Shown piece by piece: positions 1-64,000 of a stretch of 64,000 nucleotides of DNA. Source of the stretch: Bacteroidota bacterium. Its GTDB lineage: Bacteria; Bacteroidota; Bacteroidia; Bacteroidales; JAHJDW01. Positions within the stretch are counted from its first letter, which is position 1; every line of letters starts with the position of its first letter. The translations under genes were made by a program, and so were the position numbers. A model generated the notes under the pieces. The model made no database searches and was not told the origin of the DNA. It saw only the letters and a list, made by a program, of their open reading frames with translations. Where the stretch lies: contig JAZDMK010000301.1 of the NCBI GenBank assembly GCA_043800975.1, positions 1,309-65,308 of the forward strand, given 5' to 3'.

Positions 1-108
1 ATTTATCCGAACTATGAAAGCACACTGAACAATGCCCATTACCTGGAAGCCATCGAACTGCAAGGGCCGGATAACGAATTTGTAAAAGTGTGGTGGGACA
101 AATACTGA
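1..108 (+). CDS. 3' end of SusD/RagB-family lipoprotein (partial)
   Basis: Frame 1 reads IYPNYESTLNNAHYLEAIELQGPDNEFVKVWWDKY*, matching the typical SusD-like C-terminus YP..E...N..Y..A.....D.....VWWD. Confidence 0.8.
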   Translation: MYPNYESTLNNAHYLEAIELQGPDNEFVKVWWDKY

Positions 109-124
109 TTAAAAAAACACAACG

Positions 125-1633
125 ATGATAAAAACATTCAGAACATTAATTTTGTTGACACTATCTGGACTTTTCGCTGTGCAAGGCTTTGCGCAGACCT
201 CTTCGGGAAAAAGTTTTTACGTTGATTATGCGCAGTGGTGCACATTGGGATATCCCAGTATTTACATTAACTGTGGTAATGATGCATCTTTCAATACCGG
301 CAACCAGCTGACGATGGAGGTGTGGGCGAGGGCATACATCTTTGGTGAAAACCGGAAGATCATGGGTAAGATGAGCAACACGCTGAACAACGGATATGTC
401 ATGGGTTTCGAGAACCTGAATATTTACACCGAGATCATGAATCCGGATGCACAGGTGGTGCCGCATGCGGGTACAGGTCCTATGCCTACGGATTCGGCCT
501 GGGTTCACATTGCAACAACCTTTGATGCCAACGGACAAATGGTGAATTATCTGAATGGCGTGAATGTGGGCGAAACAACCGTGTTTCCTCAGTCACCTAT
601 CGCAGCCAATACGGACCCTTTTATCATCGGACTTGCTCCCTGGGATTTGCTGTCGTTCGAATTTGTTGGAAATCTGGATGAGGTTCGTATCTGGAATGTC
701 GCACGCACAGCGCAACAGATCAAGGATGATATGTTTCGTATGCTGAAAGGAAATGAAACCGGACTGGTTGCATATTATAATTTTAATGCCGATACCGATT
801 CGGTTGTACATGATTTTGCTTCGAATACTTTAAACGGAATTTTGAAAAATTCGCAAGCTACCTGTTTCACATGGGCACCTTCATATGCGCCGGTAGGCGA
901 TTCAGCCATGAGCCTGAAAAACGGACTCGCTGCATCCTGGTATGGGAAGGATCCTGACTTGTATACATACGCAATTACGACTAACGGACTCTCTTTAATC
1001 ACAAGTATTCCGGAAAAGGATTTTCAAAAATATGTTTTGTTCGGACACAACAATGGTGTTGGAAAAACCAATGCAGACGCACCTCCCACAGCGCCTCTTG
1101 ACTTTGAACGTATGTCGCGGGTGTGGTATGTGAATCAGGGAGGCGTGTTCGAATCGCAGGTTGTGTTTAATATTCTGGATGGAGCGGGCGGCGGTGCAAC
1201 GCTGACTTCCGCCGGTGCCGATTCACTGTATACACTTCTTGTACGTGACGACAGTACTGGCAATTTCATGCCGATGTATGCCGCAACCACAGTAATGAGC
1301 AACACAGTTCTTTTCGATAAAGTAACACTGCAGGATAAATATTATACGTTGGGTTATTCTTCCAAACGACTTGCGCAAACAGCTGCCATTTCTGAAACAG
1401 AAGGAAAGAAACATACGTTGATTTATCCCAATCCCGTAAAGGAAAATCTGTTTGTAAATGTAACCGATGATTCTGAAATCACATTGTTTGAACTGTCGGG
1501 AAAAGCGGTTTACAACTCTTTTTTCAAAAAAGGGTTGCAGCAGATTCCGGTGCATTCTTTTTCAAAAGGAATTTATTTTATACGCATTCAAACATCTGCC
1601 AACACAGAAACACAGAAAATTGTACTTCAGTAA
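125..1633 (+). CDS. Secreted LamG-like (concanavalin A-like) domain protein with T9SS type A C-terminal domain
   Basis: Signal peptide ending GFA|Q; LamG motifs WVHIATTFD and FVGNLDEVRIWNVART...GLVAYYNF; CTD IYPNPVKE...KGIYFIRI...QKIVLQ. Confidence 0.85.
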   Translation: MIKTFRTLILLTLSGLFAVQGFAQTSSGKSFYVDYAQWCTLGYPSIYINCGNDASFNTGNQLTMEVWARAYIFGENRKIMGKMSNTLNNGYVMGFENLNIYTEIMNPDAQVVPHAGTGPMPTDSAWVHIATTFDANGQMVNYLNGVNVGETTVFPQSPIAANTDPFIIGLAPWDLLSFEFVGNLDEVRIWNVARTAQQIKDDMFRMLKGNETGLVAYYNFNADTDSVVHDFASNTLNGILKNSQATCFTWAPSYAPVGDSAMSLKNGLAASWYGKDPDLYTYAITTNGLSLITSIPEKDFQKYVLFGHNNGVGKTNADAPPTAPLDFERMSRVWYVNQGGVFESQVVFNILDGAGGGATLTSAGADSLYTLLVRDDSTGNFMPMYAATTVMSNTVLFDKVTLQDKYYTLGYSSKRLAQTAAISETEGKKHTLIYPNPVKENLFVNVTDDSEITLFELSGKAVYNSFFKKGLQQIPVHSFSKGIYFIRIQTSANTETQKIVLQ

Positions 1634-1660
1634 AATCAAAATAAACAAAAGAATATCTGT

Positions 1661-3868
1661 ATGAAAAATCTTGTAAAACATTTCGCGCTGCTCATTCTCT
1701 CTCTAGTAAATGTGGCCACATTCGCACAAAACTTTGCACTCGATCTGGATGCGGTGAATGATAAAATTGGTGTGGCCAATTCAACCTCCATCAATCCTTC
1801 TGCTGCATTAACGGTAGAAGCATGGATCAATGCCGACCTCTGGAAAAGCAGTGTGTGGGCGGGAACCATTGTGGGCAAGCAGGCAACTTCACCCGATCGG
1901 GGTTATTGTTTAACAGCCGGTGAAGGCGGAAAAGCGGAGTTTACAGTTTCTATCGGTGGTATATGGGTAAGCGCCACAACCCCCGCTGTGATGGGCCTCA
2001 ACTCGTGGTACCACGTGGCCGGTGTGTTTGATGGTTCAACCATAAAAGTATATATCAACGGCGAACTGCAGGTGAGCAATCCTGCGGTGGGTGTTATCAG
2101 TACATCTTCCAATACTATGTACATTGGAGAAAATCCTACCTGGACCGGAAGGTATTTCGACGGTACAGTCGATGAAGTACGCATCTGGAACGTGGCACGC
2201 ACACAGTCGGAAATACAAACTAATTTCATAGCCGAACTCACCCTTCCGCAAACCGGACTGGTAGCTTATTACAAGATGAATGAAAACACCGGCACCTCGG
2301 TGGGTGATGCCACCGGAAACGGAAACACAGGCACCATGCTCAATATGGATCCCGCTACTGACTGGGTTCCCGGATTTGTTGTATCCGCTGCTGATGTCGG
2401 TGTGATAGGTATCGCCAGCCCATCGTTGCTGGGACAAGGATTTACAAACAGCGAAAAGATTAAAGTTGAAATTAAAAACTTTTCTGTATATCCGATCACC
2501 GGATTTCAGGTGAGCTATCGTCTGAACGGAGGTGCACCTGTTACTGAAACTGTGAGCACAACCATTCAGCCTTTTGAATCGTATATCTATACATTCTCCG
2601 GAACGGAAAACCTGCAGGGGCAGGGATCAGCTACGGTGAAAGCATACACCAGCTTTGCTACAGATGTCAATTATGCAAACGATACACTTTCGAATACCGT
2701 CACACAGTCATTGACCAACGTGCTTTTCAATAATCTGCAACACAACTTCGGTTCCTACGGGCAGATCAACCACAACATCTTTTACATGCCCGATTCGCTG
2801 AACGATTATAGTCAGATATTGCTGCATGTAAACCTTACCTGTCCTACCGGAGGCTGCGATCCCTGGGATCAGTTTGCACGTATTTCGTTGCGCAAGGATA
2901 ACGAGAAATGGGAGCTGGCACGTTTCATCACACCTTTCGGAATTGCCTGTGGTGGCTGGACATTCGACATCACCGACTTCCGCGAAAAGCTAACAGGAAA
3001 AGTAGATTTCGAATCATTTATTCAGGTGTGGGGTGCATCGGGATGGTTGCTGTATACGCAGATAGAACTGGTTCCCGGAACACCCACATACAAATATGTG
3101 AAGGTGCAAAAGCTGTGGGATGAAGACAACTGGGTGTATGGCGATCCCGGCATTTCCTATAATCTGCCGGATACATTGATGAATGTACCACCCAACACAT
3201 CGGCTTTAAAAATACGCCTGACCAACACAGGGCACGGACAGGGAAATACGAATAATGCAGCCGAGTTTTTTGATGCAACACACGCAATCAACGTAAACAG
3301 CGCGCCTACTTTCACGCATCATTTGTGGAAAGCCGACTGCGGATCGAACAGTTGCACGGCGCAGGCCGGAACTTACACATACTCGCGCGCCGGCTGGTGC
3401 CCGGGGCAGGATGTGCAGCCCGCGTTTTATGATCTGGCCGGAATGTTCACTGCCGGCGGAACCATCTCACTCGATTATGTATTGCAGTCATACACCAATC
3501 TTTTGAACACCGGATACAACAACGGAAGCCACACCGAACCCTTCTTCCGCGTACAGGGATATCTGGTGGCATATGGAAACAGTCCATTGGTGGAAATGAA
3601 AGGAAACACACTGCAAAGCGTGAAGATAAAGGCATTCCCCAATCCAGCAAAAGACAGGATCACGGTGCTTTGCAACGGAAGCCGCAGCGGAGACTGCGCG
3701 ATTGAGATGACCGACGTTACAGGAAAAACGGTAGTCAGACGATATATAAACAAGCCGGATAACACTTGGAGCGAAGAGCTTCCACTGACAAACATCCCTG
3801 CCGGAATTTATGTGCTGCATGTACAAACACCTGCGGGCGTAGCGACGGAGAAGGTGGTGGTTGAGTAA
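1661..3868 (+). CDS. Secreted LamG + Ig-like + peptide-N-glycosidase F-like protein with T9SS CTD
   Basis: LamG (WYHVAGVFDG, FDGTVDEVRIWN); PNGase F-type motifs CDPWD, ELARFITPF, TGHG, AAEF, SRAGWCPG; CTD FPNPAKD...AGIYVLHV...EKVVVE. Confidence 0.85.
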   Translation: MKNLVKHFALLILSLVNVATFAQNFALDLDAVNDKIGVANSTSINPSAALTVEAWINADLWKSSVWAGTIVGKQATSPDRGYCLTAGEGGKAEFTVSIGGIWVSATTPAVMGLNSWYHVAGVFDGSTIKVYINGELQVSNPAVGVISTSSNTMYIGENPTWTGRYFDGTVDEVRIWNVARTQSEIQTNFIAELTLPQTGLVAYYKMNENTGTSVGDATGNGNTGTMLNMDPATDWVPGFVVSAADVGVIGIASPSLLGQGFTNSEKIKVEIKNFSVYPITGFQVSYRLNGGAPVTETVSTTIQPFESYIYTFSGTENLQGQGSATVKAYTSFATDVNYANDTLSNTVTQSLTNVLFNNLQHNFGSYGQINHNIFYMPDSLNDYSQILLHVNLTCPTGGCDPWDQFARISLRKDNEKWELARFITPFGIACGGWTFDITDFREKLTGKVDFESFIQVWGASGWLLYTQIELVPGTPTYKYVKVQKLWDEDNWVYGDPGISYNLPDTLMNVPPNTSALKIRLTNTGHGQGNTNNAAEFFDATHAINVNSAPTFTHHLWKADCGSNSCTAQAGTYTYSRAGWCPGQDVQPAFYDLAGMFTAGGTISLDYVLQSYTNLLNTGYNNGSHTEPFFRVQGYLVAYGNSPLVEMKGNTLQSVKIKAFPNPAKDRITVLCNGSRSGDCAIEMTDVTGKTVVRRYINKPDNTWSEELPLTNIPAGIYVLHVQTPAGVATEKVVVE

Positions 3869-3891
3869 ATTGAGCTCTTGATATTTGAAAT

Positions 3892-4413
3892 ATGAAAAAA
3901 TATTTTATTCTGATCATTTTTATTTTGTTGCTTCCCTTGGCTCTAACTGCACAGAAAAGCGTTATCCCCGATTGCAGAATCTGGAAACCTGCATCTTTTT
4001 GTGCTGTCCCTGAGGGTGCCCGTCGTTTTTCGATCACCAAGGCTGATACATTGCGTCAAATAACGATTGATTGCAAAAAGCTAGATGAGCAGTCCTGCAC
4101 TGGCGTGTGGCTGAAACTACACAGGCACTATGGAAGAAAGTTTGAACTGAAAAGCGGTTTTAAAAACATTACATTGCAACGCATAGACGGGAGCAAAGTG
4201 CACCCAGTTGCGGTTTGGTGGAATGCCTTCGGCGAATCAGGAAGTGGAAAGGCAGTTTATCTTTCTTCAGCTTTTACAACAAATTCGCTTATCATGAAGT
4301 ATGGCCTTCACCGTACAGCTGATTTAATTATGATATTCCCGCAAGCTTTTCCCGGTGATAAAATCATTATTGACGGTTATGTGGAGGCGGAGATATTGAA
4401 TTTGTTTAGATGA
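3892..4413 (+). CDS. Hypothetical exported protein
   Basis: 173 aa ORF with signal peptide (LTA|Q), 23 nt after the preceding gene. Confidence 0.7.
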   Translation: MKKYFILIIFILLLPLALTAQKSVIPDCRIWKPASFCAVPEGARRFSITKADTLRQITIDCKKLDEQSCTGVWLKLHRHYGRKFELKSGFKNITLQRIDGSKVHPVAVWWNAFGESGSGKAVYLSSAFTTNSLIMKYGLHRTADLIMIFPQAFPGDKIIIDGYVEAEILNLFR

Positions 4414-4429
4414 TTCGATTTTCGGCTAT

Positions 4430-4573
4430 CATCTGTTCGGTCTGTGTTCTCTGTGTTCCAAATTTTAAGACCACTGATGTCGTCTCTTTGAGCCGACCAG
4501 GGACGCTGATATTACAGATTCACACTGATTTTTATCTGTGACCATCTGTTCGATCTGTGTTATCTGTGTTCCA
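4430..4573. repeat. REP-like intergenic element built from ATCTGTGTT-type 9-mers
   Basis: 31-nt direct repeat at 4430-4460 and 4543-4573 (2 mismatches) with degenerate inverse-orientation arms (CTGAT/CAGAT) between them; lies between convergent genes. Confidence 0.75.
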
Positions 4574-4612
4574 TTATTTTATTCTATATGATTTTTTTAT
4601 CATTGGTCAAAC

Positions 4613-5410
4613 CTAAATCAACACATCCATCTTCCTGTATCTCTTTATTCCAAAATAAAAGCAAACTGCACACACAACAAGCGCCGTAATCACGAATTCA
4701 ATCCCGATCGTGCCGGTGGTTGCAATTTCAGCCCCGCGGAACCAAGTGAAAGGGGATAAATACGCCAGCCAACGCACGTTTTCATTTAAAGAAATAATAA
4801 GCTGCATCATATAAAAAAGCATCACGATTCCTGCGGCCAATCCGAACGAACCACGTGATTCGGGCTTGAATGAAATCAGCAGAAATGTGAGGGATCCCAG
4901 TGCCAGTCCGCCCAGCAACCATGCGAGCGACATCATCAGAATGGGTTGCAAATCCACAGCATCTGGAATTATCAGCCGCATACCGATGACAGAAAACAAA
5001 TAGGTGACGATGACTGTAAGTACTGAATATGCAAGCGCAACCGTTAGTTTGCTCAGAATGATATTCAGTCTTTCTCCCGGCAGTGAGTAAATGAATTCGG
5101 CTGTCTTGTCGCGGTATTCCTTGGATACGATGACCGAAAACATGCCGGCTATATAGATGGCGGTCAGCAGGTATATGTTCAGAAACACCATGCCGAAAAA
5201 GCCCATAGGGTTACTGTAATCGATGCCTGCCATGCCAAAAGCGGATTGAAAGTTCTTGGGCATTTTTAGATCCAGTATCTGCTGAATGTCTTTGCCGAAG
5301 CTGGGTCCCAGCGAGATCACATAGATGGCAGTCATTCCGCACACGACTGCTGTTATTGCAAAAGCAAGAAAATTCCTTTTCAGCTCGCGAATGATGATTG
5401 CCTTAATCAT
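4613..5410 (-). CDS. ABC-2 type transporter permease
   Basis: About six hydrophobic segments; SKEYRDKTAEFIYSLP and YLSPFTW motifs; likely start MIKAII at 5410, overlapping the ATPase stop. Confidence 0.85.
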   Translation of the reverse strand: MIKAIIIRELKRNFLAFAITAVVCGMTAIYVISLGPSFGKDIQQILDLKMPKNFQSAFGMAGIDYSNPMGFFGMVFLNIYLLTAIYIAGMFSVIVSKEYRDKTAEFIYSLPGERLNIILSKLTVALAYSVLTVIVTYLFSVIGMRLIIPDAVDLQPILMMSLAWLLGGLALGSLTFLLISFKPESRGSFGLAAGIVMLFYMMQLIISLNENVRWLAYLSPFTWFRGAEIATTGTIGIEFVITALVVCAVCFYFGIKRYRKMDVLI

Positions 5411-6287
5411 GATTTTCGTTTTTAAAATAATGCATGAATACGTTTTCCAAATCCGGTTCTTCAATGTAAACAGAACGCAGCTTACAGCTTGCCAGTTTTT
5501 GCATCAGAAGATTTGTGTCGCCTGAAAACATAAATTGAAGGTGTGTTCCTTCCCGCTCCAGTCCTGCCACACCGGGGATGTTGTAGAACTCTGGCAGTGC
5601 ATCGCTTTCGATGCGCACATGCAGGTAACCTGTTTGAATAAATTCTTCGGCACTACTTTCCTTAATTAATTTCCCTTCTTTTATCAAACCAATGCGTGAA
5701 CAGAAACGCCGTACTTCACCCAGCACATGCGAAGAGTAGAAGATGGTCACGCCCTGCTTTTGTTCTTCGCGCAACAGTTCGTAAAGATTGTTTCTGATCA
5801 CCGGATCCAGCCCGTTGGTGGGTTCATCCATGATGAGCAGCCTGGGTGAATGCAAAAGGGCACAGGCAATAGAAATCTTTTTACGATTGCCGAACGATAG
5901 TTCCCTGAATCTTTTGTGACGGTCTATATCCAGCACCCCACAAAGCTTTTCAATGCGCTCAGGAACATGTATACCATGAAAGCTTTCTGTGAAATGAAAC
6001 AGTTCGTTTACTTTCATGTCAGGATACATAAAAGTTTCTGCCGATACATACCCGCACATTTTTTTGATTTGTACTTCATCTTTTTGCGGATGCAGGTCAA
6101 GCACGCTGATCTCACCTGCATCGGGCCGGATGAAGTTAAGCAGCATGCGAATGGTAGTCGATTTTCCAGCGCCGTTGGGTCCTATGAAACCATAAATATC
6201 ACCTTCGTTCACTTGTAGCTCCAGCCCGTCTATTGCGAGGGTGGTGCCGTAGGAACGGCTTACTTTGTTGATTAAAATTACAGACAT
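5403..6287 (-). CDS. ABC transporter ATP-binding protein
   Basis: Walker A GPNGAGKST, signature LSFGN, Walker B LLIMDEPT, H-loop SSH. Confidence 0.95.
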   Translation of the reverse strand: MSVILINKVSRSYGTTLAIDGLELQVNEGDIYGFIGPNGAGKSTTIRMLLNFIRPDAGEISVLDLHPQKDEVQIKKMCGYVSAETFMYPDMKVNELFHFTESFHGIHVPERIEKLCGVLDIDRHKRFRELSFGNRKKISIACALLHSPRLLIMDEPTNGLDPVIRNNLYELLREEQKQGVTIFYSSHVLGEVRRFCSRIGLIKEGKLIKESSAEEFIQTGYLHVRIESDALPEFYNIPGVAGLEREGTHLQFMFSGDTNLLMQKLASCKLRSVYIEEPDLENVFMHYFKNENHD

Positions 6288-6358
6288 ATTTTCAATCGTT
6301 ATGAATATGCAAGTTACAATTTTTAATAGCTAAATATCGTAATCAACTCGATTATAGT

Positions 6359-6390
6359 TTTGGCAAAAACATGAAAATTCCCTATATTTG
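6359..6390 (+). promoter_or_regulatory. Bacteroidota housekeeping promoter (-33 TTTG / -7 TAnnTTTG)
   Basis: TTTG 6359-6362, 20-nt spacer, TATATTTG 6383-6390; implies a start at ATG 6410. Confidence 0.7.
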
Positions 6391-6409
6391 TTTCTCACAA
6401 AATCAATCT

Positions 6410-6880
6410 ATGGATACACTGATCTTATTCCTAATTGCTGCTGGCATTGCATTACTCTTGTTTGTAATCTACAAATGGTTTCTTACAAAACGTTATCCCG
6501 AAAAGACCAATCAGATGCTGGATTCCATACCTGAGTTGGAGCAATTGGGTTTGAAAAGAAAGCCTGATGGATATGCCGGTATCTGCCGTGGATACTATGT
6601 AAATGTTTATGCTACGACTTCACTGAAAAGGGTTGGATATATGAGTGGCGATAATTTTCAGGTGTGGGTTTCTGTACTCCCTGATGAACAGTTAACTTCT
6701 ATGAGTGGCTTTTTTGGAAAATATATGACTGTAAAAGGGGATGGCTACACCATGATAGGCTTTGTACTGCGATATACGCCCGGGCTGGATAACGAAGAAG
6801 CTATCCAAAATAAATTGATTAGCCTGATAGAAAGCCTGAAAGAAAAAGGAGTGAAGCCCTACCCGGTATCGGGCATCTGA
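6410..6880 (+). CDS. Hypothetical protein with N-terminal membrane anchor
   Basis: ORF 6371-6880; start moved to MDTLILFLIAAG downstream of the promoter motif. Confidence 0.7.
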   Translation: MDTLILFLIAAGIALLLFVIYKWFLTKRYPEKTNQMLDSIPELEQLGLKRKPDGYAGICRGYYVNVYATTSLKRVGYMSGDNFQVWVSVLPDEQLTSMSGFFGKYMTVKGDGYTMIGFVLRYTPGLDNEEAIQNKLISLIESLKEKGVKPYPVSGI

Positions 6881-6900
6881 AAATTTCAAATATTCAGACT

Positions 6901-7101
6901 ATGGAAGAAATTTCAAAAGGAATGTTTGTTAGCGTCGGCAATGATATTGGTGTTGTGGTTATGCTGGAATTCGAAAATGAAACCCCCGAAGATCATCTCG
7001 GAATCTGGTATGGGGAAATGACAGATAAAAACATTCCACTATACAGAAATGTCCCGAAAGAATACTGCATTCCGGTTGAAAAAGCTGAAAGTTATCATTA
7101 G
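6901..7101 (+). CDS. Small acidic hypothetical protein (66 aa)
   Basis: ATG start, co-oriented 20 nt after the previous gene, protein-like composition. Confidence 0.6.
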   Translation: MEEISKGMFVSVGNDIGVVVMLEFENETPEDHLGIWYGEMTDKNIPLYRNVPKEYCIPVEKAESYH

Positions 7102-7114
7102 AATTTCATTCAAT

Positions 7115-7139
7115 AAAAAAAACCGACTTGCATCGGCTC
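7115..7139 (-). terminator. Intrinsic terminator of the nuo operon
   Basis: Minus strand AGCCGA-TGCAAG-TCGGTT followed by a T-run. Confidence 0.65.
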
Positions 7140-7183
7140 TTGTATTCAAATTAACGTTTAATGATTAAACGAATAACGATTAA

Positions 7184-7525
7184 TTAATTCTTAAACGTCC
7201 AGTAATTCGCTTCCGCTTCAGTTTCATGATCCGATTGCTGCAACCAGTAAGCAGGAGAAACTTTTTTTCCTGTTTTGGTTTTTAGTCTGCGTTCATAAAT
7301 ATCAATGATGGGATGAAATAGTATGTCTGTAACGCCCACTACATAAGTAGTAGCATCCCCTTCGTTTTTCTTTTTTTCTTCTTCAACTTTTACTTCATAT
7401 TTATTCAGTTCGAGAAGTTCCTTCAGAAATTGCGCGCGGGCTGCAGTACAGCCTGATTCAGCAATTGAGCAGCGGGTGTTTTCCACCACGCCTGTATTGT
7501 GTTTTCCGTTGTTTAATGTTACCAT
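7184..7525 (-). CDS. Hypothetical protein, last cistron of the nuo operon
   Basis: 113 aa ORF 12 nt after the nuoN stop and before the terminator. Confidence 0.75.
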   Translation of the reverse strand: MVTLNNGKHNTGVVENTRCSIAESGCTAARAQFLKELLELNKYEVKVEEEKKKNEGDATTYVVGVTDILFHPIIDIYERRLKTKTGKKVSPAYWLQQSDHETEAEANYWTFKN

Positions 7526-7537
7526 AACGCTAAAAAA

Positions 7538-8959
7538 TTATACACCAAAACTGATGCTGAAGATGTATTCATAAATCGGGCTGAGCAAACCAATGGCGAA
7601 GATACCAACAATGCAAAGTATAAGAGCTAAGCGTGTGGTGAAGCTGCTTTTGAAGCGTGCAATCGGACTGTCATTTTTGTTGATGAACATTGCTTTCACA
7701 ACCAGCAGATAGTAGTACAATGAAATCGTGGCGTTCAGAACAGCAATTAAAATTAACCAGTAATAACCCACGCTGGCTGCAGATGTGAAAAGGAAAAACT
7801 TTCCAAAGAATCCGGCAACAGGTGGTATGCCAGCCAGAGAAAACAAAGCGAGCATCATCAGCAGGCTGAGATTTGGATTGGTGCGGTACAGTCCGTCGTA
7901 ATCATCCATGTTATCTTTTCCGGTTGCATCATAGATAGCAGAAACAACACCGAAAGCACCGAGGTTTGAAAAGATATAAATCATGATAAAATACACAACG
8001 GTGGACATACCCAATTGGTTTGCACCCATGATCCCGAGTAGTATGAAGCCAGCTTGGGCAATGGATGAAAACGCAAGAAAACGTTTCATGTTTTTCTGCC
8101 GTATGGCAAAGAGATTACCGACGGTCATCGTAAGGATAGCAATTATGTACAGTGCATTTTCCCAGATGTCGATCACATTTTTAAAAACGGTAAACAACAC
8201 AATAGTAAAAATAAATGCAGCGGCACCCTTTGATATTACAGAAAGATAAGAAGTCACATTTACCGGAGCGCCTTCATATACATCAGCTGTCCAGAGGTGG
8301 AAGGGAACCAGCGAAATTTTGAAACCCATACCGGAAATAAAGAACATTAGTCCGAGAACTTCGAGCGATGTGTTGCTGAAGTTAGCTGCGATTTCTGAAA
8401 AATAAATGGATCCGGAAACACCGTAAATCATAGAAATACCAAAGAGCATGATGCCGGACGAAAGAGCAGAAATCAGAATCAGTTTGATACCCGCTTCTGC
8501 CGATTTGTTGCGGTAGCTGTCGTATGCAGCCAAAGTTGCGATAGGAATGGTAGCCAGTTCAAGACCCAGATAAAACATCAGGAAGTCGCCTGATGAAATC
8601 ATAAAGTTCATCCCGATCAGTGTGGAAATAATCAGAATGTAAAACTCGCTGATTTTCCCATCGTTCCCGGGTTTACGCAGCCATGTTGCCGATTGCAGGA
8701 ATACAATCAGAGCTCCGACATTCAGAATGTTTTTTACAAGAACATTCAGTTCGGTTGAACTGTACATTCCGCCAAACATAGATCCGAAGCTGGCAGGTAA
8801 AAAGCCAACGGCAGTCACGATAGTGAAAAGCACAAGGGCAAACGGAATGACAACCTGTTTTTTTGAAGGCTTGACGGCTAGTTCAGCAATCAGTATAATG
8901 AGCATTGCTGCTGTCAGCAGAATCTCATGTCTCATCAGATAAAATTGTTCGAAATTCAT
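7538..8959 (-). CDS. nuoN: NADH-quinone oxidoreductase subunit N
   Basis: GFKISLVPFHLWTADVYEGAP, KRFLAFSSIAQAG, SLAGIPP; operon position. Confidence 0.95.
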   Translation of the reverse strand: MNFEQFYLMRHEILLTAAMLIILIAELAVKPSKKQVVIPFALVLFTIVTAVGFLPASFGSMFGGMYSSTELNVLVKNILNVGALIVFLQSATWLRKPGNDGKISEFYILIISTLIGMNFMISSGDFLMFYLGLELATIPIATLAAYDSYRNKSAEAGIKLILISALSSGIMLFGISMIYGVSGSIYFSEIAANFSNTSLEVLGLMFFISGMGFKISLVPFHLWTADVYEGAPVNVTSYLSVISKGAAAFIFTIVLFTVFKNVIDIWENALYIIAILTMTVGNLFAIRQKNMKRFLAFSSIAQAGFILLGIMGANQLGMSTVVYFIMIYIFSNLGAFGVVSAIYDATGKDNMDDYDGLYRTNPNLSLLMMLALFSLAGIPPVAGFFGKFFLFTSAASVGYYWLILIAVLNATISLYYYLLVVKAMFINKNDSPIARFKSSFTTRLALILCIVGIFAIGLLSPIYEYIFSISFGV

Positions 8960-8987
8960 ATTTCTGATTTCTTTCTGTTACTAAATA

Positions 8988-10487
8988 TTAAAATGCAGCT
9001 CCGAGTTGTTCAACAATCGGTTGCAGACTATCTGTGATAATATTGGAAAGCCAGAGCGGAAACAATCCGATTCCGGCAATTGCTACAATTAAAGTTCCTG
9101 CACTCAACCGTTCAAACCATTTGGCATCGGTTAGTTTTAGATATTCTGAGTTTTTTACAGGTCCAAATAAAAGTATTCCTACGACGCGCAGAATGTATAC
9201 AGCTGTGATTACAATTGCAGAACATGCAATGATAGTGGCTACACGATGGAAGACATCTGGATGCTGGAAAGCGCCAACAAAAATGGTCATCTCAGCAACA
9301 AAGCCGCTGAGGCCAGGAAGTCCAAGTGAAGCAAGACCTGCGATTACATAACAAACCGCGAGGAAAGGAAGAATTTTCATCAGTCCGCCCATTTCGTTGA
9401 TCAGGCGTGTGTGTGTTCTTCCGTAAATCATGCCGATCAATGCGAAGAAAAGGGCTGTCATCAGTCCGTGTGAGATCATTTGGAGGATAGCGCCGTTCAT
9501 GGCGGTTGTGTTTGCCATCAGTACGGCAAAGAGCACAAGGCCGCAGTGACTCACGGATGAATAGGCATTGATATACTTAAGGTCTTTCTGCCAGATCGCA
9601 CCGAATGCACCATATACAACACTAATTGTAGTGAGAATGATAAATATCCAGCCCAATTCGTTGGCTGCTTCAGGCATTAGGAACATCGCAACGCGGAAGC
9701 AACCGTAGCCTCCGAGTTTCATCAGAACGCCGGCATGCAGCATAGATACTGCGGTTGGTGCTGATGCATGACCGTCAGGTGACCATGTGTGAAACGGGAA
9801 AAGTGCGCCCAACACTCCAAATCCGATGAATGTAAACGGGAAGAAAAACATTTGTGCATCACGCGGGATACCCACTTTCGAGATGTCAATAATATTGAAA
9901 GTAAGCTGCCCGCCATCAGCAGCAGAGTTGAAATAGATGCCGAGCAAACCGACCATCAGCAGGGCAGAGCCCCCCATCAGCATCAGCGTGAGTTTCATGG
10001 CCGAATATTCTTTCGGTCCGCTGCCCCAGAGCCCGATCAGCAAATACATCGGGATAACTGCGATTTCGTAATACAGGAACATGGTAAACAAATCGAGCGA
10101 AATGAAAAAACCAAATACGCCGGTTCCGAGAATAATCAATGAAATGAAGAATTCACGCGAGAGTTCTTCCACCTGCCAGGATGCAAATATGCCGGCAAAA
10201 ATTACGATAGAAGTAAGAGCAATCATGGCAACGGAAATTCCGTCAACGCCAATAGCGTAATGAATGTTCAGACTTTCAAACCAAAGGTAATCGTCTGTAA
10301 ACAGCATTTCAGCTGTATTTCCAATGGCACGTTCGTGCAGGTACAGATAAACCAGCACACCGGCCAGAATAAGTTGCGTGCCCATTCCAATGGCCGACAC
10401 GATACGTGCGCCGCGGAAATCTTTTGCGATCATTATCCCGACAATGGTCAGGGCGGGGATCAGAATAAATAAATTCAGGATACTCAT
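8988..10487 (-). CDS. nuoM: NADH-quinone oxidoreductase subunit M
   Basis: FPFHTWSPDGHASAPT, LMKLGGYG, AYSSVSH, LGLPGLSGFVAE. Confidence 0.95.
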   Translation of the reverse strand: MSILNLFILIPALTIVGIMIAKDFRGARIVSAIGMGTQLILAGVLVYLYLHERAIGNTAEMLFTDDYLWFESLNIHYAIGVDGISVAMIALTSIVIFAGIFASWQVEELSREFFISLIILGTGVFGFFISLDLFTMFLYYEIAVIPMYLLIGLWGSGPKEYSAMKLTLMLMGGSALLMVGLLGIYFNSAADGGQLTFNIIDISKVGIPRDAQMFFFPFTFIGFGVLGALFPFHTWSPDGHASAPTAVSMLHAGVLMKLGGYGCFRVAMFLMPEAANELGWIFIILTTISVVYGAFGAIWQKDLKYINAYSSVSHCGLVLFAVLMANTTAMNGAILQMISHGLMTALFFALIGMIYGRTHTRLINEMGGLMKILPFLAVCYVIAGLASLGLPGLSGFVAEMTIFVGAFQHPDVFHRVATIIACSAIVITAVYILRVVGILLFGPVKNSEYLKLTDAKWFERLSAGTLIVAIAGIGLFPLWLSNIITDSLQPIVEQLGAAF

Positions 10488-10502
10488 ATCTTCACTCGGT
10501 TA

Positions 10503-12425
10503 TTAGATCCATAAATAAATAAAGAGTAATGCAAATCCGATTGCACCCAGAACAAATACAAAGGCGTAACCCTGAAGTTGTCCTGATTGCAATCCTTTCA
10601 TGCGAATAGATGATGCATTTGTTACCCATGCAACACCGTTCATAGCACCGTCGATCACATGGCGGTCGAACCATGCAACAGGCCGTGAAATCATATTAAA
10701 TATAATTTTCTTCGTGATGAAAAGATAGATTTCATCAATGTAGAATTTGTTGTAAACCACTTTGTAAAAAACGCCAAGCTTGCGTGTAATATTGTTGGGA
10801 GCTGCTTTGTCTTTCATATACAAAAGTGCTGCGATCAGAATTCCCAAGAGGCCAATTCCGACGGAAGCACCGGCAACGCCAAAATTCATTTCTGTTTCAA
10901 AAGGCATTTTGTCGGAAGTAACCAGTTCGCTGAAAGGAATGTATCCTGCAAAGATAGAGGCCACAGCAAGGAACATCAATGGGATTGTCATGGTAAGCGG
11001 CGATTCGTGCGGTGTGTGATGATAGTGTGGTTCTTTGTTCCAGAACACTCTGAAGTAAAGTCGGAACATATAGAATGCAGTTAAACCAGCAACTAAGAAT
11101 TCAACTGCGAAGAGAATTTTGTCATGATGGAAAGCAGCCACAAGAATTTCATCTTTACTGAAGAAGCCCGACAATCCCGGAACACCGGCAATCGTTAAGC
11201 AGGCAATCAGGAAAGTAATGTGTGTGATAGGAAGATATTTTCTAAGCCCGCCCATTTCGTTCATCAGGTTGGTGTGAACAGCATGAATAATCGCACCGGC
11301 TCCCAGGAAGAGCAATGCTTTAAACATGGCATGTGTAAACAGATGGAACATAGAAGCCATGTAACCAAGTCCTGCTTCGCCTTCACCATAGCCGGAAACA
11401 CCCAACGCAAGAATCATATAACCGATTTGTGAAAGTGTGGAGAAGGCAAGTATACGTTTTATGTCGAACTGCGTACAGGCAATAACAGCGGCAAACAGAG
11501 AAGTGAAACCGCCAATGTAGGCAATGACTGTCAGTGCATCGGGTGCTGCAAAAGCATAGAGCGGAAAGAGACGTGCAACGAGAAAAACACCGGCCACAAC
11601 CATGGTTGCTGCGTGGATTAATGCAGAAACAGGCGTGGGGCCTTCCATCGCATCAGGTAGCCAGATGTGTAAAGGAAACATAGCCGATTTTCCGGCACCG
11701 CCCATAAAAACAAGCAAGAGCGCCCATGTTACAACGGAAACACCTACAAATGTACCACCGATATTGCGAACCACATCAATGCCTTCGGGTCCTGTCAGGT
11801 ATTGGAAATCGAAGGTTCCGGTCCAATAAGAGAGTAAAAGAATACCGATAAGAAATCCAAGGTCGGCAAATCGTGTAACAATAAATGCTTTTTTCGATGC
11901 CGCAACAGCGGAAGGTTTTTCGTAATAGAATCCAATCAGCAGGAAGGAAGAAACACCTACCAGTTCCCAGAAAATATACATCTGGAAAATGTTGGTTGCT
12001 AATACCAGTCCCATCATCGAGAAAGTGAAAAGCGAAAGGAAAGCGAAGAAACGCTGAAATCCTTTTTCACCTTTCATGTAACCGATGCTGTAGAGATGCA
12101 CCATGAAAGACACGGTAGACACAACAACCAGCATCATGCAGGAAATTGGATCGAGGTATGTTCCCATTTCGATGATCAGTGTGTCTGTAAAACGAAGCCA
12201 CGGAGTGCTTGCGCCGATAAGGGTTTGATAAACATCATTCACTTTTCCGACTTCGAAAAAGTACATGTAGGCAGTGTAATAGGAGAGAATCATTACAACG
12301 CCCAGCCCCAGTGTTCCAAGAATTCCAGAGAGCATTGGCTTGAATTTCATCCCGAAGAGACCGAGCAGTAAAAACATGAACAGCGGTATCAGAGGTATCC
12401 AGATGGTATATGAAAAGTCGAACAT
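10503..12425 (-). CDS. nuoL: NADH-quinone oxidoreductase subunit L
   Basis: GKSAMFPLHIWLPDAMEGPTPVSALIHAATMV, HLFTHAMFKALLFL, GFFSKDEIL. Confidence 0.97.
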   Translation of the reverse strand: MFDFSYTIWIPLIPLFMFLLLGLFGMKFKPMLSGILGTLGLGVVMILSYYTAYMYFFEVGKVNDVYQTLIGASTPWLRFTDTLIIEMGTYLDPISCMMLVVVSTVSFMVHLYSIGYMKGEKGFQRFFAFLSLFTFSMMGLVLATNIFQMYIFWELVGVSSFLLIGFYYEKPSAVAASKKAFIVTRFADLGFLIGILLLSYWTGTFDFQYLTGPEGIDVVRNIGGTFVGVSVVTWALLLVFMGGAGKSAMFPLHIWLPDAMEGPTPVSALIHAATMVVAGVFLVARLFPLYAFAAPDALTVIAYIGGFTSLFAAVIACTQFDIKRILAFSTLSQIGYMILALGVSGYGEGEAGLGYMASMFHLFTHAMFKALLFLGAGAIIHAVHTNLMNEMGGLRKYLPITHITFLIACLTIAGVPGLSGFFSKDEILVAAFHHDKILFAVEFLVAGLTAFYMFRLYFRVFWNKEPHYHHTPHESPLTMTIPLMFLAVASIFAGYIPFSELVTSDKMPFETEMNFGVAGASVGIGLLGILIAALLYMKDKAAPNNITRKLGVFYKVVYNKFYIDEIYLFITKKIIFNMISRPVAWFDRHVIDGAMNGVAWVTNASSIRMKGLQSGQLQGYAFVFVLGAIGFALLFIYLWI

Positions 12426-12443
12426 CGTTCCAGTTTTTTTCGG

Positions 12444-12761
12444 TTAATACTTCATTTCACTTACTTCTTCCACAGTGATTGTGGAGAAACGTCTGTAAAC
12501 ATTAATGATCAGAGCGATGGCCACTGAAGCTTCGGCAGCAGCGATGCCCACAACTATGAGCGCGAAGAAAAGACCATGCATTCTTTCAGGATGCAGAAAA
12601 TAATTGAACGCAATAAAATTAATATTCACGGCATTCAGAATCAGTTCGACGGACATCAGCATAGTGATGAGGTTATGACGGATTATAAATCCGAAGATGC
12701 CTGCAAAAAACATGATGGAACTGATGATCAGAAAATGTTGTAATGTGATTTCTTCAGTCAT
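12444..12761 (-). CDS. nuoK: NADH-quinone oxidoreductase subunit K
   Basis: MSVELILNAVN, IAAAEASVAIAL. Confidence 0.95.
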   Translation of the reverse strand: MTEEITLQHFLIISSIMFFAGIFGFIIRHNLITMLMSVELILNAVNINFIAFNYFLHPERMHGLFFALIVVGIAAAEASVAIALIINVYRRFSTITVEEVSEMKY

Positions 12762-13270
12762 GACTGTTTCCCTTTCTTTGCTATAATGATTGCTCCAATC
12801 ATGGCGGCCAGCAGCAAGATGCTGATGACTTCGAACGGAAGTGCATATCCGTTAAAGTCGACGCTCATTAATTGACGGCCCACTTCGTCCATGTTCCTGC
12901 TGACAGGTTCTTTTCCAGAAGGAGTGAATTTGTATTCAATAATTGTGTACAATGTAAGCGCAAGGCCACTCATGGCGGCAATGGTTGCCATTGCTATCTT
13001 ACCGAGATCAGGATAATCGAATTTTTGATTGATGCGACTGGTAAGTAAGATCGAAAAAATAATCAGTACAACAATACCGCCTGCATAGAGAGTAAGCTGA
13101 ACCCCGGCCATAAACTGGAAGTCCATCATGAAGTACAATCCTGCTGTGGCAACCAAAACAAAAAGAAGAAAGATGGCTGCTCTGAGGATTTTCCGGCTGG
13201 TAACGGTCAGTATAGAAAATACTCCGATGACGCCGGCTAACAGGTAAAACATAATCAGGTCTGTACTCAT
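12758..13270 (-). CDS. nuoJ: NADH-quinone oxidoreductase subunit J
   Basis: QLTLYAGGIVVL, LPFEVISILLLAAMIGAI. Confidence 0.95.
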   Translation of the reverse strand: MSTDLIMFYLLAGVIGVFSILTVTSRKILRAAIFLLFVLVATAGLYFMMDFQFMAGVQLTLYAGGIVVLIIFSILLTSRINQKFDYPDLGKIAMATIAAMSGLALTLYTIIEYKFTPSGKEPVSRNMDEVGRQLMSVDFNGYALPFEVISILLLAAMIGAIIIAKKGKQS

Positions 13271-13761
13271 TCTGCAATATCTTTTACAAGGGTGGAACCC
13301 GGGTTATTCAATACTTTGGTGAGTTTGTGCCGGTCAAATACGGCATGCTCGAAATCCTGTCCCCATGCCAGAGCATTGGATGGACAAGTTTTTACACACA
13401 ATCCGCAAAATGTACACATCGAAAGATGATATACATATTTGTCGAGAACGCGTTTGCTTTTTCCTTCGGCAGTAGTGATTTTATTTGTAATCACATTGAT
13501 GGTGCCGTTGGGGCAGTTCATATCGCAGATGCCGCAGCCTGTGCAACGATGCTGGTTTTGTGCATCGTGAAGCAGGATCAGTACGCCTTTAAAGCGTTCG
13601 AGCATCACAAGTTTTTTCTTTTTATAGTTGCGGTTTTCGGGGTACCGCTGTGTCACAATCTTTCCCGGGCTGAAGAAATACTTCCCCGTGACGCGCATCC
13701 CCTGTATCAGAGACCACACGCCTTTAAAGATTCCGCTGATGTATGTGAAAATACTTCTCAT
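13267..13761 (-). CDS. nuoI: NADH-quinone oxidoreductase subunit I (2x[4Fe-4S])
   Basis: TQRYPE, CTGCGICDMNCP and CTFCGLCVKTCP. Confidence 0.93.
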   Translation of the reverse strand: MRSIFTYISGIFKGVWSLIQGMRVTGKYFFSPGKIVTQRYPENRNYKKKKLVMLERFKGVLILLHDAQNQHRCTGCGICDMNCPNGTINVITNKITTAEGKSKRVLDKYVYHLSMCTFCGLCVKTCPSNALAWGQDFEHAVFDRHKLTKVLNNPGSTLVKDIAE

Positions 13762-13764
13762 AAA

Positions 13765-14865
13765 TTAAAAGTGCCAACCCATTAATACTAGAAATGCAAC
13801 AACAATAAGGTTCACCAGATTGATTGGTAACAGATATTTCCATTCCAGTGTAAGCAACTGGTCGATACGCAAACGTGGAAATGTCCATTTAAACCACATC
13901 ATCATGAAAATAACGAAGGCTGTTTTTCCGAAGAACCAAACCAGAGGTGGAATCCAGTCCATAATATTATTGAACCCGGAACAATCGCCAAATAAAGGAC
14001 CGAGGTGGAATGGCATCCATCCGCCCAGGAATACAGTAGTTGCAAAGGCAGCTACAATAAACATATTCATGTATTCGGCCAGAAAGAAAAATGCGAATTT
14101 AATCCCCGAATATTCGGTATGGAAACCAGCCGTCAATTCTGATTCTGCTTCTGCAAGGTCGAAAGGGCCTCGGTTCGTTTCCGCTGTACTGGCGATAAGA
14201 AAAATAAAGAAAGCAATAACGGCAGGAATGTGTCCTTTAAAGATCCACCATCCGTCGGCCTGGCTTTGAACGATTTCGGAAAGCTGCAGTGTCCCTGCGA
14301 AACAAATGATAGCAAGAAGTGATAATCCAACCGATAATTCATAACTCACAATCTGTGCACCGGAACGCATGGCACCGATGAGCGAATATTTATTGTTCGA
14401 CGACCAGCCTGCAATTAGCACGCCCACTACACCCAGCGACGAAACAGCGATCATATAAAAGATGCCGATGTTGAAGTCGATCGCGTGAAGACCCTGCGCA
14501 AAAGGTATTGCAGCAATGGCCATGAAGCCTGCGATAATTACTATGTAAGGTGCAATGTTGTATAGAAGCTTGTCTGCCTTACGGATGGGAATCATTTCCT
14601 TCATCAGTAATTTGATAAGATCGGCAATGGTTTGTACCAGTCCCCAGGGTCCGACACGGTTCGGGCCGAGGCGGTTCTGCATAAAGGCACAAACCTTGCG
14701 TTCTGCCAGCACCAAGTATAGCCCGATGACAGCATAAGCGATCAGGAAAATCAACCCGATTAAAACAAGTTCGAAAAGATTTGCCCAAAATGCAGGCAGA
14801 TTTTCAAACATGAACTCGTCAATGGTGTTGATCAGCGGTGTAAAGTCATATCTTTCGTATCCCAT
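13765..14865 (-). CDS. nuoH: NADH-quinone oxidoreductase subunit H
   Basis: [42 protein letters not shown]. Confidence 0.97.
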
Positions 14866-14877
14866 AACAACGTAGGT

Positions 14878-16002
14878 TTAACGGTCAATATCCGGTATTA
14901 TTAAGTCAAGCGAGCCGCTGATGGCAACCATGTCGGCAATCTTATAACCCGCTGTCAGTTTATTCATTATAAAAAGATTCGAGAAGTTGGGTGTACGGAA
15001 TTTCATGCGGTAAGGTGTCTTGTTGCCATCACTCACAATATACACGGCCAATTCACCACGGGCTGTTTCCACACGCTGGAAATATTCACCGGCGGGCAGT
15101 TTTATCACGGGTTTCATCTTGGCGCTGAAGTCACCTTCAGGAATATTGTCAATCAGTTTCTCAATGAGATTCATCGATTCCCACATTTCGTCGATACGTG
15201 CCACATAACGATAATAGGTATCGCCTTCAGTATGCAGGATTTCTTTAAAGTCCACTTTTGTGTAAGCACTGTATGGTGCGGTTTTGCGAACATCGCAGGC
15301 GAAGTTGGAAGCACGCCCCGAAGGACCGGTAATTCCGTAAGCAATCGCATCTTCTTTCGAAAGCACGCCTATGCCTTTTGTTCTTTCCCTGAAAATAACA
15401 TTGCCTGTAAGCAGACGGTCGTATTCAGGAAGAATTTTGCGGAAATATTTGATAAACTCTTTTGTTCTTTTCTGGAAGTTCGGATGGATGTCGTGCATCA
15501 CACCGCCCGGGCATACAAAGCTGTGCAGCAGACGTGAGCCGAATGATTCTTCGAAGATGTCAAGAATTTTTTCACGATCGCGCAGGCCGTAGAAGAAGCA
15601 GGTCAATCCGCCAAGGTCCATTCCGAAGGCACACCACCACAACTGATGGCTGGCAATACGGCCAAGCTCGGCCAGAATAGTGCGTATATACACAGCTCTT
15701 TCAGGAACTTCCACTTCAAGGGCTTTTTCAACGCAAAGGCTGACAGCCTCGTTGTTCATGTGTGCCGAAAAATAATCCATCCGGTCGGTCAGGTGTATGG
15801 TCTGCGGATAGGTCATGCTTTCGCACATTTTTTCAATACCGCGGTGAATATATCCGCAATGGGGGATAAGATAATCTACAGTTTCCCCTTTAAGCGATAC
15901 TTCAAACCGAAGTACTCCGTGCGTCGACGGATGCTGCGGGCCCATGTTTATAATGTAATCCTGGGCGTGCGGCGAATGGGTTTGGATGATAGTCTCGTTC
16001 AT
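14878..16002 (-). CDS. nuoD: NADH-quinone oxidoreductase subunit D
   Basis: NMGPQHPSTHGVLR, GYIHRGIEK, DRMDY, C-terminal DIDR; no NiFe-binding CxxC pairs. Confidence 0.95.
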   Translation of the reverse strand: MNETIIQTHSPHAQDYIINMGPQHPSTHGVLRFEVSLKGETVDYLIPHCGYIHRGIEKMCESMTYPQTIHLTDRMDYFSAHMNNEAVSLCVEKALEVEVPERAVYIRTILAELGRIASHQLWWCAFGMDLGGLTCFFYGLRDREKILDIFEESFGSRLLHSFVCPGGVMHDIHPNFQKRTKEFIKYFRKILPEYDRLLTGNVIFRERTKGIGVLSKEDAIAYGITGPSGRASNFACDVRKTAPYSAYTKVDFKEILHTEGDTYYRYVARIDEMWESMNLIEKLIDNIPEGDFSAKMKPVIKLPAGEYFQRVETARGELAVYIVSDGNKTPYRMKFRTPNFSNLFIMNKLTAGYKIADMVAISGSLDLIIPDIDR

Positions 16003-16010
16003 ACGGTTCC

Positions 16011-16469
16011 TCAGCGTTGAATTATATTAATGTCATCCACGAAATCTTTGCGCAGGGGATAGCCGATAATATCGGTTTCATCCAGAAAGATCCGGCGCAT
16101 GTCGGGGTGGTTGCGGAAATGAATTCCAAACATGTCGAAGGTTTCGCGTTCGTGAAATTCCGCAGTGGGCCATACTTTACATACAGTATTGACAACAGGG
16201 TTTTCACGATCCGCCTTTACTTTCATTACAACTGTGTGATTGTGCCTGGAAGAATTGATATGGTATACCACCATAAAATGTGTCTTCCAGTCAACAGCTG
16301 TTAATGAAATCAGATAATCCAGTGCGAGCTCATCGTTTTCTGTCAGAACCTTGCATGCTTTCAGCATTTTTTCTTCAGGTACAATGAAGTCGACGTATTG
16401 TTTGTTTTCCACGAACTCTGCTTCGGGAAGCAGTGCCTGGATTTTTGCTTGTAATGATTCTTGATCCAT
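16011..16469 (-). CDS. nuoC: NADH-quinone oxidoreductase subunit C
   Basis: AEFHERETFDMFGIHF.NHPDMRRI, GYPLRKDF. Confidence 0.95.
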   Translation of the reverse strand: MDQESLQAKIQALLPEAEFVENKQYVDFIVPEEKMLKACKVLTENDELALDYLISLTAVDWKTHFMVVYHINSSRHNHTVVMKVKADRENPVVNTVCKVWPTAEFHERETFDMFGIHFRNHPDMRRIFLDETDIIGYPLRKDFVDDINIIQR

Positions 16470-16486
16470 CTTCTTTTCTTTTCAGA

Positions 16487-17047
16487 TTAGACAAAATCAG
16501 CCATAGGGTCTTTGCGTTTTTTCCAGATCGTCTCTGTCTTGATTTTACGCTGCAGCTGCATGATTCCGTATAGCAATGCTTCGGGGCGGGGCGGGCATCC
16601 GGGAATGTAAACATCAACGGGAATGAGGTTGTCCACACCACGAACCACCGAATAGGAATTATAGAAAAAGGGACCACCCGAAACGGCGCAGGCACCCATT
16701 GCGATTACATATTTCGGATCGGGCATCTGATCGTACAGGCGTTTCAACACTGGCGCCATCTTGTGAACGACAGTTCCTGCCACCACGATAACGTCAGCCT
16801 GGCGGGGGCTTGCGCGATACACTTCCACGCCGAAGCGGGCAAAGTCGTGGCGCGAGGCACCGGCGGCCATCATTTCGATACCGCAGCAACTGGTGGCAAA
16901 CGTAAGCGGCCAAACCGAGTTGGAACGACCCCAGTTGATCAGGTCGTCGATGGTTGCCAGAAAGAAATTCTCTTTGTGGCGGAAGGTTTCGAGGGTTTCG
17001 TTGTCCTTGAAATCTTCATACTTCATGGATTTGATTTTTACTCCCAT
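16487..17047 (-). CDS. nuoB: NADH-quinone oxidoreductase subunit B
   Basis: [27 protein letters not shown]; likely start ATG 17047 overlapping the nuoA end. Confidence 0.96.
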
Positions 17048-17388
17048 TTCAAAGCTCCTTTCTTCCATGCATATAAAAGCCCAAGGCCCAGAATGAATAA
17101 GAAAATCATTACTTCGATAAATCCGCGTAATCCAACTTCACGCATCACCACAGCCCAGGGGAACAGGAATACTGTTTCCACATCGAAGATGAGGTAAATG
17201 ATGGCGAAGAGATAATAACCTACACTGAACTGAATCCAGGTGAGGCCGCGTGTTTCGATACCGCATTCATAGGGCTCGAACTTGGCAGGGTTCTTACTGC
17301 GGGGGGGCACCAACGTTGAAAACGTGATTGCACCGCCCACAAGCACCACTGCGACAATGAAGAATAGTACTAGTGAATCGCTGCTCAT
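17038..17388 (-). CDS. nuoA: NADH-quinone oxidoreductase subunit A
   Basis: [30 protein letters not shown]. Confidence 0.96.
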
Positions 17389-17423
17389 ATCTTAGCTTGA
17401 TAAAAGATTAACAAATTAGCGAG

Positions 17424-17431
17424 CAAATGTA
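17424..17431 (-). promoter_or_regulatory. -7 promoter element of the nuo operon
   Basis: TACATTTG on the minus strand 35 nt upstream of nuoA. Confidence 0.65.
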
Positions 17432-17524
17432 AAAGAATTCTTTTGACCCGTACAAGTTTTCCAACAAAAAATATGGGTGCTTTATTAACAGTTTCTATTG
17501 CATTGAGAATGAAGGTTAGATGCA

Positions 17525-17892
17525 GTTATTAGTTATTTGTTATTAGGTTATTGGTAATTTTTGGTTAACATTATTGGACAAAGACATTCAAAAGGCAAAA
17601 GCCATAAGGCAAAAGTTGCAGTGGCAGGAGCAGTTGCAGCAATTGAACAAGGATCAAGGAACAAGGAACAAGGATCAGCGAAGTGGAATTTAATAGTTGC
17701 AGTAGCAGTGACAGTAGCAGTTTCAGCAAAGCACGAAAAGCCAAGTGCCGGAGGCACGGGATATTGGTAACACGAAAAGGAAAGAAAAATCTGAGTGCCA
17801 GAGGCACGACATGTTGAACCACTCATCCATAGAAGCACACCAGCTCGCAATTTAACATACCTAGTAACTCAATAACCTAATAACTTAATAAC
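17525..17892. repeat. Intergenic mosaic of short tandem repeats and REP-like palindromes bounded by inverted GTTATTAG arrays
   Basis: GTTATTAGGTTATTG (17539-17553) inverted at 17870-17884; internal (AAAAGGC)n, (GCAGTN)n, (AACAAGG)n and two GTGCC-N3-GGCAC palindromes. Confidence 0.85.
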
Positions 17893-17900
17893 TACTTTTG
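17893..17900 (+). promoter_or_regulatory. -7 promoter element of rseC
   Basis: TACTTTTG 4 nt before ATG 17905. Confidence 0.55.
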
Positions 17901-17904
17901 CCCT

Positions 17905-18318
17905 ATGTCAGAAAAAGTATAACACGAAGCCATCGTAGTTCGTTCGGAAGGAAAAAAAGTTTTCGTTCGTATGGATGTGAAATCGGCCTGCGATGCCTGC
18001 GGATCGAAGCATGTGTGTATGAGCCTGGGCGGAGGACAAAAAGAAATGGCTATTGAAACCGAAAAGCAATTTCTTACTGATGATAAAGTAATATTAACAA
18101 TTGAACCCAAATACGGAATGTTGGCCGTTTTGCTTGCGTTCCTTGTTCCTTTTGTTTTATTTATTTCGTGGCTTGTGATTGCCATTACACAACTTCATTT
18201 TCCGGAAGATATTTCGGGATTAGTTGCGGTTGGAATTCTGGTAATCTATTATGTGGTGCTTAGTTTGTTTAATAAAAAGCTGAAGAATAAAGTGAGGATT
18301 TTGATAGAAATGAAATAA
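17905..18318 (+). pseudogene. rseC: RseC/MucC (SoxR-reducing system) family gene with in-frame TAA at codon 6
   Basis: Reads MSEKV*HEAIVVRSEGKKVFVRMDVKSACDACGSKHVC...; CxxC...C motif plus two C-terminal TM helices; TAA at 17920-17922. Confidence 0.7.
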
Positions 18319-21069
18319 TTACTTCACCACAAACTTCTTCACCATCCCTCTTTCCTTGATCATCAAATAATACAGTCCAGCCGGAAGGATCTTCACACTC
18401 AGCTTTGCACTCTTGTTTACAGAAAATTCTTTCAGCAAACTGCCCGTCGAATTGTAAAGCTGCATTCGCTGTGTGCCTTGTGTGTCGCTCAGTTGAATAC
18501 TTATCTCATCCTCCGCCGGATTCGGAAAAATATGAATTCTATTTTCATTGGCAGCGGAAGGATCAATGCCACCGGGCCCTACGACAATGTATGCCGTTTT
18601 CAGTTTGTTGCCAATGGTTGCATTATAACTTACAACCAGATTGACAGAATATACACCGGCTGAAGTATACGTATAAACCGGATCGCGCAGGTTGCTGTCG
18701 AAGCTGCCGTCGTTGTTGAAGTCCCACTGCCACGCTGTTGCATCCACATTGCTTAAGTCGGTGAAGTGCACGGTCAGCGGGGCATTCCCGAAAGTAGTGT
18801 CTGCTACAAAACTGATGCTGTCGCTTGCATTGGTAACAACATTAATCAATGAAGGTAATGACCATTCGCTCCATCGAACATTGTGATCCCGATAGCGAAC
18901 CCGCCATTCATAGGTGTTCCCGGCATGAAGTAATCCGGCAGGAACAGTTAATCGACGCAAATCAATTCCTGCATTTTTATCTATCAGATCAAAATTCGGT
19001 GTGGGTGTAACACCATAAATATTTGTCCAGTCGCGCAATGTATCCACAAGTGGTGTTGTATAATTTCCGGGTGTTGTCGTAATCTGAAAATGCGAACTCA
19101 TCAACGAATCAACACCGCTGAAAAGGGATGCAATTAAAGTAGGTGTTGTGTCGTTGCATACAGCCTGCGGATACATCGCAACAGGAGTGGAGGGTGCGGG
19201 TCTTCCCACAACGCCATGCCAACTGTCCATCGCAACATTATACATCGGTACATCCGGATTGCCGAGACTATACATGGTGGCCGTGTACGATTGATTGTCC
19301 AAATCTACATCCACGATTACATAGCAATGATAATCGTACGAAACCTGCACATTCGGCAGATCCACCTGGTTTGCATACATGCCCCAACGGTCGAGATCAC
19401 CGGCAGCACCACCGGCCAGTATAGTGCGGAAGTCGCGTTTCTGACTATTGTTGCTTATATAAGTTCCATGTTCAAAATTGTGCGAATGTCCGAACGAATG
19501 CATCGCAATCTTTGGATAGGTTGAAAACACGGGGTAGATATTATCATATACGTATGTTGCATTTCCATCGGGCCACAATTCGCTGCGGCCAGGCCTGTGC
19601 GCATAGGCAAAAACAAAATCCACTTCTGTATTTGTATTTGATTCATCCAGCTTTTGCTGAACCCATGTTGTTTGAAGTATATTGTCGTATGAGCCGGCTG
19701 TGTTCATGGAAAGGAATTGAACATTACCTAAATTAAACGTGTAGTATTTTTCGCAAAGAAAATTGGGATATTGATACGAAGAGAAATCATCGTAGTGCAT
19801 GTAATTGTAGAAATAATTATTTTCCCCTTCATGGTTTCCGATTGAAATCATAAAAGGAACTGAGCATGACAAAACAGAAAATGGATTAAAAAATTCAGTT
19901 TCGTAGGAAGCAATGATGGAGCCCGTTCCAACAAGATCGCCTGTATGCAGAATCAAATTCACGCTGTTGTGCCAATCAGGTCCATATAGTTCAATAAATT
20001 TTTCACGCATTGCTGTTGCTGTGAGAGACGCTTGTCCATAGTTTGTTTGCGAATCACCAATCACGGCAAAGCGAATGTGTCCGCCAGTAGTTGTGGGCAA
20101 TACCGCAGTATGAAAAGGAAAAATATTGGATGTGTCTGCACCGCTTATGCAGCGATAATAATACGTTGTGTTGGGTGTAAGTCCGGTTAGTTTTGTAGTA
20201 TGCCAGCGTTTTCCGCCATTGTCCATGTTGGTTCCGCTAGCTGTTTGTGTGAGAGCCGTTGAGTCGGTTCCATAAATCACCTTTGTTGATGATGTGTTTA
20301 CATTATGCCAACTGATATAAATGGAAGTGGGTGTTGGTGTTTCCAGATAGGGTTTAATTCCGGTTGTATTTATCACATGTCCGAATCCCTGCAATCCTAG
20401 TATTTCAGATGCATTAAGGCAGGTGTCGAAAATCGCAATCTGTGCTACATCGATGGAATTATCTTCGCCATCATCATCCGCAAAAAATAAAACATCGTTG
20501 CCATTGCTCAATGGATACAGTGCAAAGCGGTCATCGGCAATTTGTGCACCACCGCTCTGAATAAGCTGCCCGTCGATATAATAGTTGTATGAATTTCCTA
20601 AATCAGCTGAAATCACAAGGCGGTACCATTCTCCGGGAACAACCGTGAAAGAAGAATATCCGGTTGCAGCAACACCTATTTGTCCGGTCGTATTGATGAA
20701 TGCATCACCATCATTGCTGTTTTGATAACTGGTTTGTAAAAACGAATACCACTGTCCCAGTTGACTGATGCGGAAGTCGATCAGTATTGAATAGCGATTC
20801 ACAAATTGAGGCGTCCCTGATCCGTTGGCAGCAATATCGTGATAGCAATGATAATAACTTCCAATACCAATTCGTGCAGCGCTGTCGTTGATGGAAGGTC
20901 CCGCAACAGCAGTATGCGTGCCTTGCAGAACAAGGTTGTTTCCCAATGTAGCTTGCAGTAAATTATTTGCATGATCAAACGTCCACCTTCCTTTCAGGCT
21001 TGCGGGCCAGGTTTGTGCGCTGCTTGCGAAAGTGATGATTGAAAAGAGGAAGAGAAATATTTGTCTCAT
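18319..21069 (-). CDS. Secreted LamG + FN3/purple acid phosphatase-like metallophosphoesterase + PKD protein with T9SS CTD
   Basis: Metallophosphoesterase motifs GDSQ, TGDLV, GNHE, GHSH; PKD APLTVHFTDLS...WQWDF; CTD IFPNPAED...AGLYYL...KKFVVK. Confidence 0.9.
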   Translation of the reverse strand: MRQIFLFLFSIITFASSAQTWPASLKGRWTFDHANNLLQATLGNNLVLQGTHTAVAGPSINDSAARIGIGSYYHCYHDIAANGSGTPQFVNRYSILIDFRISQLGQWYSFLQTSYQNSNDGDAFINTTGQIGVAATGYSSFTVVPGEWYRLVISADLGNSYNYYIDGQLIQSGGAQIADDRFALYPLSNGNDVLFFADDDGEDNSIDVAQIAIFDTCLNASEILGLQGFGHVINTTGIKPYLETPTPTSIYISWHNVNTSSTKVIYGTDSTALTQTASGTNMDNGGKRWHTTKLTGLTPNTTYYYRCISGADTSNIFPFHTAVLPTTTGGHIRFAVIGDSQTNYGQASLTATAMREKFIELYGPDWHNSVNLILHTGDLVGTGSIIASYETEFFNPFSVLSCSVPFMISIGNHEGENNYFYNYMHYDDFSSYQYPNFLCEKYYTFNLGNVQFLSMNTAGSYDNILQTTWVQQKLDESNTNTEVDFVFAYAHRPGRSELWPDGNATYVYDNIYPVFSTYPKIAMHSFGHSHNFEHGTYISNNSQKRDFRTILAGGAAGDLDRWGMYANQVDLPNVQVSYDYHCYVIVDVDLDNQSYTATMYSLGNPDVPMYNVAMDSWHGVVGRPAPSTPVAMYPQAVCNDTTPTLIASLFSGVDSLMSSHFQITTTPGNYTTPLVDTLRDWTNIYGVTPTPNFDLIDKNAGIDLRRLTVPAGLLHAGNTYEWRVRYRDHNVRWSEWSLPSLINVVTNASDSISFVADTTFGNAPLTVHFTDLSNVDATAWQWDFNNDGSFDSNLRDPVYTYTSAGVYSVNLVVSYNATIGNKLKTAYIVVGPGGIDPSAANENRIHIFPNPAEDEISIQLSDTQGTQRMQLYNSTGSLLKEFSVNKSAKLSVKILPAGLYYLMIKERGMVKKFVVK

Positions 21070-21166
21070 TATTTCAAAATTAATTGAAGATGAAATTCAA
21101 AGTTAGCTGTATTTTTAGAAATGCAGATTGATAAAATTGCAAAGAGACTTTATAAAAAAGAAGATG

Positions 21167-22354
21167 TTAGTTCGAATCAACTTTAGGTTCAGGCTCTTCC
21201 TTTTCCTTCCCAAACTGAGAAGTTTTAATTCTTTCAAACCTCGATTTCAACTTCAGGAAGGGTTTCTCAAAGAGTTCATAACTGATCATCGGAATAATCA
21301 ATGATAAGCTGAACATCAGCGCAGCATATATCCAAATATTATTTGAGTTGTGATCGATCATCACACGTTTGATTACAATCAAAATTATAAACACGTGGTA
21401 TATGTATATCCCATATGAAATTTTCCCGAAGTAATGCCAGATACTTCTCTTTTTAAAAGTAAGAAAAGCATTGGGATTAAACATATAATTACCCATCCAG
21501 AAAGCAGCAATACCGAGGTAGAAATATTTCTTAAACATGATTGTGAACAAGGAATTCCAGTCACACATATCATCCATACACAGCGTAAAAATGAAGAGCC
21601 CGTATACAAGATAGCGGATATAGGCGGGGACATTCAGTTTGATTGGATTTTTAAAATGCATGTATCCGAAAAATGCACCAATCACTAAAGCATCACAACG
21701 GCTCAGTGTGTGTAAGTAATAAACAAACCATTGTTGTTCACCATAAAATGCAGTGTACGCTCTGAACACTATGCTTGCAAGAAAAATTGTAAAGAAAGCA
21801 TGGGGCAGTTTTTTCATTGGAATCAGAGCGATAACCCAGGGCCAGACTAAATAAAAATGTTCTTCAATACAGATAGACCAGAAATGGGCAAAAGGATAGG
21901 TCCACTCGTTATGATAAATCGCATTAAAATTATTGTAAAACAAAATGTTTGCCCAGTAGTTGGGTTCCGGTGTAGAATCTGTGAATGCAACACACAGTGG
22001 AGCAATAGCAATTGCCAGAAAATACAAAGGCCAGATGCGTAATATTCGTCTCACATAAAATTTGCCGATATGAATTTTTCCGAAACGGTCTTTCTCGCGT
22101 AGAAGCAAATACGTAATTAGAAATCCGCTGATCAGAAAAAAGATATCAACACCAAACTGAAAATTTTTCATCAGCATGTCGATGCCTCTTCCAATAGTTG
22201 TAAATTCCTGGTATGTTCCACCAGTCAGAATGCCGGGTTTTCCAAACCAGCCTTTCCAGTTGTCATATGAATGCATGATTACAACCATAAAGGCTGCAAC
22301 AAAACGAAACACATCGAGATGCTGGAAATAAACGGAATCTTTTTTCTCTTCCAT
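21167..22354 (-). CDS. Acyltransferase family 3 (OafA-like) membrane protein
   Basis: LDVFRFVA, GVDIFFLISGFLI, RRILRIWPLY, HFWSICIEEHFY, SYELFEKPF; start set at MEEKK after TACATTTG (22370-22377). Confidence 0.92.
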   Translation of the reverse strand: MEEKKDSVYFQHLDVFRFVAAFMVVIMHSYDNWKGWFGKPGILTGGTYQEFTTIGRGIDMLMKNFQFGVDIFFLISGFLITYLLLREKDRFGKIHIGKFYVRRILRIWPLYFLAIAIAPLCVAFTDSTPEPNYWANILFYNNFNAIYHNEWTYPFAHFWSICIEEHFYLVWPWVIALIPMKKLPHAFFTIFLASIVFRAYTAFYGEQQWFVYYLHTLSRCDALVIGAFFGYMHFKNPIKLNVPAYIRYLVYGLFIFTLCMDDMCDWNSLFTIMFKKYFYLGIAAFWMGNYMFNPNAFLTFKKRSIWHYFGKISYGIYIYHVFIILIVIKRVMIDHNSNNIWIYAALMFSLSLIIPMISYELFEKPFLKLKSRFERIKTSQFGKEKEEPEPKVDSN

Positions 22355-22446
22355 ACAATTGTGAAAGGACAAATGTAGAAAAAAAATTAAGGTTTAGGTT
22401 TTTGATACGATCAGAGTTCTTATTTTTGGTTTCGATAAAAGGAAAA

Positions 22447-23325
22447 ATGGGAAGTGGCGGAAATGAACTAATTCTTTATTCCATCATCGTAATGGGATCT
22501 ATTGGCTTGCTGGCAGGTGTTTTGCTGTTTGTGGTTGCACGTAAATTTTACGTAAAGGAAGATCCCCGAATTGCACTTATTCGCGAAATCCTGCCCGGAG
22601 CTAACTGCGGTGGTTGTGGATATCCCGGTTGTAATGCGTTTGCTGAAGCCATCGCCAAAAGTGAAGATATGGGAGATTTTTTCTGCCCCGTTGCCGGCAG
22701 TGAACCCATGAAGCAAATTGCTTCTTTGATGGGTGTTGTATCACCTGAAAAAGCGGCTTATGTGGCGGTTGTTCGTTGCAACTGTTCTCCTTTTATTGAT
22801 GATGAAAAAATAAAAATGGATGGTCTCAGCGATTGCTTTATTGCAGCCATGAATGTTTCGTCCGAATGCGGATGCCCGCATGCATGTCTGGGTCTGGGTG
22901 ATTGTGTTCGTGCCTGCCCGTTTGATGCCATTCATATAAATCCGTTTACAAAACTTCCTGTTGTCATTGACGAAAAATGCAATGCCTGTGCATCATGTGT
23001 GAGAGAGTGTCCCCGAAAAATTATCGAGCTGCGAAGACAACAGGAAGATGGTAATCGTGTTTTTGTCAGTTGTGTGAATGTTCAGAAAGGAATCTTTTCA
23101 AAACAAAACTGTACAACCACCTGCATAGCCTGTAACAAATGCGTAAAAGCATGTAAGCATGATGCCGTGGCTGTGAAAGATAATCTGGCATACATTAAAG
23201 ATATTAACTGTATTTCATGCATGCAATGCGTTGCCGAATGTCCGAACAATACTATACATGCAGTTTTTGGAAACAGCGGTAAAAGAATGAATGTTGAAGA
23301 AATTCAGAAAGCGAAGGTGGAATAA
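22447..23325 (+). CDS. rnfB: Rnf electron transport complex subunit B
   Basis: N-terminal TM helix, LPGANCGGCGYPGC, several ferredoxin CxxCxxCxxxC motifs; start after TATTTTTG at 22421-22428. Confidence 0.92.
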   Translation: MGSGGNELILYSIIVMGSIGLLAGVLLFVVARKFYVKEDPRIALIREILPGANCGGCGYPGCNAFAEAIAKSEDMGDFFCPVAGSEPMKQIASLMGVVSPEKAAYVAVVRCNCSPFIDDEKIKMDGLSDCFIAAMNVSSECGCPHACLGLGDCVRACPFDAIHINPFTKLPVVIDEKCNACASCVRECPRKIIELRRQQEDGNRVFVSCVNVQKGIFSKQNCTTTCIACNKCVKACKHDAVAVKDNLAYIKDINCISCMQCVAECPNNTIHAVFGNSGKRMNVEEIQKAKVE

Positions 23326-24653
23326 TGGGACAGAAACATACATTCAGAAAAGGAGGCATACATCCACCGGAAAATAAACTTGCGGCAAGTATTGTTATTG
23401 AAGTGTTAGCGGTTCCTCCCCGGGTTACAATTCCTCTTCGCCTGCATATAGGTGCGCCTGCAGTTGCGTTGGTAGCGAAAGGAGATGCAGTGAAAACGGG
23501 GCAGTTGATTGCTTCAGGAAATGATTTTATTTCTGCGAATGTTCATTCATCGGTTACCGGAGTTGTGGAAAGTATTTCTCCGCTTCCTGATATCAGCGGC
23601 ATCCCGACGATGATGATTGTCATTAAATCGGAAGAAGATGTTTGGGATACTTCTGTATCAAATATTGAAACTACTCCTGCGAATTTTAATGCAGCAACGC
23701 TGGTTGAAAAAATTAAACAGGCGGGCATTGTGGGTTTGGGTGGTGCAACATTCCCATCGCATGTGAAACTAATGGTTCCCCGTGGAAAAACCGTGGATAC
23801 ATTAATAATTAACGGATCGGAATGCGAACCCTATCTTACTTCCGATCATCGTTTAATGCTTGAAAACCCGCATGAAATGCTGAAAGGCGTTGTAGTGATG
23901 ATGAGAGCACTTGGACTGGAAAAAGCATTTGTTGGCATTGAAAAAAATAAAGCAGATGCGATAGATTTGCTGCAAAATATTATTCAGCAGGAAAAAATTT
24001 CGATTGAAATTGTTCCACTTAAAGTTAAGTATCCGCAGGGAGCAGAAAAAATGCTGATCTATGCAATCACAGGAAGAAAGGTTCCTTCGCTTGCATTGCC
24101 AGTGGAAACGGGATGCATCGTTCATAACGTAGGAACAGCCCTTGCCGTTTATGATGCTGTTTGTAAAAATAAACCACTCGTTGAACGCATTCTAACAGTT
24201 ACTCAAAAAACAGGTGTTCAAAAAAATTATCGTGTCCGGATTGGAACCCCTGTTTCATACGTATTAGAGAAGGCGGGTATTGCCAATGATTTTAAAGGGA
24301 AAGTAATTGCCGGCGGACCCATGATGGGAAAAGCAATAGCATCATTGGAAACGCCTGTCACCAAAGGTATGTCGGGACTATTAGTACTGGATGAGAAAGA
24401 TGCTTTCCGTCCTGCTGTTGAAAACTGTATTCGTTGTGCAAGATGTGTGAGCGCCTGTCCGATGGGCCTTGAACCTTATATCCTGCAGCAAATGGTTTTC
24501 GCAGAACGCTACGAAGAAACAAAATCAAAATTTATTCTTGATTGCATGGAGTGCGGAAGTTGCCAGTATATCTGTCCTTCAGCACGACCTCTCTTAGACT
24601 ATATTCGAAAAGGAAAAGTGAAACTGAATGAACTGTTACGAAAAAAATCATAA
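23325..24653 (+). CDS. rnfC: Rnf electron transport complex subunit C
   Basis: GGIHPPENK, GLGGATFPSHVK, ECEPYLTSD, GGPMMG, CIRCARCVSACP, CMECGSCQYICP. Confidence 0.96.
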   Translation: MGQKHTFRKGGIHPPENKLAASIVIEVLAVPPRVTIPLRLHIGAPAVALVAKGDAVKTGQLIASGNDFISANVHSSVTGVVESISPLPDISGIPTMMIVIKSEEDVWDTSVSNIETTPANFNAATLVEKIKQAGIVGLGGATFPSHVKLMVPRGKTVDTLIINGSECEPYLTSDHRLMLENPHEMLKGVVVMMRALGLEKAFVGIEKNKADAIDLLQNIIQQEKISIEIVPLKVKYPQGAEKMLIYAITGRKVPSLALPVETGCIVHNVGTALAVYDAVCKNKPLVERILTVTQKTGVQKNYRVRIGTPVSYVLEKAGIANDFKGKVIAGGPMMGKAIASLETPVTKGMSGLLVLDEKDAFRPAVENCIRCARCVSACPMGLEPYILQQMVFAERYEETKSKFILDCMECGSCQYICPSARPLLDYIRKGKVKLNELLRKKS

Positions 24654-24665
24654 TCTGAACGGAAA

Positions 24666-25670
24666 ATGAATATGCTAACTGTTTCTCCATCCCCACATAT
24701 CCGCGACAACATGTCGGTGCGGAAAATCATGTGGACAGTTGTCATTGCACTCCTGCCGGCGTTTGCTGTTTCCGTCTGGTATTTTGGAATCAGTGCTTTG
24801 TTAATTGTTTTATTATCTGTCGGAAGTTGTGTGACTTTTGAATTTCTAATTCAGAAATTATTTTTTAAAGAACAGACCCCTTCCTGGACCGATGGTTCTG
24901 CGGTCATTACAGGATTATTGCTTGCATTTAATGTTCCTTCGAATTTGCCCGTTTGGATGATGATGCTCGGTGCACTGTTTGCAATTGGCATCGCAAAAAT
25001 GTCGTATGGCGGTCTGGGCAAAAACCCTTTCAATCCTGCTTTAGCGGCACGTGTATTTCTTTTGATTTCTTTTCCCGTTGAAATGACAAGCTGGCCTTTG
25101 CCTTTGCAGAATCGCATGGTACTTACGGATGCAGTAACAGGACCCACGCCGTTGGGAATGGTCCGCGAAGGAATGACAAACGGACAAACACTGGGAGAAT
25201 TAATGGAAAAAGTTCCTTCCCATCTCGATATGCTTCTCGGAAACATGGGCGGATCGCTGGGCGAAGTTTCAGCACTGGCAATAATTATTGGTGGTTTGTT
25301 TTTATTAATACGCAGAATAATTTCGTGGCATATTCCTGTTTCATTTTTGCTAACGGTTTTTATTTTTACTGCAATTCTTCACGAGCAAAATGCGATGATA
25401 TATGCAGATCCTATATTCCATATTCTTTCCGGAGGTGTTATGCTGGGTGCGTTTTTCATGGCAACCGACATGGTGACTTCTCCCATGACGAAAGGAGGGA
25501 TGCTGCTCTTCGGCTTGGGCTGCGGCTTGCTGACAGTTGTCATCCGCGTGTGGGGGATTTATCCAGAGGGAGTTTCCTTTGCCATATTAATCATGAATGC
25601 ATTGACACCATTGATCAATAAAGGTTTTCGACCCAAGCGTTTTGCACCTGAAAAAACAAAAGAGTCATGA
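24666..25670 (+). CDS. rnfD: Rnf electron transport complex subunit D
   Basis: SPSPH, GGLGKNPFNPAL, DAVTGPTPL (FMN-Thr site), FFMATD, YPEGVSFAILIMN. Confidence 0.96.
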   Translation: MNMLTVSPSPHIRDNMSVRKIMWTVVIALLPAFAVSVWYFGISALLIVLLSVGSCVTFEFLIQKLFFKEQTPSWTDGSAVITGLLLAFNVPSNLPVWMMMLGALFAIGIAKMSYGGLGKNPFNPALAARVFLLISFPVEMTSWPLPLQNRMVLTDAVTGPTPLGMVREGMTNGQTLGELMEKVPSHLDMLLGNMGGSLGEVSALAIIIGGLFLLIRRIISWHIPVSFLLTVFIFTAILHEQNAMIYADPIFHILSGGVMLGAFFMATDMVTSPMTKGGMLLFGLGCGLLTVVIRVWGIYPEGVSFAILIMNALTPLINKGFRPKRFAPEKTKES

Positions 25671-26263
25671 GTAACATAAAGTTTTTTACCAACGGTTTAC
25701 TCAAAGAGAATCCTGTACTAGTACTCGTGCTGGGTACTTGCCCTACGCTGGCCGTTACGACTGCTGCCATAAACGGAATCGGGATGGGTATTGCCACCAC
25801 TTTTGTACTTGTGTTTTCAAATCTTCTGATAGCACTTCTTAAAAATTTAATTCCTGATAACGCACGTATCGCATCGTTTATTTTAATCATCGCCACATTC
25901 GTTACTATCGTTGATTTAACGATGCAAGCCTATTTTCCTGATTTGTATGAAACGCTGGGAATCTTTATTCCGCTGATCGTTGTGAACTGCATTATTCTGG
26001 GTCGTGCGGAAGCATTTGCTCAAAAAAATAAAGTCGTACCTGCCATACTCGACGGAATCGGAATGGGAATCGGGTTTACATTAGCAATCACGATTATGGG
26101 TGCTTTCCGCGAGTTACTCGGAAACGGATCTTTCTTTGATATCAAACTTGTGAGTGACAATGCACGCACAATTCTTTTGTTTGCATTACCTCCGGGTGCC
26201 TTTATCACATACGGATACATGATTGCTTTGATGAACCGTTATAAAAACAAACAAAAACTGTAG
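25667..26263 (+). CDS. rnfE: Rnf electron transport complex subunit E
   Basis: ENPVLVLVLGTCPTLAVT, IPLIVVNCIILGRAEAFA, LPPGAF. Confidence 0.96.
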   Translation: MSNIKFFTNGLLKENPVLVLVLGTCPTLAVTTAAINGIGMGIATTFVLVFSNLLIALLKNLIPDNARIASFILIIATFVTIVDLTMQAYFPDLYETLGIFIPLIVVNCIILGRAEAFAQKNKVVPAILDGIGMGIGFTLAITIMGAFRELLGNGSFFDIKLVSDNARTILLFALPPGAFITYGYMIALMNRYKNKQKL

Positions 26264-26265
26264 CC

Positions 26266-26841
26266 ATGGAATACCTCAATATTATTATCCTTGCGCTGCT
26301 GGTCAACAATGTTGTACTGGCACAGTTTCTTGGAATATGCCCGTTTCTGGGTGTTTCCAACAAGGTTTCCACTTCACTGGGTATGGGAGCTGCCGTAATT
26401 TTTGTAATGGCACTTGCAAATTTTGTAACCTATTTTATTCACTTTTACATTCTCATTCCTTATCACATTGAATTTCTACAAACGCTGTCTTTCATATTTA
26501 TCATTGCATTTCTGGTACAGGTTGTTGAAATTATTCTTAAAAAAGCAGTGCCTACACTTTATCAGGCTTTAGGAATTTATCTGCCATTAATAACAACAAA
26601 TTGCGCTGTGCTGGGAATAGCAATACTCGCTATACAAAAGAATTTTTCACTCCTTGAAAGTGTTGTGTATTCAAGCGCAACAGCAGCTGGCTTTACACTG
26701 GCTATGATTTTAATGGCGGGAATTCGTGAGCAAATAGAACTCGCTGGTGTGCCGAAGGGAATGAAAGGTTTTCCGATTTCATTAATTACAGCAGGCCTGC
26801 TTTCATTAGCATTTATGGGCTTTGCTGGAATTGTAAAATAA
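26266..26841 (+). CDS. rnfA: Rnf electron transport complex subunit A
   Basis: NNVVLAQFLGICPFLGVS, LPLITTNCAVLG, LSLAFMGF. Confidence 0.96.
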   Translation: MEYLNIIILALLVNNVVLAQFLGICPFLGVSNKVSTSLGMGAAVIFVMALANFVTYFIHFYILIPYHIEFLQTLSFIFIIAFLVQVVEIILKKAVPTLYQALGIYLPLITTNCAVLGIAILAIQKNFSLLESVVYSSATAAGFTLAMILMAGIREQIELAGVPKGMKGFPISLITAGLLSLAFMGFAGIVK

Positions 26842-26846
26842 AATTT

Positions 26847-27830
26847 ATGATATCATTACAGACAGAATACATGGGGATGAAAATCCCGTCACCCCTGATC
26901 GCTGGTGGTTCGGGTTTAACAAAAAATATTGATAACATTATTAAACTGGAACAATTTGGTGCGGGTGCTATCATCTTAAAATCACTTTTTGAAGAGCAAA
27001 TTCTGAATGATGCTTCTCAGCTTTCAGCCGGGATGTATTCAACAGAAGCTTTTGAATATGTTGATTTTTATAAAAAAGGTAATTCTTTGGATGAATACCT
27101 GAGTATGGTTTCAGATGCAAAGAAGGCAGTTAAGATTCCCATCATTGCCAGTATCAATTGTGTGAAACATGGCGAATGGTCTGCTTTTGCAAAACAAATT
27201 GAAGAAGCTGGTGCCGATGGAATTGAACTGAATATTTTCTTCCTGCCAACGGATATGGCTGCTGACAGCGGAATGTATGAACAACAATATCTCGACATCG
27301 TAGCATCTGTAAAAAAACATACGAAACTGCCCATTGCAGTAAAAATCGGATCACATTTTACTTCAATGTCTGCATTCATCCGAAAACTTTCCTGGTCGGG
27401 TATTTCCTCGATTGTTTTGTTCAACCGTTTTCTTCCGATGGACATTGATACGGATACAATGGAGGTTATTCCTGCACATTCTTTTTTCTCATCACCTTCT
27501 GAGATATACAATTCACTGAGATGGATTGCTTTGTTATCAGGTGATACAAAATTAAATTGTACACTTTCATCTTCAACCGGAATTCATTCGGGCGATGCAG
27601 CCGTAAAGATGCTTCTCGCCGGAGCGCAGACGGTGCAGGTTTGCTCTGCTTTGTATAAAGAGGGTTTGCAAAAAATGGAAAGCATCCACAAAGAACTTTC
27701 CGACTGGATGACTGAGCATCATCATGATAAGATCGAAGACTTTCGCGGACATCTGAACCGTGAATTGCTTACTGATCCTACGTTGTATAGCCGTGTTCAG
27801 TATATGAAACAAAATTCACGAATAGAATAA
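26847..27830 (+). CDS. Dihydroorotate dehydrogenase-like FMN protein
   Basis: KSLFEEQI, IASIN, ELNIF (no S-C-P-N loop), VLFNRF, KMLLAGA: DHOD-like subfamily. Confidence 0.85.
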   Translation: MISLQTEYMGMKIPSPLIAGGSGLTKNIDNIIKLEQFGAGAIILKSLFEEQILNDASQLSAGMYSTEAFEYVDFYKKGNSLDEYLSMVSDAKKAVKIPIIASINCVKHGEWSAFAKQIEEAGADGIELNIFFLPTDMAADSGMYEQQYLDIVASVKKHTKLPIAVKIGSHFTSMSAFIRKLSWSGISSIVLFNRFLPMDIDTDTMEVIPAHSFFSSPSEIYNSLRWIALLSGDTKLNCTLSSSTGIHSGDAAVKMLLAGAQTVQVCSALYKEGLQKMESIHKELSDWMTEHHHDKIEDFRGHLNRELLTDPTLYSRVQYMKQNSRIE

Positions 27831-27832
27831 TT

Positions 27833-27894
27833 ACAATACCATCCCTTCGGGATTGTATTTATTCAATTTAGGAATGTTGAAGGGATGGTATTGT
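27833..27894. repeat. REP-like inverted repeat, possible bidirectional terminator
   Basis: ACAATACCATCCCTTC (27833-27848) and its perfect reverse complement (27879-27894); nested ATCCC-TTC-GGGAT. Confidence 0.75.
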
Positions 27895-28760
27895 CATTTC
27901 TTCTTGTTTAGCGTCATGGCAAGCGTAAGTTCGTGGCTGCCGTGGCTGAAATGACCAATATCTGAAGTTGTGTAGTCATAAGAATATCCAATACGGAATT
28001 TTTCTTTGAAGTCATATCCCGCCATAAACATAATCGCATCCTGATAGCGCCAGCCTGTGCCCAGCCAGAAATGCTTTATAAAAAAAGCACGTAAACTTAC
28101 ATCAATCTGCCAATTTTTTAATGTAGTTTTAAATAAAAGGTTTGGCTGGATCACTAATTTATAAAGATCTATGTTGTATAAACTGCTCAAATAATAATGT
28201 CTGGAAGATTTAACAGAGGGAGAGAAAAACTTCGGTTCATTCAGTTGTGATATTCCTGCTCCAGCTTGATATTTATGAGTTTTAAATACAATTCCAAAAC
28301 CCGAATTAAAATTGTAATCGGTTTCTTTTTTTAGATTTTGTAATAAAGGATCATTTGGGTCAATAAAAACAAATTGGGTTCTATCTATCGTATACCTTAA
28401 AATTCCTGCATACAAACCAAAACTTAGGATGTTATCGTTTTTCAATTTCAGGTGAAAAGAGTAATTAAGATTAATGTGGTGCTTCTTTTCTAAACCAAGT
28501 TCATCATAGAAGTAATTTATTCCGGCTCCACCATGAATAGCATCAATTTTCTGACAATATTGAGCGGCAAGCGTTTTTGGTTCTGCTCCAAACCCAACCC
28601 ATTGATGCCTGCTAGTTACTGCAGCATATTTATCGTAAAATAAACCGGATGCAGCAGGATTGAAAATAGAATACTGGTTCCAGTACATCGTATACTGCGG
28701 CTCCTGCTGTGCCATACAAAGCGAAGAGGAAAACAGTAAAATGCAAAATAGGTTTTTCAT
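27894..28760 (-). CDS. T9SS membrane protein, PorP/SprF family
   Basis: AQQEPQYTMYW...FNPAASG, RHQWVG, IGYSYDYT...GSHELTL. Confidence 0.93.
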   Translation of the reverse strand: MKNLFCILLFSSSLCMAQQEPQYTMYWNQYSIFNPAASGLFYDKYAAVTSRHQWVGFGAEPKTLAAQYCQKIDAIHGGAGINYFYDELGLEKKHHINLNYSFHLKLKNDNILSFGLYAGILRYTIDRTQFVFIDPNDPLLQNLKKETDYNFNSGFGIVFKTHKYQAGAGISQLNEPKFFSPSVKSSRHYYLSSLYNIDLYKLVIQPNLLFKTTLKNWQIDVSLRAFFIKHFWLGTGWRYQDAIMFMAGYDFKEKFRIGYSYDYTTSDIGHFSHGSHELTLAMTLNKKK

Positions 28761-28825
28761 GAGGCTGGTTGTGAAAATGTAAAAATAATAATGAAAATTA
28801 ATTTCTAGCTACTTTTTAGTCATTT

Positions 28826-28858
28826 ACTCAATAACCAATAACTTAATAACTCAATAAC
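28826..28858 (-). repeat. GTTATTGA-type 7/8-mer array behind the apbE stop
   Basis: Minus strand GTTATTGA GTTATTAA GTTATTG GTTATTGA. Confidence 0.75.
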
Positions 28859-29880
28859 TATTTGCTTCCCGCAATAATTTTCTGAAACTCCTCCGTTCCT
28901 TCCGTCTTCATTTTACCATCCGGTTCTGCAGTAATGAAGAGCGCTTCCAATTGTAATCCTTTTCCTTTATTTTTTAAAAATGTCATCGCTTTTTCTTTTC
29001 CCATCACCATGAATGCCGTGGCCCACGCATCGGCTTGCGCGCAGGTGGGCGCAAGAACAGTGACGCTTAACAAGGAATGACGCACCGGATACCCTGTCGA
29101 AGGATCAATGGTATGAGAATATTTTATTCCGTTTTCAACGAAAAATTTTCTGTAACTACCCGATGTTGCCAGCGATCTGTTATCAAGTAATACTGTGGTT
29201 TCCAACTCACGCTCGCTTTCATTTTCAGAAGGACGTTCAATGCCCACTTTCCACAACTGACCGGTTTCTTTTTTTCCTGCAGCGCGAACTTCGCCGCCAA
29301 TCTCAATCACAAAATCTGTAATCTTTTTCTGGATGAAATACTCTGCCAGTTTATCGCAGGTGAATCCCTGCACAATTGCATTCATATCGATGCGAACACC
29401 TTTGATTTTTTTTGTCAGAATATTTTTCTGGAAAGTAACATGATTGCTTCCGACCAGATTGAGAAGACTGTCTACCTTAGTACTGTCAGGTCGTATTCCT
29501 TTTTTAAAACCAAAGCCCCAGGCATTCACCAGAGGACCGACAGTAATATCAAATGCTCCGCCCGATAATTCAGTTACTTCTTTCGCAAGAGTATATACTT
29601 CTGCAAACATAGGCGGTACTTTCATTTCATTTATTCCCGTGTCATTCAGTTTAGAAATAAAAGAATTGGGATTGAAAATTGAAAATGTAGTTTCAATGGA
29701 ATTCAATATCGAATCAACGTCTTCATTAATCTTGCTTGTATCGTCTGCCAGGTATGCAATATGATATTTGCCGCCTTGTGTAAAACCATTTATTTCATGA
29801 CGCTTTTTACTGGAATCGTTGCACGAATAAAGCCATAGTGCTGTAGTTGCTATAACAAAAAATTTAGAAAATTCCTTCAT
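28858..29880 (-). CDS. apbE: FAD:protein FMN transferase (ApbE) lipoprotein
   Basis: Lipobox LYSC; GAFDITVGPLVNAWGFG, EIGGE, ATSGSYR, HTIDP, ADAWATA; start MKEFSK overlapping the radC end. Confidence 0.93.
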   Translation of the reverse strand: MKEFSKFFVIATTALWLYSCNDSSKKRHEINGFTQGGKYHIAYLADDTSKINEDVDSILNSIETTFSIFNPNSFISKLNDTGINEMKVPPMFAEVYTLAKEVTELSGGAFDITVGPLVNAWGFGFKKGIRPDSTKVDSLLNLVGSNHVTFQKNILTKKIKGVRIDMNAIVQGFTCDKLAEYFIQKKITDFVIEIGGEVRAAGKKETGQLWKVGIERPSENESERELETTVLLDNRSLATSGSYRKFFVENGIKYSHTIDPSTGYPVRHSLLSVTVLAPTCAQADAWATAFMVMGKEKAMTFLKNKGKGLQLEALFITAEPDGKMKTEGTEEFQKIIAGSK

Positions 29881-30565
29881 CGGTAAAACTGTAAAATTGG
29901 TTTTCATGAATGATGATATGATCAGCAACATTGATATCAAAGAGATTTCCTGCTTCGCGAAGCTTTCGTGTCAGTGAGATATCGGCATCGCTGGGTCTTA
30001 AATTACCGGAAGGATGATTGTGGCAAAGGATAACTGCAGTAGCCAGCGCATCGATAGCGATACGGAAAATAATTCTTGCATCCACTACTGTACCTGTTAT
30101 CCCGCCGCTACTGATGGTTTGATGACTGATGATACGGTTCGATCGATTCAAAAGTAAAATGATAAATTCTTCGTGCCGCAAACCTTCTACAAGAGGATAC
30201 AAATAGTCAAATGCATCTTTACTGTTTTTTATAATCGTCTTGTTTGAAACTTCACTTTTCTTGCGGCGGCTACCCAATTCAAGGGCAGCAACAATCGTTA
30301 TAGCTTTGGCTTCGCCGATACCAGAAAAGCGCTGCAGATCTTTTACACTTAGTTTTCCAAGTTCTATTAGATTATTCTCGGATGCTGCAAGAATTTGTTT
30401 GGCAATATCAACAGCTGTTTCTTTTTTGTTCCCGCTTCCGATTAAAATGGCTAATAATTCTGAATCGCTCAATGCAGCTTTCCCTTTCATGGTAAGCTTT
30501 TCGCGAGGGCGATCTTCTTCTGCCCACGATTTGATTCCTTTTAAATTTTGTTTGTATTCTTTCAC
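29864..30565 (-). CDS. radC: RadC-family JAB domain protein
   Basis: EDRPREKL, LSDSELLAIL, GIGEAKA, HNHPSGNLRPSDAD. Confidence 0.95.
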   Translation of the reverse strand: MKEYKQNLKGIKSWAEEDRPREKLTMKGKAALSDSELLAILIGSGNKKETAVDIAKQILAASENNLIELGKLSVKDLQRFSGIGEAKAITIVAALELGSRRKKSEVSNKTIIKNSKDAFDYLYPLVEGLRHEEFIILLLNRSNRIISHQTISSGGITGTVVDARIIFRIAIDALATAVILCHNHPSGNLRPSDADISLTRKLREAGNLFDINVADHIIIHENQFYSFTDEGIF

Positions 30566-30569
30566 AAAA

Positions 30570-31121
30570 TCATTTTAACGGAGTAAAAATGTAAACAACC
30601 GAAAGTCCTGTTTCAGTATCAAACAAAAGTTCAATTCCTTTCTTTTCCCAGGTATAATCGCCATCGTAACTATTTATTTCTTCAACTGAGGTTGGTTTTT
30701 TATACTTGCGTAGAACCTTTTCTTTTTTATCACCAAAGCGAATCTTTTTTGGGAGGATGTATCGTTTAATGATGTTTTCATCAGCACCATAACTGGTAAG
30801 GATATAGTAATTCAGGCGATTGTTTTTAAAATAAAGTTTAAAGAAAGGATATTTCGGAAAAGAGTCGCTGTACACAACAACACTGTCGAATCCAATTTTA
30901 AACTGAAGCAATGTGCTTATGTTGTAATTGCCATCAAAGGCGGTTTTTTCTTCTTCATAGTTTTTTATCTGAAAATCGCCGCCAAGTATTGTGCAGACAT
31001 CTTGTTGCGACATTCCAATTTTAATTTCGCCGGCTGAATGCCCCGGTTTTATGGGAATGTTTTGCGCAGAAAGGGATGCAGAGAGAAGAATTGAAATAAT
31101 CAGTAAAGGAAATAATCTCAT
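30570..31121 (-). CDS. Hypothetical exported protein
   Basis: Signal peptide LSA|Q; 183 aa; 4 nt from the radC start. Confidence 0.7.
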   Translation of the reverse strand: MRLFPLLIISILLSASLSAQNIPIKPGHSAGEIKIGMSQQDVCTILGGDFQIKNYEEEKTAFDGNYNISTLLQFKIGFDSVVVYSDSFPKYPFFKLYFKNNRLNYYILTSYGADENIIKRYILPKKIRFGDKKEKVLRKYKKPTSVEEINSYDGDYTWEKKGIELLFDTETGLSVVYIFTPLK

Positions 31122-31175
31122 TATTGAATGATTTTTAGAATGTAAAGATATTAAGAAAAAAGATGATGATGTTAC

Positions 31176-31212
31176 AAAAAAAATCGTTGATCAGAAATTT
31201 CTGACCAACGAT
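31176..31212 (-). terminator. Intrinsic terminator
   Basis: ATCGTTG...CAACGAT hairpin (31183-31212) followed on the minus strand by a T-run. Confidence 0.7.
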
Positions 31213-31252
31213 GCATTAAATATAGAGCTATGAAAAAACGCGAATTGATTTT

Positions 31253-31975
31253 TTAAACTTTTACCAGAAGCCTCGACATTATAGATACTCCAGGAATTTC
31301 TACCATTAAAATGTAACGACCGGGTTTGAGATTGATAATGTCAATATAGAATGAGTTTTTGCTTTGAATACCTTTTGTAACCATTGCAGGAATTCCATTT
31401 TCATTGAATATTGTAAAAAGACACTTTTGATTTTCTTTCAAACCATCTACTTTCGCATAAACGAGATCTCTTGAAGGGTTGGGGTATACAGAAAATGAAT
31501 AGTCAATTGGATCGTTGCACAAAGGTGCTGTAATAGGACCTGCTGTAACACCGAATTCCTCCAAAGTAATTGGTGTAGGACCAGAGTTAATTATAGCCGA
31601 TATTTTATAATAGGTTGCGGTAGTATTTTTAAATGGTTCAATGTATGAATAAGTATACACTGAAAGTCCGGGATTGAATCCATTTATAGTAATTACTTTA
31701 TCCCAAATTAAATTATCAGAGCTTTTTAAAATTGTATACTCTGTAAAGTTCGGTTCAGAGCGTACTTCCCAAGATATTGTTAATGTACTGTCTAAATTAC
31801 AAAGAGTATAAAACTCCGATATAATTATTTCACTACCAGCTAACGAGCTGTAGTTGGGATTTACTTTTAACTGTTCGGGATTTTGCGAATTGGCCGTATT
31901 TGCCAATAAAGAAAAAATTGAGAACACAATTACAATCAGATTGATTTTTGCGGAGATGGTGGGTTTTGTTTTCAT
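31253..31975 (-). CDS. Small T9SS type A sorting domain protein
   Basis: Signal peptide; ISWEVRSE...YTILKS...YSYIE Ig-like domain; VYPNPS...PGRYILMV CTD. Confidence 0.85.
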   Translation of the reverse strand: MKTKPTISAKINLIVIVFSIFSLLANTANSQNPEQLKVNPNYSSLAGSEIIISEFYTLCNLDSTLTISWEVRSEPNFTEYTILKSSDNLIWDKVITINGFNPGLSVYTYSYIEPFKNTTATYYKISAIINSGPTPITLEEFGVTAGPITAPLCNDPIDYSFSVYPNPSRDLVYAKVDGLKENQKCLFTIFNENGIPAMVTKGIQSKNSFYIDIINLKPGRYILMVEIPGVSIMSRLLVKV

Positions 31976-32084
31976 GATTCAACAGTTTAAATTTGTTATG
32001 TAAAGGTGGTCTCATTTCGACGAAAATAAAATCAGTAAAAATTACATTTATTAAGAAAATATTTGCTTATGGAGTCTGTATTAC

Positions 32085-32119
32085 CCGTATAAATACTGAC
32101 ATCTGTGTATCAATACAGA
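32085..32119. promoter_or_regulatory. Candidate tandem operator (GTAT-N2-ATAC x2)
   Basis: GTATAAATAC at 32087 and GTATCAATAC at 32107, 20 bp apart, in a divergent intergenic region. Confidence 0.4.
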
Positions 32120-32226
32120 AATAGTTTGTTCAAAGTGTTGTTAATTCTGATAAAAGATGAGATTCGGATTTGTTAAAATTTCCGATATTCGCAGAAATAA
32201 TCCATTTGTTTATAAAAAACTGTTCA

Positions 32227-33528
32227 ATGAGCTCCGTAGAAACTGCAAAAAAATCCAATCTGATTCCGATCATAATTATTGGTGCCTTCTTTTTTATTTT
32301 CGGATTTGTGACCTGGCTGAATAGTGTATTAATTCCTTTTCTTGGAATTTCATGTGAATTGACAAATTTTCAGGCTTTTTTCGTAACTTTTGCTTTTTAC
32401 ATTTCCTATTTTTTTATGGCCTTGCCTTCATCCTGGGTGTTAAAAAAAGTGGGCTTTCGTAATGGAATGTCACTAGGATTATTCATCATGGCTTTAGGCT
32501 CTTTACTTTTTATTCCTGCTGCTCAGCATCGAATATTCTCATTGTTTTTAACAGGACTGTTTGTTCAGGGAACAGGATTATCTATTCTCCAGACTGCTTC
32601 TAATCCTTACGTGGCAATTCTGGGACCTATTGAAAGTGCAGCAAAAAGAATCAGTATCATGGGGGTTTGTAATAAAGTGGCAGGCGCATTAAGCCCGATT
32701 GTATTAGGTTTCCTGATTTTGAATGATTCTGAAACTATTAAAAAAAGTTTGGCGGGATTAGTTGATAACGCAAGAATGCAGTTTTTAGATGATGTGGCAA
32801 TGCGTGTAGTAACTCCTTATTTAATAATGGCCGTTATCTTGGTTATACTTGCTGCTTTAGTTCGTTTGGCTTCACTTCCTGAGATTGAACCCGAGAAAGA
32901 AAGTAGTGAAAGTAACCTGAATACAAAAACTTCAATATTCTCATTCCCATATTTATGGTATGGTGTGATTGCTTTGTTCTTATATGTGGGTGTAGAAGTT
33001 ATCGCAGGTGACAGTATAATCAGATTTGGAATGCAAATTAATCCAGATCCATTTATTGTTAACCTGTTTTGGTTTACTGTAAACCTTACAGACCCGCTAG
33101 TTTTTACATCTTATACACTGATTGGGATGATCCTTGGCTATTTTGCAGGAATTATATGTATACCTAAATTTCTCAAACAAGAGAATGCACTTGCAATATT
33201 TTCTTTACTTGGAATCGTGTTCTCTGCTTTAGCTATAATGACAGGTGGGATGGTAAGTGTAATTTTTATTGCTTTACTGGGATTTGCGAATTCAATTATG
33301 TGGCCTGCCATTTGGCCACTCGCTATACAGGGTTTAGGGAAGCATTTGAAAACTGGATCAGCACTTCTGATCATGGCGATTGCTGGAGGCGCTCTTTTGC
33401 CGTTGGTTTATGGAAAACTAAGTGATGTTTGGAATATGCAAGCAGCGTATATTATTATGATTCCCTGTTATCTGTTTATCTTATGGTACGCTTCAATGGG
33501 ACATAAATGCGGAAGAGTTAAAAAATAA
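32227..33528 (+). CDS. Glucose/galactose (GluP/FucP family) MFS transporter
   Basis: FFIFGFVTWLNSVLIP, LQTASNPY, FLYVGVEV, ANSIMWPAIWPLA, MAIAGGALLP. Confidence 0.92.
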   Translation: MSSVETAKKSNLIPIIIIGAFFFIFGFVTWLNSVLIPFLGISCELTNFQAFFVTFAFYISYFFMALPSSWVLKKVGFRNGMSLGLFIMALGSLLFIPAAQHRIFSLFLTGLFVQGTGLSILQTASNPYVAILGPIESAAKRISIMGVCNKVAGALSPIVLGFLILNDSETIKKSLAGLVDNARMQFLDDVAMRVVTPYLIMAVILVILAALVRLASLPEIEPEKESSESNLNTKTSIFSFPYLWYGVIALFLYVGVEVIAGDSIIRFGMQINPDPFIVNLFWFTVNLTDPLVFTSYTLIGMILGYFAGIICIPKFLKQENALAIFSLLGIVFSALAIMTGGMVSVIFIALLGFANSIMWPAIWPLAIQGLGKHLKTGSALLIMAIAGGALLPLVYGKLSDVWNMQAAYIIMIPCYLFILWYASMGHKCGRVKK

Positions 33529-33547
33529 TTACTGTCTTGATTTTCAC

Positions 33548-33582
33548 AAAATAAAAACGCTCAGCGATAGCCGCAGAGCGTT
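33548..33582 (-). terminator. Intrinsic terminator of rpsT (convergent with the transporter)
   Basis: Minus strand AACGCTC-TGCG...CGCT-GAGCGTT followed by TTTATTTT. Confidence 0.7.
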
Positions 33583-33610
33583 CATTACAAAAAAAATGTA
33601 AAGTATTTTT

Positions 33611-33862
33611 TTACAGGCTGGTAACGTGCTTGGTCAAAGAGGACTTCAGGTTGGCTGCCTTATTCTTGTGAATAACGCTTTTCTTCGCCAACTTGTCCAG
33701 CATAGCAGTTACTTTTGGAAGCATTTCTGCTGCTTTTGCTTTGTCCTTCTCAGTACGCAAATCCTTAACAGTATTACGTGTTGAGCGTGCCTGATATTTA
33801 TTCAGTACCCGTTTCGTTTCGTTGGAACGGATTCTTTTCTTGGACGATTTGTGATTTGCCAT
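33611..33862 (-). CDS. rpsT: 30S ribosomal protein S20
   Basis: MANHKSSKKRIR...IHKNKAANLKS. Confidence 0.98.
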   Translation of the reverse strand: MANHKSSKKRIRSNETKRVLNKYQARSTRNTVKDLRTEKDKAKAAEMLPKVTAMLDKLAKKSVIHKNKAANLKSSLTKHVTSL

Positions 33863-33881
33863 TTTTTCTTACTTAAGTTAG

Positions 33882-33953
33882 TAGCCCGTAGGGGAATCGA
33901 ACCCCTGTTACCAGGATGAAAACCTGGCGTCCTAACCCCTAGACGAACGGGCC
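33882..33953 (-). tRNA. tRNA-Glu (TTC)
   Basis: GGCCCGTTCGTCTAGGGGTTAGGACGCCAGG-TTTTCAT-CCTGGTAACAGGGGTTCGATTCCCCTACGGGCTA cloverleaf, anticodon TTC, CCA not encoded; TATCTTTG promoter near 33983-33990. Confidence 0.96.
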
Positions 33954-34071
33954 TGTTAATAAATGCTCCCTCTAAGGGACTGCAAAGATAAAACTTTTTT
34001 AAATCCCTCCAAATATTCTGTAAAAAAAGATTGACAGGGGGCGAAAGCGAAATCAGGATTATTTTTTTTCG

Positions 34072-34752
34072 TTATTCTCTATCAGCCAGAAAGCGGAAAC
34101 CCATGCGTTTAGCAGTTTTTATCTGCTGGTTATCGATATACTGATACATATCCTGAACGGAAACTTCCTTAATATCATCGTAGTAAGGCGTTAACAAATC
34201 AAATTTAATGCAATATTCAATGGCAGATTCAATCATGCTTCGGATTGCTTCCCAGGTCAGTATTGTCGACCCAAAGTTGTTGTAAAGCTGTCCCACTTCG
34301 CGTTTTCCTTCAATAAAATAATGCAGATCTTTATTAATAAAAATTCGGGCAATCAGATATCCCGTGTCACCAAGGCGATTGTATCGGAATGAATCAGCCA
34401 GAAAATTATAAACGTGAATAACGCCACAATAGGAACGATCTGGATCTTCACGCACATAGGGCGTTTTCATTACTTCATGATCTCTTGGGAACTCAAATAC
34501 ATTGGTGTGCATCAGGAAAACCAGAATGTCGCTTCCGAATTTCATTTCCATTTCAAAATCGCCGGAACTCTTGTATTCAAGCAAAATTCGTTTGTCATTT
34601 TTGCGCAGGTTGTGATCAAGCTCCCGAACGATATCCTGAGCAACATCTTTAAACTGCTTAAAAGTATTAAAGGTATTCAGATAAATTTCCTGCTTCATGC
34701 TGGTTTTTTTCTTCAGCTTATCAGCGATATCGTTGGTTTTGGATTTTGACAT
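34072..34752 (-). CDS. Hypothetical cytoplasmic protein
   Basis: 226 aa ORF with protein-like segments (FLMHTNVFEF, YNFLADSFRYNR..D.GYLIARIFIN). Confidence 0.85.
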   Translation of the reverse strand: MSKSKTNDIADKLKKKTSMKQEIYLNTFNTFKQFKDVAQDIVRELDHNLRKNDKRILLEYKSSGDFEMEMKFGSDILVFLMHTNVFEFPRDHEVMKTPYVREDPDRSYCGVIHVYNFLADSFRYNRLGDTGYLIARIFINKDLHYFIEGKREVGQLYNNFGSTILTWEAIRSMIESAIEYCIKFDLLTPYYDDIKEVSVQDMYQYIDNQQIKTAKRMGFRFLADRE

Positions 34753-34792
34753 AATGAATAATTTTGTTGCTAAATTAGGAAAAGCAGTTGAG

Positions 34793-36364
34793 TTATTTAA
34801 AATGCTTCAGGATTTTTTCAGCCACATGATCGGCACATCGTTCTCCATCAAGTGCGGAAGACATGATCCCGCCTGAATATCCGGAACCTTCTCCGCAGGG
34901 AAAAAGTCCTTTAAACTGAATGTGTTCGTAGGTGTCAGGATATCTGGGTATACGCAATGGGGATGACGTCCGGCTTTCAACTCCAATTAATACAGCTTCA
35001 TCCGTGAGAAAACCACGCATCTTTTTTTCAAAAAGTTTCAGTCCTTCTTTTAATCTTTTTGCAACGGGGAACGGAAGAATTTCATGCAACGGTGCGGATG
35101 CGAGGCCAGGGGTGTACGATGTTTCAGGAATTTTTGAGGATAATTTTCCTTTTAAAAAATCCATCAGTTTCTGGGCAGGAGCAGCTTGTGTTGAGCCACC
35201 GGCAATGAATGCATGTTTTTCCATTTCTGCCTGGTAGCGAAGGCCGGATAGAACGCCTGATTTTTCAAAATCTTTAAAATCATTGGCATCTACGGCTGTC
35301 ACGATTCCTGCATTGGCAAAAGGTGAATTGCGCTGCGAGTTTGACATCCCATTTACTACAAGTTCGCCGGGACCCGTAGCAGCAGGAACAATCATGCCAC
35401 CCGGACACATACAGAATGAATAAACCCCAATGTTATCAACCTGCGCAGCCAGACTGTAAGAGGCGGGTGGAAGAAATTCGCTTCTTTTTCCTTTACAGTG
35501 ATATTGAATGGAATCAATTTGTTTCTGCGGATGCTCAATACGAACGCCTACTGCAAAATGCTTTACCTGCAAAGGAATATTGTTGTAATGCAGCAATTGA
35601 TAAATATCACGGGAGGAATGACCTGTAGCGAGAATAACAGCATCAGCTTCATATTTGGCGCTGTCTGTAGAAAGACCCGTCACTTTTTTGTTTTTTATCA
35701 TCAGGCCTGTAACCTTAGAATTGAAATGGATTTCACCTCCTGCACTGATAATTGTTTTTCGTATATTTTTAATAATGTCAGGTAGCCGGTCTGTTCCAAT
35801 GTGCGGATGTGCATCATACAAAATTTCGGGCTTTGCGCCGTGATGAATCAGTATGCGCAAAACTCTTGACGTATCACCTCTTCCGGTGGAACGAGTAAAT
35901 AATTTTCCATCCGAAAAAGTGCCCGCACCACCTTCTCCAAAGCACCAGTTAGAATCGGGATTGATTTTGTGAAAACGGGTTATTTGTGCAATATCGCGCT
36001 TTCGCTCGCTGATCGCCTTCCCGCGTTCAAGAATGATGGGCTTTATTCCGAGTTCGATAAGACGAAGGGCTGCGAAAAGTCCTGCAGGACCAGCTCCGGC
36101 AATAACAACAGGGGTTGCATTTTCAACATTTTTTTCAAAGAGAGGAGCAACATCTTCTGTAGGTGTAGGTTCTTCGTCAATAAATAATTCAAAGCGTAAA
36201 ACAACTTTCACCTGAGAACTTCTGGCATCAACGGAACGGCGAATAACGCGAAAAGCTTTCAGGTTTTCAGAAGAAATACCTGCCTTCTTACAGAGGATAT
36301 TCCTGAATGCACTTGCATCCGAGGCCTCTTTCGGGCTCAGGCTTATTTCAGTTTCCTGCCTCAT
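34793..36364 (-). CDS. FAD-dependent oxidoreductase (uncharacterised family)
   Basis: GAGPAGLFAA, FGEGGAGTFSDGKL, FCMCPGG, GEGSGYSGGI. Confidence 0.9.
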   Translation of the reverse strand: MRQETEISLSPKEASDASAFRNILCKKAGISSENLKAFRVIRRSVDARSSQVKVVLRFELFIDEEPTPTEDVAPLFEKNVENATPVVIAGAGPAGLFAALRLIELGIKPIILERGKAISERKRDIAQITRFHKINPDSNWCFGEGGAGTFSDGKLFTRSTGRGDTSRVLRILIHHGAKPEILYDAHPHIGTDRLPDIIKNIRKTIISAGGEIHFNSKVTGLMIKNKKVTGLSTDSAKYEADAVILATGHSSRDIYQLLHYNNIPLQVKHFAVGVRIEHPQKQIDSIQYHCKGKRSEFLPPASYSLAAQVDNIGVYSFCMCPGGMIVPAATGPGELVVNGMSNSQRNSPFANAGIVTAVDANDFKDFEKSGVLSGLRYQAEMEKHAFIAGGSTQAAPAQKLMDFLKGKLSSKIPETSYTPGLASAPLHEILPFPVAKRLKEGLKLFEKKMRGFLTDEAVLIGVESRTSSPLRIPRYPDTYEHIQFKGLFPCGEGSGYSGGIMSSALDGERCADHVAEKILKHFK

Positions 36365-36367
36365 GAA

Positions 36368-37081
36368 TTATTCAAAATAGAAAGTGAACATAACCACTTT
36401 CGATCCCAGACGGTCAATAGAATTTGTGAATAATGAATTTTCTCTTACCAGTAAATCCCGGACACCAACAGCCAATTTTAACTGCGGGGAGAATTTAAAA
36501 TATTCAAAGTAAATGTCAATGCCAACGCCAATTTCGGCGCAAACATCATTCTGTTTTAATTTAATGAGATCATTGGTCTGGCTCTTCTTTTTTGCCTGCG
36601 AAGCCATATCAATATTGAATTTGCCACCGCCAATCAAATACGCCCGGAAATTATTTACCCTTGCTGATTTGTATTTTATACTGAACGGTAATTCAACAAT
36701 GGAAGATTCAACACGTTTTGTAAGCGTTACAACATTGGTGTCATTTTTAACATAGGTGTATTCTAAAACGCGGTCACCAAAAGAAAGTGTGGGTGTGAAC
36801 CGCAAATCAAGGTATTCAGCAAGGCGAAGATTAGAAACAAGCCCAATATCAAAACCCATTTCAGGTTTGGATTCTAAAACATAAAGCGAATCGAGTAATT
36901 TGTAATCCTGAATCGGACGAATGAAAAAATCGTATTTATTAACACCGAGAGAAAAACCGAAATGAATTTTTTTATAATCGTATTTGGGAAGATTGGGAAC
37001 AACAACACGCTGTGCTTGCAAAACGTAAGTGCATGTAACAGAAAAAAACAATATCAAGATAAATTTCTTCAAAAGACCCAA
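36368..37081 (-). CDS. porT: T9SS outer membrane protein PorT/SprT
   Basis: PNLPKYD.KKIHFGFSLG, LDLRFTPTLSF, YFEYFKFSPQLK, terminal FYFE; next to ubiE/menG. Confidence 0.9.
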   Translation of the reverse strand: MGLLKKFILILFFSVTCTYVLQAQRVVVPNLPKYDYKKIHFGFSLGVNKYDFFIRPIQDYKLLDSLYVLESKPEMGFDIGLVSNLRLAEYLDLRFTPTLSFGDRVLEYTYVKNDTNVVTLTKRVESSIVELPFSIKYKSARVNNFRAYLIGGGKFNIDMASQAKKKSQTNDLIKLKQNDVCAEIGVGIDIYFEYFKFSPQLKLAVGVRDLLVRENSLFTNSIDRLGSKVVMFTFYFE

Positions 37082-37135
37082 TTTTCAAGATTTAACGCAC
37101 AAAAATAACGATTATTATTTGAAATGAAAATATTT

Positions 37136-37861
37136 TTAGCTTTTCCTTGATAATGGCTTAATGCCGTAATACAAACAGGCAACTCCAAATGTAAAACGAC
37201 GGTAACCAGAATTGCAAAAACCAGTCTGATTCAAAATGTCGACGAACTTTTCGTTGGCAGGAAAATGCATGGATGAGTCAAAAAGATATCGGTATGCCTT
37301 GCGGTTCCCCGAAATACTCTTTCCAATGATAGGAAGGATATTTCGAAAATAGAAAAAATAAAGGTTGCGGATAATTGCATTCTTGGGTTTGGAAAATTCA
37401 AGAATCCATACTGCGCCGCCGGGCCTTAGAATACGCAGCATTTCGGCAAGGCCCTTCTCAAGGTTTTCGAAGTTGCGAACGCCAAAAGCAACCGTTACTG
37501 CATCAAAAGATTCATCGGCCTGTGGGATATTCTCTGCATCTCCGTTAAATAGTTGGATTTGTTTTTCCATTCCCAAAGCCGAAATTTTTTCTCTGCCTTT
37601 TTCAAGCATTTTCTCAGAAAGATCAACCCCGACAATTTTCTGTATCCCATTTCTGGCGCAGGTAATCGCAACATCCGCTGTGCCGGTTGCAACATCCAGA
37701 ACATTCTTGGGATGGTTACGGATAAGCATTCGGATCATTTTTTTCCGCCAGCGAACATCAGAGCGAAAGGATAGGAATCGGTTCAGAAAATCGTAACGCC
37801 CGGCAATGCTGTCAAACATTCCGGTTACCTTCTCTTTTTCGGCAATCGTGTGTTTATTCAT
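37136..37861 (-). CDS. menG: Demethylmenaquinone methyltransferase UbiE/MenG
   Basis: MFDSIAGRYDFLN, LDVATGTAD, AFGVRNF, ILEFSKP. Confidence 0.93.
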   Translation of the reverse strand: MNKHTIAEKEKVTGMFDSIAGRYDFLNRFLSFRSDVRWRKKMIRMLIRNHPKNVLDVATGTADVAITCARNGIQKIVGVDLSEKMLEKGREKISALGMEKQIQLFNGDAENIPQADESFDAVTVAFGVRNFENLEKGLAEMLRILRPGGAVWILEFSKPKNAIIRNLYFFYFRNILPIIGKSISGNRKAYRYLFDSSMHFPANEKFVDILNQTGFCNSGYRRFTFGVACLYYGIKPLSRKS

Positions 37862-37888
37862 TTTCAAAAATCAGTTGCAAAAAATAAT

Positions 37889-38905
37889 TTATGCAAACAG
37901 ATTTGTCTTTCGGGCTTCAACAAGAAATCTTTCTTTTACAATAGGCATCACACCTACTTCTTCGCAAACCAAACCACCAGCCAGATTGGCAAGTGTAGCC
38001 ATGGTTTTCAAATCGGTTCCGCTGGCAAGGCAAAGAGCAGCAACGGCTGTAACGGTATCGCCGGCACCGGAAACATCAGAAATATTCCGAATATGTGCCG
38101 GAATATGAATGGGCTCTGCATTGGGTTCCTTGTGTGCGTATAGCAGCATTCCCAATTCAGATAAGGTTACCATCGAATTATCATGATTCAGTTTCTTGTG
38201 CAGTTTCTCAGTAAGTGCAATAATTTTTTCTGTATCCTTATTGTGAACTTCAGCATACAGGCCATCGCGCAATTCTTTTAGGTTGGGTTTGAAAAGAGTT
38301 ACATTTTTATACGAATGGAAGTTTCTGCGTTTTGGATCAACAATCGTAGGGATGCCGTTTTTATTGGCAAGGCTCACTACTTTTTCAATCAGTTTTGTTG
38401 AAATGACACCTTTGTCGTAATCTTCAAAGATAATGGCACCAACGGGATCCTTGCTGATAATTGATTTTATGGTAAGGTAAAGGGATGCTGATTCATCTTC
38501 CGAAATTTCGGAATCATCTTCTTCGTCCACACGTATCATATGATGTCCGTTTGATATTACCCGAAACTTTACAGTGGTAATGCGGTTTTCACAGGTTACA
38601 ATCCCTTTGGTGGGGAGCTCACTTTCAATTAACAGATCGAGAAATTCTGTGCCACGGTTATCGGGGCCAATTGCGGTGCATAATATGGGTACTGCACCCA
38701 TCGCTTTGATGTTCATGGCAACATTGGCAGCGCCACCCAGTCTGTCTTCTCTTTTAAGAACTGAAACAACAGGTACGGGTGCCTCAGGTGATATCCGCTC
38801 TGCATGACCCCAAATGTAGGAGTCGATCATCACATCGCCGATAACAAGTACCGGCTTTCCTTCAAACGAGCGAAACAATTCATCCGCATTTTTAAATTTT
38901 GTCAT
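37889..38905 (-). CDS. HldE/RfaE domain I-like sugar kinase (PfkB family)
   Basis: GDVMID, ERISPEAPVPVV, LGGAANVA, DYDKG, DVSGAGDT. Confidence 0.88.
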   Translation of the reverse strand: MTKFKNADELFRSFEGKPVLVIGDVMIDSYIWGHAERISPEAPVPVVSVLKREDRLGGAANVAMNIKAMGAVPILCTAIGPDNRGTEFLDLLIESELPTKGIVTCENRITTVKFRVISNGHHMIRVDEEDDSEISEDESASLYLTIKSIISKDPVGAIIFEDYDKGVISTKLIEKVVSLANKNGIPTIVDPKRRNFHSYKNVTLFKPNLKELRDGLYAEVHNKDTEKIIALTEKLHKKLNHDNSMVTLSELGMLLYAHKEPNAEPIHIPAHIRNISDVSGAGDTVTAVAALCLASGTDLKTMATLANLAGGLVCEEVGVMPIVKERFLVEARKTNLFA

Positions 38906-38908
38906 ATT

Positions 38909-39559
38909 CTATTTTTCAACTTCAATTTTACAATAGGAAATATCAGAAAATAAAATGTTTTTTGATAGCAGGAAAGTCACGTCTGCCACACTTCCCGACT
39001 TTGCATCCACGGCAGTTGTGCTTTTTCCCAGTTCTTTTGATTTCAGGCTATATGCTGTCAATGTTACTCTTCCGCTAAATGAACTTTCGAAACTTAATGC
39101 AAGATCAATGTGTTTTTTTTGTTTATCTGTGGAACTCGATTTGCGAATGCTTTCAATACGGATTCCTTTGCTGATGAAAACTGTTTCAGGCTGAACCTTG
39201 ACATAAACATTGTTGCCATTTTCATCGGTAATGTAACCAAAGGCAGAATTTTTTTCTACGCTGTTTGAATCGCCACATATTGCGTAGGGATTAGGCTGCG
39301 GATCCATAACAGAATTGAAATAGGACTGATTTTTATTCGCTTCTTTTTTGATTTTTTCAGAAAGTTTTAAGGCACCAATGAAAAGAGATACAATAAGTGC
39401 GACTAAACCAACAATAAAAATGGATAGTCCGGTGATGAACATTTTTTGCTTTTTATTGATCAGCCCGATAATGAAGAGAATCAGACCGGCAAGAAAAAAC
39501 AGAATGCCACCAAAACCAAGTGCGAAAAGTTCTCCGGGAGACATGCTCATAAATGACAA
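38909..39559 (-). CDS. Hypothetical membrane protein
   Basis: Two N-terminal TM helices and a soluble C-terminal part. Confidence 0.75.
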   Translation of the reverse strand: MSFMSMSPGELFALGFGGILFFLAGLILFIIGLINKKQKMFITGLSIFIVGLVALIVSLFIGALKLSEKIKKEANKNQSYFNSVMDPQPNPYAICGDSNSVEKNSAFGYITDENGNNVYVKVQPETVFISKGIRIESIRKSSSTDKQKKHIDLALSFESSFSGRVTLTAYSLKSKELGKSTTAVDAKSGSVADVTFLLSKNILFSDISYCKIEVEK

Positions 39560-40756
39560 TTAAACAAGTTTGGCCATAGCGCGTTTGATACGTTCTACAG
39601 CTTGAATAAGAATTGTATCGGATGTAGCATACGAAATGCGAATGCAGTTTTCATCTCCGAAAGGTTCACCTGAAACAAGAGCTACGTATGCTTTGTTCAA
39701 TAGATACTGTGAGAGGTCATTAGGACATTTGATTGTTGTCTCCCCATCGGATTTGCCAAAATAACTGGAAATATCAGCGAAAATGTAGAAAGCGCCTTGT
39801 GGTGTGTTTGTTTTTACACCGGGAATATCTTTCATCATTTGAAGAACCAGATCGCGACGACTCAGAAAAGTTTTAACCATATCGGAAGTAACATCTTTGC
39901 TGAGATGCATGGCTTCAATAGCTGCACGCTGTGCAATTGAGCATGTTCCTGAAGTAAACTGACTCTGTAATTTCTCAACAGCCTGACAGATAAATTTGGG
40001 TGCGCCTATATAACCAATGCGCCAGCCGGTCATCGCATATCCTTTGGATACGCCATTTACCGTGATAACACGATCTCTGATATTTTCAAACTGGGCGATG
40101 CTTTCGTGTTTTCCAACAAAATTGATGTGTTCATAAATTTCATCCGACAGAATATACATCTGAGGATGTTTTGCAACTACATCGGCAATCATTTTTAATT
40201 CTTCTTTTGAATAAACGGAACCTGTAGGATTGCATGGAGAACTAAACATTAAAAGTTTTGTTTTGCTTGTAATAGCAGCTTCCAGTTGCTGCTTGGTAAT
40301 TTTAAAATCACTTTCGATGGTTGTGGGAATATAAATAGCGCGGGCTTCAGCCATTTTAATAATTTCCTTATAAGAAACCCAGTAGGGTGCAGGCACAACA
40401 ACTTCTTCGCCGGGATTCACTAAACACAGAACCGCATTGGCGATGGAGTGCTTCGCACCAGTAGAAACAACGATTTCGTCCCATGCATAATTCAGGTTGT
40501 TTTCTCTTTTAAATTTATCGGAAATTGCTTCCCGCAGATCTTTGTAGCCTGCAACAGGCGTGTAATGCGAAAAATCTTTATCAATGGCAACTTTGGCAGC
40601 TTTCTTTATCGGATCCGGTGTGTTGAAATCAGGTTCGCCAAGGCTTAAGTTGATTACATCGTACCCCAATGCTTTCAGCTCATTGCTTTTTTTCGACATG
40701 GCCAGTGTTTCCGATTCGGAAAGGCTGTTAATTCTGTTTGATAATACTTGCGTCAT
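39560..40756 (-). CDS. aspC: PLP-dependent class I aminotransferase (aspartate aminotransferase-like)
   Basis: GEPDFNTP, SPCNPTGSVY, SDEIYE, SKGYAMTGWRIGY, IRISYA. Confidence 0.9.
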   Translation of the reverse strand: MTQVLSNRINSLSESETLAMSKKSNELKALGYDVINLSLGEPDFNTPDPIKKAAKVAIDKDFSHYTPVAGYKDLREAISDKFKRENNLNYAWDEIVVSTGAKHSIANAVLCLVNPGEEVVVPAPYWVSYKEIIKMAEARAIYIPTTIESDFKITKQQLEAAITSKTKLLMFSSPCNPTGSVYSKEELKMIADVVAKHPQMYILSDEIYEHINFVGKHESIAQFENIRDRVITVNGVSKGYAMTGWRIGYIGAPKFICQAVEKLQSQFTSGTCSIAQRAAIEAMHLSKDVTSDMVKTFLSRRDLVLQMMKDIPGVKTNTPQGAFYIFADISSYFGKSDGETTIKCPNDLSQYLLNKAYVALVSGEPFGDENCIRISYATSDTILIQAVERIKRAMAKLV

Positions 40757-40878
40757 AACAGTGATTTTTGTTTCAGGTTAGGCAGGAACAAATGTAAAAA
40801 ATTTAATATGAAATCAACAAAAATATTTGAATAGACTGTTGATATTTTCCGATATTTGCTGAACTAAACTCAATTAAA

Positions 40879-41400
40879 ATGGAAGATATTCTTGATATTT
40901 GTAAATACATCCTGCCTTCAGTGGTTGTTTTTGTTACTGCTTTCTACCTCTTGAAAACATTTTTGCAGGCAGATCACAAAAAGCGTCTGGTTGAAATACG
41001 TATGGGAAACAATAAAGTGATTACTCCTTTGCGTTTACAGGCATATGAAAGAGTTGTACTGCTTTTAGAAAGAATTTCTCCCGAAAGTATTATTTCCCGT
41101 TCCAATATCTCCGGAAGTACAGCGTCTCAATTGCAGTTGCAGCTTATTTCTGCCATCCGTACTGAGTTTGAACATAATCTTTCGCAACAGGTTTATATGT
41201 CTGATTCAGCATGGGAAATGGTTAAGAATGCAAAAGAAGAAACCATCAAAATGATCAACCTTTCAATGAGTAAACTTTCGGATAGTGCACAGGGAATGGA
41301 TCTATGCAAAATTCTGCTCGAAATGACAACGAAAATGGAGAAACTGCCTACCGTTAATGCACTGGAGTATGTGAAAAGAGAAGTTCGCCAGAATTTCTAA
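40879..41400 (+). CDS. Hypothetical membrane-anchored protein
   Basis: N-terminal TM helix; PLRLQAYER..LLLERISP, EFEHNLSQQVY. Confidence 0.85.
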   Translation: MEDILDICKYILPSVVVFVTAFYLLKTFLQADHKKRLVEIRMGNNKVITPLRLQAYERVVLLLERISPESIISRSNISGSTASQLQLQLISAIRTEFEHNLSQQVYMSDSAWEMVKNAKEETIKMINLSMSKLSDSAQGMDLCKILLEMTTKMEKLPTVNALEYVKREVRQNF

Positions 41401-41401
41401 A

Positions 41402-41578
41402 ATGAAAAAAGTAAAGAAAATAATATCTCTTTCACTTTATCTGAAAATTTTAATTGGAATTTTTATTCTGTCCTTCATGTCAACGCAGATTTCGTGCAGA
41501 TCAAAGAAGAAAGTGGTGCGTTGTTACAGAACTTCTACAAGCCCAGCTTTTCGGATTGAAAAGGATAAGAGTAATTAA
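41402..41578 (+). CDS. Small cationic lipopeptide-like protein, copy 1 (58 aa, below the ORF-track cutoff)
   Basis: MKKVKKIISLSLYLKILIGIFILSFMSTQISCRSKKKVVRCYRTSTSPAFRIEKDKSN*; paralog next door differs at many synonymous sites. Confidence 0.8.
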   Translation: MKKVKKIISLSLYLKILIGIFILSFMSTQISCRSKKKVVRCYRTSTSPAFRIEKDKSN

Positions 41579-41611
41579 GTTACACCAGAATTTCTGATAG
41601 AAAATCAATAC

Positions 41612-41785
41612 ATGAAAAGAGAAAAGAAAAAACTACCCAAACATATTTACCTTAAAATTCTGATTGGAGTTTTTATTCTATCCTTCATGACAACACAGAT
41701 GTCGTGCAAGCATAAGAAGAAGCAAATGCGGTGTTATAAGTTCTCAATTTCTCCTTCATTTCTGATTAAGGATAAAAGTTATTGA
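41612..41785 (+). CDS. Small cationic lipopeptide-like protein, copy 2 (57 aa, below the ORF-track cutoff)
   Basis: MKREKKKLPKHIYLKILIGVFILSFMTTQMSCKHKKKQMRCYKFSISPSFLIKDKSY*; 36 of 57 residues identical to copy 1 by manual alignment. Confidence 0.8.
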   Translation: MKREKKKLPKHIYLKILIGVFILSFMTTQMSCKHKKKQMRCYKFSISPSFLIKDKSY

Positions 41786-41810
41786 GTTATTAGGTTATTC
41801 AGTTAATTGA
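41778..41810 (+). repeat. GTTATTGA-type 8-mer array
   Basis: GTTATTGA GTTATTAG GTTATTCA GTTAATTGA overlapping the stop of the small ORF. Confidence 0.75.
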
Positions 41811-41829
41811 GGAGTGGCCATAAATTCTT

Positions 41830-42444
41830 TTAATAAACTATTTTACACCTTTTGCAAAACCATTCGTAGCATGGACTCCATAATTTATTTGCTTCTTTTT
41901 CACTATAGACCTGATATACTTTTTCAGTTTTGTTTTCAATAATTGAGGTATATCCGTTCTTTTTAAAGTCTCTCCAATATTTTTTTTCATGGCGTTTATT
42001 TTTGAACCATACATCAACAAAAGAGGGAGATATTCCAATAGCCATATCCTTTTTATGGCAAGCAGTACAGAGAGTGTCATATGTTTTGTTAGGGCAATTT
42101 TCAATTAATTCGAAATTTAATTCTGTGATTTTATTTTCAGCAATTGTCAATTTAATTGTGTCGGTTTTGCCTTTGCCGATTGAAGTAGCATAAGTTTTGT
42201 AACATCCGGGAATTAATTTCACAAATTCAAAAAATCCTGTACTATCAGTAACAGTTCCGAAAACCTTAGAATCATTTACTCTTATTATAACAATTATAGA
42301 AAACGGAACAAGTTCTTTTGTTCTTTTTTGAATTACATAGCCATGTATTTCTCCAGTCTGGGAAAAGCCTACTTCAATTGAAAATATAGTTGCAAGAACA
42401 ATTGATGCGAGGAATAGCTTTATGAATCTGGTGAATGTCATCAT
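41830..42444 (-). CDS. Exported protein with carboxypeptidase-regulatory-like domain and Cys-rich C-terminus
   Basis: QTGEIHGYVI...GTVTDSTGFF...PGCYK; CTACH and WFCKRC motifs. Confidence 0.75.
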   Translation of the reverse strand: MMTFTRFIKLFLASIVLATIFSIEVGFSQTGEIHGYVIQKRTKELVPFSIIVIIRVNDSKVFGTVTDSTGFFEFVKLIPGCYKTYATSIGKGKTDTIKLTIAENKITELNFELIENCPNKTYDTLCTACHKKDMAIGISPSFVDVWFKNKRHEKKYWRDFKKNGYTSIIENKTEKVYQVYSEKEANKLWSPCYEWFCKRCKIVY

Positions 42445-42484
42445 GAAATTATGATGAAAAATTATCGAATTTCCATAAAAAACA

Positions 42485-42519
42485 AAAAATCGTAAATCGG
42501 CAATCGTAAATCGAAAATC
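42485..42519 (-). repeat. GATTTAC-type heptamer array behind the L,D-transpeptidase stop
   Basis: Minus strand GATTTTC GATTTAC GATTGCC GATTTAC GATTTTT. Confidence 0.75.
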
Positions 42520-42521
42520 AT

Positions 42522-44555
42522 TCAGATTCCTTTCTGCGTACTCAGCAAATCCTTATCCTTCTTCATCCAGTTTTTCTCAACAGATAATTTTCTGCGAAGG
42601 GAATAGTTGTTCAATGCACGTAAAATAGCTTTGTCCTTGTCGTAATGGTCATCCCTGTACTGCATGGTTCCATCTTCATCTACCCAGCATGTGATATAAT
42701 CCACATAAACCATGATTTGTTTTTTTAACAAATGAGAGGAAGGTGATTTTTTGAAGCCAGGCTTCGCCATTGTTTCCTGGTGTTTTTTCCACTGTTTTAA
42801 TTTTTCCTGAAGTTTGTATTTTAATTCTTTTTTTCCTTCAGGTTTCATACCGACCAGAATTCGAACGTCATCAATATCCATTGACATTTTTCCATATTTC
42901 AAAACAAATTCACCCAGTTCGAGGGGTTCTTCCACACGCATGCATCCATGACTAACCGCGCGGTAATTGCTGCGGAAAGGTGCGCGCTTGGGTGTGTCGT
43001 GAAGATAAATACTGAAAGGATTTCTGAAAATGAATTTAATTTTACCCAATGCATTGAATGCGCCGGGCTCCTGAGAAAAGCGGAAAGGCATATGCGTGGG
43101 TGAATATTTTTTCCAGTTTACTTTTGAAGGATCCACCAATGAATCTTTCAGATATACTTTAAATCCTTGTTTTTTCAGGTAAAGTGAATCTTTCCAGATA
43201 TCAAAAATCATTTCTTTTTCTGCAATATTTTTGGGAACATCCCAGGTGGGATTCAAAACAAGATACATGATTGGGCCCGTCATGGTTGGTGTTTCCAGAT
43301 TTTTGGGTTCATCCATTTTGCGCCGGGTCTTTAACCATTTTTTAAACTTTTCTTCATACCCCCATTCTCTTTTTTTACCGCAACAAATATTGATTTTATT
43401 CACTACCGTATCGGCAATATAGGTTTGCAATTGAAATGCAGCTAAGTTTACTTTGATGCAGGGCTCTGCGGTTGGTGCACAAAACCAGCGCAACCTTTCC
43501 ATGTTGACTTTGATTTTGTCTATTCTTTTTGCAACAGAAATATTTAAATTTTTGCGCGTTACTTCATTTAATTTTCCATCGACAACCAGGTTGTTGTTTT
43601 CCTGAAAGCGGCTGATTGCATCGATAATTGTAATGTCAAATTCACGAAAAACTTTTTTACTATAGGCTAATGGATCCAGCGCACGCGTAATCATTAGTTT
43701 CTGTGCAATCAAATGAACAAGTTTGGAAGTATCACCTTCTTTTAAATTTTCTGCACGCTGTGGAATACTGGTTGTATCTGATTTCTTTTCAAGCTCCATC
43801 ATTCTTTTTAATTCTTTTTTCAGACGAAGATAAGGCAATGCCTTAGGCTGAATGCTGTTGATGTACGCCAGAATATCTTTTTCAAAAAGCGGTGTGAAAA
43901 CTTCGCCGGGTAGTGGAATTTTATTGGGAAGACTGTATCCGTCAGGATCAATATCTTTGGGGTTAATAACGCCGTATTTCAAATCGTGGCAATAGTTCAC
44001 AACACCATTGCTGATCATTAATTCAATGTTTGCAAGCACTGAATAATTAATTTCTTTTTCCAGTTTTGATTTATTCAAATAATCGTGGATGTATGCTGAA
44101 ATAAAAGGCTGGTCATAGTAGTTTGGAGATAGTCCGTCCTCATCCGATTTTTTTAAAAAACCGATTATGCTGTCAACCTTTGAACTCAATGGAAGTGTAT
44201 TGGTCCAGAAAGGAGCATAATTTCTTTTCTGATAAAAAATAGCCAGCGAATCAAAGTGTTCAAAGTGATCATGACAGATACGGAATGTGTCCTTTTCTTT
44301 ATTAAACCTTGCTTTCAATACATCGTTATATTTTGCCGAATCAAATCCGGGCACAGCTGAATAGGGATTATCTTTTTTCACTTTATCACCGCATCCGCTG
44401 ATAACGGCCATCATTATGATAATAGAAATAATCCCGGAAAATGAAATCAGGAATTTTAGTTTTTGTTTTGAAAATAATGTAGTGCGCATATTGTTGTGTT
44501 GTATCATTAATTTTATGAGGAAATTATTTTTTCTTGGCTGAATAAATACTGGCAT
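42522..44555 (-). CDS. L,D-transpeptidase (YcbB/LdtD-like) lipoprotein
   Basis: VNMERLRW, NPTWDVP, NALGKIKFIF.N..SIYLHDTP, RAVSHGCMRV; true start possibly 44489; lipobox ISGC. Confidence 0.92.
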   Translation of the reverse strand: MPVFIQPRKNNFLIKLMIQHNNMRTTLFSKQKLKFLISFSGIISIIIMMAVISGCGDKVKKDNPYSAVPGFDSAKYNDVLKARFNKEKDTFRICHDHFEHFDSLAIFYQKRNYAPFWTNTLPLSSKVDSIIGFLKKSDEDGLSPNYYDQPFISAYIHDYLNKSKLEKEINYSVLANIELMISNGVVNYCHDLKYGVINPKDIDPDGYSLPNKIPLPGEVFTPLFEKDILAYINSIQPKALPYLRLKKELKRMMELEKKSDTTSIPQRAENLKEGDTSKLVHLIAQKLMITRALDPLAYSKKVFREFDITIIDAISRFQENNNLVVDGKLNEVTRKNLNISVAKRIDKIKVNMERLRWFCAPTAEPCIKVNLAAFQLQTYIADTVVNKINICCGKKREWGYEEKFKKWLKTRRKMDEPKNLETPTMTGPIMYLVLNPTWDVPKNIAEKEMIFDIWKDSLYLKKQGFKVYLKDSLVDPSKVNWKKYSPTHMPFRFSQEPGAFNALGKIKFIFRNPFSIYLHDTPKRAPFRSNYRAVSHGCMRVEEPLELGEFVLKYGKMSMDIDDVRILVGMKPEGKKELKYKLQEKLKQWKKHQETMAKPGFKKSPSSHLLKKQIMVYVDYITCWVDEDGTMQYRDDHYDKDKAILRALNNYSLRRKLSVEKNWMKKDKDLLSTQKGI

Positions 44556-45450
44556 TAAGTTCGAATCCGATCAGTAAAACAAGTGCATTGATATACATCC
44601 AGAGGAGAATAATAATCAATGTTCCGATAGACCCGTACAAGGCATTATAGGTTGCAAAACGACTTACATAGTAATTAAACCCGGCACTGGTGGCAAGTGA
44701 TAAAATAGTTGCCAGCGTAGCACCAGCGGAAATAAATTTCCAACGCACTTTCCCGGAAGGACCGAAAAAATACAGGAACGCAATTCCGAGGTAAGAAAAT
44801 ATGACAATCAATAGCCACTTAGCTGTAGTTAACGAAGTGCCGGCAAAACCGCCTCTGTGATAACCCGAATGTACCAGTCGTTTCAGAATAACTTCAAAAT
44901 AGGCAAGCAACGAAATGCAACCAATGACAAGTATGGCCTGAATAAGCACCAGGAGTAAAGAATACATCCTTCTTTTAAAATTGCTGCCTCTTCCGATTTC
45001 GTGATAAGTAGCATCAAAGGCTCTGATTAAAGAAATAATTCCGTTGGATGCAAAAACAAATGCAAGCACGAAACCCAGCGACAGCAAGCCGCCCCGGCCC
45101 CGCGTGAGGATATCATTGAAAACACCTTTCGATGCTTCAAAAGTTTTTTCAGGCATTATATCGGCCAGCATACCCATCAGTTCTTTCTGAAAGCCATGTA
45201 TTGGGATGTAAGGAATCAGCGTAAACAAAAAGATAATGGCAGGAAAAATTGCAAGGAAAAAATTAAATGCAACAGCGGAAGCCCGCATCGACAAAGAGGA
45301 ATTCTGAACACCGTTAAAGAAAAATTTTCCAACATCATACAAGGGTGCTTTTCCAAATCCCGGCAAAATGATACGCTGGGTAAGTATTCTTAACCTGCCA
45401 ACCAAAGAGCTTTCGTGAACGCGATCCTTCAGATTTAACTTTTTCATCAA
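44524..45450 (-). CDS. YihY/BrkB family membrane protein
   Basis: RASAVAFNFFLAIFP, YNALYGSIGTLII.LLW.Y, GFELNAS. Confidence 0.92.
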   Translation of the reverse strand: MMKKLNLKDRVHESSLVGRLRILTQRIILPGFGKAPLYDVGKFFFNGVQNSSLSMRASAVAFNFFLAIFPAIIFLFTLIPYIPIHGFQKELMGMLADIMPEKTFEASKGVFNDILTRGRGGLLSLGFVLAFVFASNGIISLIRAFDATYHEIGRGSNFKRRMYSLLLVLIQAILVIGCISLLAYFEVILKRLVHSGYHRGGFAGTSLTTAKWLLIVIFSYLGIAFLYFFGPSGKVRWKFISAGATLATILSLATSAGFNYYVSRFATYNALYGSIGTLIIILLWMYINALVLLIGFELNASIYSAKKK

Positions 45451-46280
45451 TACGCTTTCAGGCTAAGGTCAAGACTTTTGATCTGGTGGGTGAGGGCGCC
45501 CATGGAAATAAAATCGACACCGGTTTGTGCCACATCATGCAGATTACTTTTGGTAATCCCTCCGGAAGCTTCTGTTTCTGATTTTCCGTCAATGATTGTA
45601 ACCGCTTTTCGCAATGTATCATTGTCAAAATTGTCGAGAAGAATTCTGTGCACGCCACCAACAGCAATAATTTCCTTCACTTCATCCAGATTGCGTGCTT
45701 CTACTTCAATTTTTAAATTCAGATTTTTTTCCTGCAGATAAGCTTGTGTGGCATGAACTGCTTTTGTAATTCCGCCGGCAAAATCAGCATGGTTGTCCTT
45801 GATCATTACCATATCATACAATCCGAAACGATGATTCATTCCGCCGCCAATCAGCACAGCCCATTTTTCCATAACGCGGGAATTGGGTGTGGTCTTTCGA
45901 GTGTCAAGCAGGCGGGCTTTGGTTCCTTTCAATAAATCAGAACAAACTCTTGTGTAAGTAGCAATGCCACTCATGCGCTGCATGCAGTTCAAAACAGTGC
46001 GTTCGGTTGTAAGTATCGAACGGGATTTTCCTTCAACCGTAAAAACAATGTCTTTTGGTTTGATCGGACTTCCATCGGGAATTTCAAGACTGAATTTTAA
46101 TTCAGGATCATATCGATTGAAAATCATTTCTGCCATTTTAACACCAGCAATGATTCCATTGTCTTTCACGAGTAAACGCGCGCGGCCTGTTGCATGGGCA
46201 GGAACGCATGAAAGCGTTGTGTGATCGCCGGAACCGATATCTTCTGCTAAAGCCTGATCTATAAAATTTTCAATCTTCAT
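45447..46280 (-). CDS. nadC: Nicotinate-nucleotide diphosphorylase (carboxylating)
   Basis: EDIGSGDHT, LDTRKTTP, NHRFGLYD..MIKDNH, LLDNF, EASGGI. Confidence 0.97.
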   Translation of the reverse strand: MKIENFIDQALAEDIGSGDHTTLSCVPAHATGRARLLVKDNGIIAGVKMAEMIFNRYDPELKFSLEIPDGSPIKPKDIVFTVEGKSRSILTTERTVLNCMQRMSGIATYTRVCSDLLKGTKARLLDTRKTTPNSRVMEKWAVLIGGGMNHRFGLYDMVMIKDNHADFAGGITKAVHATQAYLQEKNLNLKIEVEARNLDEVKEIIAVGGVHRILLDNFDNDTLRKAVTIIDGKSETEASGGITKSNLHDVAQTGVDFISMGALTHQIKSLDLSLKAY

Positions 46281-46287
46281 GGATTCG

Positions 46288-46698
46288 TTAAGGTTTATCC
46301 TGTTCAATGCGCAGCTGGAACATCAGCAGGCGGTCGGCATTTTTTTTTAGTAAAAAATAAGTTCTGTAAATTCCTTTGGAAGTGCTGAGCAGCCCGATAG
46401 AATATTGCGATCCGTCGCGTGCACTGCCTTGATGCTTGATAACAAAATCTTTCGGAATGTATTGTTTGAAGAAAGTTTTAAGAATCATTTCCGATTGCTT
46501 GCTGCTGTATATATTTTCGTAGCCGGGAATGGAAAGATCGATGTTGGCATTGAAATGCTTTGCCATCAGTCCGGCATCACCGGTTTTCAAACCCTTAACA
46601 ATATCTTCTATCACACCTTGAGGCGCAGCATGTGCAAACTGCAGCGAAACAGCAGCTGTGAAAATCAGCGCAAATACCAAACGCAGCTTATGTTTCAT
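46288..46698 (-). CDS. DUF4783-like exported protein
   Basis: Signal peptide; YSSKQSEMILKTFF, F.IKHQG, Y.IG.L.T..G.YR; sits upstream of nadC. Confidence 0.75.
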   Translation of the reverse strand: MKHKLRLVFALIFTAAVSLQFAHAAPQGVIEDIVKGLKTGDAGLMAKHFNANIDLSIPGYENIYSSKQSEMILKTFFKQYIPKDFVIKHQGSARDGSQYSIGLLSTSKGIYRTYFLLKKNADRLLMFQLRIEQDKP

Positions 46699-46802
46699 AA
46701 AGATGAATTTTGAAAAAGTGAGGATTCCATAAAACCAGTGCAAAAATAGGAAAAAACACTGTACTTTTATCCGCCTGTTTTAAATAGTAAAACCGCACAA
46801 AA

Positions 46803-47276
46803 ATGTTAATAAAGCTAATCCTTCACGGAAAGACAGACAATGCATCTCTGCAGCTATGCATGGACGACTATATAAAACGCCTGCAGCGTTACGGAACCTT
46901 CTCTGTGAAGGTGATTCCCGATGATAAGTCTCTTGTGAAAGCACCCGTACCTGTCAGAATGAAAAAGGAGGGAGAGGAGCTGATGAAAAACATTGACCAG
47001 AAGGATGTGGTGGTTTTGCTCGATGAAAAAGGAAAACAGTTTACTTCGGTTGCCTTTGCCTCTTTTATTGAAGCCCGTGTGAATGCTTCTGTGAAAAATC
47101 TTGTTTTTGTAGTGGGCGGACCCTATGGCTTTACAGAAGAAGTGTACAAACGTGCCGATTTTAAAATTTCTTTATCCGACATGACCTTTTCGCATCAGAT
47201 CGTACGCCTGCTTTTCCTGGAACAATTGTACCGGGCGTTTACGATTATCCGGGGGGAACCTTACCATCATTCATAG
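46803..47276 (+). CDS. rlmH: 23S rRNA pseudouridine-1915 N3-methyltransferase
   Basis: LLDEKGKQFTS, FVVGGPYGF, SLSDMTFSHQIVRLLFLEQLYRAFTI..GEPYHH. Confidence 0.97.
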   Translation: MLIKLILHGKTDNASLQLCMDDYIKRLQRYGTFSVKVIPDDKSLVKAPVPVRMKKEGEELMKNIDQKDVVVLLDEKGKQFTSVAFASFIEARVNASVKNLVFVVGGPYGFTEEVYKRADFKISLSDMTFSHQIVRLLFLEQLYRAFTIIRGEPYHHS

Positions 47277-47288
47277 AATCAGAAGACG

Positions 47289-47391
47289 GTAATAGTAATA
47301 AGTATTCAGTAAGCAGTAATCAGAGAATTGGAAATTTTGCGTCTTAGCGACTTGGCGAGAAATATTTCACGCAGAGACACAAAGTCGCAAA
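47289..47391. repeat. Heptamer array plus imperfect 56-bp palindrome between convergent genes
   Basis: GTAATAA GTATTCA GTAAGCA GTAATCA (47295-47322); arms 47336-47363 and 47364-47391 are about 21/28 complementary. Confidence 0.7.
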
Positions 47392-47431
47392 GATTTATCG
47401 GTTATGTTTAACTGTAGTGTGTTTAAAAAAG

Positions 47432-48586
47432 TTACTGCTTTACAAATTTCCCCGAATACTTATTCATCTTCACAAAATAAATCCCGGCAGGAAGGGTAGA
47501 AATATCAATCTTCACCTCACTTGTAACTCGTAACTCGTCACTTGTAACTGCTTTAGAAACTTTCAACTTTTTCACTTCTTCTCCCATCGCATTAAAAATC
47601 ATCAACTCAGCATTGTCGCTCAGGGCGGGTGTTTCCAATGTTATGGAATTTGAAGCCGGATTCGGATACATGCGTATCGCAGCACCGCCTGCATCATCGG
47701 TTACGCCCGCAAAGTTCTGGTAGGTATAGGTGATGCGTTGTGAATTCACCCACTGGCTGCTGCCCGTGTTCCACGTCTGGCTTACGCATTGCGATATGGT
47801 GCCGTCGGGATTGTTGGTGTAATTCATTTGTGTGAGGTTTTTCCAGCTGCTGCTTCCCGTGTCCCACAGGCGCTGCAGAAGATAGATCATGTAATTGTTT
47901 CCATCGTAGGTGTAGCTCATGTCGGAACTGTTCACCCAGCTTCCGCTTTGCCACAGCTGGCTCAGCAGGTACGATATTTTTTGCGCACCGTTGTATGTGT
48001 AAACCGCTTTCATCGAATTTGCCCAGGCGCCGCTTTGCCACAGCTGGCTTATGTATTGCGTGGGACTGCCCGAGCCGTTGTTGGTGTAATTGATTTGTGA
48101 ACTGTTGAGCCATGTGCTGCCAACACTGTCCCACATCTGCGTCAGTGTGTTTGTCATGTAATTGCTGCCATCGTATGTGTTGGTCTGCTTAAAACTGTTT
48201 TTCCAGCTTGCGCTTGCCACGCGCCACACCTGCAGAATGAACTGCGTCATCTTATCCTGCCCGTTGTATGTGTAACTCCCGTTCTGCTGGTTCACCCAGC
48301 TGCCGCTTGTGTATTTCTGACTTAAGAAGGAAGTGATGTTGCCGTTGGGCTGACTCACATAGGTAGTGCGCGTATCATCGGTCCAGCTGCTGCCGTTCCA
48401 GATCTGCGCATCGCATTGCTGCATCAGTCCGTTCACATCATAGGTGTAAGTTTGTTTTGTGCTGTTCTGCCAGGAAGAGGAAGAAGTGTTCCATGTTTCA
48501 GCAACAATGGTCTTCACCTTGTTTTGCCCTTTGCTGCTGCAGCTGCCCAGCAGAAGGATAAGCGGAAGGATGAGGAGCTTTTTCAT
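47432..48586 (-). CDS. T9SS cargo protein with about 8 Trp-rich ~30-aa repeats
   Basis: Repeat YTYD.N....Q.W....W.N...; CTD MYPNPAS...LPAGIYFVK...GKFVKQ. Confidence 0.88.
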   Translation of the reverse strand: MKKLLILPLILLLGSCSSKGQNKVKTIVAETWNTSSSSWQNSTKQTYTYDVNGLMQQCDAQIWNGSSWTDDTRTTYVSQPNGNITSFLSQKYTSGSWVNQQNGSYTYNGQDKMTQFILQVWRVASASWKNSFKQTNTYDGSNYMTNTLTQMWDSVGSTWLNSSQINYTNNGSGSPTQYISQLWQSGAWANSMKAVYTYNGAQKISYLLSQLWQSGSWVNSSDMSYTYDGNNYMIYLLQRLWDTGSSSWKNLTQMNYTNNPDGTISQCVSQTWNTGSSQWVNSQRITYTYQNFAGVTDDAGGAAIRMYPNPASNSITLETPALSDNAELMIFNAMGEEVKKLKVSKAVTSDELRVTSEVKIDISTLPAGIYFVKMNKYSGKFVKQ

Positions 48587-48594
48587 GTATTGTT

Positions 48595-50058
48595 TTATTC
48601 AGAATTAACTTTTACAAATTTACCTGTATAGTTTTGAATTTTTACAAAGTAAATTCCCGGTGGTAAAGTGGAAACATCAATCTTCACTTCGTTTTCCTGA
48701 GGATTGACATTCTGTTTTATAACTTCTTTGCCAATGGAATTGAAAATGGAAAGAATGAAACTGTTTTTTGATTGTGTTGTTTGAATTGTGATCTGGTTAT
48801 TTGTTGGATTTGGGTAGATCAGAATATTTCGAGTTGGTTCTTCCAATTCAATAACCATAACATTACACCCCGGAATCTGACAGCCCATGCTGTCAACTCT
48901 AATTACCCATGCTTGCTGAGGATTCCCGGAGCCTAAACAAAAACCTGCTGCCACATAGCCGTTGTCGCTTGTTTTCCGGAAGTCATACAAGTAATTCTGA
49001 TCAGATGCATTAGTAAGATGATCGTACATCCTAAAAAATATTTGGTTTCCCAAAGAGTCTGTTTTCAAAATAAATCCAGATATGTGTTGTGAAGCTGAAT
49101 CTGAGATATTGCCAATGATTGACAAATTCATGTTGTTTTCTTCAATAATTTTATAGCCAATAATAGCATGGGTCATTGGGCCATATTCTTTTTCCCATAA
49201 TAGCTGGTTATTATTTCGAAGTTTTGCAAGTCTTGTCTTATAATGAACTGTAGCACCTCCATCATTTGAATACCCGAATGTATAGCTTATTGCATAAGTG
49301 CTATCCTGAAGATTCTTTACTGCAGACCCACCATTATCCCATCCACTTCCATAAAAGTGAGAGTAAATTAAATTCCCAAGACTGTCTGTTCTATATATTA
49401 ATCCTTTGCCAATTGGCTCATCACACCAACCTCCAATTATGTATCCTTCATCATCCATTGTTTCAACTGAGAAAGCTCTTTCATTTCCGGTTTTATGATA
49501 GAACTTCTGCCATTTCTTATATCCAAGACTGTCAGTCTTAATTAATGTAATATCGTGATGTGGATAGCCATCTGTACTATCGGTAGCTCCTACACATATG
49601 AAACCTTTATCTGGAGTCATCTGCACCTGAGCTGATTCTATTCGATAACTGGTGTGATATTTTCGCATCCAAAGCGTATCACCATTTTGATTGAATTTCA
49701 CTAAACACATCGTATTTTGGCTCAATGCTGGCTCTTGATAATCTACGGCTACTACAAAACAAGAATCATGTGTTTTAGACATTGATGCCCACCCAACCCA
49801 ATAGGAATTAATACTATCCCCATAATGCTTCTCCCAAATTTTGTTTCCAAAGGCGTCCAATTTTCTTATACAGAAATTCAAAGCTAAATTCCCTGGTGTA
49901 TTATAATCACCTGCTAAATAAAAGTAATCGTTGTCTTCAATCACACTCCAGGAAGGTGAAGATATGGAGCCAGCCACCTTGTAAGTAGAATCAAAGTAAA
50001 CCTGTGCATTTGCTTTTAAAGCTAGAACTAATAAAGTAAAGAATAGAATTCTTTTCAT
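48595..50058 (-). CDS. T9SS cargo protein with beta-propeller-like repeats
   Basis: Start MKRILFF; repeated KTDSLGN..W.K.YG units; CTD IYPNPTN...LPPGIYFVK. Confidence 0.88.
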   Translation of the reverse strand: MKRILFFTLLVLALKANAQVYFDSTYKVAGSISSPSWSVIEDNDYFYLAGDYNTPGNLALNFCIRKLDAFGNKIWEKHYGDSINSYWVGWASMSKTHDSCFVVAVDYQEPALSQNTMCLVKFNQNGDTLWMRKYHTSYRIESAQVQMTPDKGFICVGATDSTDGYPHHDITLIKTDSLGYKKWQKFYHKTGNERAFSVETMDDEGYIIGGWCDEPIGKGLIYRTDSLGNLIYSHFYGSGWDNGGSAVKNLQDSTYAISYTFGYSNDGGATVHYKTRLAKLRNNNQLLWEKEYGPMTHAIIGYKIIEENNMNLSIIGNISDSASQHISGFILKTDSLGNQIFFRMYDHLTNASDQNYLYDFRKTSDNGYVAAGFCLGSGNPQQAWVIRVDSMGCQIPGCNVMVIELEEPTRNILIYPNPTNNQITIQTTQSKNSFILSIFNSIGKEVIKQNVNPQENEVKIDVSTLPPGIYFVKIQNYTGKFVKVNSE

Positions 50059-50059
50059 A

Positions 50060-51142
50060 TCATTTGTTCTTCGGCATATCCGCAAAAAGATTTTTGCCCG
50101 TGTGCAAATCCAGCACCTGCAGGTAATCGCCATAGGCTTCGTTGCCTTCCAGAATCAGTTTGTTTTCAAACAGCGTTAGATGAACCACGTTGTAATATTT
50201 CGAATGGCCCACCATCAGCTGTTTCACATCGCCTTTCCACAAAAGCTTTCCTGTTTTGGCGTTGTATGCGTTCACGCTGCAGCCCGTGGCAATGTTGTGA
50301 TAGAGCGCCACCACCAGAATGCTGTCTTTTAAAATTGTTTTGCAGCCATCGTCGTTGCCTTCGTTCGGGAAGCTCCACTTTGTATTTCCCATCACCACAT
50401 CACCCGTTTTTTTATCTTCGTTCATATACACCAGCCCGGCCAGTGTATTGTCGTTCGGGTTAACAATGATCCCGCCTGTAGTGCCCTCCGTGGTATTCAG
50501 CGTGCCGTCGTTGAGGTTCAGCACCTGTGTTTTTTTCGGCTTGCTGTAATGAATACTGCTGAATACCATTTCGCGGTCGGTGTGGGCCAGAAAGTAAATG
50601 TAGGGAATACTCTCCACCGTGGTTCCGTCTTTTTTGTAGATCGTATGTGCAATTTTCCAGCTGTTCATCAGCTTTCCTGTTTCATCATATTTATTGACAC
50701 GGTAGCCTGCTTCGCCACTCAGGCGTATTGAACAGACAACACCATTGGATATGGAAAAAATTTCTGCGTTGCCGCTAACGAGGTCGGTCACGGTTTTCTT
50801 GTCAGGTTCAGAAATGGTTTTTACCAGTTTTCCGGAAGCATCAGTGATGGTGATATCGCGGTTTTCCTTCAGTTCAAAGGTAAGGTCCTTATAAACGCAG
50901 CGATTGGCATCACGCAGTCGGGTGAAATGCTGCACATAGTAGTTCTCGCGTTTTACTTCAGTGATCATTGAAGCCGCCATAGAATCGATGTATTCCAGCT
51001 GGTCCAGATCCAGATAATTGTTTTTGTATTCGTAATAGCAGAACTGCTTTTTTTCTTTTTTGAGAACTTCTTTGGGCTTTTGTGTTTGTCCGCAGGAAAC
51101 CAGAAATGCAAACAGCAGAACCGGAAGGATGATGTTTTTCAT
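50060..51142 (-). CDS. Lipoprotein with PQQ-like propeller C-terminus
   Basis: Start MKNIILPVLLFAFLVSC after TATCTTTG (about 51163-51170); AYNAKTGKLLWK, LDLHTGK. Confidence 0.8.
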   Translation of the reverse strand: MKNIILPVLLFAFLVSCGQTQKPKEVLKKEKKQFCYYEYKNNYLDLDQLEYIDSMAASMITEVKRENYYVQHFTRLRDANRCVYKDLTFELKENRDITITDASGKLVKTISEPDKKTVTDLVSGNAEIFSISNGVVCSIRLSGEAGYRVNKYDETGKLMNSWKIAHTIYKKDGTTVESIPYIYFLAHTDREMVFSSIHYSKPKKTQVLNLNDGTLNTTEGTTGGIIVNPNDNTLAGLVYMNEDKKTGDVVMGNTKWSFPNEGNDDGCKTILKDSILVVALYHNIATGCSVNAYNAKTGKLLWKGDVKQLMVGHSKYYNVVHLTLFENKLILEGNEAYGDYLQVLDLHTGKNLFADMPKNK

Positions 51143-51179
51143 TGGGAATGAATTGGAGGAAAACAAAGATAAGTTTTTT

Positions 51180-51599
51180 TCGTTAATCGTTATCCGTATA
51201 AACGTTAATCGTGTAATCGAAAAAGTGGAATGGATAGATTTTCTTTCGCCACCAAATCTCCAAAACACGAAAGAAACACAAAACTTTTGTGAAGCTTGGT
51301 GCCTTCGTGATTATAACTTCCGTATATTATTTTAACCACAGATTATTCACTTATCTTTTTTTTTAATTGTGTTCATGCTCGTCCGCCGCGGCGGACTCGG
51401 TTGCACAAATTAGCACAGATGCTCACAAATTGTCTGTGAATTCAGTGCCCTTTTTTTTCTCGCGGATTTACGCAGATAAAATGAAACGCAGATGTACGCT
51501 GATCTGAACTTGCATTTAGAAAAACTGATTGAGATTATGTCTAAAATGTTCGATTGTTTACTTCTCAAATCGCAAATCCTTGTTCCTTGTTCGTATATC
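51180..51599. repeat. Second intergenic mosaic of short repeats and palindromes
   Basis: (CGTTAAT)-like units about 51181-51220; perfect 16-bp palindrome GTCCGCCGCGGCGGAC 51381-51396; CACAGAT/CGCAGAT 9-mer units 51335-51505; heptamers 51565-51599. Confidence 0.75.
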
Positions 51600-51608
51600 A
51601 GCCCGATA

Positions 51609-52187
51609 TCAGAGATTCATCAAAAATGCCATTAGCTTCTCAATCGCCCGTCCTCTGTGGCTAATCGAATTCTTTATATCAAGTGGCATTTCGGCAAAGG
51701 TCTGGCTGAAGCCATTGGGAAGGAAAACGGGATCGTAGCCAAAACCATCGCCGCCTTTTTTATCTTTGATAATCGTTCCATCCACACGGCCTTCAAAAGT
51801 ATAAATCTTTCCTTCTATTATTAACGCAATCACGCAGCGGAAGCAAGCCTTGCGGTTTTCAATGGTATGCATTTCCTGCAGCAGCTTATTCACATTGTCA
51901 TCGAATGAGCAGCCGGGTCCTGCATAGCGCGCGCTGTATACGCCGGGTCTGCCATCGAGTGCATCCACTTCCAGACCGGTATCATCGGCAAAGCAGGGCA
52001 TGCCGTACATTTTCCATACAGCTTCTGCTTTTTCAATAGCGTTTCCGTCCAGCGTTTCATGCGTTTCCGCGAGTTCACCTTTGAATCCTTTTTCATCCAG
52101 ACTGATCAGCTGTGCATGCGCTTCGGCAAGCAGTGCCTGCACTTCTTCGAGCTTGTGTTTGTTCTGCGTGGCAAAAATAAGTTCCAT
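51609..52187 (-). CDS. rdgB: Non-canonical purine NTP pyrophosphatase (RdgB/HAM1)
   Basis: FATQNKHK, ADDTGLEV.AL.G.PGVYSARYAG, GFGYDPVF, KNSISHRG. Confidence 0.96.
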   Translation of the reverse strand: MELIFATQNKHKLEEVQALLAEAHAQLISLDEKGFKGELAETHETLDGNAIEKAEAVWKMYGMPCFADDTGLEVDALDGRPGVYSARYAGPGCSFDDNVNKLLQEMHTIENRKACFRCVIALIIEGKIYTFEGRVDGTIIKDKKGGDGFGYDPVFLPNGFSQTFAEMPLDIKNSISHRGRAIEKLMAFLMNL

Positions 52188-52202
52188 AATTCCGCTTTGC
52201 TG

Positions 52203-52277
52203 CAAAGTTAGAAAATTGATGATGTGTTTTTTCGGCTGTTTAAAAAAATTAAAAGTTGCATAAAAATTTTAACTTTG
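52203..52277. promoter_or_regulatory. Divergent promoters of rdgB and purD
   Basis: TAACTTTG on the minus strand at 52203-52210 and on the plus strand at 52270-52277. Confidence 0.65.
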
Positions 52278-52284
52278 CCCTACG

Positions 52285-53571
52285 ATGGAAAAGATGAATG
52301 TATTATTGCTCGGATCCGGCGGACGTGAACACGCTTTTGCCTGGAAGATGCGGCAGAGCCCGCTCGTGGATCAGTTGTTTATTGCACCCGGAAATGCCGG
52401 CACCGCAATGGAGGGAACCAATGTATACCTGTCTCTTTCCGACTTTTCGTCCATTGCCGAATTTCTGATAAAAAATAAAATCGGATTGCTTGTCGTGGGT
52501 CCCGAAGAACCTTTGGTGAAAGGGCTGGCTGATTTTATCCGCGCCAGTGAAAATACAAAACATGTGCTGGTCACAGGTCCCGGTGCAGCCGGTGCGCAGC
52601 TGGAGGGAAGCAAGGCTTTTTCGAAGGAATTTATGGTTCGTCACAAAATTCCAACTGCATTTTATAAAACATTTACTGCCGATACTTTAAACGATTCAAT
52701 TCAATTTCTCGATACAGTGGAACCGCCCTATGTTCTGAAAGCCGACGGTCTTGCAGCCGGAAAGGGTGTGATTATTACCTCCGATAAAAAGGAAGCGGAA
52801 GACGAACTGAAGAAAATGATGCTGGATGCAAAGTTTGGCAACGCAGGAAAGACGGTCGTTATCGAACAATATTTAACAGGCATTGAAGTTTCTGTTTTCA
52901 TCCTCACCGATGGAAAAGATTATGTGATATTGCCCGAAGCGAAAGATTACAAACGGATAGGAGAGGGTGACACCGGGCCGAATACCGGCGGGATGGGATG
53001 TGTTTCTCCAGTACCTTTCGCCGATGAAGAATTTATGAAGAAAGTAAAAGAGCGCATCATTCAGCCTACGGTGGATGGTTTGCAAAGAGAAGATATTTTT
53101 TATTCCGGCTTTATTTTCTTCGGCCTTATGAATGTACATGGTGATCCCATGGTGATCGAATACAACTGCCGCATGGGCGATCCTGAATCGGAAGTGGTTG
53201 TTCCGCGCATCAAAAACGATTTTGTGGAATTGCTGATTGCCGGTGCGAAAGGAGAGCTGAAGGGAAATATAATAGAAACAGATGAGCGTGCTGCTGCTAC
53301 GGTAATGCTTGTATCGGCAGGCTATCCCGGCGATTACGAAAAAGGAAAAACGATTACACTACCGGCTCAAGTAGATAACGGAATTTTATTTCATGCAGGA
53401 ACGTCAATGAAGGACGGCGCAGTTGTAACAACCGGCGGACGTGTGATGGCGGTTACATCGTATGGAAAAGATTTGCCAGAAGCATTAAACTGTTCTTACG
53501 AAAAAATCAAGGGAATTCATTTTGAAGGAATGAATTTCAGAAGAGACATCGGAAAAGATTTATCTGTATAA
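52285..53571 (+). CDS. purD: Phosphoribosylamine-glycine ligase
   Basis: GSGGREHA, KADGLAAGKGV, GDTGPNTGGMG, EYNCRMGDPE, GGRV. Confidence 0.98.
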   Translation: MEKMNVLLLGSGGREHAFAWKMRQSPLVDQLFIAPGNAGTAMEGTNVYLSLSDFSSIAEFLIKNKIGLLVVGPEEPLVKGLADFIRASENTKHVLVTGPGAAGAQLEGSKAFSKEFMVRHKIPTAFYKTFTADTLNDSIQFLDTVEPPYVLKADGLAAGKGVIITSDKKEAEDELKKMMLDAKFGNAGKTVVIEQYLTGIEVSVFILTDGKDYVILPEAKDYKRIGEGDTGPNTGGMGCVSPVPFADEEFMKKVKERIIQPTVDGLQREDIFYSGFIFFGLMNVHGDPMVIEYNCRMGDPESEVVVPRIKNDFVELLIAGAKGELKGNIIETDERAAATVMLVSAGYPGDYEKGKTITLPAQVDNGILFHAGTSMKDGAVVTTGGRVMAVTSYGKDLPEALNCSYEKIKGIHFEGMNFRRDIGKDLSV

Positions 53572-53574
53572 AAA

Positions 53575-54975
53575 ATGCAAGTAGTAACCATTGGTCAAAA
53601 AATATGGGGCGCCAACGTGCAGCCGGGCTTTTTTGACATATGTTTAATGACTACTTATTTTATTGTCATTTATCTTATCATTAAATTAATTGAAAACAAA
53701 AACAGGTTAAAGAATCCTGCTTACAATTATTTTTCTATTGGATTTCTGATTAAAGTATTCATGAGTCAGGCGATTTGCATTGTATATACTTATGTTTATT
53801 CTGGAGGAGATTCGACAGCTTATTATGTGAGTGCCGAAAAAATGGGAGAGCTCGCTTTTGATAATTCTTACGGATATTTCAGGATTTTAATGGGCTCAAT
53901 TGGATACGAAAATTTCAGCGAGTATGGTCTTCCTACTTGGTTTGACTGGCCATTCAGGTTTGATGATCAGTCTTCATGGGTGGTTGTTCGCCTTACCAGT
54001 TTGTTCACCATTATTGGGTTTAAAAACTATTTTACAACATCACTATTATTATCTATTTTCTCTTATTTTGGAACATGGAAATTATTTTTGCTTTTAAATA
54101 GGCTTTATCCCGGAAAATCGAAACAACTCGCAATCGCATTCTTATTCATTCCATCGGTTGCTTTCTGGGGTTCTGGAATATTAAAAGATACTTACACGTA
54201 TTCAGCAATCTGTTGGTTTATGTTTTGTTTTTACAAAATTTTTATCGACAGAAGTAAATTTGCATCCAATCTGATCGGGTTATTTATTGCAATCTATATA
54301 ATCATTATTATCAAACCATACATTTTAGTAGCATTGCTCCCGGGATGTTTTTTGTGGTTCAGTCATAGTTGGTACATGCGTGGAAAGACCGGCTTTATGA
54401 GGTTTGCAACCCTGCCATTAATTCTAGTGATTGCTCTGTTTGTCAATATTTTTATTATTTCGACTGTAAGAAAGAATTTAGGTGAATATGGTACAATAGA
54501 GGGAATTTTGAATAAAGCAGTGGCGACTCAAATGGATTTGAAAAATGATTTTTATGGCGGAGAGTCTTTTAACATTGGAGAATTTGATGCAAATATTGGA
54601 AGTGTCATAGCAAAAGTGCCGGAAGGTTTGATTGCCGGATTATACCGACCCTTTCTTTGGGAGGCTAAAAACCCTTTGATGTTGTTATCAGCGATTGAAA
54701 ATTTATTTCTGCTAATTTTACTCTTTTACGTCTTGATTAAAATAAGTCTAAAAAAATCAATTAAAATTGTAATTGCCAATCCCTATCTATTTTTTACACT
54801 TTCTTTTTCATTATTTCTGGCTTTCTCTATTGGTTTAACATCTTCAAATTTCGGTTCGCTGGTCAGATATAAGATCCCGATTATCCCATTTTATGTATCT
54901 GGTCTTTTTTTGTTGATTGGAATAGCGAAGGATAAAAAAAATGAAAAAAAACTCAATGATAAGAATCTTTTATAA
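53575..54975 (+). CDS. Polytopic membrane protein, Wzy/GT-C-like
   Basis: About 10 TM segments; GGDSTAYY, FWGSGILKD, NFGSLVRYK; adjacent to the glycosyltransferase cluster. Confidence 0.6.
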   Translation: MQVVTIGQKIWGANVQPGFFDICLMTTYFIVIYLIIKLIENKNRLKNPAYNYFSIGFLIKVFMSQAICIVYTYVYSGGDSTAYYVSAEKMGELAFDNSYGYFRILMGSIGYENFSEYGLPTWFDWPFRFDDQSSWVVVRLTSLFTIIGFKNYFTTSLLLSIFSYFGTWKLFLLLNRLYPGKSKQLAIAFLFIPSVAFWGSGILKDTYTYSAICWFMFCFYKIFIDRSKFASNLIGLFIAIYIIIIIKPYILVALLPGCFLWFSHSWYMRGKTGFMRFATLPLILVIALFVNIFIISTVRKNLGEYGTIEGILNKAVATQMDLKNDFYGGESFNIGEFDANIGSVIAKVPEGLIAGLYRPFLWEAKNPLMLLSAIENLFLLILLFYVLIKISLKKSIKIVIANPYLFFTLSFSLFLAFSIGLTSSNFGSLVRYKIPIIPFYVSGLFLLIGIAKDKKNEKKLNDKNLL

Positions 54976-56178
54976 ATTGTATATCGATCGGTAGATTTTT
55001 TCAGCATTCGCAATGTCACGATATTTCTCGGCAAGGTGCCGAATTCTCTTCTTACTACCTGTTTCTAAAAGTATCTGATTGATTTTTAAAAATGCATTTG
55101 AATACTCACTTTTTGAAAACGAATGGAGAACTGCGCCTGCATTTTCTGATTCAATAATTTCCGAATCATCAGAAATGTTTTGGGGAATTATAACCGGCAA
55201 CCCCATTGCCCAGTATTCGCCATCTTTAACCGAGGTGCAATAGCGTTTTGATGGAACCGGCTTAACCGGGTTGATTGCAAAATAGGAAATCCCCAGATAG
55301 GAAGGAAGCATTTCGTTGGACGACCATGTAATTAATATTTGTTTTTCGGGAAGTGAAAAGTCAAGAATGTATTTTTTAATTAATTCTTCCTGTGAGCGTG
55401 TAAGAATTATAAAGAACAGGCGGTCGCCGAAGAATTCAAAAGCGGCATGTAATATTTCAAAAAATTCTTTCTCAAGGTAGATTCCTCCAATTTTTCCTGC
55501 ATAAATGCCAACTATTTTATTTTCTAAAGGATAAAGTTTAAACAACTCTTCTTTTTGAATCTGATCGGGATTAAACCTTGCAAGATCCACACTGGCTGGT
55601 TTTGCGAAAAACAATTTGGGTGTAATATGTAACGTTTCTGTAAGATATTCACGCATTTTTTCTACGGTGGCAATGATCGCATATGCCTGCTTTGCTTGCT
55701 TCTTCTCGTAACGAAGCATAATTTTAAATGCTTTATCTGTTTTCTTCCAGGTGCCATTCTCAACCATCGATTCAGCATGAGGCTCAAAAGTGTCGAGAAT
55801 TAATTTTCTTCCCGTAAGCTTAGATAGCATATAACCCATTACACCGGCAGGAGGGCAGAATGAATGTATGGCATCAATTTTATTTATTATTATCAGAAAG
55901 AAAAGACGCAGCAGATTATATCCAAAAGTAAGTCTGGCTTTAAAACCGAAATGAGTATAAGGTGCGCGAAGCAAAAAGATATTTGATTCTGAATGTCGTT
56001 GTGATTCCTTTTTCCAACTTTCGCTATCATTGGAAAAGTTCGGATTCTCCATTGTAAAAAGCCATACTCTGCAATTTTCCCCGCATGCTTTTTGAATTTG
56101 ATGTATGCAGGGGAGTACATGATTTTGAACCAAAGGATCCTCATAACTCCAATATGTTATGGCAAGTATTCGCTTCAT
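54970..56178 (-). CDS. Glycosyltransferase (GT-B, GT4-like)
   Basis: YAGKIGG.Y, SVKDGEYWAMGLPVI. Confidence 0.85.
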   Translation of the reverse strand: MKRILAITYWSYEDPLVQNHVLPCIHQIQKACGENCRVWLFTMENPNFSNDSESWKKESQRHSESNIFLLRAPYTHFGFKARLTFGYNLLRLFFLIIINKIDAIHSFCPPAGVMGYMLSKLTGRKLILDTFEPHAESMVENGTWKKTDKAFKIMLRYEKKQAKQAYAIIATVEKMREYLTETLHITPKLFFAKPASVDLARFNPDQIQKEELFKLYPLENKIVGIYAGKIGGIYLEKEFFEILHAAFEFFGDRLFFIILTRSQEELIKKYILDFSLPEKQILITWSSNEMLPSYLGISYFAINPVKPVPSKRYCTSVKDGEYWAMGLPVIIPQNISDDSEIIESENAGAVLHSFSKSEYSNAFLKINQILLETGSKKRIRHLAEKYRDIANAEKIYRSIYNL

Positions 56179-57050
56179 GAAAATATCTTAGCTATAACTT
56201 TAAATATTGATGGAGGGTATACAAAAAAGGCCTTTGTAATGAATAACAAACTTCTTGATTTTGATTTTCCTTCTTTCCACCAGCTTCCAGCCAATACCAG
56301 ATACATGTTTGAAAAGCATTTTCTTTGGAAAAAAGAATTGTGATAAAAAGAGTTTTCTTTTGCTTTGTTATAAACAATTATCTCGTCGTGTTCCATTAAA
56401 GAAATGTTTTTATGCATATTCTGGCTATGAACCCGATAATGAACCAAAACCTGATCAATTGCATGAAAGGGAAAGCGGTAGGCAACGCGAATAAAATAAT
56501 CCTGATCAGCAGAAAGTGAAAGAGAAGGATCAAATTCGCCACAGATGTCAATAACATTTCTGCGAAAGAGAATGCTGCTGGGGCCCGGAACAGTGCATCC
56601 TTCCCAAAGAAGTAAATTTTTCAGGCAGTTGCCGGTTTTGCCCGAAAGTATTGTATTTTGTACTTTTGAATTTTCATCAATAAACTGTACAGGAGAATGA
56701 ACAGCTACAACAGAATCCGATGTTGAAAATAAACTAATTTTTTTTTCGAGATTTTCAGGTAACCAAAGATCATCAGCATCTAGAAATGCAATAATATCAC
56801 CTTTTGAATTGTTAAATCCGGTATTACGTGCAACGGAAACTCCTGTGTTTTTTTGAAAGTAGTAATGAATACGTGGATCTGCTTCAGTTAATGATAAAAC
56901 AATTTCTTTCGTTTGATCAGTTGACCCGTCGTCGACAACAATAATTTCCCAGTTTGAATAAGTTTGATGAATAACAGATTCAAGGGTCTCTCGTATATAC
57001 CGGCTGGCATTATATGCAGGAATTATTACGGAAACCAGTGGTGTGTACAT
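56175..57050 (-). CDS. Glycosyltransferase family 2
   Basis: VSVIIPAYN, VVDDGSTD, GVSVARN, AFLDADD. Confidence 0.95.
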   Translation of the reverse strand: MYTPLVSVIIPAYNASRYIRETLESVIHQTYSNWEIIVVDDGSTDQTKEIVLSLTEADPRIHYYFQKNTGVSVARNTGFNNSKGDIIAFLDADDLWLPENLEKKISLFSTSDSVVAVHSPVQFIDENSKVQNTILSGKTGNCLKNLLLWEGCTVPGPSSILFRRNVIDICGEFDPSLSLSADQDYFIRVAYRFPFHAIDQVLVHYRVHSQNMHKNISLMEHDEIIVYNKAKENSFYHNSFFQRKCFSNMYLVLAGSWWKEGKSKSRSLLFITKAFFVYPPSIFKVIAKIFS

Positions 57051-57063
57051 TTTATTTAATGAA

Positions 57064-57924
57064 TTAGTCAATGAGAGGGAAGCAAAAAGCATTTAAATCA
57101 GCACCAGAAAAAGAGAAATCGTTTTCAAGAAAACTATTGTCAGCAGGATTGAAAATACGGTACTTCATTTTTCTAAAAAAGCTTACAACTTCTTCAGCCG
57201 AAGTTCCAAGCTCTTTAAGATTCTTATCAATAATTTCAATAAACACAAAGGGTCGCGCATGCTCAATTATTACCTGAGCTCCAAGCAGAACTTTATACTC
57301 AAAACCCTCGACATCAATTTTAATCAAATTGGGTAAGGGAATTTGATTTGTTTTTACAAACTGATCCAATGAATAAACTTTTACTTCTTCAAAATCTCTG
57401 TTTTCGCATTCGTTTAATATTCTGTTCATTCCCCTGTTTCCCTTATCAAATGAATACAGTTTGAAAGTTCCTTCCTGATCTCCAAGAGCACACTGAAAGC
57501 AACTTAAGTTTGTAGCAGAATTCAAACGGATGTTGGTTTGAAGTTTCGAAAAATTAAAGGAATCCGGCTCAAATGCATACACATGGCCCTGAGGTGCGTA
57601 TTTTGAAAAGTTTAATGCAAGTTCTCCAATGTTGGCTCCTATATCGTAAATGATAAAATCATTTTTAATTTGTGAAAAAAGATGTTTTTTTTCTTTTTCA
57701 GCAAACCCAAAATACAGATACCAATCCATGAAGTCCGAAATATTCAGTTGGTAGTTGATTCCATTGCGCTTCACATTTCGGATACTATTTGTTTTGTAAA
57801 AATGATTGGGAGCAGGTATTCGTGTAGTAAAACCCCGGGAATCGGAATTCTTTGTAAATAATAGAATTATTTTCTCAAAGGGTGAAAAAGTAAAAAGCTT
57901 TCGTATGAGATTTTTAAAAATCAT
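57064..57924 (-). CDS. FkbM family methyltransferase
   Basis: DIGANIG, YAFEP, IKIDVEGFE. Confidence 0.93.
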   Translation of the reverse strand: MIFKNLIRKLFTFSPFEKIILLFTKNSDSRGFTTRIPAPNHFYKTNSIRNVKRNGINYQLNISDFMDWYLYFGFAEKEKKHLFSQIKNDFIIYDIGANIGELALNFSKYAPQGHVYAFEPDSFNFSKLQTNIRLNSATNLSCFQCALGDQEGTFKLYSFDKGNRGMNRILNECENRDFEEVKVYSLDQFVKTNQIPLPNLIKIDVEGFEYKVLLGAQVIIEHARPFVFIEIIDKNLKELGTSAEEVVSFFRKMKYRIFNPADNSFLENDFSFSGADLNAFCFPLID

Positions 57925-59051
57925 TTTTTAAATGTGTTATTATAAATCTCTAGATAACGTTGAAACATTAATTCAACATCAAAATACTTTAATGCCGTTT
58001 CGCGTGCTTTTGTTCCCATGCCGGAGTTGCAGTTCTCAATTACATAATTGATGCCCTCAGCGAGACTGACTGGATTATTTTCTTCAGCCAGGTAACCGTT
58101 TTCTTTATGAACAAAAACATCACGTGCACAACCACGGGCTGTTGATACAATACAAGTGCCGCTCATCATAGCTTCAGCTATCACAAACCCGAAAGCTTCA
58201 GACTGGGAAGTGTGAACCATGCAGCACATGACAGAGTATAGATTTGCGAGCGTTTGTTTGTCTACCCAACCTGTGATGATAAAATGATTTTCCAGTCCTT
58301 TATTCCGAATCATGGTTTTTAGTTCTTCTTTATAGTCGGGATCACCGGAACCAACAAAAACAAATAAAGCTTCAGGATGTTTAGAAATAACTTTTTCGGC
58401 TGCTTCAATAACAAGGTTGTTATTTTTTAGCGGAGTTAATCTGCCTACAGCCGCAACAATTTTTCGGTTATGCAGCCCAAATTTATCTTTTACAGCTTTA
58501 ATTTCTTCTTCTGAGCGTGAGTGAAAAACATTCGGGGAAATTCCCTGATGAACAACAATGACTTTCTCCGGGTTTGCTTTTTCATGATTAAGAATAAATT
58601 CTTTCGATTCTTCTGAAACTGCTACAATGACAGAAGCGTTGCGGTTATTAAACCGGTCGAATTTCATGATGCCCGGATTGTAATTGTAATGAATCCAGGT
58701 GTCTTGTTTGGTGACTGCCCGAACAGGAACTCCAGCCAGTTTAGCTGCAAATAATGAGGGTACAGCATCATCAAAAAGATGCGGATTGACAGCATCGGGC
58801 TTTATTCTGCGAAATATTCTGTATAATTTAAAGAAGGATGAAACCATACTTCTCTTCCTTTTGTTGCTGTCAAAATATACCCAAATGCAATCACAGCCGA
58901 GTTCTTCCATTTCGTCAAGCATAGCTGGCCTTTCTTTGTGCAGGGCAATGAAAGTCAGCTTAATGTCCGGATATTTTGATGTGAGCTCTGCAAACCATGT
59001 AAAGTAATGCACAGATGAATTGTTTGCCATTAATATTACAGCATGCGTCAT
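57921..59051 (-). CDS. Glycosyltransferase family 4
   Basis: VGRLTPLKN, SEAFGFVIAEAMMSG. Confidence 0.92.
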   Translation of the reverse strand: MTHAVILMANNSSVHYFTWFAELTSKYPDIKLTFIALHKERPAMLDEMEELGCDCIWVYFDSNKRKRSMVSSFFKLYRIFRRIKPDAVNPHLFDDAVPSLFAAKLAGVPVRAVTKQDTWIHYNYNPGIMKFDRFNNRNASVIVAVSEESKEFILNHEKANPEKVIVVHQGISPNVFHSRSEEEIKAVKDKFGLHNRKIVAAVGRLTPLKNNNLVIEAAEKVISKHPEALFVFVGSGDPDYKEELKTMIRNKGLENHFIITGWVDKQTLANLYSVMCCMVHTSQSEAFGFVIAEAMMSGTCIVSTARGCARDVFVHKENGYLAEENNPVSLAEGINYVIENCNSGMGTKARETALKYFDVELMFQRYLEIYNNTFKK

Positions 59052-60151
59052 GGTGTTAGCAGATTTTCAAGTTTAGAAATAAAATTTCCATAAGTATGTT
59101 CATGTGCAAAAGAAATTCTTTTTTTTGCAAAAATTTCTTCCTCACCGTTTTTCAAATAGTTTTCCAGAAGTGTTGTTGCATCTGAACTTTTTTTATACAT
59201 ATACAATTTGTCGGATGTGGAGTCGTAATCATTAAGTACAGGAGTGAAAACGGGTTTCCCCATGGCAAGATATTGCAGTATTTTATGATGATTTATTACA
59301 TTCCAGTAAAGGTCAGTAACCATGGGAGCAATACAAAAACGGGCATTACTGATATAATTTTTGAGTTGTTTGAAATGAACCGGAGGGATATAAATCAGAT
59401 TGGGATATTTTTTTTCAAGAAATAGTTTTGCAGGCAAAGGGTGCGATGCATTGAACGTTTGGCGGCCAACAAAAACAAAAGGAATATCTGGAAATTTTAT
59501 CAGCATTTGTTCAATAAGTGCATAATCAATCCGGAATGGGTCCAGATTACCAACATATAAACCATACTGCATGGAAGGTAAATCATGTTTGTATAGTTCA
59601 GGGGGGTCTGCAACAAACTCATCTTCGGATATTCCATGCGGTATAATATGCATGTCTTTTCCATAACGGCATAGTTTTTTTTCAAAATCACGGGAAACGA
59701 GAATAAGTGAATTGACATTAGAACAAAGTGACAAATACTCCTTTTTGTAATCATCAACGCAATGAAACAAGGAGTAAGTTGCACCAAAACTTTTAGGATC
59801 CGTAAGGCGGAGAGGGTCAAATGACCAAAAGATAAAATCAGAAAACTGAATAGATGAAAAATATTTTTTTAGTCTTGATTGAATACTTTCTTCATTGAGA
59901 CGAAAGAAAAAATCAGATTTGACTGCTGAGGGATATTTGTTCCTGTAAGAAATAACAGATAGGTTTGCTGTAATTTCAACAGAATTAATTTTTCGGTTAA
60001 AAAAATTTGAAGGTTTCCAGTTTGTAGGTGGGTTAACAAAGATAATTTTGTTTTTCCTGGATAATTCATAGGCCCAATTGTGTTTTGAATACCAGATATC
60101 ACCCCAGGGTTCATTGGAAACAATAACAATATTACGACCTTCCAGTTTCAC
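59048..60151 (-). CDS. Glycosyltransferase (GT-B, TuaH-like)
   Basis: SNEPWGDIWYSKH, CVDDY, KILQYLAMGKPV; GTG start. Confidence 0.8.
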   Translation of the reverse strand: MKLEGRNIVIVSNEPWGDIWYSKHNWAYELSRKNKIIFVNPPTNWKPSNFFNRKINSVEITANLSVISYRNKYPSAVKSDFFFRLNEESIQSRLKKYFSSIQFSDFIFWSFDPLRLTDPKSFGATYSLFHCVDDYKKEYLSLCSNVNSLILVSRDFEKKLCRYGKDMHIIPHGISEDEFVADPPELYKHDLPSMQYGLYVGNLDPFRIDYALIEQMLIKFPDIPFVFVGRQTFNASHPLPAKLFLEKKYPNLIYIPPVHFKQLKNYISNARFCIAPMVTDLYWNVINHHKILQYLAMGKPVFTPVLNDYDSTSDKLYMYKKSSDATTLLENYLKNGEEEIFAKKRISFAHEHTYGNFISKLENLLTP

Positions 60152-60163
60152 AATGTAAAGGTA

Positions 60164-61297
60164 TTATTTTTTCCGGTTTCTTCCTGTAATCCTCGATAGA
60201 GTCTCCAGAATCCTGAAATGACGCGTTAAATAGGATGGGTAATCGGTATGTTTTTTTATTGGCGCACGCATGATGCTTTCAAATTCTTCTTCGGTAAGAC
60301 CAAGTTTTTTAATCACATATTCTTTGTCGTCTTTCAGCATCTGCTCTTCATAAGGAGGCTTACTAATCATTTCCAGTGCTTCTTTACGGGAAATCTGTCC
60401 GGAACATACCATAGTAGAAAGATGAGCTTTTCGTTTGTCTATTCCAAACTTTACAGGCAAAATGTAACCCTGATAAAACCGGGTAAAAACGGACTCATAA
60501 TGCTTACCTCCATAATCTTTCCAATCAAAATCATCCATTAAAAGTTGTTTTGCTTCATTACGATGATACTTCGTGTAATTCAAAAGCTGAACGGTTTTAA
60601 TTTTCCCTGATTTTGCATTCACATACTGATCTTTGAAATTCCAGATCGGGTATGTTTTTCGTTTAAGTTTTCCAAAGCGATTGTGAATAGCTCGTATGTT
60701 TAATCCATCAAGTTTCCAGTGATACCAAGCTTCGGGGAGAATGCCTTCTGTGACTGTATTGTGACCGGTGATAACATGACGGATTTTAAACTTTCTGGCA
60801 GTTTTGTATAAAATTGCAACAATTGCCTGATCCGTAATTAACTCAATATCCAGAACAGATGCTCTCAGAAAAGACAACTGTATGTCCCGGAATTCTTCCC
60901 AGTCATTCACATATGTGTATAAATCTAAATCCAATCTATTCAGAACACCTTCAATATTTTTAACAGCTAATTCAGAGTTCCAGCCATTGTCGTAATGAAC
61001 GATTAGGGGTCTCAACCCGATTTTTTTTGTGAAATAGGCAAGGTATGTGCTGTCTACGCCACCACTGATTCCGCAAATGCAATCATATTGTTTTCCTTCT
61101 CCGGCTTTTTTAATTTCCTTAATTACGTCTTGAAGTCTTTCATCCTCTTTCTCTTCGGGAATATTTGTAACTGAATACATTTTTTCATACTCGTAGCAAA
61201 AGTTACAAATACCTTCGCTGTCAAAAGTTATGTCTTCTACATCGGACGTTGATAAAATACAACGTTTACAAATTTGGTATGGTTTGTCGGATTTCAG
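60164..61297 (-). CDS. N-acetyl sugar amidotransferase (WbuX-like, PP-loop), probable CTG start
   Basis: GISGGVDS, HYDNGWNSE, GGKHYES.FT, DKRKAHLS; the family N-terminus YQICKRC...ITFDSEGICNFC lies in frame upstream of the ORF-track ATG at 61180. Confidence 0.88.
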   Translation of the reverse strand: MKSDKPYQICKRCILSTSDVEDITFDSEGICNFCYEYEKMYSVTNIPEEKEDERLQDVIKEIKKAGEGKQYDCICGISGGVDSTYLAYFTKKIGLRPLIVHYDNGWNSELAVKNIEGVLNRLDLDLYTYVNDWEEFRDIQLSFLRASVLDIELITDQAIVAILYKTARKFKIRHVITGHNTVTEGILPEAWYHWKLDGLNIRAIHNRFGKLKRKTYPIWNFKDQYVNAKSGKIKTVQLLNYTKYHRNEAKQLLMDDFDWKDYGGKHYESVFTRFYQGYILPVKFGIDKRKAHLSTMVCSGQISRKEALEMISKPPYEEQMLKDDKEYVIKKLGLTEEEFESIMRAPIKKHTDYPSYLTRHFRILETLSRITGRNRKK

Positions 61298-61298
61298 A

Positions 61299-62243
61299 TT
61301 AAATAATTTTAATGATTGTGATGGGATAACGGAAAAGCGTTATAATTAAATTAAAAGCTTTAATAACTTTTCTCTTAAAAGTAATTGGATGTTTAATGAA
61401 TCGATGAGTATAGAAATCCAGATAGCGGAACAGTATGATACGGCTTACATTTTTGCTCATTGAGTTTTTGAGCATGAAATGGAAAAGTTTGCGAAACATG
61501 ATAACATTATAAAATCTGGTGATTTCCGTTCCTTCAGATGAAAGTGTAAAATTATCTTTGTGTACACCACGCATTGATACTGCTTTATCAAGTGTGCCCG
61601 GATATAATTTGCATTGATAGGAAAGTCTGTAGAAAAACTCGTTGTCTTCATTCCAGCGAAGATCAACATCAAATGCACCCACTCTTTCCAGAGCTTTTTT
61701 TGTGACAGTAAAACCGTCAAGATGAATCCATCCATGGGCGCCTTCAAACAATTTCTCAAACAATTCGGATGGTTTTAATGCATAAGTCATTGTGGTTAAC
61801 ATCAGGTTCGTGCCCGATGCTGTAGCCGATTTCATTCTTTCAACATGCTTCTGCATGCTTTGTTCGTCGTAGCTGAAGGTTCCTATAGCTTCATAAACAC
61901 CTTCCGCATCAGGAAAATTGTCAAATACTTTTTTTGTTTCAGAAAATCTTCCAGGCAAATAAAAATCGTCTGCATCAAGAAAGCTGATAAAAGGAAACGC
62001 TGCAAATTCAATTCCCCGGTTTCTTGTTATGTTGGCTCCATGATTTTTATTATCTGCATGGGTAAAAAAGCGAACATTTTCGAAACGAGCTTCGAGTTCA
62101 CGACTTATTTCTGCGGAATTGTCCTGAGACTTGTCGTCAACAAGAATTACCTCGCCGGTTTCAGGTTGTTCAAGCGCTGATAATACCGATTTCTCCAGAA
62201 ACTGGGATGCATTGTAAACCGGTATGATAACAGACACTTTCAT
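61299..62243 (-). CDS. Glycosyltransferase family 2
   Basis: VSVIIPVYN, LVDDKSQD, SFLDADD; TATATTTG at 62250-62257 just upstream. Confidence 0.93.
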   Translation of the reverse strand: MKVSVIIPVYNASQFLEKSVLSALEQPETGEVILVDDKSQDNSAEISRELEARFENVRFFTHADNKNHGANITRNRGIEFAAFPFISFLDADDFYLPGRFSETKKVFDNFPDAEGVYEAIGTFSYDEQSMQKHVERMKSATASGTNLMLTTMTYALKPSELFEKLFEGAHGWIHLDGFTVTKKALERVGAFDVDLRWNEDNEFFYRLSYQCKLYPGTLDKAVSMRGVHKDNFTLSSEGTEITRFYNVIMFRKLFHFMLKNSMSKNVSRIILFRYLDFYTHRFIKHPITFKRKVIKAFNLIITLFRYPITIIKII

Positions 62244-62320
62244 GATTTGCAAATATATTGGAATAATCGTAAGTGAAGTTGCGTATTTGTAAACAGAAGA
62301 ATCAAAAAGATAAAAAGAAG

Positions 62321-63070
62321 TTATTTTTTTGTAAAGTGGTAAAGCCCAAGAGCAAGCTTTTGTGTTTCATAGGCTGAAGCTTCTGCGAAGTATTCGGGTA
62401 CGTAACCGTCTTTAATAATTGAAAATTCTGTCAATTCAAGATTTTTTAAAATGTGAATCATATCTTCTGGGTGAAAAACACGATGGGCGTTGAATTCAAT
62501 GCGTGGCTGACCAACAGGGACTGTAATGTAAAGGTTTCCTTCGGGAGCCAGAACCCGCTGCAGTTCTTCGAGTGCTTTTATATGTCCGTCGGGCATTACA
62601 GGATCCCCATAGCGTCCAAGTCCTATATGTTCAATAACATGAAAAGTAGAGAGAGACTCGATGCTATTATCTTTAAAAGGGAGTTTCAGGATATCACCAA
62701 TTACAATTTTTAGATTCGGAATCTGAATATCTAGACTACGGTACTCAAGAAACTGTACCTCAGGAATCATTGTTGTCAAGCCAACCACAAAATTTAATTG
62801 AGAACCGATGTCAGTATGAAGTGAAGGTTTGTTTGATTGTATTCGGCTAAAGCCCCAATGATATTGATAAAGATAATGCCCGTCAATACCATGCTGGGTT
62901 GATTTTTCGTGAATTTTAGGAAGTGTGTGCTTACATTTTAATTTGGGCTTTCCGCTCTGCAGTTTTTTGAAACGTCGGTAATCACACCAGAATCGCCAGT
63001 ATCTAGGGATTGCCCGAATCATTTGAACAGGGTCGCAAAAAGCAGCTATATGATTTCGTATTGAACCCAT
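62321..63070 (-). CDS. DUF268-like SAM-dependent methyltransferase
   Basis: HTDIGS, LPFKDNSIESLS..HVIEHIGLGRYGDP, FNAHRVF. Confidence 0.85.
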   Translation of the reverse strand: MGSIRNHIAAFCDPVQMIRAIPRYWRFWCDYRRFKKLQSGKPKLKCKHTLPKIHEKSTQHGIDGHYLYQYHWGFSRIQSNKPSLHTDIGSQLNFVVGLTTMIPEVQFLEYRSLDIQIPNLKIVIGDILKLPFKDNSIESLSTFHVIEHIGLGRYGDPVMPDGHIKALEELQRVLAPEGNLYITVPVGQPRIEFNAHRVFHPEDMIHILKNLELTEFSIIKDGYVPEYFAEASAYETQKLALGLYHFTKK

Positions 63071-63074
63071 TTTT

Positions 63075-63860
63075 CTATGATTTTAAACGGGCGAAAATAT
63101 CGCCGTTGTTACGTCCCGTTGAACAATATTCAATTCTTGTGAGAAAAGCTTCCTTGTCAAGCCAGTCATTCTTTACAAATTCTATTTCACCTCCATGAAG
63201 TACATTGAATTGGTACGCTCCAATGCTACTGAGATGTTCAATGATTTTTAAAGTGTCAGAAAAGGCTTCTGTGGTAAATTCAAAAGAAATGAAAGGGATC
63301 TTTTTTGACAGCCCCTTGATGACATTTAGTTCAAAGCCTTCAACATCAATTTTGCAATAATCAGGACAGCCGTGGGATCCAATCAGCTGATCAAGAGTAA
63401 TGGTAGATATCTCACCAGCCTTATTCCATTGAGCTTTTCCAAAGCGTTCTGTTTCTTTTACCTGTTCAATCCAGTGTTTGGATAATGAAGATACAGTGTG
63501 ATTATCACTGACAAAAATTTCATGTTTACCTTCCTTTTCACTTACCGCTTTGGGTACTAAAATAAAATTTTTGTTTTTGCGAAATCGAATGTGAAGGTAC
63601 TGGCGACAGTATTTCTGGGGCTCTGCCGCAATTACACGACAGTTATTTTTTAAAAAGAGATCTGAGAAATCACCAATGTTTGCACCAACATCAAAAACCA
63701 AAGAATTCGGTTTTACAAGATTCCTATAGAAAGGCTCAAGGGGATGAACCTCAAGAGAAGTTTTTTGATTGAAGCGATAGTAATCAACTCTGGCTTCAAC
63801 ACTGAAAAATCGTAGTAAACGCCTGATAAATGTTTTCAAAAGTTTTTTTTTGGTTTGCAA
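63075..63860 (-). CDS. FkbM family methyltransferase
   Basis: FDVGANIG, AAEPQ, KIDVEGFE; true start possibly TTG 63839 because the listed TTG is part of TATATTTG. Confidence 0.92.
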   Translation of the reverse strand: MQTKKKLLKTFIRRLLRFFSVEARVDYYRFNQKTSLEVHPLEPFYRNLVKPNSLVFDVGANIGDFSDLFLKNNCRVIAAEPQKYCRQYLHIRFRKNKNFILVPKAVSEKEGKHEIFVSDNHTVSSLSKHWIEQVKETERFGKAQWNKAGEISTITLDQLIGSHGCPDYCKIDVEGFELNVIKGLSKKIPFISFEFTTEAFSDTLKIIEHLSSIGAYQFNVLHGGEIEFVKNDWLDKEAFLTRIEYCSTGRNNGDIFARLKS

Positions 63861-63894
63861 ATATAGAAAAAACGCTGTAAAGGATTATGCATTA

Positions 63895-63925
63895 TTTGAG
63901 CAACTTCTTTAAATGTATATCTTTG
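63895..63925 (+). promoter_or_regulatory. Bacteroidota housekeeping promoter
   Basis: TTTG 63895-63898, 19-nt spacer, TATCTTTG 63918-63925. Confidence 0.7.
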
Positions 63926-63941
63926 CAGAAAATTTCAGGTA

Positions 63942-64000
63942 TTGATAATCATAACTTACAAACCCGGCAGGCTGGCCAATCAGTTGTTTTATTTTACGCA
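63942..64000 (+). CDS. 5' start of a GT11 (alpha-1,2-fucosyltransferase-like) gene (partial)
   Basis: TTG start, MIIITYKPGRLANQLFYFT, resembling the GT11 G.LGNQ.F motif. Confidence 0.6.
   Translation, partial: MIIITYKPGRLANQLFYFT

What the first reader, a model, noticed from the sequence alone, without database searches (positions are those of the whole stretch)
41388..41810. Hidden tandem pair of short cationic lipopeptide genes with a conserved C-x2-KKK-x2-RCY core
Seen: two ORFs missed by the track (41402-41578, 58 aa; 41612-41785, 57 aa) share 36 of 57 residues. Each has a Lys-rich start, a hydrophobic stretch, a lipobox-like Q(I/M)SC, then C-(R/K)x-KKK-xx-RCY-xx-S-x-SP-x-F-x-I-(E)KDKS. 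Conserved residues differ at synonymous sites (TAT CTG/TAC CTT, TTA/CTG, CGT TGT TAC/CGG TGT TAT), which points to purifying selection on the peptide. The 11-mer CCAGAATTTCT ending the upstream gene (41388-41398) recurs before copy 2 (41585-41595), marking a tandem duplication. Inference: after signal peptidase II cleavage each gives a 26-27 aa strongly basic acylated peptide with a second Cys next to Tyr. Candidates are ribosomally made lipopeptide (RiPP-like) precursors modified in trans, a small toxin/antidote pair, or membrane modulators. No modifying enzyme is visible in this window.
Basis: partly seen in the sequence, partly recalled or inferred. Interest (0 to 1): 0.8.

Follow-up and report, generated by a model that had tools for sequence, protein, structure and literature searches.

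The report
Small CY-motif lipopeptide genes, radical-SAM linked
Two overlooked tandem mini-genes encode short, strongly basic, probably exported peptides of a family that across Bacteroidales sits next to one radical SAM enzyme, so they are probably modified by that enzyme, which this genome encodes on another contig.

Summary
ORFs 41402-41578 (58 aa) and 41612-41785 (57 aa) are 36/57 identical (E 3e-23), with dN/dS about 0.19, and are flanked by a repeated 11-mer. Neither is in a 15-billion-protein collection.

They are not orphans. The genome holds about 21 paralogs that share a signal-peptide-like K-(L/I)-x-(L/I)-G hydrophobic segment, usually a lipobox Cys, and then an invariant Cys-Tyr.

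One array of these genes, on contig C4, abuts a radical SAM/SPASM gene. Orthologs of that enzyme in Bacteroidales are preceded on the same strand by CY-bearing genes in at least 62 of 76 loci.

A profile built only from those foreign neighbours hits both window ORFs (E about 1e-6; hhalign 97.3%). It hit 6 of 13 enzyme-positive genomes and 0 of 187 enzyme-negative genomes, and 1 of 1 against 0 of 3 among same-family genomes.

Best reading: these are exported, possibly lipidated precursor peptides modified at Cys-Tyr in trans by the radical SAM enzyme. That would be a radical-SAM counterpart of the MNIO-made DAG-RiPPs described in 2026.

The chemistry, lipidation and expression are unproven. The window pair's lipobox is non-canonical (Gln at -3). 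No Pfam or NCBIfam model and no paper found describes the system.

The parts
40879..41400 (+). Upstream DUF7935 gene (173 aa). Its stop codon lies 1 nt before the ORF1 start codon, so read-through co-transcription is likely. It is probably not a functional partner.
   Evidence: PF25589 E 9.8e-60. Eight relatives keep this gene but have no CY ORF downstream of it. No terminator-like site lies in 40500-42600.
41388..41398 (+). Boundary 11-mer CCAGAATTTCT, copy 1
   Evidence: 2 matches in the window, expected 0.09.
41402..41578 (+). ORF1, 58 aa. It has a Lys-rich start, the K15-x3-G19 hydrophobic segment, Cys32 (41495-41497), the basic run RSKKKVVR, and Cys41-Tyr42 (41522-41527).
   Evidence: A profile built only from foreign radical-SAM-adjacent proteins (A3) hits it at E 8.6e-7 and 6.3e-7.
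41585..41595 (+). Boundary 11-mer, copy 2
41612..41785 (+). ORF2, 57 aa, paralog of ORF1. Cys32 lies at 41705-41707 and Cys41-Tyr42 at 41732-41737.
   Evidence: A3 hits it at E 1.0e-6 and 6.1e-7.
41818..41828 (+). Degenerate third copy of the boundary repeat (CCATAAATTCT, 9 of 11)
   Evidence: Read.

Best explanation
The two ORFs are real, recently duplicated genes for small exported peptides. They belong to a family that I call CY-module proteins.

The shared module has three parts:
- a basic stretch followed by a K-(L/I)-x-(L/I)-G hydrophobic segment that looks like a Sec signal peptide;
- a cleavage site, usually a lipobox Cys and sometimes an Ala-Gln signal-peptidase-I-type site;
- an invariant Cys-Tyr 1 to about 13 residues further on.

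Across Bacteroidales, genes with this module sit directly upstream of one radical SAM/SPASM enzyme family. The C-terminal parts vary widely: nothing, short Pro/Asp-rich tails with more CY motifs, a roughly 120-aa unknown domain, or a TonB_C domain.

Inferred mechanism:
1. The cytoplasmic radical SAM/SPASM enzyme, encoded in this genome on contig C4, modifies the Cys-Tyr site of each substrate before export. This would include the dispersed copies such as the window pair.
2. The Sec pathway exports the peptide.
3. Where the lipobox works, Lgt and signal peptidase II leave an N-terminal diacylglyceryl-Cys.

The product would be a 26-27-residue, +7-charged, membrane-anchored peptide with one modified Cys-Tyr.

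Shown: the genes, the family, the profile homology, the synteny, and genome-level co-occurrence with the enzyme. Inferred: the enzyme-substrate relation, action in trans, export, lipidation and the chemistry. My guess for the chemistry is a local thioether-type crosslink or an oxidation of the Cys. It should be local to each motif, because proteins carry 1, 2 or 3 motifs.
For: Coding and selection:
- 63% identity, E 3e-23; dN/dS 0.19.
- A metagenome contig (X7) across 41413-41725 differs by 5 substitutions and one in-frame 3-nt deletion.

Family within the genome:
- The A1 profile (window pair, four C206 copies, one C267 copy) finds further CY lipoproteins on C4 and C94.
- About 21 members lie on 8 contigs whose GC is 0.376-0.403, against a genome mean of 0.399, sd 0.015.

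The enzyme:
- C4:60-1091 has Radical_SAM plus SPASM domains.
- It overlaps the last gene of a 6-7-gene CY array.

Synteny elsewhere:
- 258 loci encode relatives of the enzyme; the best 80 were kept.
- In 62 of the 76 loci with at least 400 nt upstream, the adjacent same-strand ORF of 350 aa or less carries CY.
- 7 of the 14 exceptions have a CY-bearing A1 hit beside the enzyme gene.
- There are 149 partner proteins, in runs of 1 to 9 genes.
- No other gene family recurs in more than 6 of the 80 loci.

Homology of the window pair to those partners:
- A1 searched against 13,561 six-frame ORFs of the 80 loci gave 61 hits at E<1. All 61 are on the enzyme's strand (6,329 of 13,561 ORFs are on that strand). 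60 of 61 carry CY, against a background of 940 of 13,561.
- hhalign of A1 against A3 (57 foreign modules) gives 97.3% probability, E 2.1e-11.
- With A3, the window ORFs rank 5th and 6th of 94,844 G000 ORFs, and the top 19 hits are all CY family members.

Co-occurrence:
- Besides G000, A3 at E<=1e-4 hits 6 of 200 order genomes, all among the 13 that have the enzyme, and 0 of the 187 without it.
- Among 4 same-family genomes, G002 has both the enzyme and the module; G001, G003 and G004 have neither.

Fold test:
- Enzyme plus ORF1 scored ipSAE 0.42 against a best control of 0.01. The verdict was 'weak support'. That mark was reached by 58 of 80 solved complexes and 2 of 110 mismatched pairs, but a pass at 0.60 or under came from only 7 of the 80 and from both mismatches. 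Partner pLDDT was at least 50, and the runs agreed in at least 29% of contacts.

Precedent:
- RiPP precursors that use the lipoprotein pathway after cytoplasmic modification are known as DAG-RiPPs (PMC13056109; abstract and passages read).
Against: - The enzyme gene is not at this locus; action in trans is inferred.
- The pair's lipobox has Gln at -3 and fails the recalled PS51257-like rule.
- The eight residues after Cys32 are strongly basic. By textbook knowledge (recalled), this hinders Sec translocation in E. coli.
- Downstream of CY, the pair lacks the (D/E)-x-x-x-P flavour common in the enzyme-adjacent proteins.
- Only 6 of the 13 enzyme-positive genomes gave an A3 hit at the threshold. 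The others carry TonB_C-type partners whose CY lies far from the signal peptide.
- Part of A3 came from the same genomes that were then searched, so hits next to the enzyme there are expected by construction. The 0 of 187 result and the in-trans hits are not.
- G037 and G177 belong to one genus.
- The downstream-ORF control is crude (25 of 206 raw ORFs carry CY).
- No curated family gives the enzyme's chemistry: the best NCBIfam match is 86 bits against a cut-off of 400.
Confidence: 0.6

Rival explanations
1. The pair are true family members, but they are orphan copies that the enzyme no longer services. They would then be plain small cationic membrane or lipoproteins, or genes on the way to decay.
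For: - They lie in trans to the enzyme.
- The lipobox is non-canonical.
- The region after CY differs from the adjacent-partner consensus.
- The pair is inserted in a variable spot behind DUF7935 that is empty in 8 relatives.
- Neither ORF is in the protein collection.
Against: - dN/dS is 0.19, and Cys32, Cys41 and Tyr42 are kept in both copies.
- The C-x8-C-Y spacing is kept in 6 of 7 A1 members and in short relatives from other metagenomes: P0003, P0005, P0006, P0010.
- In the genomes searched, short forms were found only where the enzyme is present: G037, G177.
Confidence: 0.2
2. The CY-module proteins are not substrates. They would be partners, anchors or regulators of the radical SAM enzyme, or the adjacency reflects co-regulation only.
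For: No modification has been observed. The enzyme lacks an N-terminal peptide-recognition (RRE) domain, since its radical SAM core starts at residue 12.
Against: - Up to 9 paralogous partner genes occur per locus, with unrelated C-terminal domains but one shared short motif. That is the pattern of precursors, not of a subunit.
- The closest solved relatives by sequence are peptide-modifying enzymes: SkfB at 3.6e-17 and PqqE at 1.4e-13 over the full length.
Confidence: 0.08
3. The pair is a small toxin/antidote pair or lysis-type small lipoproteins, unrelated to any maturase.
For: They are small, basic, single-helix peptides in tandem. The protein atlas gave a colicin lysis-protein cluster at 0.76, which is chance level by the tool's own figures.
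Against: The two peptides are paralogs of each other rather than two different partners. They belong to the CY-module family. There are no Pfam or NCBIfam hits.
Confidence: 0.05
4. These are not genes but a chance pair of open frames in a duplicated intergenic stretch.
For: They are short, absent from protein collections, and no RNA data exist.
Against: - Substitutions between the copies favour synonymous sites.
- The other frames carry stops.
- A profile from other genomes recognises both ORFs at about 1e-6.
Confidence: 0.03

Closest known systems
DAG-RiPPs (lipoprotein-pathway RiPPs made by ChrH/DybH-type MNIO enzymes; PMC13056109, PNAS 2026; abstract and passages read)
   Same: - A short precursor whose leader is a lipoprotein signal peptide.
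- Modification of a Cys-containing core by a cytoplasmic enzyme before export.
- Minimal loci of precursor plus enzyme, with no dedicated protease or transporter.
- Occurrence in Bacteroidota.
   Different: - The enzyme here is a radical SAM/SPASM protein, not an MNIO; 'radical SAM' occurs 0 times in that paper.
- The motif is Cys-Tyr, not CPxCGxG.
- Substrates range from 48-aa peptides to TonB_C-domain proteins.
- Many copies lie away from the enzyme.
- Lipidation has not been shown here.
Anaerobic sulfatase-maturating enzyme (anSME) and its sulfatases
   Same: A single radical SAM/SPASM enzyme acts in the cytoplasm on a short Cys motif of many exported proteins whose genes are scattered around a Bacteroidales genome. 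This is recalled knowledge. The sequence relation is weak (PDB 4k37, E 1.4e-8).
   Different: The anSME motif C/S-x-P/A-x-R (recalled) is absent: the window peptides read C-Y-R-T-S and C-Y-K-F-S. The substrates are not sulfatases. The enzyme is far below every curated NCBIfam cut-off.
Sactipeptide and ranthipeptide systems (for example SkfB/SkfA, PapB) and QhpD/QhpC
   Same: A radical SAM/SPASM maturase encoded next to Cys-bearing precursors. SkfB is the closest solved sequence (E 3.6e-17). StsB and PapB models match weakly.
   Different: - No RRE domain, and no leader protease or ABC exporter in the loci.
- A Sec/lipoprotein signal takes the place of a leader.
- The only conserved residue besides the Cys is the adjacent Tyr.
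- The chemistry is unknown.
TIGR04133 'rSAM_w_lipo' radical SAM/SPASM family
   Same: By its short name, a radical SAM/SPASM family tied to a lipoprotein. My reading of that name is recalled, not checked.
   Different: The score is 48.4 bits against a cut-off of 425, so the enzyme is not a member.

Membership tests
CY-module proteins linked to a radical SAM/SPASM enzyme (unnamed; defined here) | N-terminal module: a basic stretch, a K-(L/I)-x-(L/I)-G hydrophobic segment, and a cleavage site. Judged by profile match to partners from other genomes. | tested here: met
   hhalign A1 against A3: 97.3%, E 2.1e-11. A3 hits the window ORFs at 8.6e-7 and 1.0e-6. They rank 5th and 6th of 94,844 ORFs.
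CY-module proteins linked to a radical SAM/SPASM enzyme (unnamed; defined here) | Invariant Cys-Tyr shortly after the cleavage site | tested here: met
   Cys41-Tyr42 is present in both ORFs. C and Y are the only invariant columns of A3.
CY-module proteins linked to a radical SAM/SPASM enzyme (unnamed; defined here) | Gene lies directly beside the enzyme gene on the same strand | tested here: not met
   The only G000 match at E<=1e-40 is on contig C4, not in the window. In-trans copies also exist in G037, G177, G068 and G002.
CY-module proteins linked to a radical SAM/SPASM enzyme (unnamed; defined here) | Genome encodes the enzyme | tested here: met
   C4:60-1091 has Radical_SAM plus SPASM domains. 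It is 42-54% identical to orthologs in other genomes of the order.
DAG-RiPPs | Canonical lipobox and signal peptidase II signal | tested here: inconclusive
   The recalled PS51257-like rule fails for both window ORFs (Gln at -3). It passes for 15 of 21 paralogs. No SignalP or LipoP tool was available.
DAG-RiPPs | MNIO (DUF692) modifying enzyme | tested here: not met
   The associated enzyme is radical SAM/SPASM. No other family recurs in the 80 loci.
DAG-RiPPs | Diacylglyceryl and N-acyl groups on the N-terminal Cys of the product | not testable with these tools
   This needs mass spectrometry of membrane extracts.
Sactipeptide/ranthipeptide precursors | Maturase with an RRE domain, and a leader removed by a dedicated protease or exporter | tested here: not met
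   The radical SAM core starts at residue 12 of 343. No protease or ABC gene recurs in the loci.
anSME substrates (sulfatases) | C/S-x-P/A-x-R motif (recalled) | tested here: not met
   The window peptides read CYRTS and CYKFS. Among 223 CY sites, position +2 is mostly D, E or K.
Known small-lipoprotein families in Pfam and NCBIfam | A match above the curated cut-off | tested here: not met
   Only sub-threshold chance hits: Ninjurin at 15 bits against a cut-off of 26, and LenA at 12-17 bits against 350.

The most novel reading that the evidence does not exclude
The window pair are satellite members of an undescribed, Bacteroidales-wide maturation system. In it, one radical SAM/SPASM enzyme installs a new modification on an invariant Cys-Tyr dipeptide, possibly a Cys-Tyr-centred crosslink. 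It would act on dozens of dispersed Sec- or lipoprotein-pathway substrates per genome, from 48-aa cationic lipopeptides to TonB_C-domain proteins. That would be a radical-SAM branch of the lipidated RiPP/protein hybrids.
Probability: 0.45. Interest if true: 0.8.

Novelty: new variant of a known kind. Interest (0 to 1): 0.64.

Why it matters
Lipoprotein-pathway RiPPs were first described in 2025-2026, and only for MNIO enzymes. A radical SAM/SPASM version would widen that paradigm in several ways:
- a two-residue target motif;
- substrates that run from mini-peptides to domain proteins;
- apparent servicing of scattered genes in trans.

It would also add a new radical SAM reaction to look for. 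It would explain a set of tiny, uncalled genes: the window ORFs are absent from a 15-billion-protein collection.

The system occurs in cultured Dysgonomonas strains, so it can be tested directly.

Tried and rejected
- The search for homologous proteins with ORF1 gave nothing.
- The profile search of 1.84 billion representatives gave 10 hits at E<=1e-3. Two (P0004, P0008) are repeat proteins that I judge false. Two are G000's own C206 copies. Six are relatives.
- Pfam and NCBIfam gave no family for the peptides or for the roughly 176-aa partners.
- The protein atlas gave scores of 0.87 or less and no named family above chance.
- The promoter scan gave 8 sites against 7.7 expected, which is uninformative. 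It uses a sigma-70 consensus that does not suit Bacteroidota.
- No RNA holder is listed for the stretch. The DNA runs held only small shares, and the contigs laid were short and shallow.
- Weak A1 hits in G046, G149, G170 and G189 proved to be ordinary lipoproteins without CY.
- A link to DUF7935 was rejected.
- A link to the nearby L,D-transpeptidase was considered because of Braun-lipoprotein-type anchoring. It was dropped: that gene is convergent and one gene removed, and it does not recur beside other family members.
- Literature searches for a radical SAM plus lipobox or TonB system found nothing relevant. Supplements were closed, so the DAG-RiPP genome-mining tables could not be checked for radical SAM clusters.
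Full report
**The observation**

The window holds two forward ORFs, 41402-41578 (58 aa) and 41612-41785 (57 aa). They align over their whole length with 36 of 57 identical residues and E 3e-23.

A codon-by-codon comparison shows 12 synonymous and 21 non-synonymous codon differences plus one codon gap. Nei-Gojobori values are dN 0.25, dS 1.33 and ratio 0.19. dS is near saturation and the sample is only 57 codons, so the figure is rough. The other two forward frames are closed in both copies.

The 11-mer CCAGAATTTCT occurs only at 41388-41398 and 41585-41595 in the 64-kb window. The expected count is 0.09, and 0 of 100 shuffles gave two or more. A 9/11 copy follows unit 2 at 41818-41828. The pair is therefore a tandem duplication bracketed by this repeat.

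ORF1 starts 1 nt after the stop of a DUF7935 gene (PF25589, E 9.8e-60). No terminator-like site was found between 40500 and 42600.

**The pair belongs to a larger family**

A six-frame search of the window's own genome found related small ORFs in a four-gene tandem array on contig C206 and one on C267. Aligned as A1, the seven share K15, G19, L23, C32, K36, C41 and Y42. In six of the seven, exactly eight residues separate the two Cys.

A profile of A1 then found longer lipoprotein-like ORFs on C4 and C94. These carry the same start and one to three more Cys-Tyr motifs.

A profile made from other genomes (A3, described below) gave 19 top hits among the genome's 94,844 six-frame ORFs, and all 19 are such proteins. 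With two weaker ones, that makes about 21 members on 8 contigs. Their GC is 0.376-0.403, in line with the genome mean of 0.399, sd 0.015.

**The link to an enzyme**

On contig C4, the array of six or seven such genes (1078-3342, minus strand) runs straight into a 343-aa gene at 60-1091, with overlapping ends. That gene has Radical_SAM and SPASM domains. Its orthologs keep the CxxxCxxC motif and eight further invariant Cys in the SPASM region.

No NCBIfam model reaches its cut-off. The best is GeoRSP at 86 bits against 400, and TIGR04133 scores 48 against 425. By sequence, the closest solved proteins are the peptide-modifying enzymes SkfB (3.6e-17) and PqqE (1.4e-13, aligned over the full length). 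anSME scores 1.4e-8.

**Synteny elsewhere**

Orthologs of 42-54% identity occur in 13 of 200 other sampled genomes of the order. A scan of species-representative genomes found 258 loci encoding relatives. The best 80 were kept. Nearly all are Bacteroidales, among them cultured Dysgonomonas gadei, D. hofstadii and D. termitidis.

In 62 of the 76 loci with at least 400 nt upstream, the ORF directly upstream on the same strand is 350 aa or shorter and contains Cys-Tyr. Runs of such genes are 1 to 9 long, and 149 partner proteins carry one (82), two (49) or three (18) motifs. A crude control of raw downstream ORFs gave 25 of 206 with CY.

Seven of the 14 exceptions (L064, L079, L083, L089, L103, L108, L111) do have a CY-bearing profile hit beside the enzyme gene, in some cases downstream of it.

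Around the 223 CY sites, the consensus is (V/I)-(T/S/M)-C-Y-(D/E/K)-(P/V/I)-(V/A/I)-x-P. Only C and Y are invariant.

The partners come in three types:
- short proteins of 50-135 aa;
- proteins of about 176 aa with an unrecognised C-terminal domain;
- proteins of 190-250 aa with a TonB_C domain.

Clustering all ORFs of 100 aa or more from the 80 loci shows only three recurrent families: the enzyme (78 loci) and two partner types (35 and 28 loci). Nothing else is found in more than 6 loci. The system is therefore enzyme plus substrates, with no dedicated protease, transporter or recognition protein.

**Does the window pair carry that module?**

Three tests say yes.

1. The A1 profile contains no enzyme-adjacent gene. 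It was run against all 13,561 six-frame ORFs of the 80 foreign loci. It gave 61 hits at E<1, all on the enzyme's strand (6,329 of the 13,561 ORFs are on that strand). Of the 61, 60 carry CY, against a background of 940 of 13,561. The best hit (6e-7) lies directly upstream of the enzyme gene in D. hofstadii.
2. A3 is an alignment of 57 modules taken only from foreign enzyme-adjacent genes. It matches A1 by hhalign with 97.3% probability and E 2.1e-11 over 37 columns.
3. A3 hits the two window ORFs at 8.6e-7 and 1.0e-6 in a whole-genome six-frame search. They rank 5th and 6th of 94,844 ORFs.

**Co-occurrence**

In the same 200 other genomes of the order, A3 at E<=1e-4 hit six: G017, G025, G037, G068, G078 and G177. 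All six are among the 13 that have the enzyme. None of the 187 without the enzyme was hit.

Among the four same-family genomes, G002 has the enzyme (1.4e-165) and four module hits, one directly upstream of the enzyme gene and others on different contigs. G001, G003 and G004 have neither.

Short cationic forms like the window pair were found with A1 only in G037 and G177, both enzyme-positive and of one genus, where they form arrays away from the enzyme gene. The four weaker A1 hits in enzyme-negative genomes are ordinary lipoproteins without CY.

Caveats:
- Part of A3 derives from genomes that were in the searched sample, so hits next to the enzyme there are expected by construction.
- Kin are not independent.
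- Seven enzyme-positive genomes gave no A3 hit at the threshold. The ones inspected carry TonB_C-type partners whose CY lies far from the signal peptide.

**Other evidence**

A complex prediction of the enzyme (with three 4Fe-4S clusters and SAM) and ORF1 scored 0.42 against a best control of 0.01.
- The verdict was 'weak support'.
- The mark was reached by 58 of 80 solved complexes and 2 of 110 mismatched pairs.
- A pass at 0.60 or under came from only 7 of the 80 and from both mismatches.
- Partner pLDDT was at least 50, and the runs agreed in at least 29% of contacts.
- My own alignments and the riding ligands differ from the tool's calibration.

Metagenome contigs gave a little population data. 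One contig (X7) spans 41413-41725 with five substitutions and one in-frame 3-nt deletion in the Lys run. Another (X1) follows ORF1 up to Cys32 and then continues with the ORF2 sequence, as a single-copy recombinant or an assembly collapse would. Depths are about 3, so errors are possible.

**Locus history**

Eight relatives keep the DUF7935 gene, often next to the same aminotransferase gene. None has a CY ORF behind it, and the downstream gene differs from genome to genome. The pair is a lineage-specific insertion at a variable junction. DUF7935 is probably only the source of its transcription.

**How it most likely works**

Shown: the genes, the family, and the association of the module with the enzyme.

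Inferred:
- The cytoplasmic radical SAM/SPASM enzyme modifies each Cys-Tyr site before export. The change is local to each motif, because proteins carry 1, 2 or 3 motifs and nothing else near the motif is invariant.
- The hydrophobic segment acts as a Sec signal. Some family members replace the lipobox Cys with an Ala-Gln-type signal-peptidase-I site just before CY, which argues that this segment really is a cleaved signal.
- Where the lipobox works, the product is a diacylglyceryl-Cys peptide.

For the window pair, that product would be a 26-27-residue, +7-charged anchored peptide.

Points against:
- Both window copies have Gln at -3 and fail a PS51257-like rule that I recalled from memory. 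Of the 21 paralogs, 15 pass. Of the foreign partners, 73 of 149 pass, against 52 of 399 control ORFs.
- The basic run right after the cleavage site would hinder Sec export in E. coli by textbook knowledge (recalled).
- The chemistry cannot be read from homology.

**Comparison with what is known**

The nearest described concept is the DAG-RiPPs: precursors with lipoprotein signal peptides, modified in the cytoplasm by MNIO enzymes and then lipidated. They are encoded in minimal precursor-plus-enzyme loci and are frequent in Bacteroidota (PMC13056109; abstract and passages read). That paper never mentions radical SAM (0 occurrences). Its supplementary tables could not be seen.

anSME is a functional analogue of one SPASM enzyme serving many scattered exported substrates (recalled). 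Its motif is absent here.

Six full-text searches for a radical SAM/SPASM system with lipobox, TonB or Bacteroidales precursors found nothing relevant. The one paper that shared the search terms deals with ATP-grasp/SPASM loci with GG-motif precursors (passages read).

**Verdict**

Its 'modified in trans' idea now has a named candidate enzyme and family-wide support.

I file the pair as members of a new, uncurated family of CY-module substrates of a radical SAM/SPASM enzyme. That is a new variant of the signal-peptide and lipoprotein-pathway RiPP theme. Modification, lipidation and expression are still to be shown.

Noticed in passing
G000 contig C4:60-3342 (locus L025), outside the window: An array of 6-7 small CY-motif lipoprotein genes ends in an overlapping radical SAM/SPASM gene. 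A divergent ABC ATPase gene and a cytochrome c assembly gene lie upstream.
   Followed up: yes
window 41830-42444 (-): A convergent 204-aa secreted protein has a CarboxypepD_reg domain (E 2.7e-8) and a C-x-x-C-H motif, with a weak cytochrome c hit (Cytochrome_CBB3, E 0.024). It may be a small haem-binding fusion.
   Followed up: no
window 42522-44555 (-): A 677-aa L,D-transpeptidase (Scaffold, PG_binding_1 and YkuD domains) lies two genes from the small lipoprotein pair. No recurrent link with other family members was seen.
   Followed up: partly
window 41320-41498 compared with run X1: A metagenome contig follows ORF1 to the Cys32 codon and then continues with ORF2's mature-region sequence. 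It could be a single-copy recombinant form of the duplication or an assembly collapse.
   Followed up: no
G000 C206:4999-5610 (locus L003) and C267:2468-2947 (L004): Further arrays of the short cationic form. The C206 array follows a 163-aa secreted protein with a Cys/His pattern that I did not test. The C267 pair precedes a 147-aa protein with a PEFPGG motif typical of TonB_C-like proteins, read by eye only.
   Followed up: partly
G000 C300:23318-23833 (-) and C125:4906-5559 (+): Two larger CY-module proteins lie away from the enzyme gene. One has a lipobox, a Ser-Cys-Tyr site and a PEFPGG/TonB_C-like part. The other is a 217-aa protein that is the best G000 hit of a foreign six-sequence module profile (2e-12).
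   Followed up: partly
Loci L079, L083, L103, L106, L068: In some genomes the CY-module gene lies downstream of the radical SAM gene rather than upstream, so gene order is not fixed.
   Followed up: partly
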